Assembly (NCBI GenBank): GCA_965649765.1
Contig: OZ287759.1
Span: forward strand, 28,892,001-28,956,000
DNA length: 64,000 nucleotides
Origin: Bispira polyomma
Lineage: Eukaryota
Direction of reading: 5' to 3'
Shown: in pieces, positions 1 to 64,000 of the stretch
Position numbering within the stretch: the stretch's first letter is position 1
Layout of the letters: each line of letters starts with the position of its first letter
The notes under the pieces: model-generated
Database searches by the model: none
The model's input: only the letters and a program-made list of their open reading frames with translations
What the model was told of the DNA's origin: nothing
Made by a program: the position numbers and the translations under genes

Positions 1-3000
1 TGTGTAACATTATGGTCGTGTGTTGGTCTACAACATCAAGGTCTTGTGTATGTATGCAAGGTAATGTCTTTGTGTCGGTTTACAACATCACGATCGTGTG
101 TTGGTTTACAACATCACGATCGTGTGTTGGTTTACAACATCACGATCGTGTGTTGGTTTACAACACCACGATCGTGTGTTGGTTTACAACATCATGGTAT
201 TGTGTATGTGTGCAAGGTAATGTCTTTGTGTCGGTTTACAACAACACGATCGTGTGTTGGTTTACAACATAATGGTCGTGTGTTGGTTACACCATCATGG
301 TATTGTGTATGTGTGCAAGATAATGTCTTTGTGTCGGTTTACAACAACACGATCGTGTGTTGGTTTACAACATCAAGGTCGTGTGTTGGTTTACAAAATC
401 ATGGTATTGTGTATGTGTGCAAGGTAATGTTTTTGTGTCAGTTTACGACAATATGGTATTGTGTATGTGTGCAAGGTAATGTCTTTGTTTCGGTTGACAA
501 CATCACGGTCATGTGTTGGTTTACAACATCATGGTATTGTGTATGTGTGTGCAAGGTAATGTTTTTGTGTCGGTTTACGACAATATGGTATTGTGTATGT
601 GTGCAAGGTAATGTCTTTGTTTCGGTTGACAACATCACGATCGTGTGTTGGTTTACAACATCATGGTCGTGTGTTGGTTTACAAAATCATGGTATTGTGT
701 ATGTGTGCAAAGTAATGTCTTTTTGTCAGTTTACAACATCAAGGTCTTGTGTATGTGTGCAAGGTAATGTCTTTGTGTCGATTTACAACAACACGATCGT
801 GTGTTGGTTTACAACATCGTGGTCGTGTGTTGGTTTACAACATCATAGTATTGTGTATGTGTGCAAGGTAATGTTTTTGTGTCGAAAACAAAATCATGAT
901 CGTGTTTTGGTTTACAACATCACGATCGTGTGTTGGTTTACAACATCACGATTGTGTGTTGGTTTACAACATCATGGTTGTGTGTTGGTTACACCGTCAT
1001 GGTATTGTGTATGTGTGCAAGGTAATGTCTTTGTGTCGGTTTACAACATCACGATCGTGTGTTGGTTTACAACATCATGGTCGTGTATTGGTTACACCAT
1101 CATGGTATTGTGTATGTGTGCAAGGTAATGTTTTTGTGTCGGTTTACAACATTATAGTATTGTGTAAGTGTGCTGCATTGAGAATTTTTATAAACATCAA
1201 TACATCGATAACCTTGCTTTGTTCTGTCTTCACTCTTTGTATTTTTGTAGGTTTGGTTTTTGTCCAAGTAGCTCAAGCGTGTTACTTGGCTGGATTGTCA
1301 ATTTTGTTAGGTTTGTAGATTAAGTGTGTAACTTAGCTGCATTGTGAATTTTTTATAAACATCAATGAATAAATAATCTTGGTTTGTTTTTCCCTTCATT
1401 GCTTGTATTTTTTGGTGGTTTGGTTTTGTCCAAGTAGCTCATGCATGTTACTTGGCTGGATTGTGAATCTTGTTAGGTTTTCCAGACTTGCGCAAGCGTG
1501 TTAGTTGGTCAGGATTTCCTAACTAGCTCAAGTGTGCTAGTCTGGGTAGGACTTCTAGTTAAAAACATTTGAAATGAATACGTGTACATTATTATATTAG
1601 TATGGTGTCTATCTATTTAGCACACTTTCTATACTTTTCTTATTGTTCTGTAGTCACTTAATTTAAAATGGTTCTGTTCAAAATCCTAGTCCTGGTCTTG
1701 TGTAGGTGTGCAAGGTAATGTCTTTGTGTTGGTTTACGACGTTATGGTATTGTCTAGGTGTGTAACATTATGGTCGTGTGTTGGTTTACAACATCATGAT
1801 CGTGTGTTGGTCTACAACATCATAGTCATGTGTCGGTTTACAACATTATGGTATTGTTTATGTGTGCAAGGTAATGTTTTTGTGTCGGTTTACAACATCA
1901 CGATCGTGTGTTGGTTTACAACATCATGGTCGTGTGTTGGTTTACAAAATCATGGTATTGTGTATGTGTGCAAGGTAATGTCTTTGTGTTGGTTTACAAC
2001 AACACGATCGTGTGTTGGTTTACAACACCACGATCGTGTGTTGGTTTACAACATCATGGTATTGTGTATGTGTGCAAGGTAATGTCTTTGTGTCGGTTTA
2101 CAACAACACGATCGTGTGTTGGTTTACAACATAATGGTCGTGTGTTGGTTACACCATCATGGTATTGTGTATGTGTGCAAGATAATGTCTTTGTGTCGGT
2201 TTACAACAACACGATCGTGTGTTGGTTTACAACATCAAGGTCGTGTGTTGGTTTACAAAATCATGGTATTGTGTATGTGTGCAAGGTAATGTTTTTGTGT
2301 CAGTTTACGACAATATGGTATTGTGTATGTGTGCAAGATAATGTTTTTGTGTCGGTTTACAACATCACGATCGTGTGTTGGTTTACAACATCATGGTCGT
2401 GTGTTGGTTTACAAAATCATGGTATTGTGTATGTGTGCAAGGTAATGTCTTTGTGTTGGTTTACAACAACACGATCGTGTGTTGGTTTACAACATCATGG
2501 TCGTGTGTTGGTTTACAACATCGAGGTCTTGTGTTGGTTTACAACATCGAGGTCTTGTGTATGTGTGCAAGGTAATGTTTTTGTGTCGGTTTACAACATC
2601 ACGATCGTGTGTTGGTTTACAAAATCATGGTATTGTGTATGTGTGCAAGGTAATGTTTTTGTGTCGGTTTACAACATCACGATCGTGTGTTGGTTTACAA
2701 AATCATGGTATTGTGTATGTGTGCAAGGTAATGTCCTTGTGTCAGTTTACAACAACACGATCGTGCGTCGGTTTACAACATTATGGTATTGTGTATGTGT
2801 GCAAGGTAATGTCTTTGTGTCGGTTTACAACATCACGATCGTGTGTTGGTTTACAACATCATGGTCGTGTGTTGGTTACACCATCATGGTATTGTGTTGG
2901 TTTACAACATTATAGTATTGTGTTGGTTTACAACATTATAGTATTGTGTAAGTGTGCTGCATTGAGAATTTTTATAAACATCAATACATCGATAACCTTG

Positions 3001-3720
3001 CTTTGTTCTGTCTTCACTCTTTGTATTTTTGTAGGTTTGGTTTTTGTCCAAGTAGCTCAAGCGTGTTACTTGGCTGGATTGTCAATTTTGTTAGGTTTGT
3101 AGATTAAGTGTGTAACTTAGCTGCATTGTGAATTTTTTATAAACATCAATGAATAAATAATCTTGGTTTGTTTTTTCCTTCATTGCTTGTATTTTTTGGT
3201 GGTTTGGTTTTGTCCAAGTAGCTCATGCATGTTACTTGGCTGAATTGTGAATTTTGTTAGGTTTTCCAGACTTGTGCAATCGTGCTAGTTGATCAGGATT
3301 TTCCAACTAGCTCAAGCGTGCTAGTTGGTCGGGATTTCCTCACTAGCTCAAGCGTGCTAGCCTGGGTAGGACTTCTAGTTAAAAACATTCAAAATGAATA
3401 TGTGTACATTATTATATTAGTGTGGTGTCTATGTATTTAGCACACTTTCTATACTTTTCTTATTGTTCTGTAGTCACTAAATTTAAAATGGTTTTGTTCA
3501 AAGTCCTAGTCCTGTGTAGGTGTGCAAGATGATGTCTTTGTGTTTTGGTTTACAACTTTATGGTCTTGCGTAGGTGAGCAACATTATATATTTGTGTTTG
3601 TTTACAACATCATGGTCAATTTTTATTGTTGACAACATCAGTGTCTTTGGTAGGTTTGCAACATTATGGTATTGTGTTGGTTTACAACATTAGGGTATTG
3701 TGTAGGTGTGTAACATGACG
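1..3720. repeat. 26-bp satellite array (monomer variants TGTGTTGGTTTACAACATCACGATCG / TGTGTATGTGTGCAAGGTAATGTCTT), interrupted by ~520-bp spacers
   Basis: Tandem 26-nt periodicity visible at ~1-1160, ~1700-2950 and ~3515-3720. It explains the repetitive Cys/Val-rich pseudo-ORFs of the ORF track. Confidence 0.95.
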
Positions 3721-4530
3721 TGAATTTAGTGTTCACCGAGAATGGCTGTGGTTTAAAAATTTCAAATTGAAATGCATTTTTTAAAATTATATACCTTGTT
3801 TCTGAAGCTTTTTTGCCCTTTGTTTGACAATTTAACACATAGTAGGATTGTATATTATTAATCCACACTTTTCTGTGTGTTGTTTCTATACTGTTGTTTA
3901 CATAGTACTATTTGCGGGTATTACTGGCAGTGGTTCTCTCTATAAGTATTCCCTATATGGGTTTTTGTACTCGTGTGTACTTGGCTGCATAGTGAATTTT
4001 TATAAACATCAATAAATAGATAACCTTGGTTTGTTCTATCTTCAATCTTTGTATTTTTATAGTTTTGGTTTTTGACCAAGTAGCTCAGGCGTGTTACTTG
4101 GCTGAATTGTCAATTTTGTTAGGTTTGTAGCTTTAGTGTGCAACTTGGCTACATTGTGAATTTTTGATAAACATCAATGAATAAATAATCTTGGTTTGTT
4201 TTGCCTTCATTGTTTGTGTTTTTATCCAAGTAGCTCATGCGTGTTACTTGGCTGGATTGTGAATTTTGTTAGGTTTTTCAGACTTGCTTATGCTTGGTAG
4301 TTAATCATGATTTTCAAACTAGCTCAAGCGTGCTAGTTGAACAGGATTTTCCAACTAGCTTAAGTATGCTAGCTTGGGTAGGACTTCCAGTTCAAAACAT
4401 TCAAAATAAAATGTGTACATTATTACATTAGTATGGTGTCTATATTTTTAGCACACTTTCTATACTTTTTTTATTGTTCTGTAGTCACTTCATTTAAAAT
4501 GTTATTGTTTGGAATCCTAGTCTGGGTTTG
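1163..4530. repeat. ~520-560 bp spacer unit in three copies (~1163-1700, ~2952-3515, ~3975-4530)
   Basis: Copies share ...GCTGCATTGAGAATTTTTATAAACATCAAT...CCAAGTAGCTCAAGCGTGTTACTTGG...TAGCACACTTTCTATAC...TCCTAGTC. Copies 1 and 2 are near-identical; copy 3 is more diverged. Confidence 0.9.
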
Positions 4531-5269
4531 TGTTAGTGTAGCACTCGATGTTAAAATTTAAACAGAGGTGTGAAACGAAACTAAGGTTCAGTTATCCCCT
4601 GAGTGAACAACTTGATTCCAGTTCTAAATATTCATAGATCCTTGCTACAAAACAAATATAATCACAAACTCCAATTACTAATACTTGATTACAAATACCA
4701 CCTAATACTGGTAGGTGATGGTGCCTTGAACCCCGGACCTATCAAGCTGGGCCAAGTAAAATGTTGCTTATTGCGTAACAAGGGTCCTTTGGTTGTCGAT
4801 TGTTGTCCAACCAATCTTGCGACATCCTTGTTCTCACTGAATCCCCCTGTTGGTCCGGGGAAGTAGAATAGGCCTAAGTTATCCTCCAGCATGTCGTAAG
4901 AGGCGACTACTTGGGGACAACCTATTTGCCGTGGGTTGCGATCCGTGTCAGTAGAAAAGAGGGTCTTGGTTGTTGAGCCAATACTTTGTTGTGGCATTGA
5001 AATGGCAATACACAGCTTTGGCCTCTGTTTTACTTAGTTGGAAGGTTAAGATGGCCTGGCTTAATCAATCGGCTGCTAGTGCCAAGCCATGGTGCTCCAA
5101 ACTAATGATAGCTTGTTGATTGTGAAGGTTTATACAGTTGTTTTTGTTAGTTGTATTCTGCTGGTGTCTGGTTTGTGCTTTTGTTTGGAGTATCTAGAAG
5201 GCTGGTTAACATGGCAATCAAGGGTTATTTTTTATGTTGTTTGATTATATTGCTAATGTATCTCTGGTA

Positions 5270-8200
5270 TCACTGTGCAGGGCTCATCTCCACATGAATA
5301 TGATATCCCCTTGTGGGGCTCGAAGGATGGGTGGAGAGCATTGGCAATGAATAATTACTAACCTACTATGGCTACTCAAAACTCTCTACTGACAGATAGG
5401 AAAAGATCTAGAACTGATATCGTGACTGCAAACTTGGACTCTGCTCAAATATGTTCATGACCACGTTTCTTGTTGATTAAAGGTACAGATGCTGAAACAC
5501 CCTTGTATAAACTGTCACCATTTGCTGTTAACAAGGCAATTGTTGCTATACTTGGTTCTGATCTCTTAAATATCAAGAAATTAAGGAATAAAAACATTTT
5601 GGTGGAAGTGAATAAGGAAATTCAACAGCAAAATTAAATCTGACTATGGACAATGCCATACCAATTGACGTATCGCCACATTACAGCTTCAAAACTAAGA
5701 AGGGGTCATTAGGTGCCCAGACATTAAAGATTGCTCTGATGAAGAAATACTGAAAGGCCTAGAAGCTGAGGGTGTTATCAAACTGGACAGGATTACTGTA
5801 TTTAGAGATGGACAAAGGAAACCAATAGGGACTTTTATCTTCACATTTCAAAGCCAGACCTGAATAAAATATATCAGAGTGGGTTACTACACAGTTGCTG
5901 TGGCACAATTTATTCCTAATCCTGTGAGATGCTATAAATGTCAGAAGTTTGGTCATACTAAATTTAACTGCAGGAAGAATAAAGTTTGCAATAAATGTGG
6001 ACAAAAAAATCATACTCTCAGTAATGCAAGTATGACACAAGATGTGTCAATTGCCAAGGAAACCATGCATCAAATGATAAAGCATGTTCAAAATGGAAAG
6101 AAGAAAAGGAAATTCAAAGAATAAAGGCAGAAAAGGAATTCCATATACAGAAGCCAAGAAACAAAATGAATATTCAATTCTGTGAAAATAACGTATGCCC
6201 AAGCAGCTGCTGCAACTAAACCCACAGTGAAAATAGTTAAAACGCAAACAGAAATGACTGAAGGCCAGAAAGTATGAAACAACCCAAAAAGTATGCAGTT
6301 GAAAAATAGACAACTAAAGTGAATAAAATCAGTTGATCAAGTCAGACAGTTCATCTTAAAATCATGAACGTATTAAAATGACAATAAGCCAAAGTATAGT
6401 AGCTTCGAACAGGCAACATAAGAGATCCAATGACCCTATTATACAGTTCAATAAATATGATGCTTTGGGTGATGGTGACAATGAAATGGTAGTGGATGAG
6501 TCCCCAATCGCACAAGGTCGCAGTGGAAATAGAAACTTTAGACCAAACTTGAAGAAATTCAAAATTTAATTTCCAATTTTAAACCATACATTTTAGCATT
6601 GCAGGAAACTCATTTTAAAGATACAGCTAATGTACATATTAGAGGATTTGACCATTATTTTAAAACATGTATGACAGAAGTAGATGGGAGAGCCACTGGT
6701 GGCTGCTCCATTTTTGTTAGAAATATATGCCCCATGAGATAATTGAATTAGATACAGAACTGCAAGCAGTTGCAGTATCTGCATAAAACTATAACTGTAT
6801 GTAATGAAATAGTACATTTGTTATAGCGCACTTACAGAACACAAACCATTTATCAACGTCCCCAAGGATCTTCAATCTGCCACTGGATATATTACTCAGT
6901 GACAGAGGACCACCATTGGAGGTAGTCATCCGAACCACCAGGCAAACATGTGTTCACATCTTGCCTAAAGATGTTATCCCACCAAACAAAACTTGCTGCC
7001 GGTACCGGGAATAGAACCACGGACCTTCTGATCATCAGAGCTACACCCTAACCACTAGACCACTGGGAATCAATAGGGAGATGTAATGTATATATTCCAT
7101 CACGTTTTCATATTGCACAAAGTGAACTTGAACATCCAGTCAATTAGTTACCTGCACCTTTTCTATTTATTGGAGATTTTAATGCACATAGTGATTTATG
7201 GGTTTGTTCCTCATCCGATAGTTTAGGCAATACGGTTGAACACCTTGAATTTTCTAATATTTGTTTACTTAATGATAAGTCACCTACATACTTTCATCCT
7301 GCAACTGGTTTATTCACCTCAATAGATTTGTCTTTATGTTCTACATCTATTTTTCTTGATTTTACATGGCAGGTCCGTTCTGATCAGTGTGGTAGTGACC
7401 ATTTTCCTTTTTTTTCATTGATATAGTTAAGAGTAGGGACAATGTTCCTCGTTAAAATCTGAAAAAGGCTGATTGGCCTAATTTCAAACTAAAGTGTTCC
7501 TTAGATTTTAATAGGCATTGTTTTACTGATATAACGGAAAAGTTTCCTGCTTTTTTAAAGAAATTAAATAAAATAGCCACAAATTGTGTGCCAAAATCAA
7601 CAGTGAATGCCAACTGTTAAAGCTCGTCAAAATGCAATGAATAAATGCCGTACAAATCCTACATCAGATAACATGAATATAAAAACTGTTCAGCAAATAC
7701 TTTTAAAGTAATAAAAGAAAAGAAAAGTAATAAAAGAAAATAAGAAGAAATCATGGTGTAAATATGTATCAAAACTAAATGTATATGTAAACAAGCGAAG
7801 TAGGTATGGGAATGATTAGGGAAATAAGTGGCAAACAAAGTAATACCACAATTAACCATCTGGAAAATATTGATGGGACAAAAATAACAGAAAGAGTACA
7901 CATAGCCCAGGAAATTAGCAAGAATTCCAGCAGCAACAATTACTCTACAAAGTTTCAAAAATATCAAGAAAAAGCTGAAAAAGAATACCTGGATTTTACA
8001 ACAGATAACAATGAAAATTACAACCTGCAATTTACCATTACAGAATTATGCAATGCTCTAAAGTCTCATGACACAGCAACTGGTCCAGATGAAATCTATT
8101 ACCAGCTCTAGAAACATCGATCAAGAGACTTACTGATGGTGTTACTGGATATATTTAAAGACATTTGGGCTTCAAGTGATATTCTTGAATTCTGGAAAGA

Positions 8201-9615
8201 AGCCACAGTTATACTTATTCCTAAATCAGGCAACGACTCAAAAAACCCGTCCAATTATCGACCCATATTTTTGACAAGCTGTTTATGCAAAACCATGGAA
8301 AGAATGATTAATACAAGATTAGTTTGTTTCCTTGAAAAAAAAAGTATTTAAACAAAATATCAAAGTTGGTTTAGAAAAGGTCAAACCACAAAAAAAAAAA
8401 AAACAATTAATAAGACTTGAACATTTTATTTAAGATTCTTTTTAAAAAGGCAATAATGTAGTCTGTATTTTTTGATTTAGAAGAAGCCTATGATACGGTA
8501 TTGAAGCATAGTGTTGCTAGAGATTTACATAAAGCAGGCTTAAGGGGGGCAAATGCCCATGTTTATTAAGAATTTCGAATCCAACAGATTTTTTAGAGTT
8601 TGTTTAGGTTTTGTCTATTCTGATGTACATGAACAAGAGATAGGTGTCCCTCAAGGCAGCATCCTCTTTGTTATTTTATTTATTTTAAAGATTAATAGTA
8701 TTGCTGACGTAATTCTATCTAGTTTTAAAAAGTCTCTTTTTGTTGATGATTTTTCTATCAGTTGTTCTTCTGGAAATATTGCTCCAATAGAAAGGCAACT
8801 TCAATTGTGTCTCAATAGGGTTGAAAAAAGTTTTTTGGTGTTATCTTTGACAGTAAACCTAATTTTAAAGCACCCATTAATTATGTCCATAATAAATGTG
8901 TGAAAGCCATAAACTTGCTTAAAGGAGTTTCCAAAATGGATTGGGGGGCAGATAGAAGTGTTTTAATGAGACCCTATCGTTCATTTGTTTGTTCTAGAAT
9001 GGTATATGGTTTTGCTGTATTTAGTTCTGCTTGTACGTCTTATCTTAAAAGATTTGAACCCATTCAAAACCAGGGCTTAAGAATATGCCTAGGATCCTTC
9101 AGGGCTTCTCTAATGCAAAGCTTGTGGAAGCAAATGAACCACCCCGGTATTTAAGGTTTGATAATTTATGTGTTCAATATGCTTTGAAGTTGAGAAGAAA
9201 TCCTGACAATCCAGCTTACCCTGTTGTTTCTAATCCTCAGTTGTATAATTTTTATGATAAGAAGCCTTCTCCAATAAGATCATTGAGCATCGTATAGAGA
9301 AAGATTTGTCTGTTGTCTGTCCTCAGCTGGATCTAATTCGAACTGTGTAAGTGTCAGATGACCCACCCTAGATTATACAGAAACCTCACATAGACTTCAA
9401 TCTCACACATAAAAAGAAATATCTTCATAATGATTGTCTTTTTCAAAGACTATTTGCTGAGTTGACAAACTGTTATTTTGATCATAAGGCTATATATACT
9501 GATGGATCAAAGACAGAAAATAGGGTTGCTGCAGCTGCTACATCTGATGGCTTCAGTGTCCAGGTCAGACTTCCTGGTAATGCTAGTATATTCACAGCTG
9601 AATTACAGGCTCTTA
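5270..9615 (+). mobile_element. Decayed I-group (Nimb-like) LINE: gag-like ORF1 and APE-RT-RNase H ORF2
   Basis: ORF1 from ATG ~5368 (PRFLLI, KLSPFAVNK, zinc knuckle CYKCQKFGHTKFNC at ~5930). APE remnants LQETH, GDFNAH, SDHFP; RT motifs GPDEI, NYRPI, GVPQGS, LFVDDF; RNase H YTDGS...SIFTAELQA. Many stops and frameshifts. The 3' end abuts the satellite. Confidence 0.9.
6807..7080 (-). mobile_element. tRNA-derived SINE (family B) inserted in the LINE endonuclease region
   Basis: Minus strand has box A-like TGGTCTAGTGG and box B-like GGTTCTATTCC. 8-bp TSD ATGTAATG at 6799-6806 and 7081-7088; removing the insert restores ITVCNVYIPS. Confidence 0.85.
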
Positions 9616-9619
9616 TTAT

Positions 9620-10035
9620 CATTATCTTGTGTTGGTTTACAACATCATGGTCTTGTGCAGGTGTGCAATGTTATATCCTTGTGTTGGTTTACAACATTAT
9701 GGTATTGTGTAGGTGTGTAACATCATTGACGTCTGTTGGTTTACAACATCGTGGTCTTGTGAAGGTGTGCAACATCATAGTCGTGTGTTGGTTTACCACA
9801 TTATTTTCCTGTGTGGGTGTGCAACATTATGGTATTGTGTTGGTTGACAACATTATTGTCTTGTGTTGGTTTATATCATCAGAGTCTTGTGTATGTGTGT
9901 AACATAATGGTAGTGTGGGTGTGTAACATCATGATCTTGTGTAGGTATGCAACATTATGGTATTGTGTAGGTGTGTAACATCATGGTTGTGTGATGGTGT
10001 ACAAAATGATTGTCTTGTGTACTTGTGCAACAGCA
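9620..10035. repeat. More diverged block of the same 26-bp satellite
   Basis: Same GTGTTGGTTTACAACATCATGG monomers; the block ends ~50 bp before the first detected NPL acceptor. Confidence 0.9.
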
Positions 10036-10086
10036 TATTTTCATTTCCCCTAAAAGCTGCCAACTCTAATGTTATTTTTGTTACAG

Positions 10087-13000
10087 TTCCACATTGAAGG
10101 CCTGGTTCCTGCCGTTTTTACACCAATGACAACAAATGGGTTAGTGAACTTCTACCTGTGTACGTAAAACTAATAACTTCAACATTTAGTTCAGGAATTT
10201 TTGGCACAAAATAAACAAGATTAGCATTAAAGCAATTACAAATTAAACTCAAAAATCGAATTAAATTTATACTGTAACATGTCTTTGTTTGCTTCGCACT
10301 AGTAATGAATTTCCTGCTTAGAATTTTTACTGCTGACGATTGTAAAAAAAAACCTTGCAAAAAGTCCTTATTTTTGTAGATATTTATCTTACTAGACGGT
10401 TTTTAGTATCAAGAGCATGTTAATGTGTACATTTTTCTGTACATTTTGGCTTTGTTGCCTTGTTTCACAACCAAGAAACCCTATTTAGCAAGTGTTTATT
10501 TATTATGTTGCTACATTTGCCTTGTTTTGTCTTGAGAGGTGGTCGTATGGCAATTAAAAAAATATGTTACTGGATTTTATTTGACTCCTGTTGATGTAGT
10601 TTTATTTTTTCATACCTAGGGAACTCAATCTGGACTTAATCCCTACATACAGCAAGTTCCTCAAAGAACAGGGTATCAAGAGCATCTTTGGTAAATATAT
10701 GTCTTATTACTGCAGTTTATTTGTCATACCTTCATATTGTTGATTGAAATATAACCTATAACATGTTTAGGAGCTACAAACGATTACACGTCTCTTTACC
10801 TGAATATACATTCATTGTGTTTATTAAGAAAATATTTCAAAAGTTATACATTAACACAAACTCAGAGAGTAGCAAATATATATATTTTTCGGTCAACTTG
10901 AATTAGCGCAGTGGTCCTATTTTTTGTCCTAAAAAAGTTCAGCAATTTATATTTGAACGGACTATAGCAGGGGTGAGAGGTATAATTATAAAATTTATTT
11001 AATTGAATTAAAGAGGTATGAAACGTTAGCTGGTTTTGCAACTAAAATAACGGTCATAGATCTACATACACATAGAAACGTTACAATGTAATGTATCATG
11101 TAAGATTCAGTTGCATCAAATTAGTAATTTAGCCCGGTTCACATGACACAAATATTTTCATGCAAACCTTGATGGTTAGCTAGACAGACAAACAACAAAC
11201 CAGCAGACATGGGTAAAACATTACAGCTCCTTTGTTGAAGGTTAAATGTCATGTTAACATATAGCCACAGTATACATTACTTACACACAACTCAAACCTT
11301 TGTTACAGTAAATGGAACCACGGGAGAAGGACCCAGTTTGACCATAGAGGAACGGAAACAGGTGACAGAAGCTTGGCTGGCCAACCACAAACACGGGTAG
11401 TTACAAAACACAGAGATTTAGTTTGTTTGTACTATATTTGATACAAATAAAGTTATTTGTACTTTATTTTGCCTTTGTAATGTGATTTATTGAGTTTTAT
11501 ATGCAGTGATTTTAAATGAAAATGATTGCCAATATAGACCCATAATGTAGTCATTCAGTATTAAAAGCGGTTGGTTAATTCATAATGACCACAATTACTT
11601 ATCTAATAGATATAGATGGAACAGGCTTGAAAATATGATTTTCACAATATTAATAAAAAATACTTTCCTTTTAGTATAAGAAATACTTATGGATTTTAGT
11701 GTGGCCTACTGTAGAACTATATTTTAGTTCTATTGAGTATAATACTCGGTCTAAGTCTGTAGATTTGTTTCAGTGGTAATTGGTGATGGTAACTTGGTAA
11801 CATGGATTAGTTACCTAGTGTTTTGGTGAAACAATAGTGTGATTGCAATATGATATAATTTGCGTGGATCCAGCCAGATAAATTATAAATCCTGGCGTTA
11901 TCAGCTGGCCTTTTAAGTTTGTTAGACACATCTTATAATAGATAGAGGGTCTCACTGCTCAGATTGGTTGCTTCCTCTGGTAATTAAGTTTTACAGAAAA
12001 CATAATACACATCCACATATATACATTTATTTGCTAGTTGTTGTAGTCAGGATATGCCAGAAGCGAAACATATCCATTGTCAGTCTCCCATGGCCAAGTA
12101 GTTATGGCCTTGCTTTGGTGATGAGAAGGCAGGGAGTTTGAGAACATCTTTCTCAGAAAGTGTATGTATGTTGAGTTGGTTTCAAACTTTGTATCCCGGG
12201 GATCGTGGGCAAAACCGCGACAGTGGACAAACCATTTTGTTTAAAATGTGAGGATCGATAGGTTAAACTTAATCAGATGTTCTATAACATTTTAGGACTC
12301 TGAGTTATCATTTATAATTGAGTCATAGTGCTCTTTCTTTGCTTTGGTCATAAGTATATTAAAATAGTTTGTGGCAATTCTATATAGTGTATTTACTATT
12401 ATATAGGACGTACACCAACTGTAGTACTATTATTATTACCTTTCAGATTAGAACATGTTATCGTACATATTGGTGGTGCAAACCTAAAGGAGTCACAACA
12501 ATTGGTAACTATATTATTAATTTGATAAAAAAGTCAACAGGGGAGTACAGTTTTAAAGCATATAGTTTTGTTCATAATTATTCACTGTTGCTCATGGGAC
12601 AAGCGAGAAAGTATTAATTTTATCAGTGTTTTGGTCAACTTAATGTGAAACATTGGGAATTTCGGTTATTAACAATATAATAAAGTATTTCATATTTTAA
12701 ATTTGACTTGGGCAGGGATGAAATACATTTAAATTTATTAAATAAGAAAAATCACTATATTAAACTATAATGATTAAATCAATGGGATGGTGGCAATGCA
12801 CAAATTCATTGACCAGAACCCACTAGTTTTTCTTGGTTGGCTAATTGGGTTAATTTTGAGTCATTTTTGTAAAATAAATTTGTTTTTGCCATGCTGTAGA
12901 GGTCAAGGCTGATGCTATAGTGTTAATGCCTCATACAATTTTTATATTACCTGTTGTTTAAGGCTTGCCATGCTGCAGATGTCAAGGCTGATGCTATAGG

Positions 13001-16000
13001 GTTAATGCCTCCGACATTTATTAAGCCAGGAAGTGTTGGTAAGTTATTATACTAGTACTTATAAGTATACATAAGTATACTTATAACAGTACAGTACAGT
13101 ACAGTAAAAAAAACAATCTAGAAGATTATCGTGAAAACAATAACGTCTTCAAAGGTCTATTTTTTTGTGCTTCCTAGTTGTAAGCGTTAGACTACCCTTA
13201 CCTAATCGCACCTACATCTTTCCACATCTCAGAGCTGCTGAGGTATGGAGGTCTCTGGTGGTCGTGGGTTGCAGAGTGAAAGCAATTTCCAGGCGGAAAG
13301 AGAAGTTACAGTACATAATGCCACCACCTGGTACTGCCTACCATACCACCAATGTATGAAAAAGGCGTTAGTCTTCTAATAAATGATAATAACCTTGAGA
13401 GAGGAACCCTTAAATCTACAATGATATATTAAGCTGCTGTTGTTAACAATGTCATCGTTATTATCTTGTTAAAAAATAATATCATAATATAAAATTTTAC
13501 AGAAAGACACCTTAAAATCGATTAAGATCTATTAAGATCTTTTTAAGTGCGGTTTTGGTCAATATGTCATCATTGGATGAAGGATGTGTATTATGTTTTC
13601 TGTAAAAATTACTTACCGTATCCACTCCAAACATAATGTTATATTTACAGTGACCATAGTTATAACACAGGCTGGCTTCAGTCATGTCCCAAGTGGCTTC
13701 TCCATTTGTTTCATATAATATAACATATTGATTGAAATTATTATAAATATTTTGTTGAATCTTTTATTTTATATGAAAAAAAAGCCAATTAAAATGCCTA
13801 CCTTGCATTATTCTCAAAACTAAATAAGAACAAAAAAATTGGTACTACATCGCAACAAATTGGTAACAACACTAACCAGAACCCAATAGATTGCATACCT
13901 CCCCCGAAGGGCATAAAAACCCACCTAGATCTGCTTGAAAAATTTCAATTTAACATATCTTTTCTCATGACATAGTTTTTTTGTGTGACAAACAAGCCAA
14001 CCAATGGACACAGGCGAAAAGGTGACCTCCTAATTGGCGAAGGTAAATATTATATTATGTCTATCACCATTTTGGCATGTACTACTATTTTAGAGTCACT
14101 TGTGGAATATTGCTGTCAGGTGGCGAAGTGTGCCTCCAGTGTGCCCTTTTATTACTACAATCTACCGGTGATGACTGGAGTCAAGTGTAAGTATAGCCCA
14201 AGTGTTTTATCAAGGCATCATCTAATACCTGTGAGATTAATTTGTAATAATTATTTGAACTATTATAAATTTGCTGGATATTGTAAATAATTAAAAATGG
14301 TTTCTTCACAGTTCATTTGATTTGTGATATAACTGTATTGTAATTGTATTGGTGTTCCTCACAGTAAAGCAGATTTGTGGTGTGGCAAATTTAATTAAAT
14401 TGGTATTCACAGTTTATCAGACTTGTGGTATGACAAATGTAATTAAATTGGTGTTTACAGTTCATAAAATATGTGGTATGACAAATAAAACCTATTGATT
14501 AGATAAGATTAAGATGGTGCCGTGTGGTCTACATGCACACTGTGTTTTATGAACATAAATGACACAGATGAAATATATTGTATAGTGTACGAGACTGACA
14601 AATTCAGCCATGATTCACCATACCTAAACAAACACAACTGCTTACCTGTTGAAGAGCGTATTCTTTTTAAATACAACCTTCTTGTGTTCAAAGCAATCAA
14701 ACTTACTGTTTCCATTAGTTTGGTGCTGTATACATACTTGAATTATTAGTATGATAAATTAATTTCAAATTATCTGATAAATTTGAGGTTTTTAGTCTAT
14801 AGTATCAATCTGGATTGATTGTTAAATAAAATATCTTTACATAAAGCTAACATTTAACAAAATAATAATACTTTAATACTTTTTTTTAGTTAATATGTTG
14901 GATTATATGAAACTAATGGAGAAGTCAGTTCCCACATTCAGAGGCATCAAGTATTCAGATTATGACATGACTGAAGCCAGCCTGTGTTACAACTATGGTC
15001 ACTGTAAATATAACATTATGTTTGGAGTGGATCAGGTAAGTAATTTTTACAGCAAACATAATACACATCCTCATGTGTTCATTTATTTACTAGTTGTTGT
15101 GGCCAGGATATGCCTAAAACAAGACATATATGCAATAGCCAGTCTCCCATGTTCAAGTGGTTATGGACTTGGTCTGGTTATCGGAAGGTCATTGATTGAA
15201 CTCCTTGCAACACCATAATAACTAAACATGCCATTGCCAACTGATGACAACCGATGTTGTGATTTAAAAGTTAAGATACAGTGAAATTCGACAAGACAAT
15301 CCAATAGAGTATACTGTAGAAATCATATTTTAATGGGGCATAAAAAGAATGACGTAAACATAATCATTGTGGAAGGCTACTTTTATTTAAAGCATTATCT
15401 CTATAATATACTCGGATATTTAATTTATTTTGCATCAATTGGATTTATGGTTATTATCAAGTATCTGTAATATGTAAAAAATGTAGTTATTTTACCTAAT
15501 TTTCTTTAGCAACTACTGACGGCCCTTGTCTTTGGAATAGATGCTGCCATAGGGTCAACATACAACTTCATGTCTGCGATCTACCACCGTGTTATTGAAG
15601 CAAAGCAGAATGGTGAGTACAAAACAAACGAACAGTAACAAAGTCATTCTTAACTGCACAGCAAACTTATTAAACTTTTATAGCCTGTAATAACCATTGG
15701 GGTTTTAAAGATACATATAGTATTGTATTTGGCTTCATGTATACCTTTTGTATGCATTTCCCTCCGCCTGGAGAGCTATAGACTTTTTGTTTCCTCTATT
15801 AAACCCACCAAATAGGGTGGATCCAGAGCTTTCCACATAGAAGCCCCCATAGTATGGAACAGCCTCCCAGTTAAGCTCCTATCACTAAAAACCACTTATC
15901 GGATTAAGGAAAAAACTTAAACTTATCTTGTCAAGCTTGGTTATCCCCCTTAATTCTCTTTTGTAGACCCACGTCCTTCCTTACGATATGGCTATGCTTA

Positions 16001-17343
16001 TAGACTAAACGATTGGTTAACTGATTCTGTTGTTGGTGCTATAGAAGATGCCTAACATCAATAAAGCGCATTGATAATGCATGATATTAATAATAATAAT
16101 GCTTTGCATCGAATTGTTGTAGGAGATATTGAAGTGGCTAGACAAGAACAGTTGAAAACACAGAAGATCATTGATGTAGCCTTCAAATATGGTAAACATT
16201 GCATTCATCTTTAATTTTACTTGACTGACTATTGGCCCAGCTGGTTTGCAACTGTTGCCTATTGGGTAATACACTAGCTTAGGAATGCATAGTACCTTGG
16301 TTCGATCCTAGACCAGGGCTTTAAAGTACAGCTAAAATACATAGTGACAAGGATATTCCCATAAAATGGCGTTGCTCGACCATTAGGTCCTATCCCAAGT
16401 GACAGGTTAAAGAAGCTTGGTGACATTGATGAACAGTCATCATGGATCATCTGTTTATAGTTGGTGGAGTGACAGTTGCTGGTGCAGGTGGGCTCTATTT
16501 GGACTGTCTGGAAAAGGTTGATTAGCAATTTGAATTGCAGACAATGGTTGATAAATAGTCCGAGTATACATTTGGTTAGGGATATCTATAACACTATACT
16601 TCGGAAATCTCTTGTATAACTACCAAAAGATCTTGTTATGATGAACATTTCAATTTGAACAAATCCAATTACTAGTCCATCGTGTGTGCTGTTTTTTTTT
16701 TAAAAAAAACGTATACAAATATTCTAAAACAGAATCACAATCATTATTAACTACTTGTAGAATATTCAATCTGACACATTAACCAAAAGTTTCTCTTATT
16801 CATAAATTAATTGCTTCCATAAAACCGGAATTTTACAAAACAAGTCATGTTTTGATTCAATTCATACAAAAGTTCTTGCTCTAGTTTAATTTAATATGGT
16901 AATTCTGTCTAAGACTTATTTTGTTAATCTCAGAGTCCTCAAAAGATTATCTAATATTTATTTATCTTCTAAATAATCAGTCACTTAACATTTGTCTGCT
17001 AGATGTGACTGGACTCCGATCATGAGCCATTTCTTCTATTGGACTATTCTTTTGTATCTTGACTGGGATGTGCTACAGAGGATACCTGGTCATCGAGTGT
17101 GGTGTAATGAAGTAAAAAGATTTAACATTAACATTATGTCTTAATAAAGTGTTTTAACATTTATTATGTGTCTCAGCTTCAGCTGGAGGCATTTTAGCAG
17201 TCCTGAAGACTTTGATGACCATCCTTACACCTATTGACGTGGGCCCTCCCAGGTTACCCTTGCTTGCAATGGAACAGAGTCAAATGGCAGCATTAAAGAA
17301 GGAGATGGTTGAGCTTGGGTATATGGACTGGATTAACACATAA
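10087..17343 (+). CDS. NPL: N-acetylneuraminate lyase (DHDPS/NAL family); exons 10087-10139, 10620-10690, 11309-11396, 12447-12504, 12963-13038, 14094-14186, 14890-15035, 15510-15612, 16123-16191, 17177-17343; ATG exon not located
   Basis: The spliced product is 924 nt (307 aa + stop), all introns GT-AG with compatible phases. It reads FHIEGLVPAVFTPM...VNGTTGEG...VIVHIGGANLKESQQL...PFYYYNLPVMTGVK...FRGIKYSD (Schiff-base Lys)...FGVDQQLL...AIGSTYNF...VGPPRLPL, collinear with vertebrate NPL as I recall it. AATAAA at ~17552. Confidence 0.93.
13860..14046 (+). mobile_element. Probable Helentron-associated non-autonomous element end (related copy ~11150-11245)
   Basis: GACAAACAA microsatellite-like tract followed by a terminal stem-loop ACCTCCTAATTGGCGAAGGT, the DINE/HINE-type architecture. 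Assignment is from recognition only. Confidence 0.5.
14290..14490. repeat. ~50-bp degenerate tandem repeat, about 4 copies, in an NPL intron
   Basis: Recurrent TGGTGTT(C)ACAGTT...TGTGGTATGACAAAT...AATTAAAT. Confidence 0.7.
17005..17135 (+). mobile_element. 3' part of a dispersed retroposon with (AACATT)n tail; other copies ~19010-19125, ~49055-49115 and ~16015-16060 (-)
   Basis: Shared GAGGATGCCTGGTCATCGATTGTGG-G(C/T)-A--GAAGTAAAA followed by AACATT repeats. Confidence 0.7.
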
Positions 17344-17693
17344 GATTTCAGTTATTATGGTTAACAATGTAATAGTAACAGTAATTTCATGAAATATATT
17401 ACTTGAGACATTTACCCAGCCCATATGTTGGCTTAGAAATAACTTTTTAAATAACAGATATAAGTCATAGCATGTACAAGTAGTCATAGCGACATACATT
17501 TTATCTATACAAAGTGTAGTTAATTAATTCCCTAGCTTAAAATAATTTAACAATAAATGGTTATCATACTACAGGAACCAGTTGGATGTCGTAGATGTGG
17601 CAATTATCATAGACTATCAATATTATCTTGGGTTAAGTTTTGACAAAGCTGTTGATACTGTTGGTTTATGCCAAACATTCACTGTCAATATTG

Positions 17694-17960
17694 GGGGCCA
17701 CGGTGGCCTAGTGGTTAGCAAGTATTGCGCTTCACAATCACTGGTCTCTCACCTCTGGGATCGGCTGGTGTGGGTTCGACTCCCATCGATGCCTATGTGG
17801 GAAAGGTGTTAGTTCCTTACTGTGGGCCGCTGGTTTCATTGCATAACCTTGATAAACTGTATGCAGTGTTTCCTCCAGCGTTTCCAAATACCCGTCCCAA
17901 TATAACCTAAACAGGTACTAGAGTGGACGTTAAATATCCCAATTCAAAAAAAAAAAAAAA
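17694..17960 (+). mobile_element. Full-length tRNA-derived SINE (family A) with poly(A) tail
   Basis: Box A TGGCCTAGTGG, box B GGTTCGACTCC, A tail, and a perfect 15-bp TSD TCACTGTCAATATTG (17679-17693 and 17961-17975). Confidence 0.95.
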
Positions 17961-18111
17961 TCACTGTCAATATTGAATTCTGGATGTGCCTAGTTGATCA
18001 CAAAAAGTTTTAGAGGTCTCTATATACATCAAACTTAGTAAAATTAATATTAATGCAAAATTCTTTTTAAAACCAAATGTGAGGTATTGTGAAAACCATT
18101 TGTATGGATAA

Positions 18112-18324
18112 TCAGTTAGCATTTGTTGCCAAACTGAAATATATTGCCGGACTCGCAGGAATACTGACCATCTTATAATTTGGCTGGCCTCTTTCTTTAA
18201 TAATCTCAGCCACTTGTAGCATATGTTCTATGTTTTTAATCAATACTGGTTCCTTATCTGGGCCAATGTGTGGAAATTTTGAAGAATCTAATTTAAGAAA
18301 ACCTACATCCTTATTGTGATCCAT
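18112..18324 (-). mobile_element. Possible fragment of a tyrosine-recombinase retrotransposon (region upstream of RT)
   Basis: Peptide ...IIKERGQPNYKMVSIPAS resembles the G.PNY....IP..S motif I recall preceding RT in DIRS/Ngaro-like elements. Confidence 0.35.
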
Positions 18325-18399
18325 ATAAATTGGTAATGGTTTATTAAATAGCAGTAATTCTGTTTTGAAGCTGCAATGGAGGGTAGTGATTAATGTCTA

Positions 18400-18790
18400 A
18401 GTAATAGTATAAATGTTGTATGTGAAAAATATCAGTTGGGAAAAATATCTTTTAAACCAGACAGTTTATTACAATTACAGTACAACTAAAATATATATGT
18501 CAAATGTAGATAACTATGATTTATTAGTTCTCAATGATAAAATGAATCTGGGTAATGTCAGAGAGTTATTATTCCTCAGAGACAATTTGGCCAATATTCA
18601 TTTCAAACCTGAAGAACTGAATAAGCTTATAGAATATTCTTGTATAAATTAATTTGTGTTTTGTTTTCTTTTCTTTTGGTTTTTTCTCTTTCAACTGTAG
18701 ATGTGTTGCTTATTTAAAATTGTTAACTTAATGTAAACATATGTTTGTATTTTTGTAATGTAGTAAGAGTACGAATAAAGATATATATAA
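18400..18790 (+). mobile_element. 3' end of a CR1-group LINE
   Basis: ORF end VRELLFLRD...LIEYSCIN*, T-rich 3'UTR, AATAAA and a short (AT)n tail. Confidence 0.5.
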
Positions 18791-19537
18791 TCTAAATATG
18801 GATATTTAGAGATGAAAGTACCATGGTCAATTCATTCAAATGGCCACTAGGGGTAGAAGAAGGCGAACAAACGGTCATATTTACTTCTTGCAAGAGGTCA
18901 AGTTGACGCCTTACTGTAAACATTTTAGATTGCAGGCTTCAGGGAAAAGCTGAAAACACTGTTTCAGCTTACTTTTCCGCCTTAACTTTCATCTCTTGGT
19001 CACAACTGAGCTCTGATCCTGATTTTTCTTCTATCGGACTATTCTTTTGCTTACTGATTGAGATGTGTGCCACAGAGGATGCCTGGTCATCGATTGTGGC
19101 GCTACAGAAGTAAAAACATTAACATTAGACAGATAGATCTTCTATGACAGGAATTTATATGTCCTGCCTTGTTATTAACTTGTATACTATGACTTGCATA
19201 TAATCAGTATAATTGACATTTGAGTGAGTTTATACATGCCAGGTCTTGGTAAAAATGTTCTCTGGTTAGTTCTACAACATTATTTCATCTGCATCTCTGG
19301 TAAGTATCACCCAGAAAGTAGTCTTAGAAATGAATAGGTACAACTTGATAAGTTGTGAGAATTTTCTAATAGGCCTAGGCTGAGTAACATTGAATGTATC
19401 CATTTCTGCCGAAATCGTGATTTTGAAATTAAAGATTAGGCATGTTATGTTCTCGGTCATTGGTATGCCACAATGTGGTAATTTCACTCCAACTGCATGC
19501 TATAGACCAGTTGGTTACCTTACTACTGCAGCAAACT

Positions 19538-19739
19538 CACCTCTGGGCGGTATGAGTTCCAATCCCGTCAATGCCTATGTGGGAAAGGTGGTAGTTCCTT
19601 TCTGTGGGCCGCTGGTTTCAGTGTAGAACCTTGATCAACTGTATGTAGTGTTTTCTCCAGCGTTTCCAACTACCCATCCCAATATAACCTAAACAGGTAC
19701 TATAGTGAACGTTAAATATCAAATTAAAAAAAAAAAAAA
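19538..19739 (+). mobile_element. 5'-truncated family A SINE
   Basis: Matches the 3' ~200 bp of 17694-17960; poly(A) tail; 10-bp TSD GCAGCAAACT (19528-19537 and 19740-19749). Confidence 0.92.
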
Positions 19740-19919
19740 GCAGCAAACTGCTTATCACTTGCTTAATGAATGATAAATGATTCATACTGCCATCAGTCTC
19801 TGTCTAATACATATTATAACTAGGGTTATTAACCATAGCTGCATGGGTATGTAAATTTACTGTGGCATTGTGACTGCTCTTACCAGAGTAAATATCGGAA
19901 AACTTACTTATTGTTATTA

Positions 19920-21110
19920 TGCATTTTTAACATGCTTTATTGATGCCAGACATCCTCTGAAGCGAAACATCAGAATCAGTTAGCCGAACGTGTAGTCCAC
20001 AGCAAGATCATAAGTAAAAAATCTGGGGTGTATAAGAGGGAACTAAGGTTTTTTTCCTAAAACCGATTAGTGTTTCCAGTGATCTGAGATCAACTGAAAG
20101 ACTTCCATAACAAGGGGGCTGCAACAGAGAAAGCTCTGGATCCAGCCTTCTTGGTGGGTTTGACAGAAGAAACAGAAAGTCTATTATCTCTTTGGGATAT
20201 TAAAAGAGAGAAGAAGGGAAGTAAGGTAGGACGGCTGCTGAGTGACTACAGCCTTGAATGTCATGACATCCATTTTAAACAACGCTCTATAGTGAATGGG
20301 AAGCCAGTGTGGTTTTTTCGGTATAGAGTGACATTAGTGTTTCCAGTGATCTGAGGGTATGTACATTTACTGTGGCATTGTCACTCCTTACCAGAGTAAA
20401 TATCAGAAAACTTACCTATTGCTATTAATTATGGGCCAGGTAAAATATGACCCTGCATATATAGTTTTGAATGAATTGTAGCATTGTTCACTCCAAAGAA
20501 AAGTAAGTTGCAGTAATCAAGGGGACCACTTGCAAGGGCATTCGCCACAGTGATAGCAGTGTCCAGTGACAAGTGGTTTCTGATTATTTTAATGTCACAA
20601 GTATGGTAATAGCAGGAGCGGTAGAGGATGCTAATAGGAGTGTCAAATAAGAAGGCGGAGTCAAAAGTGACACTAAGATTTTGGCATATTTTGAAAGTAG
20701 TATATCTTTACCCAGAAGGGAGATATGGAATAATGATTTTAATAGCTCACTGTATTTTTAAATTTTCAATGAGAATGAATTTAGTTTTGTCAGAATTTAA
20801 TTTCAATTTGGAGTATTTCATCCATGTCTAAACAGAGGACAGACAGTCAGCAAGTGGACAATTATTTTTATGTGCATTTTGAGGATTGAGAAAGAAGATA
20901 GACTCGAGTATCATGGGCATACATGTGGTGTTTGATATTATGGTTATTGATGACAGTGCTGAGGGTATGTGCTTAGAGGGTAAAAAGTAGAGGCCCACGG
21001 ACCCCTGGGGTACCCTGTATGGTAGATTGAAGAAGGATGATAAGTGATCATCTATTGTTTGTGCTCTAACAATAAGATAAGATCTGATCCAATCAAGGAC
21101 AGTGGATAAA
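19920..21110 (-). mobile_element. Decayed L2/CR1-group LINE fragments (RT and 3' region); related 3' piece at ~52510-52860
   Basis: Minus strand near 20960-21020 reads VPQGSV.GPLLFTL with a frameshift. AAAGCTCT(G/A)GATCCA(G/T)CCTTCTTGGTGGGTT is shared with 52749-52780. Confidence 0.65.
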
Positions 21111-21279
21111 GTAATGGTAGTAGAGATTTATGAAAATAAAAAAACTTGATCAAGATGGGACAACTTAGCTTTGGACAACTCCGGACACTTCTGAATGGCG
21201 AGCATTTCCGAGGAATCAGTGGATAGGGCGGATGAAGTGACAGGGTCCATATTCTTCAGATAACGGATTTTGTAAGTAA

Positions 21280-21613
21280 GTTTTGAGAGGGACAGAGTTC
21301 TTTACTATAACAAATCGTTGTAAATCTGACACGGCAGTTTACTTTGTTCTCTTCGACGGGAAATAAACGGCAAAATTTTGAAATAATAATATTCAATTAA
21401 TCACATCGTTTTGGGTTGGCCAAAAGTTATATTATTGTGTACGGCTATTTGATTAATCAATATACAACCACAGACTAAATAGAAAGATCACAATTTTTCT
21501 GTTCTAGGTGCCGTTTCACATTTACAATGATTTGCTATAAAAACAATTCTGTCCCTCGCTATGCGCCATTAGTAAAAATGGAAGAATTGTCGAGGGACAG
21601 AAAACTCGGTCTA
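21280..21613. mobile_element. MITE family with TAGACCGA termini; complete copy at 53194-53539
   Basis: Internal GGGACAGAG...AAATCTGACACGGC...CAATATACAACCACAGA shared by both copies. The 53.2-kb copy is bounded by TAGACCGA / TCGGTCTA. Confidence 0.75.
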
Positions 21614-23018
21614 CCTTTCACCTTGAGCAGTCCGAGGTTTAGTTGAGACAGATATTTTAGGGAAACTGTTTCTACTGTATTATTTTGTCGCTTATAAATT
21701 AAATATTTTTTATATCCATCCATTCAACATATCTATCACAGGATAATTACAACTGCAAGCTATTTGTAACTTATGTACGAAGTGCAAGTATTGGCTTTAA
21801 ACCTTTTTTTTTTTATCTTTTATTTGTATTTCCAGAGTCAATATTTTTGATACAGGAAAATTATTATTGAAATAAACCTGGAAGGCTAGATTTTTTTATG
21901 ATTTTTCCAAAATATAATGACGTTAAATTAGTATGCTTCATATAATTGTAAAAAGTTTGTACAACAAAAAGAAATAAATGTATAAATGTGCTTCACTTCT
22001 TTCAACACTGCAATTAAGCCAACTTATCTATAATGTACACGTAGATACATCCTGCATAAACTTATTCAACAACGTTCCTTGCAGGAGTCGTATTTAACAC
22101 AACATTAATAAGTGCATATAAACTTTTAGTAGTGAATTTAGTTCTAGGTACATTAACAAATGGTTTACAAAAAAAAATAGAACATGGGCAACATAAATAT
22201 TAAGAAACATTTCAAACGAACAGCAAGGGCATTATGTCCCCATACACGTTGTCAAACTGTTAAATAGAATCACAATGTACCCGTATAGGGTGTAACCCCG
22301 TTTTAGCAGAGGCAGTTAGATATTCTCACGAGCAAGAAACATCCTCTTTTGAAATGTCTAGCCAATGAAAACAGCCCCAAATGGTCTACACATGTAAACA
22401 AGCATTGACTTAAACACACTCAAAATCAATATTCTTAATATATACATAGAAGGGTTACATTCAGAATACATGGATACTTTGTAAACACACACTCAGTGCA
22501 AAGGCCTTTTACGGCAAATTTAAAGGCAATAAAAAGAAGACATAAATTATCATCAGGTGGAGTACTGAAAAAAGCCGATACGTGCTCACAAGTACCAATC
22601 AATAGCAATTTAAAAGCTCGGCCAACTTATCTGAATGAAAACGTGGCCTCACTTAATATCATTTGCCATCCAATATTGTGTTGACTATATTACTACATTC
22701 TCATTTTGTAAATAAGTCGAGCTATATATATAGATGTGTGTGAAATAATGCATTCTCAAAACGTGAAAGAAAATGGATTATTATGACGTGGACTCAATAT
22801 AGTGTGTACAAAAACCAAAACACTATATATTTATAAACATAATGCTTATCTGTAATAAACTACTTATATAGCGTTCAGTATATTCTTAAGAATATATTAG
22901 TGCAAGTATAAAAACCTTCATACTTATACAGGTATATAGCGACAAGCATCATAATATATCAAGTATACTGGAGAACAAAAAATAACGCCACATATATCTA
23001 CACTAGGGACCAAAAACA

Positions 23019-26000
23019 ATGGGCTTCCTTCCAAGAAGAAAAAAGAAATTCTGGATATACATCACCTGTGGATGTCTGCTTTTTCTGGTGGCTCCGCGGC
23101 TTTTCGGCAACTCCCGACGTACGTCACGTGGTTCTGGCTCTGATGACATCATGAATTTCAGGCAGCAGCGATTTGAAAAGTATCAAAGGGAAGAACCACA
23201 CAGAACAGGTTTGTGTTTGCTGTATTTGTAGGTACCGTATTTAACTCAATTGAGGCTTTGGGCTGGTATTCTGGAAATGAAATCATGCTTAAAAACACAT
23301 ACTTAACTCAAGGAAATTCTTGTACATGGAAATAACCTGTACTTGTGAGCATTCGATTTATTAGAGCTTTCAACACTGAATATATAGTATGAGTATAGCA
23401 TAAAGTCAGATTTTTGATAGCTTTACTATATCCAGAGTTATATAGAGAAACCAGATTTGAGGTTAAGTGTGAGTTTGAGCTGAGTATACGGTCAGGAATA
23501 TGGGCCCACTTAACAGAAATTTATTCTTAACATTATTAATTGCAATGGGACCTTAAATAACTTCTACTTACAGTTAATTTGACTTCTACTTCTACTTAAA
23601 GAGGTTTGACTGTAGCCTGTTGTATCATTTATGGAATCCTCTGTTACTTGCTGCCAACTGTTGACAATATCTTGATTATGGCAAGAAAATGTTACCATTC
23701 TAGACCCACTGAATATTTCACTTTACATCTTCTAATATTGTATTGTGGATTTTTTACCAGGCATCTTCTGAAGTTACAGTATCATAATCTATCAGCCAAT
23801 CATGTGTCCTACAACATAGCCTAGGTTGTCATGAGTGGCCAATAGAGTGTTTACATCTTGACCAAGGATGTTATCCCACCAATAAACCAAGCGGCATTAG
23901 TAGGAGTCAAACTGGGAACCTTCTGATGACCAGACCAACTCCCCTACTCGGACTTGAATTGGAGACCTTCTGATTATCGAACCAGCTTCTTAACCACTAG
24001 GCTATGGGAGACCTAATATTGTATTTTGCCTTATTGATGCGAGGCATATTCACAATATCCGGATCGATAAACTATTAATGAAGATCCTAATACATAACAA
24101 GTCGGTCGCCATCAGTAGGCAATGACGTGTCCATATTTTGCCCAAGGATATTATCTCTGTCACTATTACGTTGGTACTAGGAGACAAACCGGGGACCTTC
24201 TCTGGCTACCAGAACAATTCCCTGACCACTACACCATAGGAGATCGCATGTAGTTTCTATCAGCATAAAGTGTAATTAGCACAACAAGACAACGCTACAA
24301 CTATTGCAGTAGTCCAGTCATCACTTTACCAGAGCATTTACATTGTAGGTGTGGGAGAACAAGGTGGAAGTGTTCTATTGTCTGATGAGGAAAAAGCAAA
24401 CTACAAAGAAGCATTTGCAAAGGAAGGCATGAACATTATAGCCAGTGATAAGATTGCTTTAGACCGATCACTTAGAGACAGTCGCACTGGAGTGTAAGTA
24501 TCTGTAATTGACAAAACTAATGTACATTATATTTGTACAAATATTTGCAATTTTTCTTGGAAATTTACCCAAGGAAGGTTTGTCTCTGAAGCCTGCTTTC
24601 AGCCCCACAAAATACAGAACATGTTTTGTTATTTATTAAATATCCTTTCAATAATCACACAAGATGTTATATTTTTTGGAACTGTACAATATGATGGACT
24701 GGTGTGGGCTGCTCCCAGGTTGTGATGGCTTGTTGCAATTACTGCTTGTCCTATTTTTTGGAAATACTTATTTTTTTCATTCAAATGTGGTCAAAGTAAA
24801 GGAATTTTAGCATTTTCGGACAATTTTGTTGTCAGTTTTGATCTGTCTCGCCGTTTTATTAGTTTCGATCTGTCTATTTCCGATTACAGCCTAAATGTCT
24901 TGTAAGAGCCATGAAGCATCATAATTCTGTCTTAATCTTTCAACGATTCAACACAAGAGTTCTTGTTTCATCTTCAGGACTTAACGTTGTTTCATGAGTG
25001 TGGCCATATGTATTCCTAACTTGCCCAATGGAACTATGATGTTATTTTTGATGTTTAGTCCAAGAACATTTTTGTGATGATTTTAAATGCCACATTTAAC
25101 CGTCAAGGTATTCAAATGGTTCTTTGTTCCCCGGCAATTTTGAAAGAAAGGTTTGGATCCCATGAGGTAGATTTCTTTAATTTTTGGGCTGAGTGTAACC
25201 CATAGTTAGGCAATATAAAAACGCATATTTCAAATTAAAAAATAATCTAATATACCCGCCTTCCGTGGCAGGTGACGAAAGGGCGAAAATTGGCTGTATT
25301 TATTTTTTCATCATTTTAAAATTACAAACCTTAAAATCATTTCTTTTCAAACTATTTGTTGTGTCCAAATTTGTTACAATGTATACAACACTGCTCATTA
25401 TGTCGGAGGCAAGAGGGCTGTCATGTCTCCTCATTGTAACCTTTTTGTCATCATCACTCGGGTTTATATTTCTGTTCACACTCTCTATTCAGACACTAAA
25501 GGTATCTACTATATCTTGTGTTTACAGGTGCTGTAACACGGTTTACCCCAAAGACCTGCCCACTGCCATATTCCTATTATTTCTCTCCATTCAAATACTA
25601 TTGAGGTTTTTACTATGTCTTGTGTTTACAGTTACCGCAACACGGTTTACCCCAAAGACCTGCCCACTGCCATATTCCTATTATTTCTTTCCATTCAAAT
25701 ACTATTGAGGTTTTCACTATGTCTTGTGTTTACAGGTGCTGTAACACGGTTTACCCCAAAGATCTGCCCACTGCCATATTCCTGTCCTGTCTCTCTATTT
25801 ATACACTAAAGGTCTCTACTATGTCTTGTGCTTACAGGTGCCGTAACACAGTTTACCCCAAAGATTTGCCCACTGCCAGCGTGGTAATTATCTACCACAA
25901 CGAAGCGTGGAGTCCCATATTACGAACTGTCCACAGTGTGGTGAACAGGAGTCCACCGGAGTATCTACATGAAGTGATCTTATTGGATGACTTCAGCAAT

Positions 26001-29000
26001 AGGCGTAAGTGAACTGTTTCTAACTCGTCTTGGGGCTGAAGTGTGCTGGTCCAGTGGTTATAGAAGCACCTTCTTCACAATCACTGACCTCCCACCAATG
26101 TGCGTTTGAATCCCCTTGTGTTCCTTTATGGTGAGAAAGTTTGATAAGTACTTGCCGTAGGCTGGTGGTGTACACAGTGCCTTTAGCACTAGTTTATTCC
26201 ACAATTGCTGTTGGAAGCGATGTAAAGCCAACTAAATTCAAATTCTAACAAAACTGTAAACATTCACAAAGCTATATTTTTAAAACAGCCATCAGTTTTA
26301 TGCACAGGAAATTTTTTTGTGATCAAGATTTAATAACATGCTGAATAATATATTAACGTCCCAATAAGATACTGATACCGAATGAATTGTCCATTTTAAT
26401 TTGCTCAGAAACCATTGTAAATTCAACATAATTATATAGTAAGAACACATTTAATAATGTAGTTCATTGCTACTGTTAAAAATTGAAAAGAGATACATAG
26501 AGTATAATATTGCTATTTTAGCTAAAAAGCTTGATGGGTGGAATTAAGATAGAAAGTCCCATTATAGTTCGAATATGCCGCTCTATAGTTAATATCTATT
26601 GGTTGTACTCATTATTTGTATTAACATCAAGGATGTCACACCTTTGAGTTCATTTCTACCAAGATCAAGTGCCTTGAAAGTTTAAACAGAGAAGCACCCA
26701 ATGTTTAGACCTACTCTGACTCCCCGGTTCTTGTCCTAAATCTTATATTGTTGACTAATTCTGCCTAAATAGAAGGTCCATAAAATAGAAGTGGTATTAT
26801 AATATGAAACATAGCAAAAAATAATTTTGTGAGAGTGAAATTGAGTCCTTAAAATAGAATATTCGGATAATAGAGGGTCGGATAATGGAGGTTCTACTGT
26901 ACTTTGGTTTGTTAGGACATTTTACACTCTGGGTTGAACTTTCTGATAATTATATGTTCTTGTCTTGTTTTAGCCGAGTTGCTGGAACCACTCACAAAGT
27001 ATATCAAAGAAACTTGGCCTGATGGTGTGGTAAAACAGGTAGGTGTTCTATTGCAGAATTAAAGGTGGTGCTCACAAAATGTCTTTTGGACTCAAATTAA
27101 TAATTATAAGCCTTAATTAAAGTTGTTTTCAACATATTTTGTGTTATGTCATTAGGGGCAGTTTACTGTTGGAGAAAATCCTAACAGTTTAGTCGGTCAA
27201 AACGTTTGTGTAAATAGACTAAATCATTGTCAAGCTGAAAGTTTTTTTCTAAATTGTACCATTTGCAGCATTTTTGCCTTTCAAATTAATTTCTCTTTCT
27301 CTTTCAACTCAAAATAAACTACATCTAACTTTAAAAATTGAACTAATCACTGCTATGTCGTCTGCATGATACGGTATTGACAAAGCTTTTATTTTTGTCC
27401 AGTGGTATAATACCTAGGTCTAAATGGTTGACTTCTTGTATAACATCATTATTGAAAATAAATGTCACACAATGTTTATTCTTATGCATAACAATAATAT
27501 TACTTGTCAGATAAAGATATTTGTCAAAATCAACATTTATTTTGAGAGAATAAGGCAAAGCTTATACTATTAGATAATCTTTATAATTCTATGGGCTTTA
27601 CCACCAAACTGATCCTTACGCTCCCTGTTGACCTACTCAAATGGCTTTTCTGCATTTATGAATATTACACTGGTTGGGCATACGCTTAGCATTATGGTTT
27701 CTTAATGTAGTTAAGAGGTGATCATTAAGTACACACTTCTTGTACGTCTAAATCAATTTCATAGTAATATTGTAAAGCTAAGTTCAGATAGATTATATTT
27801 TGGTCTCCAGTGGTGGTGTGATTCCACAGCTGGTTTCCTGATCAAAGGGTCTCTGGTTTAACTCCTTTAACATCACACAGTGGGTGGGTGAGGGGGGGAG
27901 GGGGGGATCTCACAGCCTTTAGCAAGTATGAGAAACTGTAAAAATTTTATTGTAATTTATCTTTTTGTAAGATAAATACTTACCTTATCCTCACTAAGTG
28001 CTTTTATTCATTTTGAATAATTGCTCGACCAAAAGTCTTTTTTATAAAGACTATTCTTGTTTCTTAATTTTACCTGTCTCTCGACAACGAGGCCCGCACA
28101 TGCGCAGGAAGTGTTGTCACTTCTGTTAGTGCTTGCACACCTCAGATTCAATTTTGGAAAGCCTGGCCACACAAATAAGTGGGGTTTGGTGGGTGGGCAT
28201 CTGACTAGTGAGGATAAGGTAAGTATTTATCTTACAAAAAGATAAATTACAATAAAATTTTTACATTTTATTGCGCTAAATATCCTTACCTTATCCTCAC
28301 TAAGTGCTTGATTACAACCTTTATGGTGGAGGGTATTTGTGTGACAGAGCCTCACTTAAAGGATTTATTGTAATGCACTTTGTCGAGAGAAATTAAGAAA
28401 CTTGAGTTGTGGAAGGAACTTAGAGATAGTTAGGTCAGCTATTACATAGGCTTACTGTAATTCCCTAGTCTAACTCCCTGTAACTCTTAGAGTAGAAAAC
28501 AGAAATGGTTAGGTAAACGTTTCATAGGAATACCTTAAACAAGACTATTCTTACTCATTGTACTATACTGTACTAGTACTATCGTGTATTTCATTGTACT
28601 TGACTTTGTCGAGGACAAGATGTGTGAAAGTGAACAACACTATAGAAATACATGAACAGCAATGATCAAGTAATAACATCTAAGGTTTACATTAATCAAA
28701 ACTGTTGAGAATAAATAATAATCCAAGAACAAACACTGACATAAAGATTGAAAGATAGCATCTATGGCGTACCTTCAAAGTAATAGTGCTGTCCATGACA
28801 CACAAGCATCTGTCCAGGTGCTGAAAGATGGTGTGTGGTGAAAAAGGTGCAACCCTCTAACCATCCAGTGTGAACAGTCATAGAGATGACAAACAAAAAA
28901 CTCCCAAGCAGGACACAACCTCTTAAACTATATCAGGAGGCCTGCAAAGAAGGGAGACAACATGTATAAGTCATCAGCATATGGTGAAGACACAGAAAAA

Positions 29001-32000
29001 ACTGTAAATGCTCACACATAAACATTACAGTAGACTCAATATAAAAAGATGTCTCAACCCCTGTAATATTATTTTTTGTGGGTAATGAGAACCTCAAAGT
29101 AACACCTGATCTAGTCTTGTGGAAGACGTAGGTTCTAGTCATGTAGTCTACTGATATAACATAACAGTCATAGATACAGTGACAAATTGTGTAAAATGTC
29201 CAAACACAACCATTTTGGAAGTTAGGACACAAGTAAACTGAGTTGGGCAGAAGCAGCCCTTCATATCAAACCAGTGAAACTGCTAACCTTAAAGGCTAAA
29301 GAGGCAGTCATAGCTCTTCACTATGTGCCTTAACCTGACAAAGGTTCTCAATCGCAGTGTCTACAAACTGACAAGCCAACAAGATTGTCTGTTTTAGCCC
29401 AGATGAAAAGGTAATTCTTTGTATAACTTTGCTAAAACTTCCCCTGTAGGCAACTCCTGAGGGCACCTGAGATTGAATCTCAGAGAACTCAGAAGATAGG
29501 AGGTGAAAAACTCCAGTGAACCTTTCATCCAACAACAGCCTAAAAGCTGAGATAAGAACAGGCTTAACTTTAACTAAGTCTAGACTTCGAGAAGTCAACT
29601 GGTTCTGAACCAAAACACAAGAGAGAGAGATACAATAGTCTCATTCCAGTGTGGTTTAAACTTGAGAGAAGAGAAGGTCCATGCATGAAGTTCACCTCTT
29701 CTCTTCCCTGAGGCAATAAGAAATAAGGTTTAGAAAGAAACCAGTTACAAAAACGCCTCTTTTATAGGATCAAATGGAGGCTTGGTCAAAGCTAATAGTA
29801 CCAATGACAAGTCCCAAGAAGAAACCTCTATCTATCACAGCTTTGTCACTATAAAACCTGGCTAGAAGTCTATTCAGTTCAAGACTTTTCAAGACTTCTA
29901 GTACTTCCAATCCCAAGTGATCTGCAAAGATGTTTAAGAACTATCCATAGTTGCAGATTTTAGATTTCTCTGTTGAAAGCACGGTAAGGTCCACTTCGAT
30001 TCATACACTCGTCTAGAGGATAGTCTCTGAGGTGTCTTAATTATATCCTCCACTGATCTGAGTACTGAAAATCAGTTTCAATTGTTTTCTAGTACCCAAA
30101 CATGGACATACAGATATGGAAAATTCTGTAGGTAACTGTGGCCAAAATGTTGGCTGAGCCAACAAGACCATCGGGTATGAAAACTGGTGGTCTGGCCGAT
30201 AGGTCCACCAGATCCCACAACAAGGACATGCCTAGTTAGACCATCCTTCATAACTGGTCTGTTTGCAGTTTTTGAATGTGTATCCACCAAACCAGGAGAC
30301 ACATCTCTAAAGAATGAGTTCCTGTTGTCTGTTCAAATGAGCTACATCATTCATAACTGGTCTGTTTGCAGTTTTTGAATGTGTTTCCACCAAACCAGGA
30401 GACACAGTTCTAAAGAGTGTGGTCCTGATATTTGTTCAGATAAGCTACTACTAAGCACTGACCGTGGCTAGGAGAAACTTATGTTCCCAGTATCTGACTG
30501 GTAAATGCCTTGAGTGCAAGTAGGATTGCCTACAACTCAAGGATATTTTTAGGCAAGCTTGTGTCTAGACCTGAACATACACCACTGGCTGGCAAATCGG
30601 CTGGATGTGACCAACCTGTGTTGGAAGCGTCTATACATAAGAGAAGCTTGTGCTCTCTTGGATGCAAAAACTTCCTCTACCAAGACATTTAAGGGTATTC
30701 CCACCATTAAAAATCGTATCTTAAATGGTCGGTTACCGGTATCTGGATGTCCAGTGACTGAGGAAATCGTCAAATGGATTTTAGGTACCGAATGATACTG
30801 TCCTCTCCAGACTGGCCAACACCCATCAATGACTTTAACATTCTGGATATCATGAATCGAGAAATTGTCTCCAATAACATGGCTTATGACAAAATCGAAC
30901 ACTTCTGTTGGGTAGGAAATACAATGCCTGTTCACATTGAAGAAGTAGCCGATAAAGCAATCGTCGATTGGGCCGAAGTTCTGATTCCCCAAAGGTAACC
31001 ACTAAGTCCGATTGTGGAACTGTGGAAAAACATCATTGAATCTCAATTCACCCTTCTACTAGCAATGGAGACCAAATCAGCTAGGCAGTTGACAAGCTGA
31101 GGCTGCTGAATCGAAACCCTCAGTAACGAGTGTGTAGGATTCACAATTCTGTTTGAATAAATTGACGAAAGCAGTCGAAATTCCAAAAAGCGGTGCTTGA
31201 ATTTGACGGTCAAAAGATGTAAGTCGAAGTAAAAATCCCTTGCCAGGAAAAATGGAAACCATCGAATGCTGTTCACATGGATTCAATCCTTCACGACAGC
31301 GACTCCGATGAATCTGTGCCAAGCTGAATTCATAAGGATATGAAAATAAGCATGTAAAACCACCCAGTAATGCAAATTTCATTGATGTGCAAAAGACAAG
31401 ACCTGTCTTGTAAGTGACTGTCATTAGGAGTCAGGTGTTCCCCCCCCCCCCAGCGAATCTGGGACGAATCTGAATCAACAAGGCTATGAAAAATGACGAA
31501 ACTGCTTCCGCCAACATGTAACTGCCGGAAATCTGCCATTATCGCCCATGGAGTGATGATTCTTCGCTACGAATTCTATGAATCTCTGCGAATCTGAATC
31601 TTTGCATTGATAAGAATATGCGAAGACGTTAAAACGCCCCAAATATACCTATTTCGGCGAGAAAACGCTGCAAAATCCGTAAATCTCCGCCCCATCGCCA
31701 CGTGGATTTGGACAGCTAGAGGGCGAGTTCTCTCTTCACCTCTCCATTAGTATTTAACTCGAAAGAAGAGATATAAAGGCAGACTTACCCCATCCAGGGG
31801 TTCTGTAGTCGTAATCCTTGTACACAATATTTGTCACAGCCCTTGCAAATATATATCCATTTTCGGTGTTGTGAAACCGTGAAGAACTTTCCCCAAATCT
31901 CACACTGCACACTTCGTGTACGCTGGGAGAATGGTATTTTGTCACATTTTAGAACTTTCCCCAAATGTAGAAATATTACTAGAAATATTAGGTTGTAAAC

Positions 32001-35000
32001 CCCAAAGTTGTTGAATGGTTTAACTAGCAAATCGCTCGTTTTTCTAGCATTTCTGCCACACATTCTTTGAGAAAAGCTTGCTTCTCTTTGTCTTTGTAAC
32101 CGCTCAACATCCGGGTATCTGGTTAACGACACTACCCGTATCTCAGAATTTGCACAACTCGAGAATGGCACTTTAAATTTTCCCATACCTTGATTATCAC
32201 ATACGCCGCCCACTGCCTCTTCCACCACTTGTGCTGTTGGTCTGGCCCTGGTAACTGGAGGACTTCTTGACGTCGGTACCACGCTCCTCCGACCAATTCT
32301 GGTTGGGCTTGAAGGTAGTATTCTTCACTAAATCCGCCAAAGCTAGTAAGTTAGCGTCAGATTCTAAGAGAGTCTTGTATAAAGCCCTTAAAAATGTGAT
32401 ACCTAACTCAGTACCAGAACGTTCTCCCTCAACAGTTTCCATCTGGGCGCCCTGCTTCATTGGAATTTGTACGTAATAAGGCTTTGTTGATGGGCGTAGA
32501 TTGGTGCTGGGTTCTAATGGTGTTTCTAATTCCAGCAAAGATGTCACTGTCCCCAAAAGTTGCCTATAAGAGGGGACCTCCTATTTCTCTGCCAGATGGA
32601 CAGCCTAGTCATCTGTGTGGTCATCATCCCTGGGTGACTCAGATCTCTTCCTTCTACGTCTAGAAGCATGATATTCTTCTTGTAAATCATAGCTTCTCCC
32701 GAAAGTACTGGTTTTTGAGGCTCTGCCTCTACCTTCTACTTTCTGTAGATGTTCAGGTAGTTGACCTAGCTCAGCTAGGGTGACTCAGATCTCTTCCTTC
32801 TACGTCTAGAAGCATGATATTCTTCTTGTAAATCATAACTTCTCCCGAAAGTACTAGTTTTTGAGGCTCTGCCTCTACCTTCTACTTTCTGTAGATGTTC
32901 AGCTAGTTGATCTATTCTGATGGCGTCTCTAGCTCCAGCAAAGATCTAACTGTACTCAACAGTTGTCTATAAGAGGGGTCCTCCTCTTTCTCTGCCACGT
33001 GGTCACCCTGGTCAGTCGTCTGATTAACATCCATGGGTGACTGAGATCTTTCCTTCTACGTCTAGAAGACTGCACCTCTTCTTCAGACTCATCATTCCTT
33101 GAGAAAATACTGGTTTTGAGGACCTGCCTCTACCTTCTACTTTCTCCAACCTCTGAGAAAGGTGACCTAGCTCCGCTAGAATTAACTGAAGAGAATCATC
33201 TTCCTCCTGGCCTTAGGAGATGCTTCATCCAGAAGCTTGTCATCAAAGGCATTAGCAGCCTGAAGCTTGTGAAACTTCAACCTCTTAGCTTGAAGACGTC
33301 TGGTCTGGTCCGTTGTCATCTGCATACACACAAAACAATCCTCAGGACTGGAAGATACACAGACATCAGCACCAAGACCCTTGTCCCCCTATCTCAAAAC
33401 CGGTCAATATGGAAAATTGGCCGAGCAAAATGGAGGTCAGTGTTCACCGACGACCAAAATGAATCTGAGGTGTGCAAGCACTAACAGAAGTGACAACACT
33501 TCCTGCGCATGTGCGGGCCTCGTTGTCGAGAGACAGGTAAAATTAAGAAACAAGAATAGTCTTTATAAAAAAGACTTTTGGTCGAGCAATTATTCAAAAT
33601 GAATAAAAGCACTTAGTGAGGATAAGGTAAGGATATTTATCGCAATAAAAACACTGTTACACTGTTAATAATAATAATAATAATAATTTTTTTATTTCTT
33701 TCTGTAATAATATTATTATGTGACAAGTATATATAAATATGAAAACAAATATATATTCTATTTAATGAGATGTATATAAAAGCAAATTACACCAATTTTA
33801 CATATAATTATACTATATAGTGTGTCTATATCTTTTAATGAAAGAATAACCTGGGTTTGCATAACATTATTGTACTTATGAAAAAAAGAAAGTTACAGAG
33901 ATTGATAATAAGATAATACAGGAAATACAAATATAGATATGACAAACTAAAAGAGATCAAATTTAGAGATTACAGAAATATTGAAATGGAGATAGCAGAA
34001 GTTATTAAAAAATTATCAAGACTATCCCCCAAGTGTTTACTTCCAGCTTATTTGATATTAATAACATATACACAAAACAGGAATAAATAAAACTTTACTA
34101 ATAGTCTACTAATACATTCAAATTATTAAAGAAATATCTCACAACCAATTATAATTTTGCCTTATAGAATTTTTTTTTTAACTTGAATCAGGAGTTACAT
34201 TTTCTTTACTTTATATTACTACTATATCTATCAATACATAAAAATCATTAGAAAAATATCTAATAACCATTAATAAATTTGCCTTTTAGAATCTTTTTAA
34301 ATTTGTATAATGAGTTACAATTTCTTAAATTTACATCTAATGAGTTCCACAATTGGACACCATAAATAGAAATACACTTAGCCTTAATTGTTGTTCTTGC
34401 GTATTGTACTTTAAATTTATTGCTATGCCTTGTTAGGTTAGAATATCCCACATTAACACAAAATACATTTTGTAAATTTTTGGGTAGTAAATTATGATAC
34501 GCTTTAAACATTAATACACAAATCTTATGTTCAATGAGATCTAAAACTTTTAATATTTTTTAACTTTTAAATAAACCAGCTGTGTGAGTCAGTTTAGGTA
34601 CTTTACATACGAGTCGTATAGCTTTCTTTTGTAACACAATAACTGACTGAATATCGGTTTTACTACATTTACCCCATATTTCAGAACAGTAAAATAGATA
34701 AGGTTGTATTAAAGAAGTGTATAATATTAGTAATGAACATTTGCTTAAGCATTTTCCAGCTTTATACAGAATAGAAATACTTTTAGATAACTTACTTTTG
34801 ACATTTGCCACTTGTGCTTTCCAATTTAACCCTGAGTCAATTTGAATTCCTAAAAACTTTGTTACATAAACTCTTTCTATTTCAAAATTATTAATACATA
34901 CACTGACATCATCAGGAATAGATCTTTTACTAAAAATCATATAATTTGTTTTTGAGATATTTAGTGAAAGTTTATTTACGGCAAACCATGTATGAAGTTT

Positions 35001-38000
35001 ATGTAATTCAGTTGTTACTATATTGCTTAATGATGTTATGTCATTGCCAGAACAAAAGATATTTGTGTCATCTGCAAAGAGTATAAAATTTAACACAGTA
35101 GAAACATTACACAAATCATTTATGTATAATATAAATAATTTAGGGCCAAGAATGGACCCTTGTGGTACACCACAAATAACATCTAAAAAATCTGAATGAG
35201 TACCATTTATGTCCACAAACTGTCCTCCAATGACGACCAATGCTAAGTTGTAGTATTCACCTGTCCTAAAGAACAAGCTTTCTTATAAGACAACGGCCAT
35301 TATTTTGAAACTATAAAATACAAAATTTAGTGATCTTATAATATTCTTTTGTCTATGACAGTATATAACAATCTGTACTTCGAAAGCTTTCATTAATTTT
35401 GTTGTTAGTTATAAAGAAAGTTATTATTCCTTTCATACAGAAGCGCTTTATTCACGATCACTGTCGTCTCACCAATGTGGGTTTAATTCCCGTTCATTCC
35501 CCCATGTGTGCTATCGAAAAATATGATGCAAGCAGTTGAAAGTTAGTTCAAATTCACTTTCTTCCTTTCATATTGTTAAAGTAGCATCTGGTCTATACAT
35601 TCGTTTTAATCTCAATCTGTTCAATGAAATGCATAGACTGTGTTTATGTGAGGTTTAATCTTTAGTTGTTTAGTATCTGGAATCATAAAATGTGACATTA
35701 TTTGTATTACCAAGTATAAATTATGTTCTGTGTTCCTATCATGTACTGTAATCACTTGTTTAATGGAGAAAAAAAATATATAAAAAAAGAAAATCTTTTC
35801 TATACACCTGTATTGTCATTATTAAGTACTTTGTACCTAAAAGCAGAAAATCCAACATTTTCAATAGCTACATGGTATAAAACGTGCTATACCCCCAGGC
35901 CCTCTGAATTAATTCTGCCCTCTGGACTATTACAGTGTTGTTCGTTACTGATTTGACAAGTAGATATTTAAAAACACATGATTGGCTTTTTAGCTATAAA
36001 GTTTGACCTCAGGTTGAAATAAATCTCTCTATATGACCCTTTGAAAAGTACAGAGCCCAGGGGGGGACATTCTAAATAAGTTTAACCAGATTATTTTGCT
36101 CTCCCAGTTTATAATTCGTGAGCACAATTTATTAAATTGTTACCACAGATTTAATTTGTGATCACAAATAATAATCCGTGCTCATAGATTATTAATTAGT
36201 GCTGACGATGTAAAAATAAAATTGCCAAAATTAGTTTTATAACATGTAGCTATTGAAATTATTGGATTTCCTGCTTTACAACTTACTTAATAATGACATC
36301 ACAGGTGTATAGAACAGGTTCTTTTTGAAAAAAATTAAGAGATTAAAAACTGTGAAACAGATTTTTTTTTGTGATCACAGATTAAATCTAATAATCTGGT
36401 TTAAAATATTTACAATGTCCCCTCCAAGGCTCGTTAGAAAAGTGTATTAATCTCAAATAATATCTGACAGACTTATAATCTGACCAGAGGTTTCAAGGCT
36501 TCCACTTCCACTGCAAAAATAGAATAATTAGTTTCTGTTTAGGTACTCTTTTATTGGAAATAGTCACTGGGAATTAATTTAAGGTATTTTAGCTAATGAA
36601 GTTAGATAATGTAAATTACAACTTGTATGAAACTTTTGGGACAAAATGTCCAGTAGTGAAAATTAATTTTAGAGAATTTCTTAAAAACTGCCAATTAGTT
36701 GAAAAATTTCTTGCAGTTAAACTCTCCATGTAATATACAGTATTTTGGTACAAAGAGATATGGGCTATTTTAGTATGATGTGATGAATCAGTTTAATTGT
36801 ACAATTCAGGTTGTACAAATAGATATAGACTATTGAGTATCATGTGATGAATCAGTTTCGCATCAGACAATTTGACAAGGTAATGATAATACCTAGTTCT
36901 ACATTATTAGTATTTAATGACAGGTAAATAACAGGTCTTCTTTAGAACTCTTTTCACTGTGATTACAACAAATCTGCTTTGTCCGAGCCAATATCAGCGA
37001 AGATACACAATTATTATAGTAATTACATTATGAATGAGTAATGTTTAATTTGTTTTACGATATTTCAAACAGGAAGGTTTTTTTCCCATTTTTTGGGCTA
37101 TCTTGGCACACTCTCTACTGACTCTTTCTACTAAGTGTCTTTATAGTTTCTTAAGGGCCTTACAAACCGCTCACTACAGGACACAACGCTAAAAAAATAG
37201 CAGTAAGACAACATATATTGATTATTGTGACTGGTTCAAGCACGACTGACACCACATCACACTGCAATTGGTCTTAAAGATTTCTCTAATAAACCGTCGT
37301 GTCGTTTAGTGTTTCTATATTGTTTGTCAAAAATGACTTTGGTGATGTAATAATCCAGGTACTATATATGGGATATATAGTGTGGTGTCATGTTTGGTGT
37401 GTATATGATTGTCTTGCAGTGGTATGTCGTCCCCTGTAGTGTAGTGTAGGCTGTGGTTTCTAAGCCCCTTTATAAGGCAACATAGTGTTTGGGGCGATAA
37501 ATCTAGGTATAATCAGGTACTCGGTTCCAGCAACTAGGATTGAGGTAGCAGTTATTATTATCCAGGGCAATTTACTAGTTTTTAACTGTACAAATAATAT
37601 GCTGCATTATACCTTAGCAGAGAATCCTAATATTTCATTTGCTTAGAAGTGGTCACATGACCTGTTCTATTCTAATGCAGATCCCTTATTCTCAAAGAAG
37701 AAGGCATTATAGAAAATAAATGCCTCCACTTTGAGGGCATTTATTTTACCTTAGTGCCCTCAAAATGTTTGTTCTGCTTAATAATTGCCCTGACTTCTGG
37801 CTGATCTAAATTCCTATAGTGCCCTCCAAAACATCTTCTAAATAGCAAAACAGAACTTCTATTATCCAATATATATAGCAATATAAAAACATACTGGTTC
37901 CGCTCTCAGAAGCGCCCAAGGGCGAGAAGGATAAAAATTCAAATTTAGTGAGGAGTGGGAGTTTTGCGAGAGCATGGGCGAAAACAAGAGGATGGGCGAG

Positions 38001-41000
38001 AACAAAAGCATGGGCGATAATGAGAACATGGGCGATAACGAGAGCATTGGCAATAACAAAAGCATATGCAATAATGAGAACGTTTCTAACTTCAGTCTGT
38101 ATTAACAGTATAAAATGACATAAAGTACATGAAACTTGCCTAATTGATCTGTAAAATAAGAAAAATCAACAAATCCATGTAATTCCATGCTTAACACAGC
38201 CCCATTTTGTAGTTTTTATCTCCAACTGTCACTGAATAAAAATTACCATTTCTTTTTTATAACATGGGCGATATCGAGAGCGGGACCGGTATATTTTGGA
38301 GGGTGACATTAATGGACATTTGTATAATATAGAGGTTCTGTACTACTACTGTATGTTTAAAATCTCTTCTCTGACCAGGTGCGTACCAAGGAGAGGGCAG
38401 GGTTGATCAAGGCCCGGCAGGTTGGGGCTGAGGCTTGTACAGGGGATGTCATTATCTTCCTTGATGCCCATTGTGAAGCAGCCCCGGGATGGTGAGTTTG
38501 TAATGGTGTCAGTAATAAGTGCAACATGAGTTAAAAAAATACATAGGTGCACAGTGTAAAATACACTAACGTTAGACCACTATATACTCAGGCCCGCTTA
38601 GCACCCTTGTAAATATTAATCTGACACCCCTCAGTTTGGAAGGGTCGATTGCTTACAACCAATCCATGAAAGCCTTACATATTATTTCTAAATTGGGGGC
38701 TCTTTATTAAAGATGGCGGCGCAGAATGGAAACAATATCACGCTGTGTCTGATAAAAAGTAGTGGCGAGTTGTCTTTTAAAAAAGACACAGGCGCACATT
38801 GACAAATACACTAACCTTATTTAAAGCTGTTGATGCTGGCTTCTAGTTGGCAGTGCAGATGTTTGATTATTATTAACTTAAAGTTAAATTAGAATTCTAC
38901 TTTTCGGAGAATATTTAAATATAACTAAATCACAGATACGCAGATACGATTTCAAATACTTGTCAGTAAATGTAATATAGTTTATGGATATTATTTATGG
39001 ATATTATCTAATTTATTAGTACCAATTTTTATTTAAGCAAGATTTTGTTATGAGCAATAAATTAAATAACAAATAAAATGTCGAGGGTTTGTTCCAAACT
39101 TAATTTCAAATGATAAAGGGAGTTTTGAGAGTATATTTAATTTGAAACAATTTATTTAACCAAATATTTGTTGTAAGTGACATCTTGTTAAAATCTAGTA
39201 CCAATAAGGTAGAATTGCTCTGAGTCTGTAATTTTTACCATTATATTTATTATTGAGCGTTTATGTAGTGCCATATGGATGTATCATCCTCTAATGCACT
39301 GATTCTCCCAAAAAAGGATGAGTCCCACAACACAGCCTGGGTTGTCATTAGTAGGCAGTAGCGTGCTTACATCTTGGCGAAGGATGTTATTGCCAATAAA
39401 CCTCCTGGCACAAGTGGAAATTGAACCAGGACCTTTCAATTACCAGACCAACTCCCTACCCACTGAGCCACATGACATTTAATTGATAGTAAATTTTACC
39501 TGGCCGCTAATGGGTGTTAGTCTCTGTGCTGTATGTGGCAGGATATGGCTAGTATACTCCCTCACAGAGCTGAGACTAAACAATTGTTTGATAGGTGGAA
39601 AGTCAAAGTTTAGGGTTTTACGTCCCGTTCAACAGCCAGGGTCATATTGGGTCAGGCCCACAGCATTTGTCACTTGTGGGAGGTGAACCCATGCAGAGGT
39701 GACAGCCTGTGATTAGATGCCAAACTTGCTATCCACTCGGCCACTGAGGACCTAATTTGATAGATGGAAGAACCCGGCTTGGGTGTAAACAGTGTACAGA
39801 GCTTTGAGTTACTAAGAGAAAACGCCAGAGTAAGGACATTAAAATTTGCCTCTGTATCGGAAATTCGCCAACCCTAAAATGTAAGCCAAATCAATAAAAA
39901 CTGGGCGAAAAATAACTGGAATTGAGGTAAGTCAGGCAAAAGAGTTGCGAAAATCTCAATTTTAGCAAGTATTTTCCATAATTCTAACAAAAGCACCACA
40001 TTTTTGAGGTGGCAAATTTCAGATACAGTGGCAAATTTTTTATTCCTTACTCTATATCAATACATCACATTTGCATTTTTTTCCTTTATGACCACAGGAT
40101 TGAACCGATCTTAGCGAGGATCAAAGAAGACCCTAAAGCTGTGATCTGCCCCATTATAGGGAGTATCAGTGCCGAGAGCATGCATTTCTCGGGGAGTGGG
40201 GGTGGGGGAGCAGTGGGGGGCTTCTCCTGGTCGGGACACTTCACCTGGTGGTATCGGTCAAGTCAAAGCGCAGCCAACAAACCTTACCCGTAAGTTTGTA
40301 TTCACATTTATAATCAGGGCATGTACCTTTATCTGGTATTCAAATGAAAGGTTGTTGATTAATTTAAAGTGCATTAGACAACAGTTGGCCAGTTAATGAT
40401 AGTGTACTGTGGAAATAAATAATTGTAACAACAGTAGAACCTCTATTATCCAAAATATTCGATTTTATGAACTCAATTTCACTCATCCAAACTTATCTTT
40501 TGCTATTGTTTTATACTAAAATGCCACTTCTATTTTACGGACCCTTTATTATCCAAACAAATTCTCACTCTCCTGATGTCCGTAAAATAAAGGTTCTACT
40601 GTAATTCTAAATTCAAAGAGCCAATTTTATTCTTTTCTTAATGATTGCTACCAGCCAGCCCGCATCAGTTCAGACAAGAGGCTTGGTGATGATCACACCA
40701 TTTATCAATGTCCCCAAGGATCTTCAGTCTGCCACTGGGGATAGCACCCAATGAGAAACTTAAGGATTTATCAATGTCCCCAAGGATCTTTAGTCTGCCA
40801 CTGGGGATAGCACCCAATGAGAAACTTAAGGATTTATCAATGTCCCCAAGGATCTTTAGTCTGCCACTGGGGATAGCACCCAATGAGAAAGGATCGCAAG
40901 AGCAAGATTTTCTTTTGGGATAATAGAATGTTTATAATAGAAGAAACATTTTAGTATAAAGTGTACTTGTAAAAAGTTCAATATATACAGCACTGTACAA

Positions 41001-44000
41001 AATGTGTGGTCTACTGATGAAATTGCTATTTTTTGAAAAGCCTGCAAATTAAAATTTTGTAATAACCTTTTAACAACAAAATTTGTAATTATTATATAAT
41101 AGTTAAATTTAATTCTCAAATTCGCCAAAAAAAATTCCTCGGGCTAAAATTTCCATCACTGTAAATTGTGGGAGGATTCGTTGTTCCATAAAAAGTGAAA
41201 AAAGGCATAAAGTTAAGGAAGGTTACTTTGTGTTGCAGGTCCCCGACCATGGCTGGTGGATTGGTTGCTATCAGCAGGGAGTTTTTCACGTACCTGGGTG
41301 GTTACGACACGGGTATGGAGATCTGGGGAGGGGAGAATCTCGAGATGTCCTTTAGGGTGAGAATTTCTACAATTATAGCTTCTGTAATGTTAAAGTGGTT
41401 GTTCCATATTTGAGTTTGATCGGCAAAATGGGCCCAATTTTGAGATAAGGGCGATCGTGGCGAAAAAGGCAGGAAAATGAAAGTATGGGGCGACCTTGAA
41501 GATCAGACTGATTGTGTCCAGTTTTGACTGGACACCGACCACGATCGAACTTAAAGTCAGCACTAAAACTACCTCGTCCTCCCCAACCTAGGTTAGGATC
41601 GAACTTACTGGAGATAGGATCAGACGTATCACCCTAGGATCAAACATATCGCAGATAGGATCTGACAGATCCATATCCCTGACCATCAGGATGGAACGTC
41701 TAAAAATCAAAGTCGGGACTGTTACGGCAAAATAACTGACAAAATGGTCTTATATTCTTCCCGACTACCCTGTTCGCCTCGTTTTTGTCCCCAGACCTAT
41801 ACTTTTAATGGGCCATTGTTAGGACAGGCCTGGAGTGAGATAAGACCTATCAGACAGAACGTAATAACAATCCGATCAAACTTATTCACCGAGGTAATAT
41901 CAAACATGTTGAATATTCTTCCTGACCACCGCGACCACCCAGTTTTCACTCCTGAACCTATACTGACATGCCCGGGACCTCAAAATCGGCAAGGTCAAGG
42001 AGCAAATCAGCATAGGGGAACCTCTATTTAGTACACAAGTGTGCTGAATCCTTTCGACCTTCCTTTCGAAGAAAGATTTTGTAAATAGGTTACTGCTAGC
42101 TTGAGTCACTAAAAACACACTGTAGAATACTTCCGACATTCAAAAACGGCCTCGCATATCTTTTTTTTTTCAACGGGAGATTCTGCTGGACCAACAATTT
42201 CCTATTGCAAGGAACTAAAGAAAAATAAAATGATATTTTTGGAATGTCGACAGACAGAGATTCTGGGAGTAAGATATGCTGTTATCTGCTAGTCGACAAT
42301 CTAGGGGTTTAAAGGGTTCTCCTTCTGCATGATTGTGCGGTATAGGCCATTTTTTGGTACATTAGAACTTGTATTATGCGAACTAATACAATCCCAGTAA
42401 TTAATTTGATGAACAAACTGTCACTCTCCCAAATTAAGATTTTCTTAATGAAAAGAGACGTTATTTACAAATTTTGTAAATATCTCTATCTTTATGCCGA
42501 GTCTAGGAACCTGTTTCTGATGATTATAAAAATTTTGGTCATATGCACAGCACAAAAAATGGATAATAGATTCTACCATTCTATGGACACTCCACAGAAA
42601 TATTATTATTAATAAAATGCATTTGTAATGTTTTTTATTGGTGCTAGGCATCTTCTAAAGCACAACAAAAGAATCAGTGATCCAATCGTTTAAGTTCATG
42701 GGCATAGCAAGGTCGTAAGAAGCATGATAATTGTCACAGTTACGGTTATCCTTTTTTTCCTTGTTAACTGGGACAAATGTAGGTTACGATGAAAACGACC
42801 GCCGCCCCCACATGTCAGTGTATTAATTGTTAGAGTTTCTGTATAACTTGCATATTATTTCTATATAGGGGATCCCTGGAATTACCATGGAAACGACCGT
42901 TGTTATGTTGGGACTGTAGCATTACAAAAACTACAGCATAATAAATGTTGCAGTTTGTGTAGAACTTGCAGTTTATTTCTATTTTTCTATATACAGGTGT
43001 GGATGTGTGGGGGATCCCTGGAATTCGCTCCATGCTCCGTGGTGGGTCATATATTCAGGGCCACCCATCCTTATGGATTTCCAAGTAAGTCACTCTTACT
43101 TCTGTGTGTCCAAATTTTTACTGGCGGAATGGGATTTAAATGACATTAACATATGGTCTTGAAAGGTTGGCAACATTGGAAAAAGAGTACAATCATGTAT
43201 TTGGTTATTTGAATATTACGACACCTTTTTTTTAATATTTTGTCTTTCAGTGTGACTAATTAAATATCAGTTGTATCTGTTGCAAAAATTTCTCTACATA
43301 AATTGATAGGTTGATGTATCAGAGTTCTTTAAAAAATTCAAAACTTTTATATGAATTAAAAGAGGGAAAATGGGTTATAAACTTGGTTATTTTGGATAAC
43401 AGCCATTTGGATAATAGAGGTTCTGCAGTAGAGGGTGTGATATTTTATTAGGTACCATGGTGTCTTCTGATCACCAGACCAACTCCTTAAACACTAGGCC
43501 ACACATGCAAGCACAAAAGCCAAACAAAATAGCATGTTGTTTTATTTGTTGTTGAATTACAAATCCTATGACAAATTACCAGGGGTCATTTTCACAAAAA
43601 TTCTTATTCTTAGAATTACAGTTATTCTTAGAATTTTTTTAAGACTAATATATTACTAAGAACAGTTCTAAGAATAACAATTTTTTAAATATATTTTATT
43701 TCTATTCTTAGATTTTTTCAAAGAAAAATATTTGAATGATACTAAATTTAAGAATAGTCCAAAAATAGGTAACTTTGTGTGTATTGTAATTCTTTAAAAA
43801 ACTGTAAGATTAAAAAATAATCAATGGGAAAATTTTTATTCTTAAAATTTTTCATAGAAGCTCTAATGTAGCGTGTGTTGTTTTTATCAGGTAAAACTCG
43901 AGACTACCACGGTATCAATACAATGAGGCTGGCAGAAGTGTGGATGGATGAATACAAGAAGGTCCTCTTCTGGATACGACCAGATATGCCCGTATGTCAC

Positions 44001-47000
44001 TCAAAGTAATATTAAAACTGTCGGTGTGTGTAAATAGCATTGATTTCCATCTCGCACCCACTCAGAATCGATGCATCAGTTGATGCATCTAAAAAACCCA
44101 ATCCCAACCAAATAACGTGCTGATACATATTACCTACTGCTCTACTGTTTTGTTATGTTTTCCTTACAAAATAACTTAAAATTTAGGCCTGAAATGAATA
44201 TAAACTTACATTTCACTAAATAATATCTATTTTTTTCCAAATATTTTTTCTAGGCAACAATGTGCTTTTGGGGCGCATACTAAAATTTAGGCAATAGGGA
44301 GTAATATTCACATGATCGAGTTGCAAAAGCCCGGACTCGATACATCGCTATTTATATCACAGGTGATTAATGCATCAACTAAACCACTAATCGCTGCAGC
44401 TTTACTAAGTAACTCATGTAACAGATATGGAAAGTTGTTTACTCTGATTGACTAAAGGGTTAATAGCAACGTAAATACATAGAGCAAATCATACAATGCT
44501 ATTTTTATCAGTAATGTTTTAACGTGTAATTTTTAGAGGTTTACTAAAATCCTGAAGTCAAATACTTATATCTTAAGTAGAAATTTTCAATCAGAGAGCA
44601 ATTTTAAAATTGATGCTCAATGAAAATATAAATTTAGAGTAACCTTTTGAGTAAAACTTGTCCAACAAATATAAGTGAACATGAACCTTTTCGACCCCAA
44701 GAGAGAACTATCGCTGGTAAGTAAAGAAAATTTTTCTGGAATAGGTTACAGAAAGGCTGGAGTCACTAAATCACACACCGCAGAATACTAAACTTAAACA
44801 GGAGATTCTGCTGTACTAACAATTTCTAAGTATGAAGAACTAAACGAAAATAATAATATTATTGTTTAAAGTGTCGACTGCTTGCCGGCAGATTTAGGTT
44901 CTGGGAGTAGCAAATGCTATTGACTGCTTGCGGACAACCTAGGTGGTTGGAAGGGTAAATTCCAGTGAACATCTTAAAACTTGTAAATTAGCCAAATTAC
45001 TTTTCCAGCTAAAATGTGCTATTACAAAGTGTAGTGGAGTTTGCCATTACAGAATATTAAGTCGACTTTCACTGTAGTCAGACAGTCATCTGTAATTTTA
45101 GTTCTACTAAGAAAATATAAATATGATTGTCTTTTTCTGTAATTATATGCATGACAACTGTCTTGGAAGATGCATATGCTTTTCAAAATATAAAATTTTG
45201 TTTCCAAAACATCAGATGACTTTATGTTAAAGTGAATGAAGACAGTTGAAAACGTTTAAAAAATCAGCCTTAAAGTTTGTTTAACTGAATGTCTTTTGAG
45301 AGCAGATTTATATTTCTTCAGATTATATAAAGCTTCATATAACAGAAGAAACATTTCAGTATAAAACATTATAAATATTGTTAAAAAATTAAGTACCAAT
45401 GGTATTAAATATTTTTTTTTTATTTTTTTTATTGTAGAACTGCAGCTACAGTTAAATTTTTGCCTTGTCTACATTTTCATTGATTTTAACAGGTGGAGTC
45501 AAATCGGAGTAAATTCAGTCAAATTCCGATACACACACGTATATCAGTGTCTGCATTAGCATGCATTGAAGAACCATTAAAGACTTCCACACATACAAGT
45601 ACAGCTTTCTAAACATCTGTTCCATCCTGTACAATAGAGTTGTTTGAGTGGTGTGGTTTTCAATACAAAAGCCCTCTTATGTTCAGCTGTTTACAGTTAG
45701 AAGACAAAAAGAAATGAGATTGACTGCTGCGTGTATACAATGATAATTGATAAGTCTTTATGCCTCCTTGTCTAAAATGCAGTCCTTTTCAAATCTTCAG
45801 TAATTCTCAAAATACTACTCTAGCACCACAGTAAGTCCAGTTTCTATAGTATTTAATTAAAAAATCTTTTCTCCCATATTTGTTATATATTGGGTCACTT
45901 AAATTGGTTCATATTACACATGTTGTAATTGTGGCTGATTTAGCAGTATTAAAGTACATGTAACACTTTTTTTGCATATGACATAGTTTGTACACCTTTG
46001 ATGCATTTTAAATCCTTTACTGTAATCTACAATTTTTTTCTGCATTGAGTTAAATCCAAACAGATGCTTCAACTCAAGACTAGAGTTAATGTGTATTGAT
46101 TGGACTGGATAGTTTCTAAAGTCTGGTCAATCATAGTCTGGGCTTTCTTTGAACATATTTCCCTTAGATTATATCAGACGTCGGCCGACATCTGTTCCCC
46201 CATTATAAGTTATCGGTCAGGGAGCGAAAAAAATTGAAATATCGGTCCGATTTTTAACAAAAAGTAAGAAAGAAAAAAGGGGGATTGGCTGAAAATAAGC
46301 CTAGGCTTAGTTTTACCACAATGTCTTTTGAAGAATAGAATAATATTTCAATTTATCAAGATCGAAAAATTATTAATTGCATCTACTAACTACATATATA
46401 GAGAAAACATTCCTGTCAGTGGTTTGAGGGGAGGGGGCAGGTCTCTGAACTTATTTCACCGTAAGATGAAACTATTGCCGGGAAGTGGAGGAAATGTTTT
46501 GGTAATAGATTACTGATTAGTTGGGGTCACTAAAACACCATAGACTACATGAGGCTGCGGTGGCCCAGTGGTTAGCAAGCATTCGCTTCACAATCACTGG
46601 TCTCTCACCTCTGGGATCGGCTGGCGTGGGTTCGACTTCCATCGATGCCTATGTGGAAAAGGTGGTAGTTCCTTACTGTGGGCCACTGGTTTTAGTGCAG
46701 AACCTTGATCAACTGTATGCAGTGTTTCCTCCAGCGTTTCAAACTACCCACCCAATATAACCTAAACAGGTACTAGTGTGGACGTTAAATATCCCAATTC
46801 GAAAAAAAAAACAAAAAAAAAACACCACAGACTACATCCGGCTTTCAATAACATCCTCACGTATAGTTTTATAAACAGGGAAATCTGCTGTACTATTTCC
46901 AATTGGAAGGAACCGTAAGCAAATAATATTTTTGGGGTGTTGACTGCTTGCCGACAGACATAGGTATTATCTTCAAAAAAAATATAAAAATATGAAACTC

Positions 47001-50000
47001 CTAATGCAAAGAAAAGGGGAAATGATACTTTGCTCGAGTCTTCTAGTAAAAAAATGTCACAATGCTGTAGTTTAAATGTTTAAGTTATTCCTGTTGAAGC
47101 ACTACTGCTGTCATAATATTGACAGATGTAGACAATTTAAAATCAATTTAGCAAACTTTAGTGTCAGGACGCCTTTGTGTTAAAGTCTTGTATTCTCTAA
47201 ACATACGTCAATTTTTGACATTGTTTAATTATCAAAGATATGCCCTTCATAACCTTAAACAGTGTGCACCATTGAATCATTGACATTGTATCTTATTGGA
47301 TCTTGCAGTTTTGATATGATATGATTGATTTTTAACGCGCCTACTTGATACCAAGCATGTTCTACAGCTCATCATTATTGACAAAGTTGTTAGAATCATA
47401 GTCCATTTTCAATGCAATTTCGTAATTGTGGGGTAACGTGCAGGATAAAGATAATTATGGAAGGTAAGCGAGGGCCAAAAAGATGGGTCTTAAGGTTACT
47501 TCTAAAGTGAGAAATGGTTACCGGGGTAAGGTGCTGCAACAGGGAAGGCATACAAGATCCAATCTATTTACTGCTTCTGGTATCGGAGACTAAAATTCTG
47601 TTTCCCCTGGTAAGCCTGCTGAAAGACAGCAATGAGGCAAGATATGGGACCGGTATGTAGTAACATTGGTCTTGAGAATGATGTGGTACTTGATAGGTAG
47701 ACAATGGAACCTTCTGAGAAAAAGGTTCTAACCTCTTTTATCACAGAGAATCAGTGGCAGACATTTATCGTTTCTCTTATTCTATTATGTTCCTCTTCTT
47801 AGAACCCTTTGGACATCCACATATAGAGTAAGTAATCTAAACTTTGCAACTGTATCTTAGATTCGCCATTGTATCTAAATTTTCACCATCCCTAAACTTT
47901 AAGCCATATCAATAAAAACTGGCAAGAGGTAACTGGAATTTAGGTATGCAAGGCAAAATAGTCACACAAATCTCTATTTTAGCTAATGTTACTCACAATT
48001 CTACCAAAAACACCACATTTTTTAGATGGCGAATTTCAGATACAGTGGCGAAATTTAAATTCCTTACTCTCTATGTTTGTCAAACAGTCGACAGTGTTTG
48101 TCATTTGGCTTGAATGACCACTTAAAATGAGTTGTATCTCCAGCAGCAGGTTTAAGATCTTTTATTAGGGACTTTGATAAATAGTCATCAGCAAGCATCA
48201 GTGCCAGTAGTGGTTGCCCATGAGGAAGCACCTTTGAAATGACCCATTGTTGTACAAGTGTGCCATAACAAATATCATGTGTTAATATGTTGTATGTTTT
48301 CAGAAATTGGACTATGGGGATATATCGGAAAGAAAAGCGCTCAGGGAAAGGCTCAAATGTCACAGTTTCCAGTGGTACCTAGAAAATGTCTACCCTGAGA
48401 AGTTTGTGTACCATCAGAATGTCTTTGGTTATGGAAAGGTAGGTCAATAATAAACGTGGACTACAAGCCTTGCAGATCACCTTAAACTTAGTCATAGAAA
48501 GAAAATGTAAAATAAATTACACACTTTCAACTACCATTGTAATATTGATGTTTGCAGCTTCAAGAGTCAGCATTACCTTCAATATTTCTATGTCAGAAAG
48601 TAAGGATAAGAACACTGTGTAAGGCTTTCACCTATTTGTAGATTAATTTTGTGATCCCCGTTGTCTAGTGGTTAGGGTGTTGGTCTGATGACCCGAAGTC
48701 CCCTGTTCTATTCCTGGTTCCGACCGCTAGTTTCATTTGGTAGGATACCATCCTTGGGCAAGATGTGAACACAAGTTTGCCTAGTGGCTCAGATGACCAC
48801 TTAAAAGGTGGTCCCCTGTCACTGAGTGCTATCTCTAGTGGCACAATAAAGTACAATAAAGTGATAAATGGTTATCCTGAAGCAAGCCTCGGTGCCTATA
48901 GTGGCTGCCCATGAGTCCAATTTCCTTTTTATTTCATTTTTCATTTCATTGTTTCTTGTATGTAATTGTGACAGAACCACTGTTAAAATCACCACTACTG
49001 GTTTTGCTAGTATAGTACACATAACAGGGTGGAGTCTTGAGAAAATGGATGCGATGTCATATAGGATGCCTGGCCATCGATTGTGGTGCTATAGAAGTAA
49101 AATTATTAACATTAAATCCTGTGGATATCGGACATTCGACTTAGACAGAGTATAACATAGCATGACTACTGATAATTATATTATCATGGCCAGGCTTCCT
49201 ATATTTTGTGATGTTCTGTTTTTCTACCTTTATACAGTTCAGGAATCCTTCCACAAACCTCTGTTTTGACACATATTCCCAAGATGAGAAGTCCACCATC
49301 AAACTTGGCCTTTATCCATGTTCCGACATAATTACAGGGAACCAGGTGAGTCAGCATGACTCTGCAGTTTTTTTATTTATATCCATAGAAAAAATTGAAT
49401 CAGAAAAAGTAGAACCTCTATTATTTAAACATATTAAGATATGTACAGTGTACATGAAATATGTGTACATTTTAGATGTGAGTAAAATACTAGTGTACTT
49501 TATAAGATCAGTGAGATTAAAAAATCAATACTTCTAGGCATCGTTCTAGGCATCGATTGTTGCTGGGTTTATCTGGGCTACGAAGCCTTGACCTTTGTTA
49601 GCTCATACACATAATGTGGTGAACTTTTAGAAGACTAAAGCACAGCGGATTACAGAAAAGATTCATAACATAGAAGAGGTATATTGGTGTAAAACAATAA
49701 GAATGTTTCTTTAGCAATATTTTAGTTAACAATATTGACCCTGAATCTTAATATCTCTGACTAGAGTAAAACACTGATGAATCCCTCAAATCACTGTGTT
49801 CAGGCTAAGTCAATATCCCTTGTGTGATAATATATAGAAGGGTACATTGAACCATAAAAATTGGTGACAATTTCAACTGCAACACATTTAATATTTTGAG
49901 CTTAACTTTCTTATCAGATCATTTACCTTGGTTTTATTTCATTTGAATTTCTTAATATAGAGTTACATTATTATTATTATTAATCTTATTTTAGATAGTC

Positions 50001-52288
50001 TAGCCTCAGCAAAGGTTAGAAATTATTTTTATATTGCCATAGTAAATACTAAACCTGCGAGTCAGAGTATGTCATTTGCATCGATTATTACCCACGCAGA
50101 CTGTGAAAAATGAATTTCAACTAAATAAAGTGCCGATACATACCTTAATTATTTTCGATGTTTTCTACAGTATATAAATTCAAATTTAGGTGTAAAGATG
50201 AACATAAAGTGACAATTTTATCTATTTTTTTATTTCTCCTTGGTGAAAATACGTTTTTGGGCATACTAAAATTCGGCCAATAGGGGGTAAAATATACATG
50301 ATCTAGTGACAAAGCCCACACTCAATATCTTAACTAATCGTCACAGCTTCAGTATTGGTACCACACTCACAGTAAACCAGCATCAATTGTAGAGGACATT
50401 ACTTATTTTTACCGTAGAATAATTTTATTCAATATGTCTTTTTATCTTCATCTGAAACTACAGCTGTTTGCCCTCTCGAAAAAGCACGAACTTCGGAGAG
50501 AAAACGGATGTGCTGACATTGGTAAACATACTCCAGGAAACATCATCTACATGAAATCCTGCCACAAAATGGCCGGAAATCAAGAAATTACCTACAAAAA
50601 GGTAAACATTTTTTAACCTTATATGTTAAATTTATACCATTTTTGGTTTTCTCCTGTTGGTAAGATTATGCCCTCTTAGAGGTATTGTATTATTTTACCT
50701 TCTAGACATCAAGTGATCTCCCGTGGCCTAGTTGTTAGGGAGTTGTTAGTCAGGGACTGTATTCACAAACAAGGATCAAGATCAGATCAAAACCAGATCA
50801 AATTTGATAAAAACGTTTCAAGTGATCCTTGCATCGGTATTCATAAAGCAAGGAATCACTTGATCAGGATAATATATGATCTATCCCGATAAAAATTTAA
50901 TCTACCAAGTTGGCTGGATCAAAGTTAATCCATTATTTCATCCCCATCAAAGCAGATCGAATGTTTTGTGAATACCACCTTCAGCTGATCCAAAAAAGGT
51001 AATCTTTTCTTCTTAACTGTGATCTGATCTTGAATTGATCCCTTTCATGAAAACCGCAGCTGGTGATAATTTCCCGGTTCAACTCCTGCTAATGACCCCC
51101 GGTTCATTGGTGGGATAATATTCACAACAGGTCTTACTCTTAACTTACGCTTAAGGTCTTAACATTTTTTTCTAAAATATTTAAGGCTGCCTAGTGTGAG
51201 TCTCAGTGTTGAGTGAAAAGTTAAGGCTAAGGAAAGATCTTTCCTAAGATTTGCTGTCACTGGAACTTGAAGACCAAAATGTTAACATTTTTGGGCCAAA
51301 ATCAAAGACTGGGCTGGTATTCTCGAACGTATACTCACCTTAAACTTATACTCAACTCAAATCTGGATTCTCCATAACTCTCGATACGGTAAATATATCG
51401 AAAATCTGACTTGATATTTGAATTCAGTGTTAAAAGCTCTATAAAAATGAATGGTCACACATACAGGTTATTACCATATACAATGATTTCCACATGGTCT
51501 ATATCTGAGTTGAGTATGAGTTTAAGCTGAGTATACGTTCGAGAATACGGGCCCTGAAGTCTAAAGCTAAAGACTAAGTTAAGACTAAGACATTTTGTGA
51601 ATACAGACCCAGAATAAACTCAGTGGTGTTTGTCTTTGAACATTGACTTGGGTTACCTGGATTTGGACTATTAACTGGAAATAGGAACTAAGAAAACTTG
51701 ACCAATTTGGTTCATGCAATAGATAAGGCAAAATGAAAAGCATAGTATTTTATAATAATTAAACATAAATTCAGGAGAGTAAAAGTTTCTGTTGATAGAA
51801 TTAAATATTTGATTTTGAATTTAGTTGAATTTTACATCACTTTCAACAGCTTGTGTCATATTGCGACGGCCGGTATTTAAAGTAGAAGAAACCAGTGCTG
51901 AAGCACTGCTTACGACCTACAGCAAGTACCTGACAAACCTTTAAACATGAACGAACAAACAAGATTCAAACCCACATTGGTGAGAGGTCAGTGATTGTAA
52001 AGCTGATGCTTCTAACCACAAGGTCACCACAGGCCGTTACTAAGTTCACTGGTAGAAGATTTCAAAAGAGGGTACCAGATTTTAGAAGTTCAGAAGTTTG
52101 TATAATAGTGGTTCTAACTGTATTTATCTATTTTCTGTTATTAGGACACCCAAGAACTCTACCACCCTGCCTCAAAACTGTGTATAGACGCTTCCGGGTC
52201 TCACGAAACCAATGGACATTGGGCGGTGGCGAATGAGTGTAGCGGTACAAACAGTCAAAAGTGGGAGATAGATAACTATGTAGAATAA
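23019..52288 (+). CDS. GALNT: Polypeptide N-acetylgalactosaminyltransferase (GT27, GALNT family); exons 23019-23208, 24349-24493, 25838-26004, 26974-27038, 38379-38491, 40098-40289, 41239-41356, 42997-43084, 43891-43991, 48304-48438, 49238-49345, 50464-50601, 52145-52288
   Basis: Spliced CDS of 1704 nt = 567 aa + stop, all GT-AG and in phase. Type II N-terminus (RRKKK + hydrophobic segment), [22 protein letters not shown] motif [49 protein letters not shown], and a ricin-B lectin domain with three CxD repeats ending QKW. The specific paralogue cannot be assigned. Confidence 0.95.
23261..23506. mobile_element. PIF/Harbinger-like MITE, older copy of 51312-51553
   Basis: Termini GGCTGGTATTC...GAATATGGGCC; the interior is the reverse complement of the 51.3-kb copy. 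Confidence 0.75.
23780..24240 (-). mobile_element. Cluster of decayed family B SINEs (others at ~39320-39470 (-), ~52925-53150 (+))
   Basis: ACATCTTG-CCAAGGAT-TTAT core and GACCTTCTGAT...AACCACTAG head shared with 6807-7080. Confidence 0.7.
25485..25878 (+). repeat. Four tandem copies (104/104/102 bp) of the GALNT intron-2 acceptor plus the first ~41 nt of exon 3
   Basis: TCTTGTG(T/C)TTACAG|G...AACAC-GTTTACCCCAAAGA--TGCCCACTGCC with AG at ~25527, 25631, 25735 and 25837. Confidence 0.92.
27937..33650 (-). mobile_element. DIRS1-type tyrosine-recombinase retrotransposon, structurally complete with decayed ORFs, in GALNT intron 4
   Basis: ITRs ~27980-28150 and ~33460-33630; ICR 28206-28309 complementary to both termini. 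Minus-strand remnants: RT ([17 protein letters not shown], ~31000-31400), RNase H (IDASNTGW...[14 protein letters not shown], ~30430-30640), YR ([35 protein letters not shown], ~29300-29820). Confidence 0.92.
32630..33170. repeat. ~147-bp internal duplication within the DIRS gag region (two near-identical copies and a diverged third)
   Basis: GGGTGACT(C/G)AGATCT(C/T)TCCTTCTACGTCTAGAAG at ~32632, ~32778 and ~33035. Confidence 0.85.
33667..35222 (-). mobile_element. 5'-truncated CR1/L2-group LINE (RT C-terminal half, 3'UTR, (TTA)n tail)
   Basis: ORFs 34560-35276 ([36 protein letters not shown]) and 34260-34511 (GVQLWNSL), separated by a frameshift. AATAAA and (TTA)n at ~33667-33697. Confidence 0.9.
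36051..36433. mobile_element. MITE with GAGCC...GGGGACATT terminal inverted repeats and ~21-bp internal subrepeats
   Basis: CAGAGCCCAGGGGGGGACATT...AACCAGATTAT versus ATAATCTGGTT...AATGTCCCCTCCAAGGCTCG; internal GTG(A/C)-CACA-ATT repeats. Confidence 0.7.
37894..38289. mobile_element. TA-flanked MITE with ~18-bp internal tandem subrepeats
   Basis: TA|CTGGTTCCGCTCTC ... GAGAGCGGGACCGG|TA; GCATGGGCGATAA-GAGA repeats at 37970-38080. Confidence 0.8.
39827..40053. mobile_element. ~230-245 bp MITE with long TIRs AGAGTAAGGA...TCCTTACTCT; copies at 47825-48070 and 57018-57243
   Basis: Three copies with ~50-bp imperfect TIRs containing GCCACTGTATCTGAAATT; the 57-kb copy is in the opposite orientation. 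Confidence 0.88.
40432..40601. mobile_element. Tc1/mariner-like MITE (CAGTAGAACCT...AGGTTCTACTG); related piece ~26760-26900
   Basis: Terminal inverted repeats beginning CAGT; TA at the right flank. Confidence 0.75.
40700..40890. repeat. 66-bp tandem repeat, ~2.9 copies, derived from the family B SINE 3' region
   Basis: ATTTATCAATGTCCCCAAGGATCTT(C/T)AGTCTGCCACTGG x3; same segment as 6848-6886. Confidence 0.9.
42045..42318. mobile_element. Dispersed non-autonomous DNA-element family (copies ~44684-44957, ~46490-46960, ~57680-57960)
   Basis: Shared AATAGGTTAC--A-AGCTGGAGTCACTAAA--CACAC--AGA-TAC core; ends CCTTTCGAC...AAGGGT. Confidence 0.7.
43581..43860. mobile_element. MITE family with TTCACAAAGATTCTTATTCT termini (copies ~53628-53768, ~56730-57000)
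   Basis: Shared start TTCACAAA(A/G)ATTCTTATTCT and internal TTCTTAGAA/CTAAGAAT subrepeats. Confidence 0.65.
46551..46820 (+). mobile_element. Full-length family A tRNA-derived SINE nested in another repeat
   Basis: Highly similar to 17694-17960; A-rich tail; TSD AACACCA(T/C)AGACTACAT (46534-46550 and 46821-46837). Confidence 0.93.
48655..48872 (+). mobile_element. Family B tRNA-derived SINE
   Basis: TGTCTAGTGGTTAGGGTG...GTTCTATTCC head; the body is the reverse complement of 6807-7080. Confidence 0.85.
51312..51553. mobile_element. PIF/Harbinger-like MITE with CTG target duplication
   Basis: CTG|GGCTGGTATTCTCGAACGTATACTCA ... TGAGTATACGTTCGAGAATACGGGCC|CTG. Confidence 0.85.
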
Positions 52289-55200
52289 ACAAAATGTGAA
52301 AACCGTTGGATTGTGGGATTTAAACCATTGTCATCAAATGCTCCTATTATTAGTCTTTCTTAAATGGCAGGTTTTGGTCTTGAACCTTTTGGCCAATAAG
52401 CTTTCACATTAATGATGTCAACAGCTATCCAGGGTCAAAGGTTAACTCGTCCAATTGTCCTTGCTACCCGAATCCTATTTTGTGGAACCGTGTATTGTAT
52501 TGTATTTTGCATTTTTAACATGCCTTATTTGTGCAAGGCATCTCCTAAAGAGCAACAACAGAATTGTTAACCAATAGAGAAGTCTGAACAACATAGCCAG
52601 GTTGTGAGGAAGGATGTGGGGATGTACAGGAAGGGAACTAAGGGGTGGGGTGGGCTAATCGAATTTGAGGAGATAGATGTTAAGTTTTTTCCTAAACCCA
52701 GAAAGTGTTTTCCATGACATATGTATGTATGTATGTGCAATGATTGAGAAAGCTCTAGATCCATCCTTCTTGGTGGGTTCAGCAGAGGAAACAGAAAGGC
52801 TCTTACTTTTCTTAAGGTTACTGCAGAAGGAAAGATTAGTAGCAAGCTATGTAAATGTTTGTTGTGCCAATAATTCCTGCTTAAGTAGGTATGTCTTATT
52901 AGTGACTTGTAGATTGTACTAACCACCATGGCCCAATAGTTAAGGAGTTGGTCTGGTTAGATTAGAAGGTTCCTGGTGCAACATCTAGGTTAGAGGAGTT
53001 GGTATGGTGATCGAAAAGGTACCTAGGAGCTTAAGTCCCACTAATACCACTAAGTTTGATTTGTGAGAATATATCATCCTTTGTCAAGATCTAAACACGC
53101 CATTTCCATTTCCAATGACGATAATTGGAGTTCAGCAGTAACCCAGCTTAAGCATGATTTTCACTAAACAGGTTGAAGTGTCATAAATGGGATTAGACCG
53201 AGTTTTCTGTCCTCGCTGATGCTTTGATTAAATTATGGTACGCACAATGCGGGACAGAGCGGTTACCATAAGCAAAAGTCTTCAAATCTGACACGGCTAT
53301 TTACTATATACCATACAAATATACGTCATTATTTTCAAATAATGCTATTTAATTAATTAAGTACTTTTAGGTTGCCCATAAGTTAGAGTATTGTGTACCG
53401 CTATTCCATTAGTCAATATACAACCACAGATTAACTGGAAAGTGATATATTGTTGACTTTTGCTTATGGTAGCTGCTCTGTTGGTAACAGCCGCACATCA
53501 GTAAAACACAGGTGTTTTAGCAACAGATACTTCGGTCTAAAAAGGGATCTGACTTAATAGAATGTATATACAGTCAAACATTGATCTACATTGTAGATAT
53601 ACATAGAAGATTCTGTATATTAAGTATAATATTCACAAAGATTCTTATTCTGAGACTTTTATTTCAACCAATTGATTGGCTAATTTTTTTTTTCAAACAT
53701 TCTAATTGGCTGAGCCTAGAAAATTCTAAGAATTGCAATTCAAATGATGTTTGTGAATAGTCGTCCCCAGGTTTTGCCTTTAGGAAATATGTACAGTAAT
53801 GTTTGCTTGGTATAGTCTGTTTATTTATTGATTAGTTTTGTTTTGTACAAAACTTAAGTGATTCTGTTTTGTGTCAGTTTATTTAATGTTTTTAATGGGA
53901 AATTTGTCTGTGTTTTTTAACACTGTTGTATTGTGTATATTTGTAATGATTTATCAGCTATAACATAATTTGGAATGTGATGTGCATGGTTTTGGCTGTG
54001 ACATACAGAAATGTCACGGTTTACAATTTATGTATCAACACTCATATTGTTGAAAATACATATGTTAGAATTAAAATCTTAGAAAAACATTCAAGCCATA
54101 TACAATAGTATGACAAAATCAATACACAGTATATTGTGATCTGATTTGAGGAAAAATGTCATAGCCCCAGGATAAAGTTGAGTTTTGTTACACAGCATGT
54201 GACTAAGTCTTATCAAATGCAACTCTTACACTCTCACGAGGGGAACAATGAGTTTAGCTACACATCATGTTTCAGCCAATAAAAAATGGGATGATTGAAC
54301 TCATTTATTATATGTAACAATTATATTAATATGCAATTGAAGTTTATAGAGAAACTCATATTCGCTTCAATTAAGCGAGTATATGATTGAAAAACCAATC
54401 AATATTGTCTTAGAGCTTCAAAATTAGTATGTATATGTACTGTTTTGCTGGAAATGTTAGCTGGAAGAAATTTGATATTATTTTTTTAATATTAAGAAAT
54501 TGGTTTGATTTAATTCATTTTAATAGGTTAAATACAGCTTTGAATATTGACATTCTCTAAGCTGATTAGCTAAATAGATACTATTAATTTGTGGTGAAAA
54601 TTTTAACTTATACACATGTAACAAATATACTTTTTTACAAATTGTGTCACTATATTAATTATACTTCAACTGTTAAATTAGTAATACTATTCCAGTGTTG
54701 TATAATTTGTAAGTATAGCTTATTTTAGTTTTCATATTCAGCATGGAAAAATATTTTATTGGACAGTTTTTGTGTCATTTCACAGTTTACATTATTCACA
54801 AGTATGCAATTTTACACAGGTTTTAGTGGACCCATTGTATGCTATATATCTAATGAAGAGAATAGCAATAACAGAATTATGTTTATAAAAATATTAAATG
54901 GCTACATTATTGAATGAATATGAACCAAAATCAGGTATCCTAAATGAGTACATTGTATTGTTTACTTTAACTGTCTTGTATATTGAACTGCTATAAAGTA
55001 CATATAATGTCAATAGGGTCAACACTGTATAAAATAACTTGTGTTTTTTAGCATTTTGTTTTTTAAAGTAAAGCTGATACATAACGGCCCAAAGTAATAC
55101 ATGAATATATAAGTGGTTGAAGAAATGTTTTGAATTTTTGATTTGTGTAATTCCTCATTCATGGTTCCCAGATCTGTTATTAATATTTATAATAATTGTT

Positions 55201-55299
55201 TTTAACTACGGTGTAAATCACTGTTAGGCACAATAATAGTTAACCATTTTAAATGATTCTTTGTCAATATGCAAAGGATTATTTAGCGATGATGTTGTT

Positions 55300-55740
55300 C
55301 CATGAACTGTTTGAACTGTCAATATCATTGTACATACTGACCGGAAACGTCACCTGCCATAGGTAGTTTAATACGCACAGTACCAAAATACAATGAGCCA
55401 ATATGACACAGCAATACAGTGTAATCAAATACTGGCAGTGATAATATCTTATTTTTAAAAAAATTTGTTATTCAGCACAACAGTGTTATTTTAGCTGAAA
55501 CAATCCAATTCTGTTCAGTTCAACTCTACGGACCAAACAAATGCCTATATTGAAGCTGGTTTTGTCACTGTTGTATCGTCCCTATTACATAGAACAGAAA
55601 CTATAAACTGTTTGAATTGTAAATATTATTGTATATACTGAGCGGAAACGTCACCTTCGATAGGTGAATTTAATACGCCGAAGCAAATGCACAACACCAA
55701 AATACAATACAATTGTATCGTCCCTATTACATAGCACAGA
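55300..55740. repeat. Diverged direct duplication with ~300-bp offset
   Basis: AACTGTTTGAA-TGT-AATAT-ATTGTA-ATACTGA-CGGAAACGTCACCT at ~55305 and ~55607. Confidence 0.8.
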
Positions 55741-58497
55741 ACTGAATTTTATGTTAATAGAGTTCAACACATAATGGCACTTGTCTGTTAAAACAAAAAC
55801 ATTATACAAAATTTTGGAAAAAAACTTGCAGCATGGTCACCTGTTTTTACGTAAGCGTATTTAGGATATATTGAACAAAATTGTAGAGAAATAATCTAAA
55901 ATTTGCCCAGGCAAAAATTTAAAAAAAACTTTGTCAACTAAATTTTTGTTTTGTCAAGGGGAATTATTGTTTCATCCAGCCAAATTATTATTTCCACCAG
56001 GCAAATGTCCTAACATTGGCTAAATACTGATTTACCCTAAATACTATTTACCATATGAATAATATTTTATTGAAAGGACATATTTTTCAGTTGTTGCAGC
56101 TTTTTTTTAAATTACATTTTATTGGTAAACAAATGGCAGGGAAACTAATGTCAGATTTGTTGAATATTCAAAAGTCCAATTTGTACTTAATGTTACTTGT
56201 GAAAGGGTATCAACACCCTTATTGTGTTCACAATATGTTTTTTTTTACTAAAGGTTAACTTCTACATGTATTTATCTTATCTGTGTATCAAGGGTTCTCT
56301 AGGGCTATTTTAAGTACACATATGCAATATATTTAACCAAAGAATTACTGTGATTAAAGGATTTGATGTCAAGTAGATTCTGTAGCTGCCAAGGTTTAAG
56401 TGTTACATATTATACTTGTAAAAATTAAAACCACATACTGTACCAATTCAAAAATTCACCCTTGATATAAAAAGCTTTGCGAAGGACAGCCACTAGAAAA
56501 GCACCAGATGTCAATTTCCTGCTTTAATAAAGTTAACTCCCTTATAAATAGAACCTCAAGGAACATGAATAATAACCTAAACTTTAGCAGGATTTCCATT
56601 TAAGAGGGTATATTTTAAAATAAATGGCCACACTGGGACCACAGATTTACTTCAACATAAAAAGGAAATGAACTGATCAGAGTTCTATTTAAAGGGGTTT
56701 GACTGTATGTTGATATACTGCAAGACCAGAGGCCATATTCACAAAGATTCTTATTCTTAGAATTACTCGTATTCTTATAAATTTTCTAAATCTAAGAATT
56801 TTTTTTGAAACATTCTAAGAATAATATTTTTTACATTTGGTTTCTTAATCTTAATTTTTTTTTTAGAAGAATTACTACCTACAAAGATTCCAATTTTTGT
56901 TCCATTCTTAGATTTTACCTTCATTTAAATTTTTTTTCTTAAAAAAGTCAAAGAACAGAAATAAAATAAATTTGAAAATTGCTATTCTTTGAATTTTTGT
57001 TTAATCTGTGGCACTATAGAGTAAGGAATCTAAAATTGGCCACTGTATCTGAAATTGACCACCTGGAAAATGTTGTCTTTATTGTAGAATTGTGGGTAAC
57101 ATTTGCTGAAATCAAGATTTTTGTGACTATTTGGCCTTACTTAACCCGATTCCAGTTATATTTCGCCAGTTTTTATTGTTTTGGTTTAAATTTTAGGTGT
57201 GGTGAATTTCAGATACAGTGGCCAATTTTAGATTCCTTATTCTAACTGCTTGGTGGAGGTGTGTACTCTACTGAGTGCCCTTAATCTAGCCAAACATGAA
57301 AAATAAGTTAAGACAATGTCATTACATTTTGTGTTTGTGAACATTTTATATGTCAAGAGTGAAATTTTGATTGTTGCTTGTTATATTTTGGGAAAAACAA
57401 ATAAAACATAGAAATACAAGTATTTTGTTTTTGTATTCAAAACTGAGGTACTTTGTTATAATTTACACACTTAAAAGGAACTTTGTCTTTTACACATACA
57501 ATGATCTATGAAAAGTCAGGATTTGTTGTAATCTATAGACATTCTTGTGGTATAATTGGCATGTTCTAATTGATTTTACTTTGTTTTTGACAAACTGACA
57601 ATAATAATCTAGATAGATCAAATAAAAGAACAGCATTTCAACCATAAGAATAACCTATCAGCGGGACATGAAGGAAATAATTTTTTAATAGGTTACACAT
57701 AACTGGAGTCACCAATGCACCAACTACTTCCAGCATTCAATAAATTACTGCTTGTTGCTATTTACAAACCGAAAATAATAATCGAGATATATATCAAGTA
57801 AAGAAGAACATATTTATGTACTTAACCCCTTTTGTCCACAAGAGAAAACTGACATTAGGGAACGAAATGAAGATTTTTTTGGTAATAGGTTACAGATAGC
57901 TGAAGTAACTGAAACACACACCACAGACTACTTCCAGGAGTCAATAACTGCCTCCTGTATAATTTTGGCACCACAGCCACAATATGGTCTCTGAATTTCC
58001 TTATTACAAATGCTATGATTTTTTTAGCAGGTCTCTTTTTAGGGGTGTGGGCAAAACTTCTGACATATTACCGTTTCACCTGTGACCTTTACAAAGGCTA
58101 CATGATTAAAAATAAAATTTTATGTTACACCTGGTTCTCACAACTTTTCTCTGACAGTATTCTTTTTACCTCAACAAGAATTGGCATGTGCATTGTATAT
58201 GATAATATTGAATTCCGGATTGATGAGGCAAGAACTGAGCAAATGACGGGCCATTGATTGTGCAGTTTTGGTGAATCACCGGTCTTAAAAGTTGAAGTGT
58301 GTCCATCCTTCGTTGCCTTACCCCTCTACATTTTAACCCCTCTCTTCCACCTCTCCATATGCAACAAGTATGGATTGAGTATTTCATAAGTGTTTCCTGG
58401 GTGTACAAATGATCCGTTTTATCATTTCAAAGGTATTGTATATGTTTATAGAGATAAAGTGTTATGTGTGAGAGAGGATTTGTTTCTCCAACAAAAT

Positions 58498-58563
58498 GCC
58501 TTATATATATCTTTTATTGTTGATATATATTTCGATAATCTTATGGATAATCTCATCAGAGGC
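58498..58563 (-). ncRNA. Type I hammerhead ribozyme
   Basis: Minus strand: GCCT-CTGATGA-GATTATC cataa GATTATC-GAAA-TATATATC aacaataaaa GATATATA-TA-AGGC. Complete core; stem I 4 bp, stem II 6/7 bp, stem III 8 bp plus the core A-U pair. Confidence 0.88.
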
Positions 58564-59349
58564 TGATAAATGATTATAATTTTTCCTTGAAGTACTATAA
58601 TTGACTCCGGTTGCCTCCGGCGGATCCAAGGCTTCCTCCGTTTGAGCCATGGGATCCTCCTTTGAGGTAATGTATTTAGAGGAGTCAGACCATTTTTTTT
58701 TGACCATTTGGGATTAATAAGTAGAGTATTATGGTGTATATTCTATCAAAAATAAGCCCATGGGAATTGGTCTAATGAACATAATGAAGCAAAGGTGACA
58801 ATGCGTTCAGGTTGTATATATGTTCACTGGTGGGGAGATTTATGGTTTCCCTGGTATGAATATTTATGGGGATTTCATACCGATAAATAGTATTAGGATT
58901 AAAAATTGTTGTGTTAATCAATGGGTGACATTGGTTTATGATCACCAAGAGGCCATGTTAGGTCTCAGAAGATTACTTAGTGGGGTTTTTTATATATATA
59001 AGGAAGTAATAGATGTGAAATCGAATTTTTAATAAGATTCCAGCATCGATTACTGTTTCATTTTCTGAAATTGGTATTTTCTAAATATCACAAGGAGGAT
59101 TACTATTTGTGTAATGCCAGGTGTTGATTATAAATTCTTATGATTTTATTACATCATTCAATATATATAATCATCTTGTATATAAGTGTACTAGACAAAT
59201 ATAAATATATATATGAATAAATACCCATAAATAACCTTAACTTTAATATTTTATGAATATTTTGCTAACTTATTAAATATTGTCCATTTAATATAAACAG
59301 TTTTTATCCGTTGAGTGATAAACTTAATTAATATAGTTCCATATTAAGT

Positions 59350-60189
59350 TCATAGTGGTGGGGTTATGTCCCCACACACAGTTTCTAGATATTCCATGAG
59401 CTCAAAGCTGCATTTGGGTTGTGCTATATTGCCCCATCTCTGTGGTGAGGGAGTGGCTAAGCGCATGGGGAGCGGGTCCTCAGGTGAGTGAGTCCTCTCC
59501 TGTAGTGCTACAGCTAAGGGCAGGCCATTGGTTAATCGCTTGGTCTGGTACTTACTGGTATAGTATTCAGGGATACTGACCCCAGGTGTGGTGGGTGGGT
59601 CACTAGTTATGGGTGACCATGGGGAGACTGCAGCTACCTCATCCAAGTGCTTCTGATGGGGAGAAGTAGATGATTCAGTCATCTTTTGTGATGATTGTTG
59701 ACCCTTGTCTTTATAAAACTTTGGGGTGGTGTTGGTGCCTCTATGCGTCACCTTAACCGGATTGGGTAGTGTGCAGATGTCAGTTTGGGTAGTAATGCTC
59801 ACTATTGTCTTGGTGAACAGGGTTTCACTGGTAGCATTGGCAGTGAGAAGAGAGTTGGCTGAGTTATCCAAGAAATCAGGCAAGTCACTAGTACCGGAAA
59901 GTGCCGGAGAGTCCGAAACAAACTGGTCCAAGAAATTCTCTGCGGTTGTGGGAGAATTGTTGGGATGTGTTTGTTCTTCACTATCCACACAGTCCAAAAT
60001 ATTTTGAAAATCATTATGGGCTGGGTGTTTCACAGAGATATGTCTCTTGAGATAGTCTGGTCTTCTAAAACCCAATTTACAAAACCGACAATAGATTCTA
60101 AATTCCTGATGTGAACTTCTAATGTGTCTTCTAAGATTACATTTCTTAGAATAATTTTTGTGACAGATTGCACAAGTAAACCACATCAT
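59350..60189 (-). CDS. Uninterrupted 279-aa ORF: two N-terminal C2H2 zinc fingers and an S/T/P-rich tail; apparent Penelope-like element cargo
   Basis: FTCAICHKNYSKKCNLRRHIRSSH and IYCRFCKLGFRRPDYLKRHISVKH; open frame of 840 nt in AT-rich DNA. Confidence 0.85.
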   Translation of the reverse strand: MMWFTCAICHKNYSKKCNLRRHIRSSHQEFRIYCRFCKLGFRRPDYLKRHISVKHPAHNDFQNILDCVDSEEQTHPNNSPTTAENFLDQFVSDSPALSGTSDLPDFLDNSANSLLTANATSETLFTKTIVSITTQTDICTLPNPVKVTHRGTNTTPKFYKDKGQQSSQKMTESSTSPHQKHLDEVAAVSPWSPITSDPPTTPGVSIPEYYTSKYQTKRLTNGLPLAVALQERTHSPEDPLPMRLATPSPQRWGNIAQPKCSFELMEYLETVCGDITPPL

Positions 60190-60513
60190 AAAACTGTAGT
60201 ATATTTATAATAATATAGATAACCAATTGTTGAGTGGTTACTACTATACACATAAACTAAGATATGTTTAAAATCAGCCAATTTGTTTATGTTGGAGATG
60301 GTGACCAGGTAACTTAGGTGAGTTAAGTGGTGATAATTACATCATAATAGACTGATCGTAGTGTGACGTCATAACGTTGCCTTACGTCAGTGGTGACATT
60401 GTGATGTCACATTCCCTCATTGTGGGTGTTTTGCCCATGTATGAGTTGCCCAATATAGGTAAATATAAAAATAGGTACACCTGGGTTATGGGTGTGATAA
60501 GAGGGCATACAAC

Positions 60514-62927
60514 TCATACAAACATATTGATGCCTGCTGGGTGTATGGTTGGGAAGGCCCAGATTAAATATAATTCCTGGCGTTTACGCCTTTCAGTGGA
60601 ATCTGGTGTGTTATCCATTCCCATCCACTGGAAAATGCTGAACTCCATGTGTTTCACAGAATGATTGTTCTGTGTGAAGTGCCTGGAGACAGGAGTGGAT
60701 TTGTTTGTCTGGAAGTTTTGAACACTTCTGCAGTGTTCATACATTCTTTGTCTGAATGGTCTTTTTGTTTCTCCAATATATTGGAGGCCACATTTTGCAC
60801 AATTTATAATGTAAATTACATTATTTAGTCCACAAGTAATTTTGTGTTTAAGTGGGAGGTTTAAACATTTGAAGACTTTCTTGGTGTTGTAACTGGTGAT
60901 GTTTTCCAGTTTTTTAATCCTAGGACAATAGGTACATTTGCCCAATCTTGTGCAGACTGGGATATGTGTTTGGGTTTTGGTTGTGTCCTGTTTTGGTGGG
61001 AATAGGACTTTAGCTGAGGTGAGCTTGTCCTTTAAATTGGGTAGTTTCCTATATCCAATTAGTGTTTTGACTTGAAGATTTTACTTAGTTCTTCAGTATT
61101 TTGGATTATATTCCAATTGCCATTAATTAGTGGATTAATGTGGGGGTTGAAGGGGTTAAACTGTGTGACCATGACTGGTGTGTCAATGGGTTTTTGTGTG
61201 TGCACTTTATTGAGTAGCTCACTTTGTGAGAATTTGTTTGCCCTTTTGTAATGTTTTTTGAGGGAACTAAATGGGTATCCTCTTTTTAAGTAGTACCCTG
61301 TTAGTTTGTGAGCGTTTTCTTGGAAGTCACTGTCTAACGTACAAATTCTCCTGAGGCGTAAATATTGCCCATAAGGACTTTTATCCAGGACACTTCTTGG
61401 GTGAGCTGAATTAAATGCAAGATACATGTGGGTATCTGTGGGTTTATTGTAGAGAGTTGTGATCAGTTCTCTAGCGGGACTAAACTTGACAGTTGTGTCA
61501 AGAAAGTTAATTTTGTAATGGCTGTATTCATATGTGAATTTAATTGTATCATGTAATGAATTCAGGTACTCAATAAATTTTATGAGTTGTTGTTCCCCAT
61601 GTGTCCAGATCATAAATATGTCATCTATGAATCTCTTCCACACTAAGGGTTTTAGTGAGTAACCATTTAGTGCTTTTGTTTCAAATCTGTCCATGAAAAT
61701 ATTTGCATAGTTAGGTGCAAGGGCTGTGCCCATGGCTGTACCTCCTATTTGGAGGAAGTGATCACCATTAAATTCAAAGTTCATACTGTGTAATACCAAT
61801 TTGAGGAGGTCCAGTATGAAGTTTGCTATTGGTGTTTTAGTGGGGTCACCTCTCAGTTTTTCTCCCACTGCCAATAATCCCTCTTGATTGGGGATATTGG
61901 TATATAAGGATGAGACGTCTAAAGTACATAGGATTGCTCCTTCTGGGATGGCACCTAAGTCTTTAATCTTTTTAATAAAGTCTTGAGTGTCTCTGATATA
62001 GGATTTTGTGGCTGGTACATATTTTTTGATATGTTCATCGACCAGTTTACTAATTCTGCTAGTGGGGTGATTTACAGAACTACATATGGGTCTACCTGGG
62101 ACTCCTTTTTTATGTATTTTGGGGAGTAGGTAGAACCTGCTTTCTGTGCAGTTTTTAGGGCTCAAATGTTCTAGGTTTTTTTCTGATATGAGGCCTTTGT
62201 GTCTCATTTTAATCAGAGTGTTAGTTACTTTCTCACTGACTTCATTTGTGAGGTCATGGTCAAGTTGGGTATAGAAGTTACTATCTCCTAATTGTCTATA
62301 ACCTTCTCTGAGGTAATCAGTTGTGTTCATTACTACAACTGCAGAGCCTTTGTCCGCTTTTTTAATAACTATATCTGGGTTATTACTTAATTCTCTTAGT
62401 TCTACAAATTGGCCTTTGGTCAAGTTTGGATTCTTTCTGGCCTTAGTTTTACTTTTAAGTAATCCTAATTTGAAAGCTCTATGGAAAATCTCCAGTGACT
62501 GGTGTGTCCTTGGTGGTTTCCAATTGCTTTTATCAACAAATTGGTTATGAATATCCTTATATGGGTTTTCACATTCATCTAGGTTAGAGGCCAAGAATTC
62601 AACTAGCTCGTTTTCACTTTGGTCCAAGTGATTTAGGAGGTTGTTGTCTTGAAAGAAGTGGTACTTAAGACAAAGTCTTCTATGGAAGTCTTTGAAGTCT
62701 AACCAAATCTGTGATTTGTTAGGTGGACCAGGTGTGGGGCAAAAAGTTAGGCCTTTTTGTAGTGCAGAGACCTGGTCATCACTCAGGGTCACATCTGACA
62801 GATTAATGACAGTGTGTCCAATGAGGTTGTCCATGGTTCTGCCCTTATGGAGAATACCTGGAGGAGCTGTTTTGGACTCCTCCTTTATATTCCTAAGAAT
62901 GTCTTTATAATTTATCCTTTCCATCAT
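60514..62927 (-). mobile_element. Penelope-like element ORF (RT + Cys linker + GIY-YIG endonuclease, Neptune-like), broken by a single 1-bp deletion at ~61064
   Basis: VINLS, KGLTFCP, KKADKGSAVV, FYLLPKIHK, GRPICS, DVSSLYTNIP, GTAMG, WKRFIDDIF, FLD, KPTD, HP; linker CTRLGKCTYC; EN NVIYIINCAKCGLQYIGET...RMYEH...HF...GIN. Restoring one base, present in the second copy, gives one 804-aa ORF. Confidence 0.95.
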
Positions 62928-62974
62928 AAACAATGTGAAATAGGATTAAGTACTGAAGTCAAGAAAGGGCTCCC

Positions 62975-64000
62975 CTGGTCGATGAACATATCAAAAAATA
63001 TGTACCAGCCACAAAATCGTATATCAGAGACACTCAAGACTTTATTAAAAAGATTAAAGACTTAGGTGCCATCCCAGAAGGAGCAATCCTATGTACTTTA
63101 GACGTCTCATCCTTATATACCAATATCCCCAATCAAGAGGGATTATTGGCAGTGGGAGAAAAACTGAGAGGTGACCCCACTAAAACACCAATAGCAAACT
63201 TCATACTGGACCTCCTCAAATTGGTATTACACAGTATGAACTTTGAATTTAATGGTGATCACTTCCTCCAAATAGGGGGTACAGCCATGGGCACAGCCCT
63301 TGCACCTAACTATGCAAATATTTTCATGGACAGATTTGAAACAAAAGCACTAAATGGTTACTCACTAAAACCCTTAGTGTGGAAGAGATTCATAGATGAC
63401 ATATTTATGATCTGGACACATGGGGAACAACAACTCATAAAATTTATTGAGTACCTGAATTCATTACATGATACAATTAAATTCACATATGAATACAGCC
63501 ATTACAAAATTAACTTTCTTGACACAACTGTCAAGTTTAGTCCTGCTAGAGAACTGATCACAACTCTCTACAATAAACCCACAGATACCCACATGTATCT
63601 TGCATTTAATTCAGCTCACCCAAGAAGTGTCCTGGATAAAAGTCCTTATGGGCAATATTTACGCCTCAGGAGAATTTGTACGTTAGACAGTGACTTCCAA
63701 GAAAACGCTCACAAACTAACAGGGTACTACTTAAAAAGAGGATACCCATTTAGTTCCCTCAAAAAACATTACAAAAGGGCAAACAAATTCTCACAAAGTG
63801 AGCTACTCAATACAGTGCACACACAAAAACCCATTGACACACCAGTCATGGTCACACAGTTTAACCCCTTCAACCCCCACATTAATCCACTAATTAATGG
63901 CAATTGGAATATAATCCAAAATACTGAAGAACTAAGTAAAATCTTCAAGTCAAAACCACTAATTGGATATAGGAAACTACCCAATTTAAAGGACAAGCTC
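62975..64000 (+). mobile_element. Inverted, 5'-truncated second copy of the Penelope-like element, running out of the window
   Basis: Reverse complement of 61021-62045; by eye only 2 substitutions and 1 indel; frame open to the window edge. Confidence 0.95.

What the first reader, a model, noticed from the sequence alone, without database searches (positions are those of the whole stretch)
58498..62927. Two-gene Penelope-like retroelement: RT-GIY-YIG plus a C2H2 zinc-finger ORF enclosed by the hammerhead
Seen on the minus strand, 5' to 3': RT-EN ORF, 324-bp spacer, intact 279-aa C2H2 ORF, ~790-bp AT-rich region, hammerhead ribozyme. Established: endonuclease-bearing Penelope-like elements normally have a single ORF, with hammerheads in the terminal repeat just 3' of it; multi-ORF forms are known mainly from endonuclease-less Athena/Terminon elements. 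Inference: since the hammerhead lies beyond the zinc-finger ORF, that ORF is part of the mobile unit. It may be an element-encoded transcription regulator, targeting factor or anti-silencing protein, defining a possibly undescribed PLE subtype. I cannot verify novelty without a search.
Basis: partly seen in the sequence, partly recalled or inferred. Interest (0 to 1): 0.88.

Follow-up and report, generated by a model that had tools for sequence, protein, structure and literature searches.

The report
Penelope-like retroelement with zinc-finger gene
This is one damaged copy of a common jumping gene of the Penelope-like class whose family keeps a separate, selectively maintained gene for a two-zinc-finger protein between its enzyme gene and its self-cutting RNA motif, although such elements are described as single-gene.

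Summary
On the minus strand lie an RT part, a GIY-YIG part, a 324-bp spacer, an intact 279-codon C2H2 ORF, about 784 bp of AT-rich DNA and a hammerhead. In this copy RT and EN are in different frames. The copy is also 5'-truncated. Full-length units are about 5.44 kb and have three ORFs: a 267-aa ORF1, an 806-aa RT-EN and the zinc-finger ORF3.

ORF3 belongs to the element. All 30 fetched copies share the 3' end at window 58447, with variable 5' truncation. The order RT-EN, ORF3, hammerhead recurs in three diverged lineages of this genome and in a second assembly. dN/dS between lineages is 0.18-0.26. Rfam misses the hammerhead, but compensatory changes in helices II and III support it.

New here: the insertion has two inverted arms inside one 10-11-bp target-site duplication. 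One arm ends at 58447. The other ends 51 nt after the EN stop and lacks ORF3. Genome counts fit one end of each kind per insertion.

ORF3's function is inferred, not shown. No RNA data were available. This scan already reported the same family on other DNA of this genome (s1-585864, s1-585849, s1-581971). I found no published Penelope-like element with a C2H2 3' ORF. Verdict: new variant of a known kind.

The parts
58437..58446 (.). Left copy of the target-site duplication, TGTATATGTT(T). The right copy lies beyond the window, at the outer end of the inverted arm (L033:2557-2567, window-equivalent about 64557-64567).
   Evidence: The same 10-11 nt directly abut the outer ends of the two arms.
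58447..62969 (-). Direct (long) arm of the insertion, 4,523 bp. It is 5'-truncated and lacks the 917-nt ORF1 segment. It holds RT-EN (frameshifted), the spacer, ORF3, the AT-rich region, the hammerhead and the 3' tail.
   Evidence: In one search the loose end at 62969 equals the end of the ORF1 segment.
58447..58501 (-). 3' tail after the hammerhead cleavage site, with an AC-rich stretch. The insertion end 'site A' is at 58447, 54 nt after the cut.
   Evidence: All 30 copies end at 58447-58450. Many different flanks meet this point in DNA contigs. Equivalent ends occur in other lineages.
58498..58565 (-). Type I hammerhead ribozyme motif. Helix I is GCCU/AGGC. The CUGAUGA and GAAA cores are present. 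Helix II has 7 bp and helix III 9 bp. The predicted cut lies between 58502 and 58501.
   Evidence: Of the paired cells 90.6% form pairs, against 24-46% in slid controls. Seven pairs show compensatory change.
58566..59349 (-). AT-rich non-coding region between ORF3 and the hammerhead. It is poorly conserved between lineages.
59350..60189 (-). ORF3, 279 aa. It has two N-terminal C2H2 fingers (aa 4-27 and 32-55) and a long disordered tail with conserved short motifs. It is intact in this copy.
60336..60410 (-). Cluster of CRE-like TGACGTCA-type motifs in the EN-ORF3 spacer. It is conserved across lineages and in the second assembly, and is the putative internal promoter.
   Evidence: alignment A4 has invariant blocks.
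60462..60513 (-). Sequence just after the EN stop, with a conserved 5-6-bp stem-loop (60495-60477). The second insertion end 'site B' is at 60462-60464, where all inverted arms stop.
60514..61058 (-). EN part of ORF2: the CX5CxxC linker and the GIY-YIG domain with two Cys between GIY and YIG. In this copy its frame differs from that of the RT.
61059..62933 (-). RT part of ORF2 (624 codons, DKG motif, RVT_1). It ends at a premature stop caused by the one-base length difference at 61063/61064.
62975..64000 (+). Inverted (short) arm. It is 100% identical to 62045..61064 of the direct arm and starts at RT residue about 295. It runs out of the window and ends at site B without ORF3 (L033:975-2557).

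Best explanation
The stretch is the long arm of one recent insertion of an endonuclease-bearing Penelope-like element (PLE).

Anatomy of the family (shown). The EN has the CX5CxxC linker and the internal Cys pair of the Neptune/Nematis type. Full-length units are about 5.44 kb. They read ORF1 (267 aa, basic), ORF2 (RT-GIY-YIG, 806 aa), a conserved spacer, ORF3 (279 aa), an AT-rich region, a type I hammerhead and a 54-nt tail. ORF3 has two C2H2 fingers and a disordered tail.

This copy (shown). It lacks ORF1 and has a frameshift in ORF2, but it keeps the spacer, ORF3 and the hammerhead intact.

ORF3 (shown). It is a genuine element gene. It co-diverges with the EN and is under purifying selection, although it evolves about five times faster than the EN at the protein level.

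Integration (inferred). As for the PLE studied in vitro (PMC11167929), reverse transcription starts at internal RNA sites and both target DNA strands prime synthesis. Here there are two fixed start sites 2 kb apart. Site B lies 51 nt after the EN stop, beside a conserved stem-loop. Site A lies 54 nt after the hammerhead cut. Each integration uses one site per DNA end. This gives two inverted, variably 5'-truncated arms inside one target-site duplication, and only the site-A arm carries ORF3.

Expression and role (inferred). The CRE-rich spacer acts as the promoter in the pseudo-LTR, so ORF3 is the first cistron of transcripts that start there. ORF3 can therefore be made even by dead copies such as this one. 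Its protein is a trans-acting nucleic-acid-binding accessory factor. My best guess is a regulator of the element's own promoter or RNA.
For: Domains and ORFs.

Copy number, shared 3' end and variable 5' ends.

The same gene order holds in lineages A, B and C and in assembly ERZ22147071.

Selection on ORF3:
- omega is 0.19-0.26 for window against L044/L045.
- omega is 0.18 for L037 against L046.
- Within a lineage omega is about 1.

ORF3 and EN trees are congruent.

Hammerhead: the core is invariant, with 3 compensatory pairs in helix II and 4 in helix III.

Two-arm structure:
- Inverted arms end at 60462-60464 in every locus examined.
- A 10-11-bp target-site duplication brackets both arms.
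- Genome counts within one mismatch are 238 for the motif 5' of site B, 66 for the motif 3' of it, and 172 for the site-A motif. That gives 172 site-B-terminated ends against 172 site-A motifs.

The site-B stem-loop keeps pairing through changed bases in three lineages.

Spacer CRE blocks are invariant across lineages and in the second assembly.

AlphaFold gives two confident fingers and a disordered remainder.

Finger residues at helix positions +3 and +6 of finger 1, and -1, +3 and +6 of finger 2, are invariant in alignment A3.

Literature for internal initiation, extension of both strands and an AC-rich stem-loop: PMC11167929.
Against: - No RNA run holds the stretch. Transcription, the start site in the spacer, translation of ORF3 and ribozyme cleavage are therefore all unshown.
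- Rfam does not recognise the hammerhead at its threshold.
- The minimum-free-energy fold of the isolated 101 nt is not the hammerhead fold.
- The one-to-one use of sites A and B rests on about 11 inspected loci and on motif counts. Those counts include tandem arrays.
- ORF3's synonymous sites are 2-4 times more diverged than the EN's in the same element pairs. Simple co-evolution does not explain this.
- The function of ORF3 is argued from domain content alone.
Confidence: 0.7

Rival explanations
1. The promoter-ORF3-hammerhead block (site B to site A, about 2 kb) is a separate non-autonomous element that rides on the PLE machinery. It would resemble a retrozyme or SINE and would merely be found joined to RT-EN copies.
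For: - The block is bounded by two alternative cDNA start sites, and most EN 3' ends (about 172 of 238) stop before it.
- Its synonymous divergence exceeds that of RT-EN.
- Animal retrozymes are proposed to be PLE derivatives (bioRxiv 10.64898/2026.07.22.740005).
Against: - The 5' ends of ORF3-bearing copies are scattered from 60207 to beyond 61689. They do not pile up at site B.
- Identity between lineages does not break at site B. It falls only near 60290-60240.
- ORF3 and EN trees are congruent.
- Every lineage with ORF3 has it 305-385 nt (about 320 nt in most) after an EN.
Confidence: 0.1
2. ORF3 is the element's RNA-binding or chaperone protein, a functional analogue of LINE ORF1p. It would help assemble or fold the ribonucleoprotein and would not act on DNA.
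For: - The L1Tc retrotransposon ends in a two-C2H2 protein with nucleic-acid chaperone activity (PMC2805920, abstract listed).
- The finger helices are very basic.
- A disordered tail is common in chaperones.
Against: - Full-length units already have a basic ORF1 in the usual position.
- ORF3's tail is acidic, serine/threonine/proline-rich, and holds conserved acidic-hydrophobic motifs. I read these as activation or adaptor segments; no tool tested this.
Confidence: 0.2
3. ORF3 is a passenger gene captured from the host. It has no role for the element, or it is a chance ORF that is never translated.
For: - No expression data exist.
- Its GC content (46-50%) differs from the rest of the element.
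Against: - The ORF is open at 258-348 codons in lineages only 40-57% identical, and in a second assembly.
- omega is 0.18-0.26.
- Zinc ligands and base-contacting residues are invariant.
- No stand-alone host homologue turned up beyond generic zinc-finger proteins.
Confidence: 0.04
4. The head-to-head pair of arms, 100% identical over 982 nt, is an assembly artefact and not a real insertion structure.
For: Perfect inverted repeats can arise from misassembly.
Against: - The same arm geometry, with different truncation points, occurs at more than 10 loci and in the second assembly.
- A target-site duplication brackets the pair.
- The arms differ by one base in length at 61063/61064.
Confidence: 0.02

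Closest known systems
Canonical EN+ Penelope-like elements of the Neptune/Nematis type (Arkhipova 2006; Craig et al. 2021, PMC8557442)
   Same: - An RT with the DKG motif followed by a C-terminal GIY-YIG EN.
- A CX2-5CxxC linker and two Cys between GIY and YIG.
- A hammerhead in the 3' region or pseudo-LTR.
- Tandem and inverted complex insertions, variable 5' truncation and AT-rich targets.
   Different: - Three ORFs instead of one.
- A conserved C2H2 gene lies between the EN and the hammerhead, so the pseudo-LTR is 2 kb long and coding.
- The hammerhead has a long helix III (6-9 bp), unlike the minimal dimeric form usual in metazoan PLEs (PMC4209133).
- Clade placement by RT phylogeny against reference sets was not done.
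Poseidon PAc from Anolis (Frangieh et al. 2024, PMC11167929)
   Same: - Reverse transcription starts at internal RNA sites beside an AC-rich stem-loop.
- Both DNA strands are cut and extended.
- Copies end a short way past the hammerhead (the 'tail').
   Different: - In PAc the two start sites are adjacent, 30-40 nt apart, and lie inside the ORF start.
- Here the two ends are 2 kb apart, flank a gene, and appear to be used one per DNA end.
- The evidence here comes from genomic copies, not from biochemistry.
Athena/Terminon EN-less PLEs with many ORFs (PMC5408684, PMC6431247)
   Same: A PLE RT accompanied by additional co-oriented ORFs.
   Different: - Those elements lack the EN or carry a distinct one, sit at telomeres and reach 40 kb.
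- Their extra ORFs are esterases, exonucleases and coiled-coil proteins.
- This element is EN+, 5.4 kb long, dispersed on all large contigs, and its extra ORF is a C2H2 protein.
Neptune with an unassigned ORF1 in killifish (PMC12602865); Chlamys-2 with an upstream zf-CCHC ORF (PMC8557442)
   Same: They show that EN+ PLEs can have a second ORF.
   Different: Those ORFs lie upstream of the RT and are not C2H2 proteins. None is reported downstream of the EN.
C2-L1Tc, the two-C2H2 C-terminal protein of Trypanosoma L1Tc (PMC2805920), and the N-terminal C2H2 fingers of R2
   Same: A retroelement-encoded pair of C2H2 fingers, in L1Tc at the 3' end of the element.
   Different: They belong to a different retroelement class and are part of a polyprotein, not a separate ORF. 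No sequence relationship was tested or seen.

Membership tests
Penelope-like elements, EN+ (C-terminal GIY-YIG) | Reverse transcriptase domain with PLE motifs such as DKG | tested here: met
   RVT_1 matches at E 1.4e-7 to 9e-8. The string ADKGSAVVV is read directly in the ORF. PLE-specific RT phylogeny was not run.
Penelope-like elements, EN+ (C-terminal GIY-YIG) | GIY-YIG endonuclease C-terminal to the RT in the same ORF | tested here: met
   PF01541 matches at E 4e-7. There is a single 806-aa ORF in L044 and many 810-codon open frames in the genome. In the window copy the two parts are in different frames.
Penelope-like elements, EN+ (C-terminal GIY-YIG) | CCHH motif with two Cys between GIY and YIG; CX2-5CxxC linker (Neptune/Nematis/Naiad) | tested here: met
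   Read directly: C-x5-C-x2-C lies upstream of the EN, and C-x2-C lies between the IY and YIG motifs. The criteria are from PMC8557442.
Penelope-like elements, EN+ (C-terminal GIY-YIG) | Hammerhead motif in the 3' region or pseudo-LTR | tested here: met
   The motif is conserved with covariation in nine sequences of five lineages. It falls below Rfam thresholds.
Penelope-like elements, EN+ (C-terminal GIY-YIG) | Partial-tandem and inverted insertions, 5' truncation, target-site duplication | tested here: met
   There are tandem arrays of period about 5,435 bp, an upstream partial tail (L044), inverted arms and a 10-11-bp target-site duplication.
Penelope-like elements, EN+ (C-terminal GIY-YIG) | Single ORF (as canonical EN+ PLEs are described) | tested here: not met
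   Full-length units have three conserved ORFs. This is a descriptive norm and not a defining character, and exceptions are published.
Athena/Terminon (EN-less, telomeric PLEs) | No EN domain; telomeric location with telomere-repeat tails | tested here: not met
   The EN is present and copies are dispersed inside chromosome-scale contigs.
Hydra clade of PLEs | No CCHH; CxCX5C linker; DKT instead of DKG | tested here: not met
   DKG, the CX5CxxC linker and the internal Cys pair are all present.
Hammerhead ribozyme, type I | Conserved core (CUGAUGA, GAAA, cleavage triplet NUH) framed by three helices, with helix I open | tested here: met
   The core is invariant in all nine sequences. The cleavage triplet is AUA. 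Helices II and III covary, while helix I (4 bp) never varies.
Hammerhead ribozyme, type I | Self-cleavage activity | not testable with these tools
   No raw RNA reads were available. An in vitro transcription assay is needed.
C2H2 zinc-finger proteins | C-x2-C-x12-H-x4-H units that fold as beta-beta-alpha | tested here: met
   zf-C2H2 matches at E 5e-8 with two stretches. The AlphaFold model gives pLDDT 77-93 for residues 1-60, with two strand-strand-helix units.

The most novel reading that the evidence does not exclude
This is an undescribed PLE lineage, seen in at least two genomes, that has turned its pseudo-LTR into a gene cassette. A CRE-driven promoter and a fast-evolving two-finger transcription-factor-like gene sit between two alternative reverse-transcription start sites. 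A dimeric RNP uses the two sites together, one per cut DNA end. Each integration would then leave one arm with the cassette and one without. The many dead copies would keep supplying the factor in trans, to switch the family on or to shield it from silencing.
Probability: 0.3. Interest if true: 0.8.

Novelty: new variant of a known kind. Interest (0 to 1): 0.62.

Why it matters
Penelope-like elements are the least understood class of eukaryotic retrotransposons. They are described as coding for one protein.

This family carries a conserved, separately promoted DNA- or RNA-binding gene. It also leaves a clean genomic record of two fixed cDNA start sites used within a single integration. That offers natural material for three questions:
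- how these elements are transcribed;
- why they insert as inverted or tandem arms;
- what the hammerhead does.

It also matters for annotation. Intact ORF3 copies will be called as host zinc-finger genes, and the short arms will be scored as separate elements.

Tried and rejected
- Rfam at gathering score over the whole window, and at E<=10 over 7 kb, found no hammerhead. Only a sub-threshold RAGATH-1 match appeared on 201 nt.
- Folding the isolated 101 nt gave a different minimum-energy structure.
- An RNA run search listed no run on record as RNA. The three holders are contigs, and they confirmed DNA-level features but say nothing on expression or cleavage.
- The profile search of 1.84 billion representatives was swamped by poly-zinc-finger proteins. 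All true full-length relatives that I traced came from the one assembly ERZ22147071.
- The ESM Atlas look-alike search returned only generic zinc-finger clusters.
- Module-swap hypothesis: I took the excess synonymous divergence of ORF3 as a sign of exchange of 3' modules. ORF3 and EN trees are congruent, so it is not supported.
- A hammerhead-like inverted match on the plus strand at 57778-57807 has no core motif near it, so I dismissed it as an AT-rich chance match.
- I did not use a zinc-finger recognition code to predict a target site, because two fingers give too degenerate a motif.
- I could not identify the host species or the species behind ERZ22147071.
- I did not place the RT among reference PLE clades, because no reference set was at hand.


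Full report
**1. What is in the window**

On the minus strand, the ORF listing and Pfam give the following:
- a 624-codon ORF with RVT_1 (62933..61059);
- a 143-codon ORF with GIY-YIG (60945..60514);
- a 279-codon ORF with two N-terminal C2H2 fingers (60189..59350).

The spacer between the EN stop and the ORF3 start is exactly 324 bp. The non-coding stretch from the ORF3 stop to the hammerhead is 784 bp at 25-38% GC.

The RT and EN parts are in different frames. An inverted repeat of 982 nt at 100% identity (61064-62045 against 62975-63956) continues with a shift of one base. Other copies carry one continuous ORF of 806 codons. Public DNA contigs show the one-base length difference at 61063/61064. 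This copy therefore has a frameshifted ORF2.

**2. The hammerhead**

Rfam finds nothing at gathering score, nor at E<=10 on 7 kb. On 201 nt it gives an 18.3-bit match to RAGATH-1-hammerhead, whose alignment equals my manual reading. That reading is:
- helix I GCCU/AGGC;
- the CUGAUGA core;
- a 7-bp helix II;
- CGAAA;
- a 9-bp helix III;
- the cleavage triplet AUA, with the cut between 58502 and 58501.

The same motif stands at the same relative place in every lineage of the family and in a second assembly. On an alignment of nine sequences, 90.6% of cells are paired, against 24-46% when partners are slid. Seven pairs show changes on both sides, three in helix II and four in helix III. No shuffle of 500 reached the observed covariation score. 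Helix I never varies, so it is uninformative.

The long helix III differs from the minimal, dimer-dependent hammerheads described for metazoan PLEs. It resembles the monomeric variants of fungal and protist PLEs (PMC4209133).

**3. ORF3 belongs to the element**

The ORF3 DNA has at least 40 full-length copies at 94-100% identity on many contigs. At protein level there are 1,025 candidates, falling into lineages at about 99, 91-94, 65, 52-57 and 43-45% identity. Most have open frames of 258-284 codons.

Thirty fetched copies all lose homology to the window at 58447-58450. Their 5' ends are scattered from 60207 to beyond 61689. This is the signature of target-primed reverse transcription of one RNA that contains both EN and ORF3.

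In every lineage ORF3 follows the EN on the same strand. The gap is about 320 nt in most, with a range of 305-385. Identities to the window are:

| Lineage | RT/EN | ORF3 |
|---|---|---|
| B | 84-87% | 55% |
| C | 67-74% | 40% |

The only public protein relatives found (20 by profile search, all without names) come from the ENA assembly ERZ22147071. There RT (71-78%), EN (69-74%) and ORF3 (30-40%) stand in the same order, again with inverted arms.

**4. Selection on ORF3**

- Between sub-lineages at unsaturated distances, omega for ORF3 is 0.19-0.26 (window against L044/L045; dS 0.14-0.15).
- For L037 against L046 it is 0.18 (dS 0.76).
- This is the same range as the EN (0.12-0.20).
- Between copies of one lineage omega is about 1, as expected for decay after insertion.

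ML trees of ORF3 and EN for eleven elements are congruent.

ORF3 evolves about five times faster than the EN at non-synonymous sites. Unexpectedly, it is also 2-4 times more diverged at four-fold sites inside identical residues (Fisher p 0.003 to 8e-5). The effect is seen again in the second assembly. I could not explain this, and it is recorded as unexplained.

**5. Full-length structure**

Tandem arrays (C2, period about 5,435 bp) and a copy with an upstream partial tail (L044) show that a 917-nt segment precedes window position 62969. It carries a 267-aa basic ORF1 with no Pfam family. ORF1 is conserved at 42-46% identity in lineage C.

The family thus has three ORFs. The window copy is 5'-truncated 36 nt upstream of the listed ORF2 start (62933). 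The loose end seen at 62969 in DNA contigs is the end of the ORF1 segment.

**6. Two fixed ends and one integration**

In all loci with an inverted arm, that arm ends at the equivalent of 60462-60464. This is 51 nt after the EN stop, and the arm has no ORF3. Just upstream lies a stem-loop that keeps pairing through different bases in three lineages: ACACC/GGUGU, GGCAC/GUGCC and UGCACC/GGUGCA.

The window's inverted arm starts at 62975, leaves the window and ends at L033:2557. The same 10-11 nt, TGTATATGTT(T), abut the outer ends of both arms. The two arms therefore arose in one event.

Genome-wide counts within one mismatch are:
- 238 for the motif just 5' of site B;
- 66 for the motif just 3' of site B;
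- 172 for the site-A motif.

That gives 172 arms ending at site B against 172 site-A motifs. This fits one end of each kind per insertion, with the caveat that tandem arrays add internal site-A motifs.

The picture matches the biochemistry of an Anolis PLE, which shows internal initiation beside an AC-rich stem-loop and extension of both DNA strands (PMC11167929). The difference is that here the two start sites are 2 kb apart and bracket a gene. My proposal is that a dimeric RNP sits on both sites of one RNA and primes one cDNA from each cut end. This is inference.

**7. The spacer and ORF3 expression**

The EN-ORF3 spacer is more conserved between lineages (77-80%) than ORF3 itself (41-76%). 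It holds invariant TGACGTCA-type blocks in all lineages and in the second assembly. PLE promoters are placed in the pseudo-LTR (PMC11167929; PMC8557442). I therefore infer that this cluster is the promoter and that ORF3 is the first cistron of transcripts starting there. No RNA data were available to test this.

**8. The ORF3 protein**

AlphaFold models two confident fingers (residues 1-60, pLDDT 77-93). Residues 61-189 are disordered, and there are short helices at 212-220 and 264-273.

Across lineages the following are invariant:
- the zinc ligands;
- helix positions +3 and +6 of finger 1;
- helix positions -1, +3 and +6 of finger 2.

This suggests a conserved nucleic-acid target. The tail keeps a string of short motifs, several of them acidic-hydrophobic.

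My preferred reading is a trans-acting regulator of the element's own promoter or RNA. A chaperone role, target tethering and anti-silencing are not excluded.

**9. Comparison with what is known**

By the criteria of Craig et al. 2021, the element is a canonical C-terminal EN+ PLE of the Neptune/Nematis type. It has DKG, the CX5CxxC linker and the internal Cys pair. It is not Hydra, Naiad or Athena.

Extra ORFs are published for Athena/Terminons, for a killifish Neptune (ORF1), for Neptune-like esterases and for Chlamys-2 (upstream zf-CCHC). Three full-text searches found no PLE with a C2H2 ORF downstream of the EN.

The same family was already reported by this scan on other DNA of this genome (s1-585864, s1-585849, s1-581971). 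I reached the three-ORF structure and the two-end structure before reading those notes, and I tested them here.

**10. Verdict**

This is a real feature and a new variant of a known kind. The structural claims are well supported. The expression and function of ORF3, ribozyme activity and the two-site priming model remain to be tested.

Noticed in passing
window 59350-60189 against 60514-62933; loci L037, L042, L048, L049, L031, L053: Four-fold sites inside identical residues are 2-4 times more diverged in ORF3 than in EN/RT of the same element pairs (for example 39/62 against 35/91, p=0.003). ORF3 and EN trees are nevertheless congruent. ORF3 is also GC-richer (46-50% against 35-40%).
   Followed up: partly
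G000:C2:59172000-59199000 (L034-L036): A tandem array of at least four complete three-ORF units with a period of about 5,435 bp. An inverted short arm lies at its left edge.
   Followed up: partly
window 57017-57244: An inverted repeat with 55-nt arms (89% complementary) 118 nt apart. It looks like a foldback or MITE and gives a far sub-threshold Rfam match to a plant miRNA family.
   Followed up: no
window 55302-55741: Direct repeats of 63 nt (87%, spacing 301) and 29 nt (97%, spacing 142). They may be a short tandem or satellite-like block.
   Followed up: no
L053:100-3250 and 9300-14700 (assembly ERZ22147071): The PLE insertion sits in a long array of repeated small ORFs (55, 114 and 145 aa; period about 1.7 kb). 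This is probably a satellite or tandem gene array of the second species.
   Followed up: no
window 58517-58526 (hammerhead loop III): An AATAAA lies in loop III of the hammerhead in this lineage only. Lineages B and C and the second assembly lack it.
   Followed up: yes
G000:C1:3851083-3854693 and C1:38168141-38171645 (motif positions only): A site-B end is followed about 3.42 kb later by a same-strand site-A motif, and then by an opposite-strand site-A motif 65-170 nt further on. This suggests short arms copied from multimeric RNA and paired with very short site-A arms. The sequence could not be fetched.
   Followed up: no
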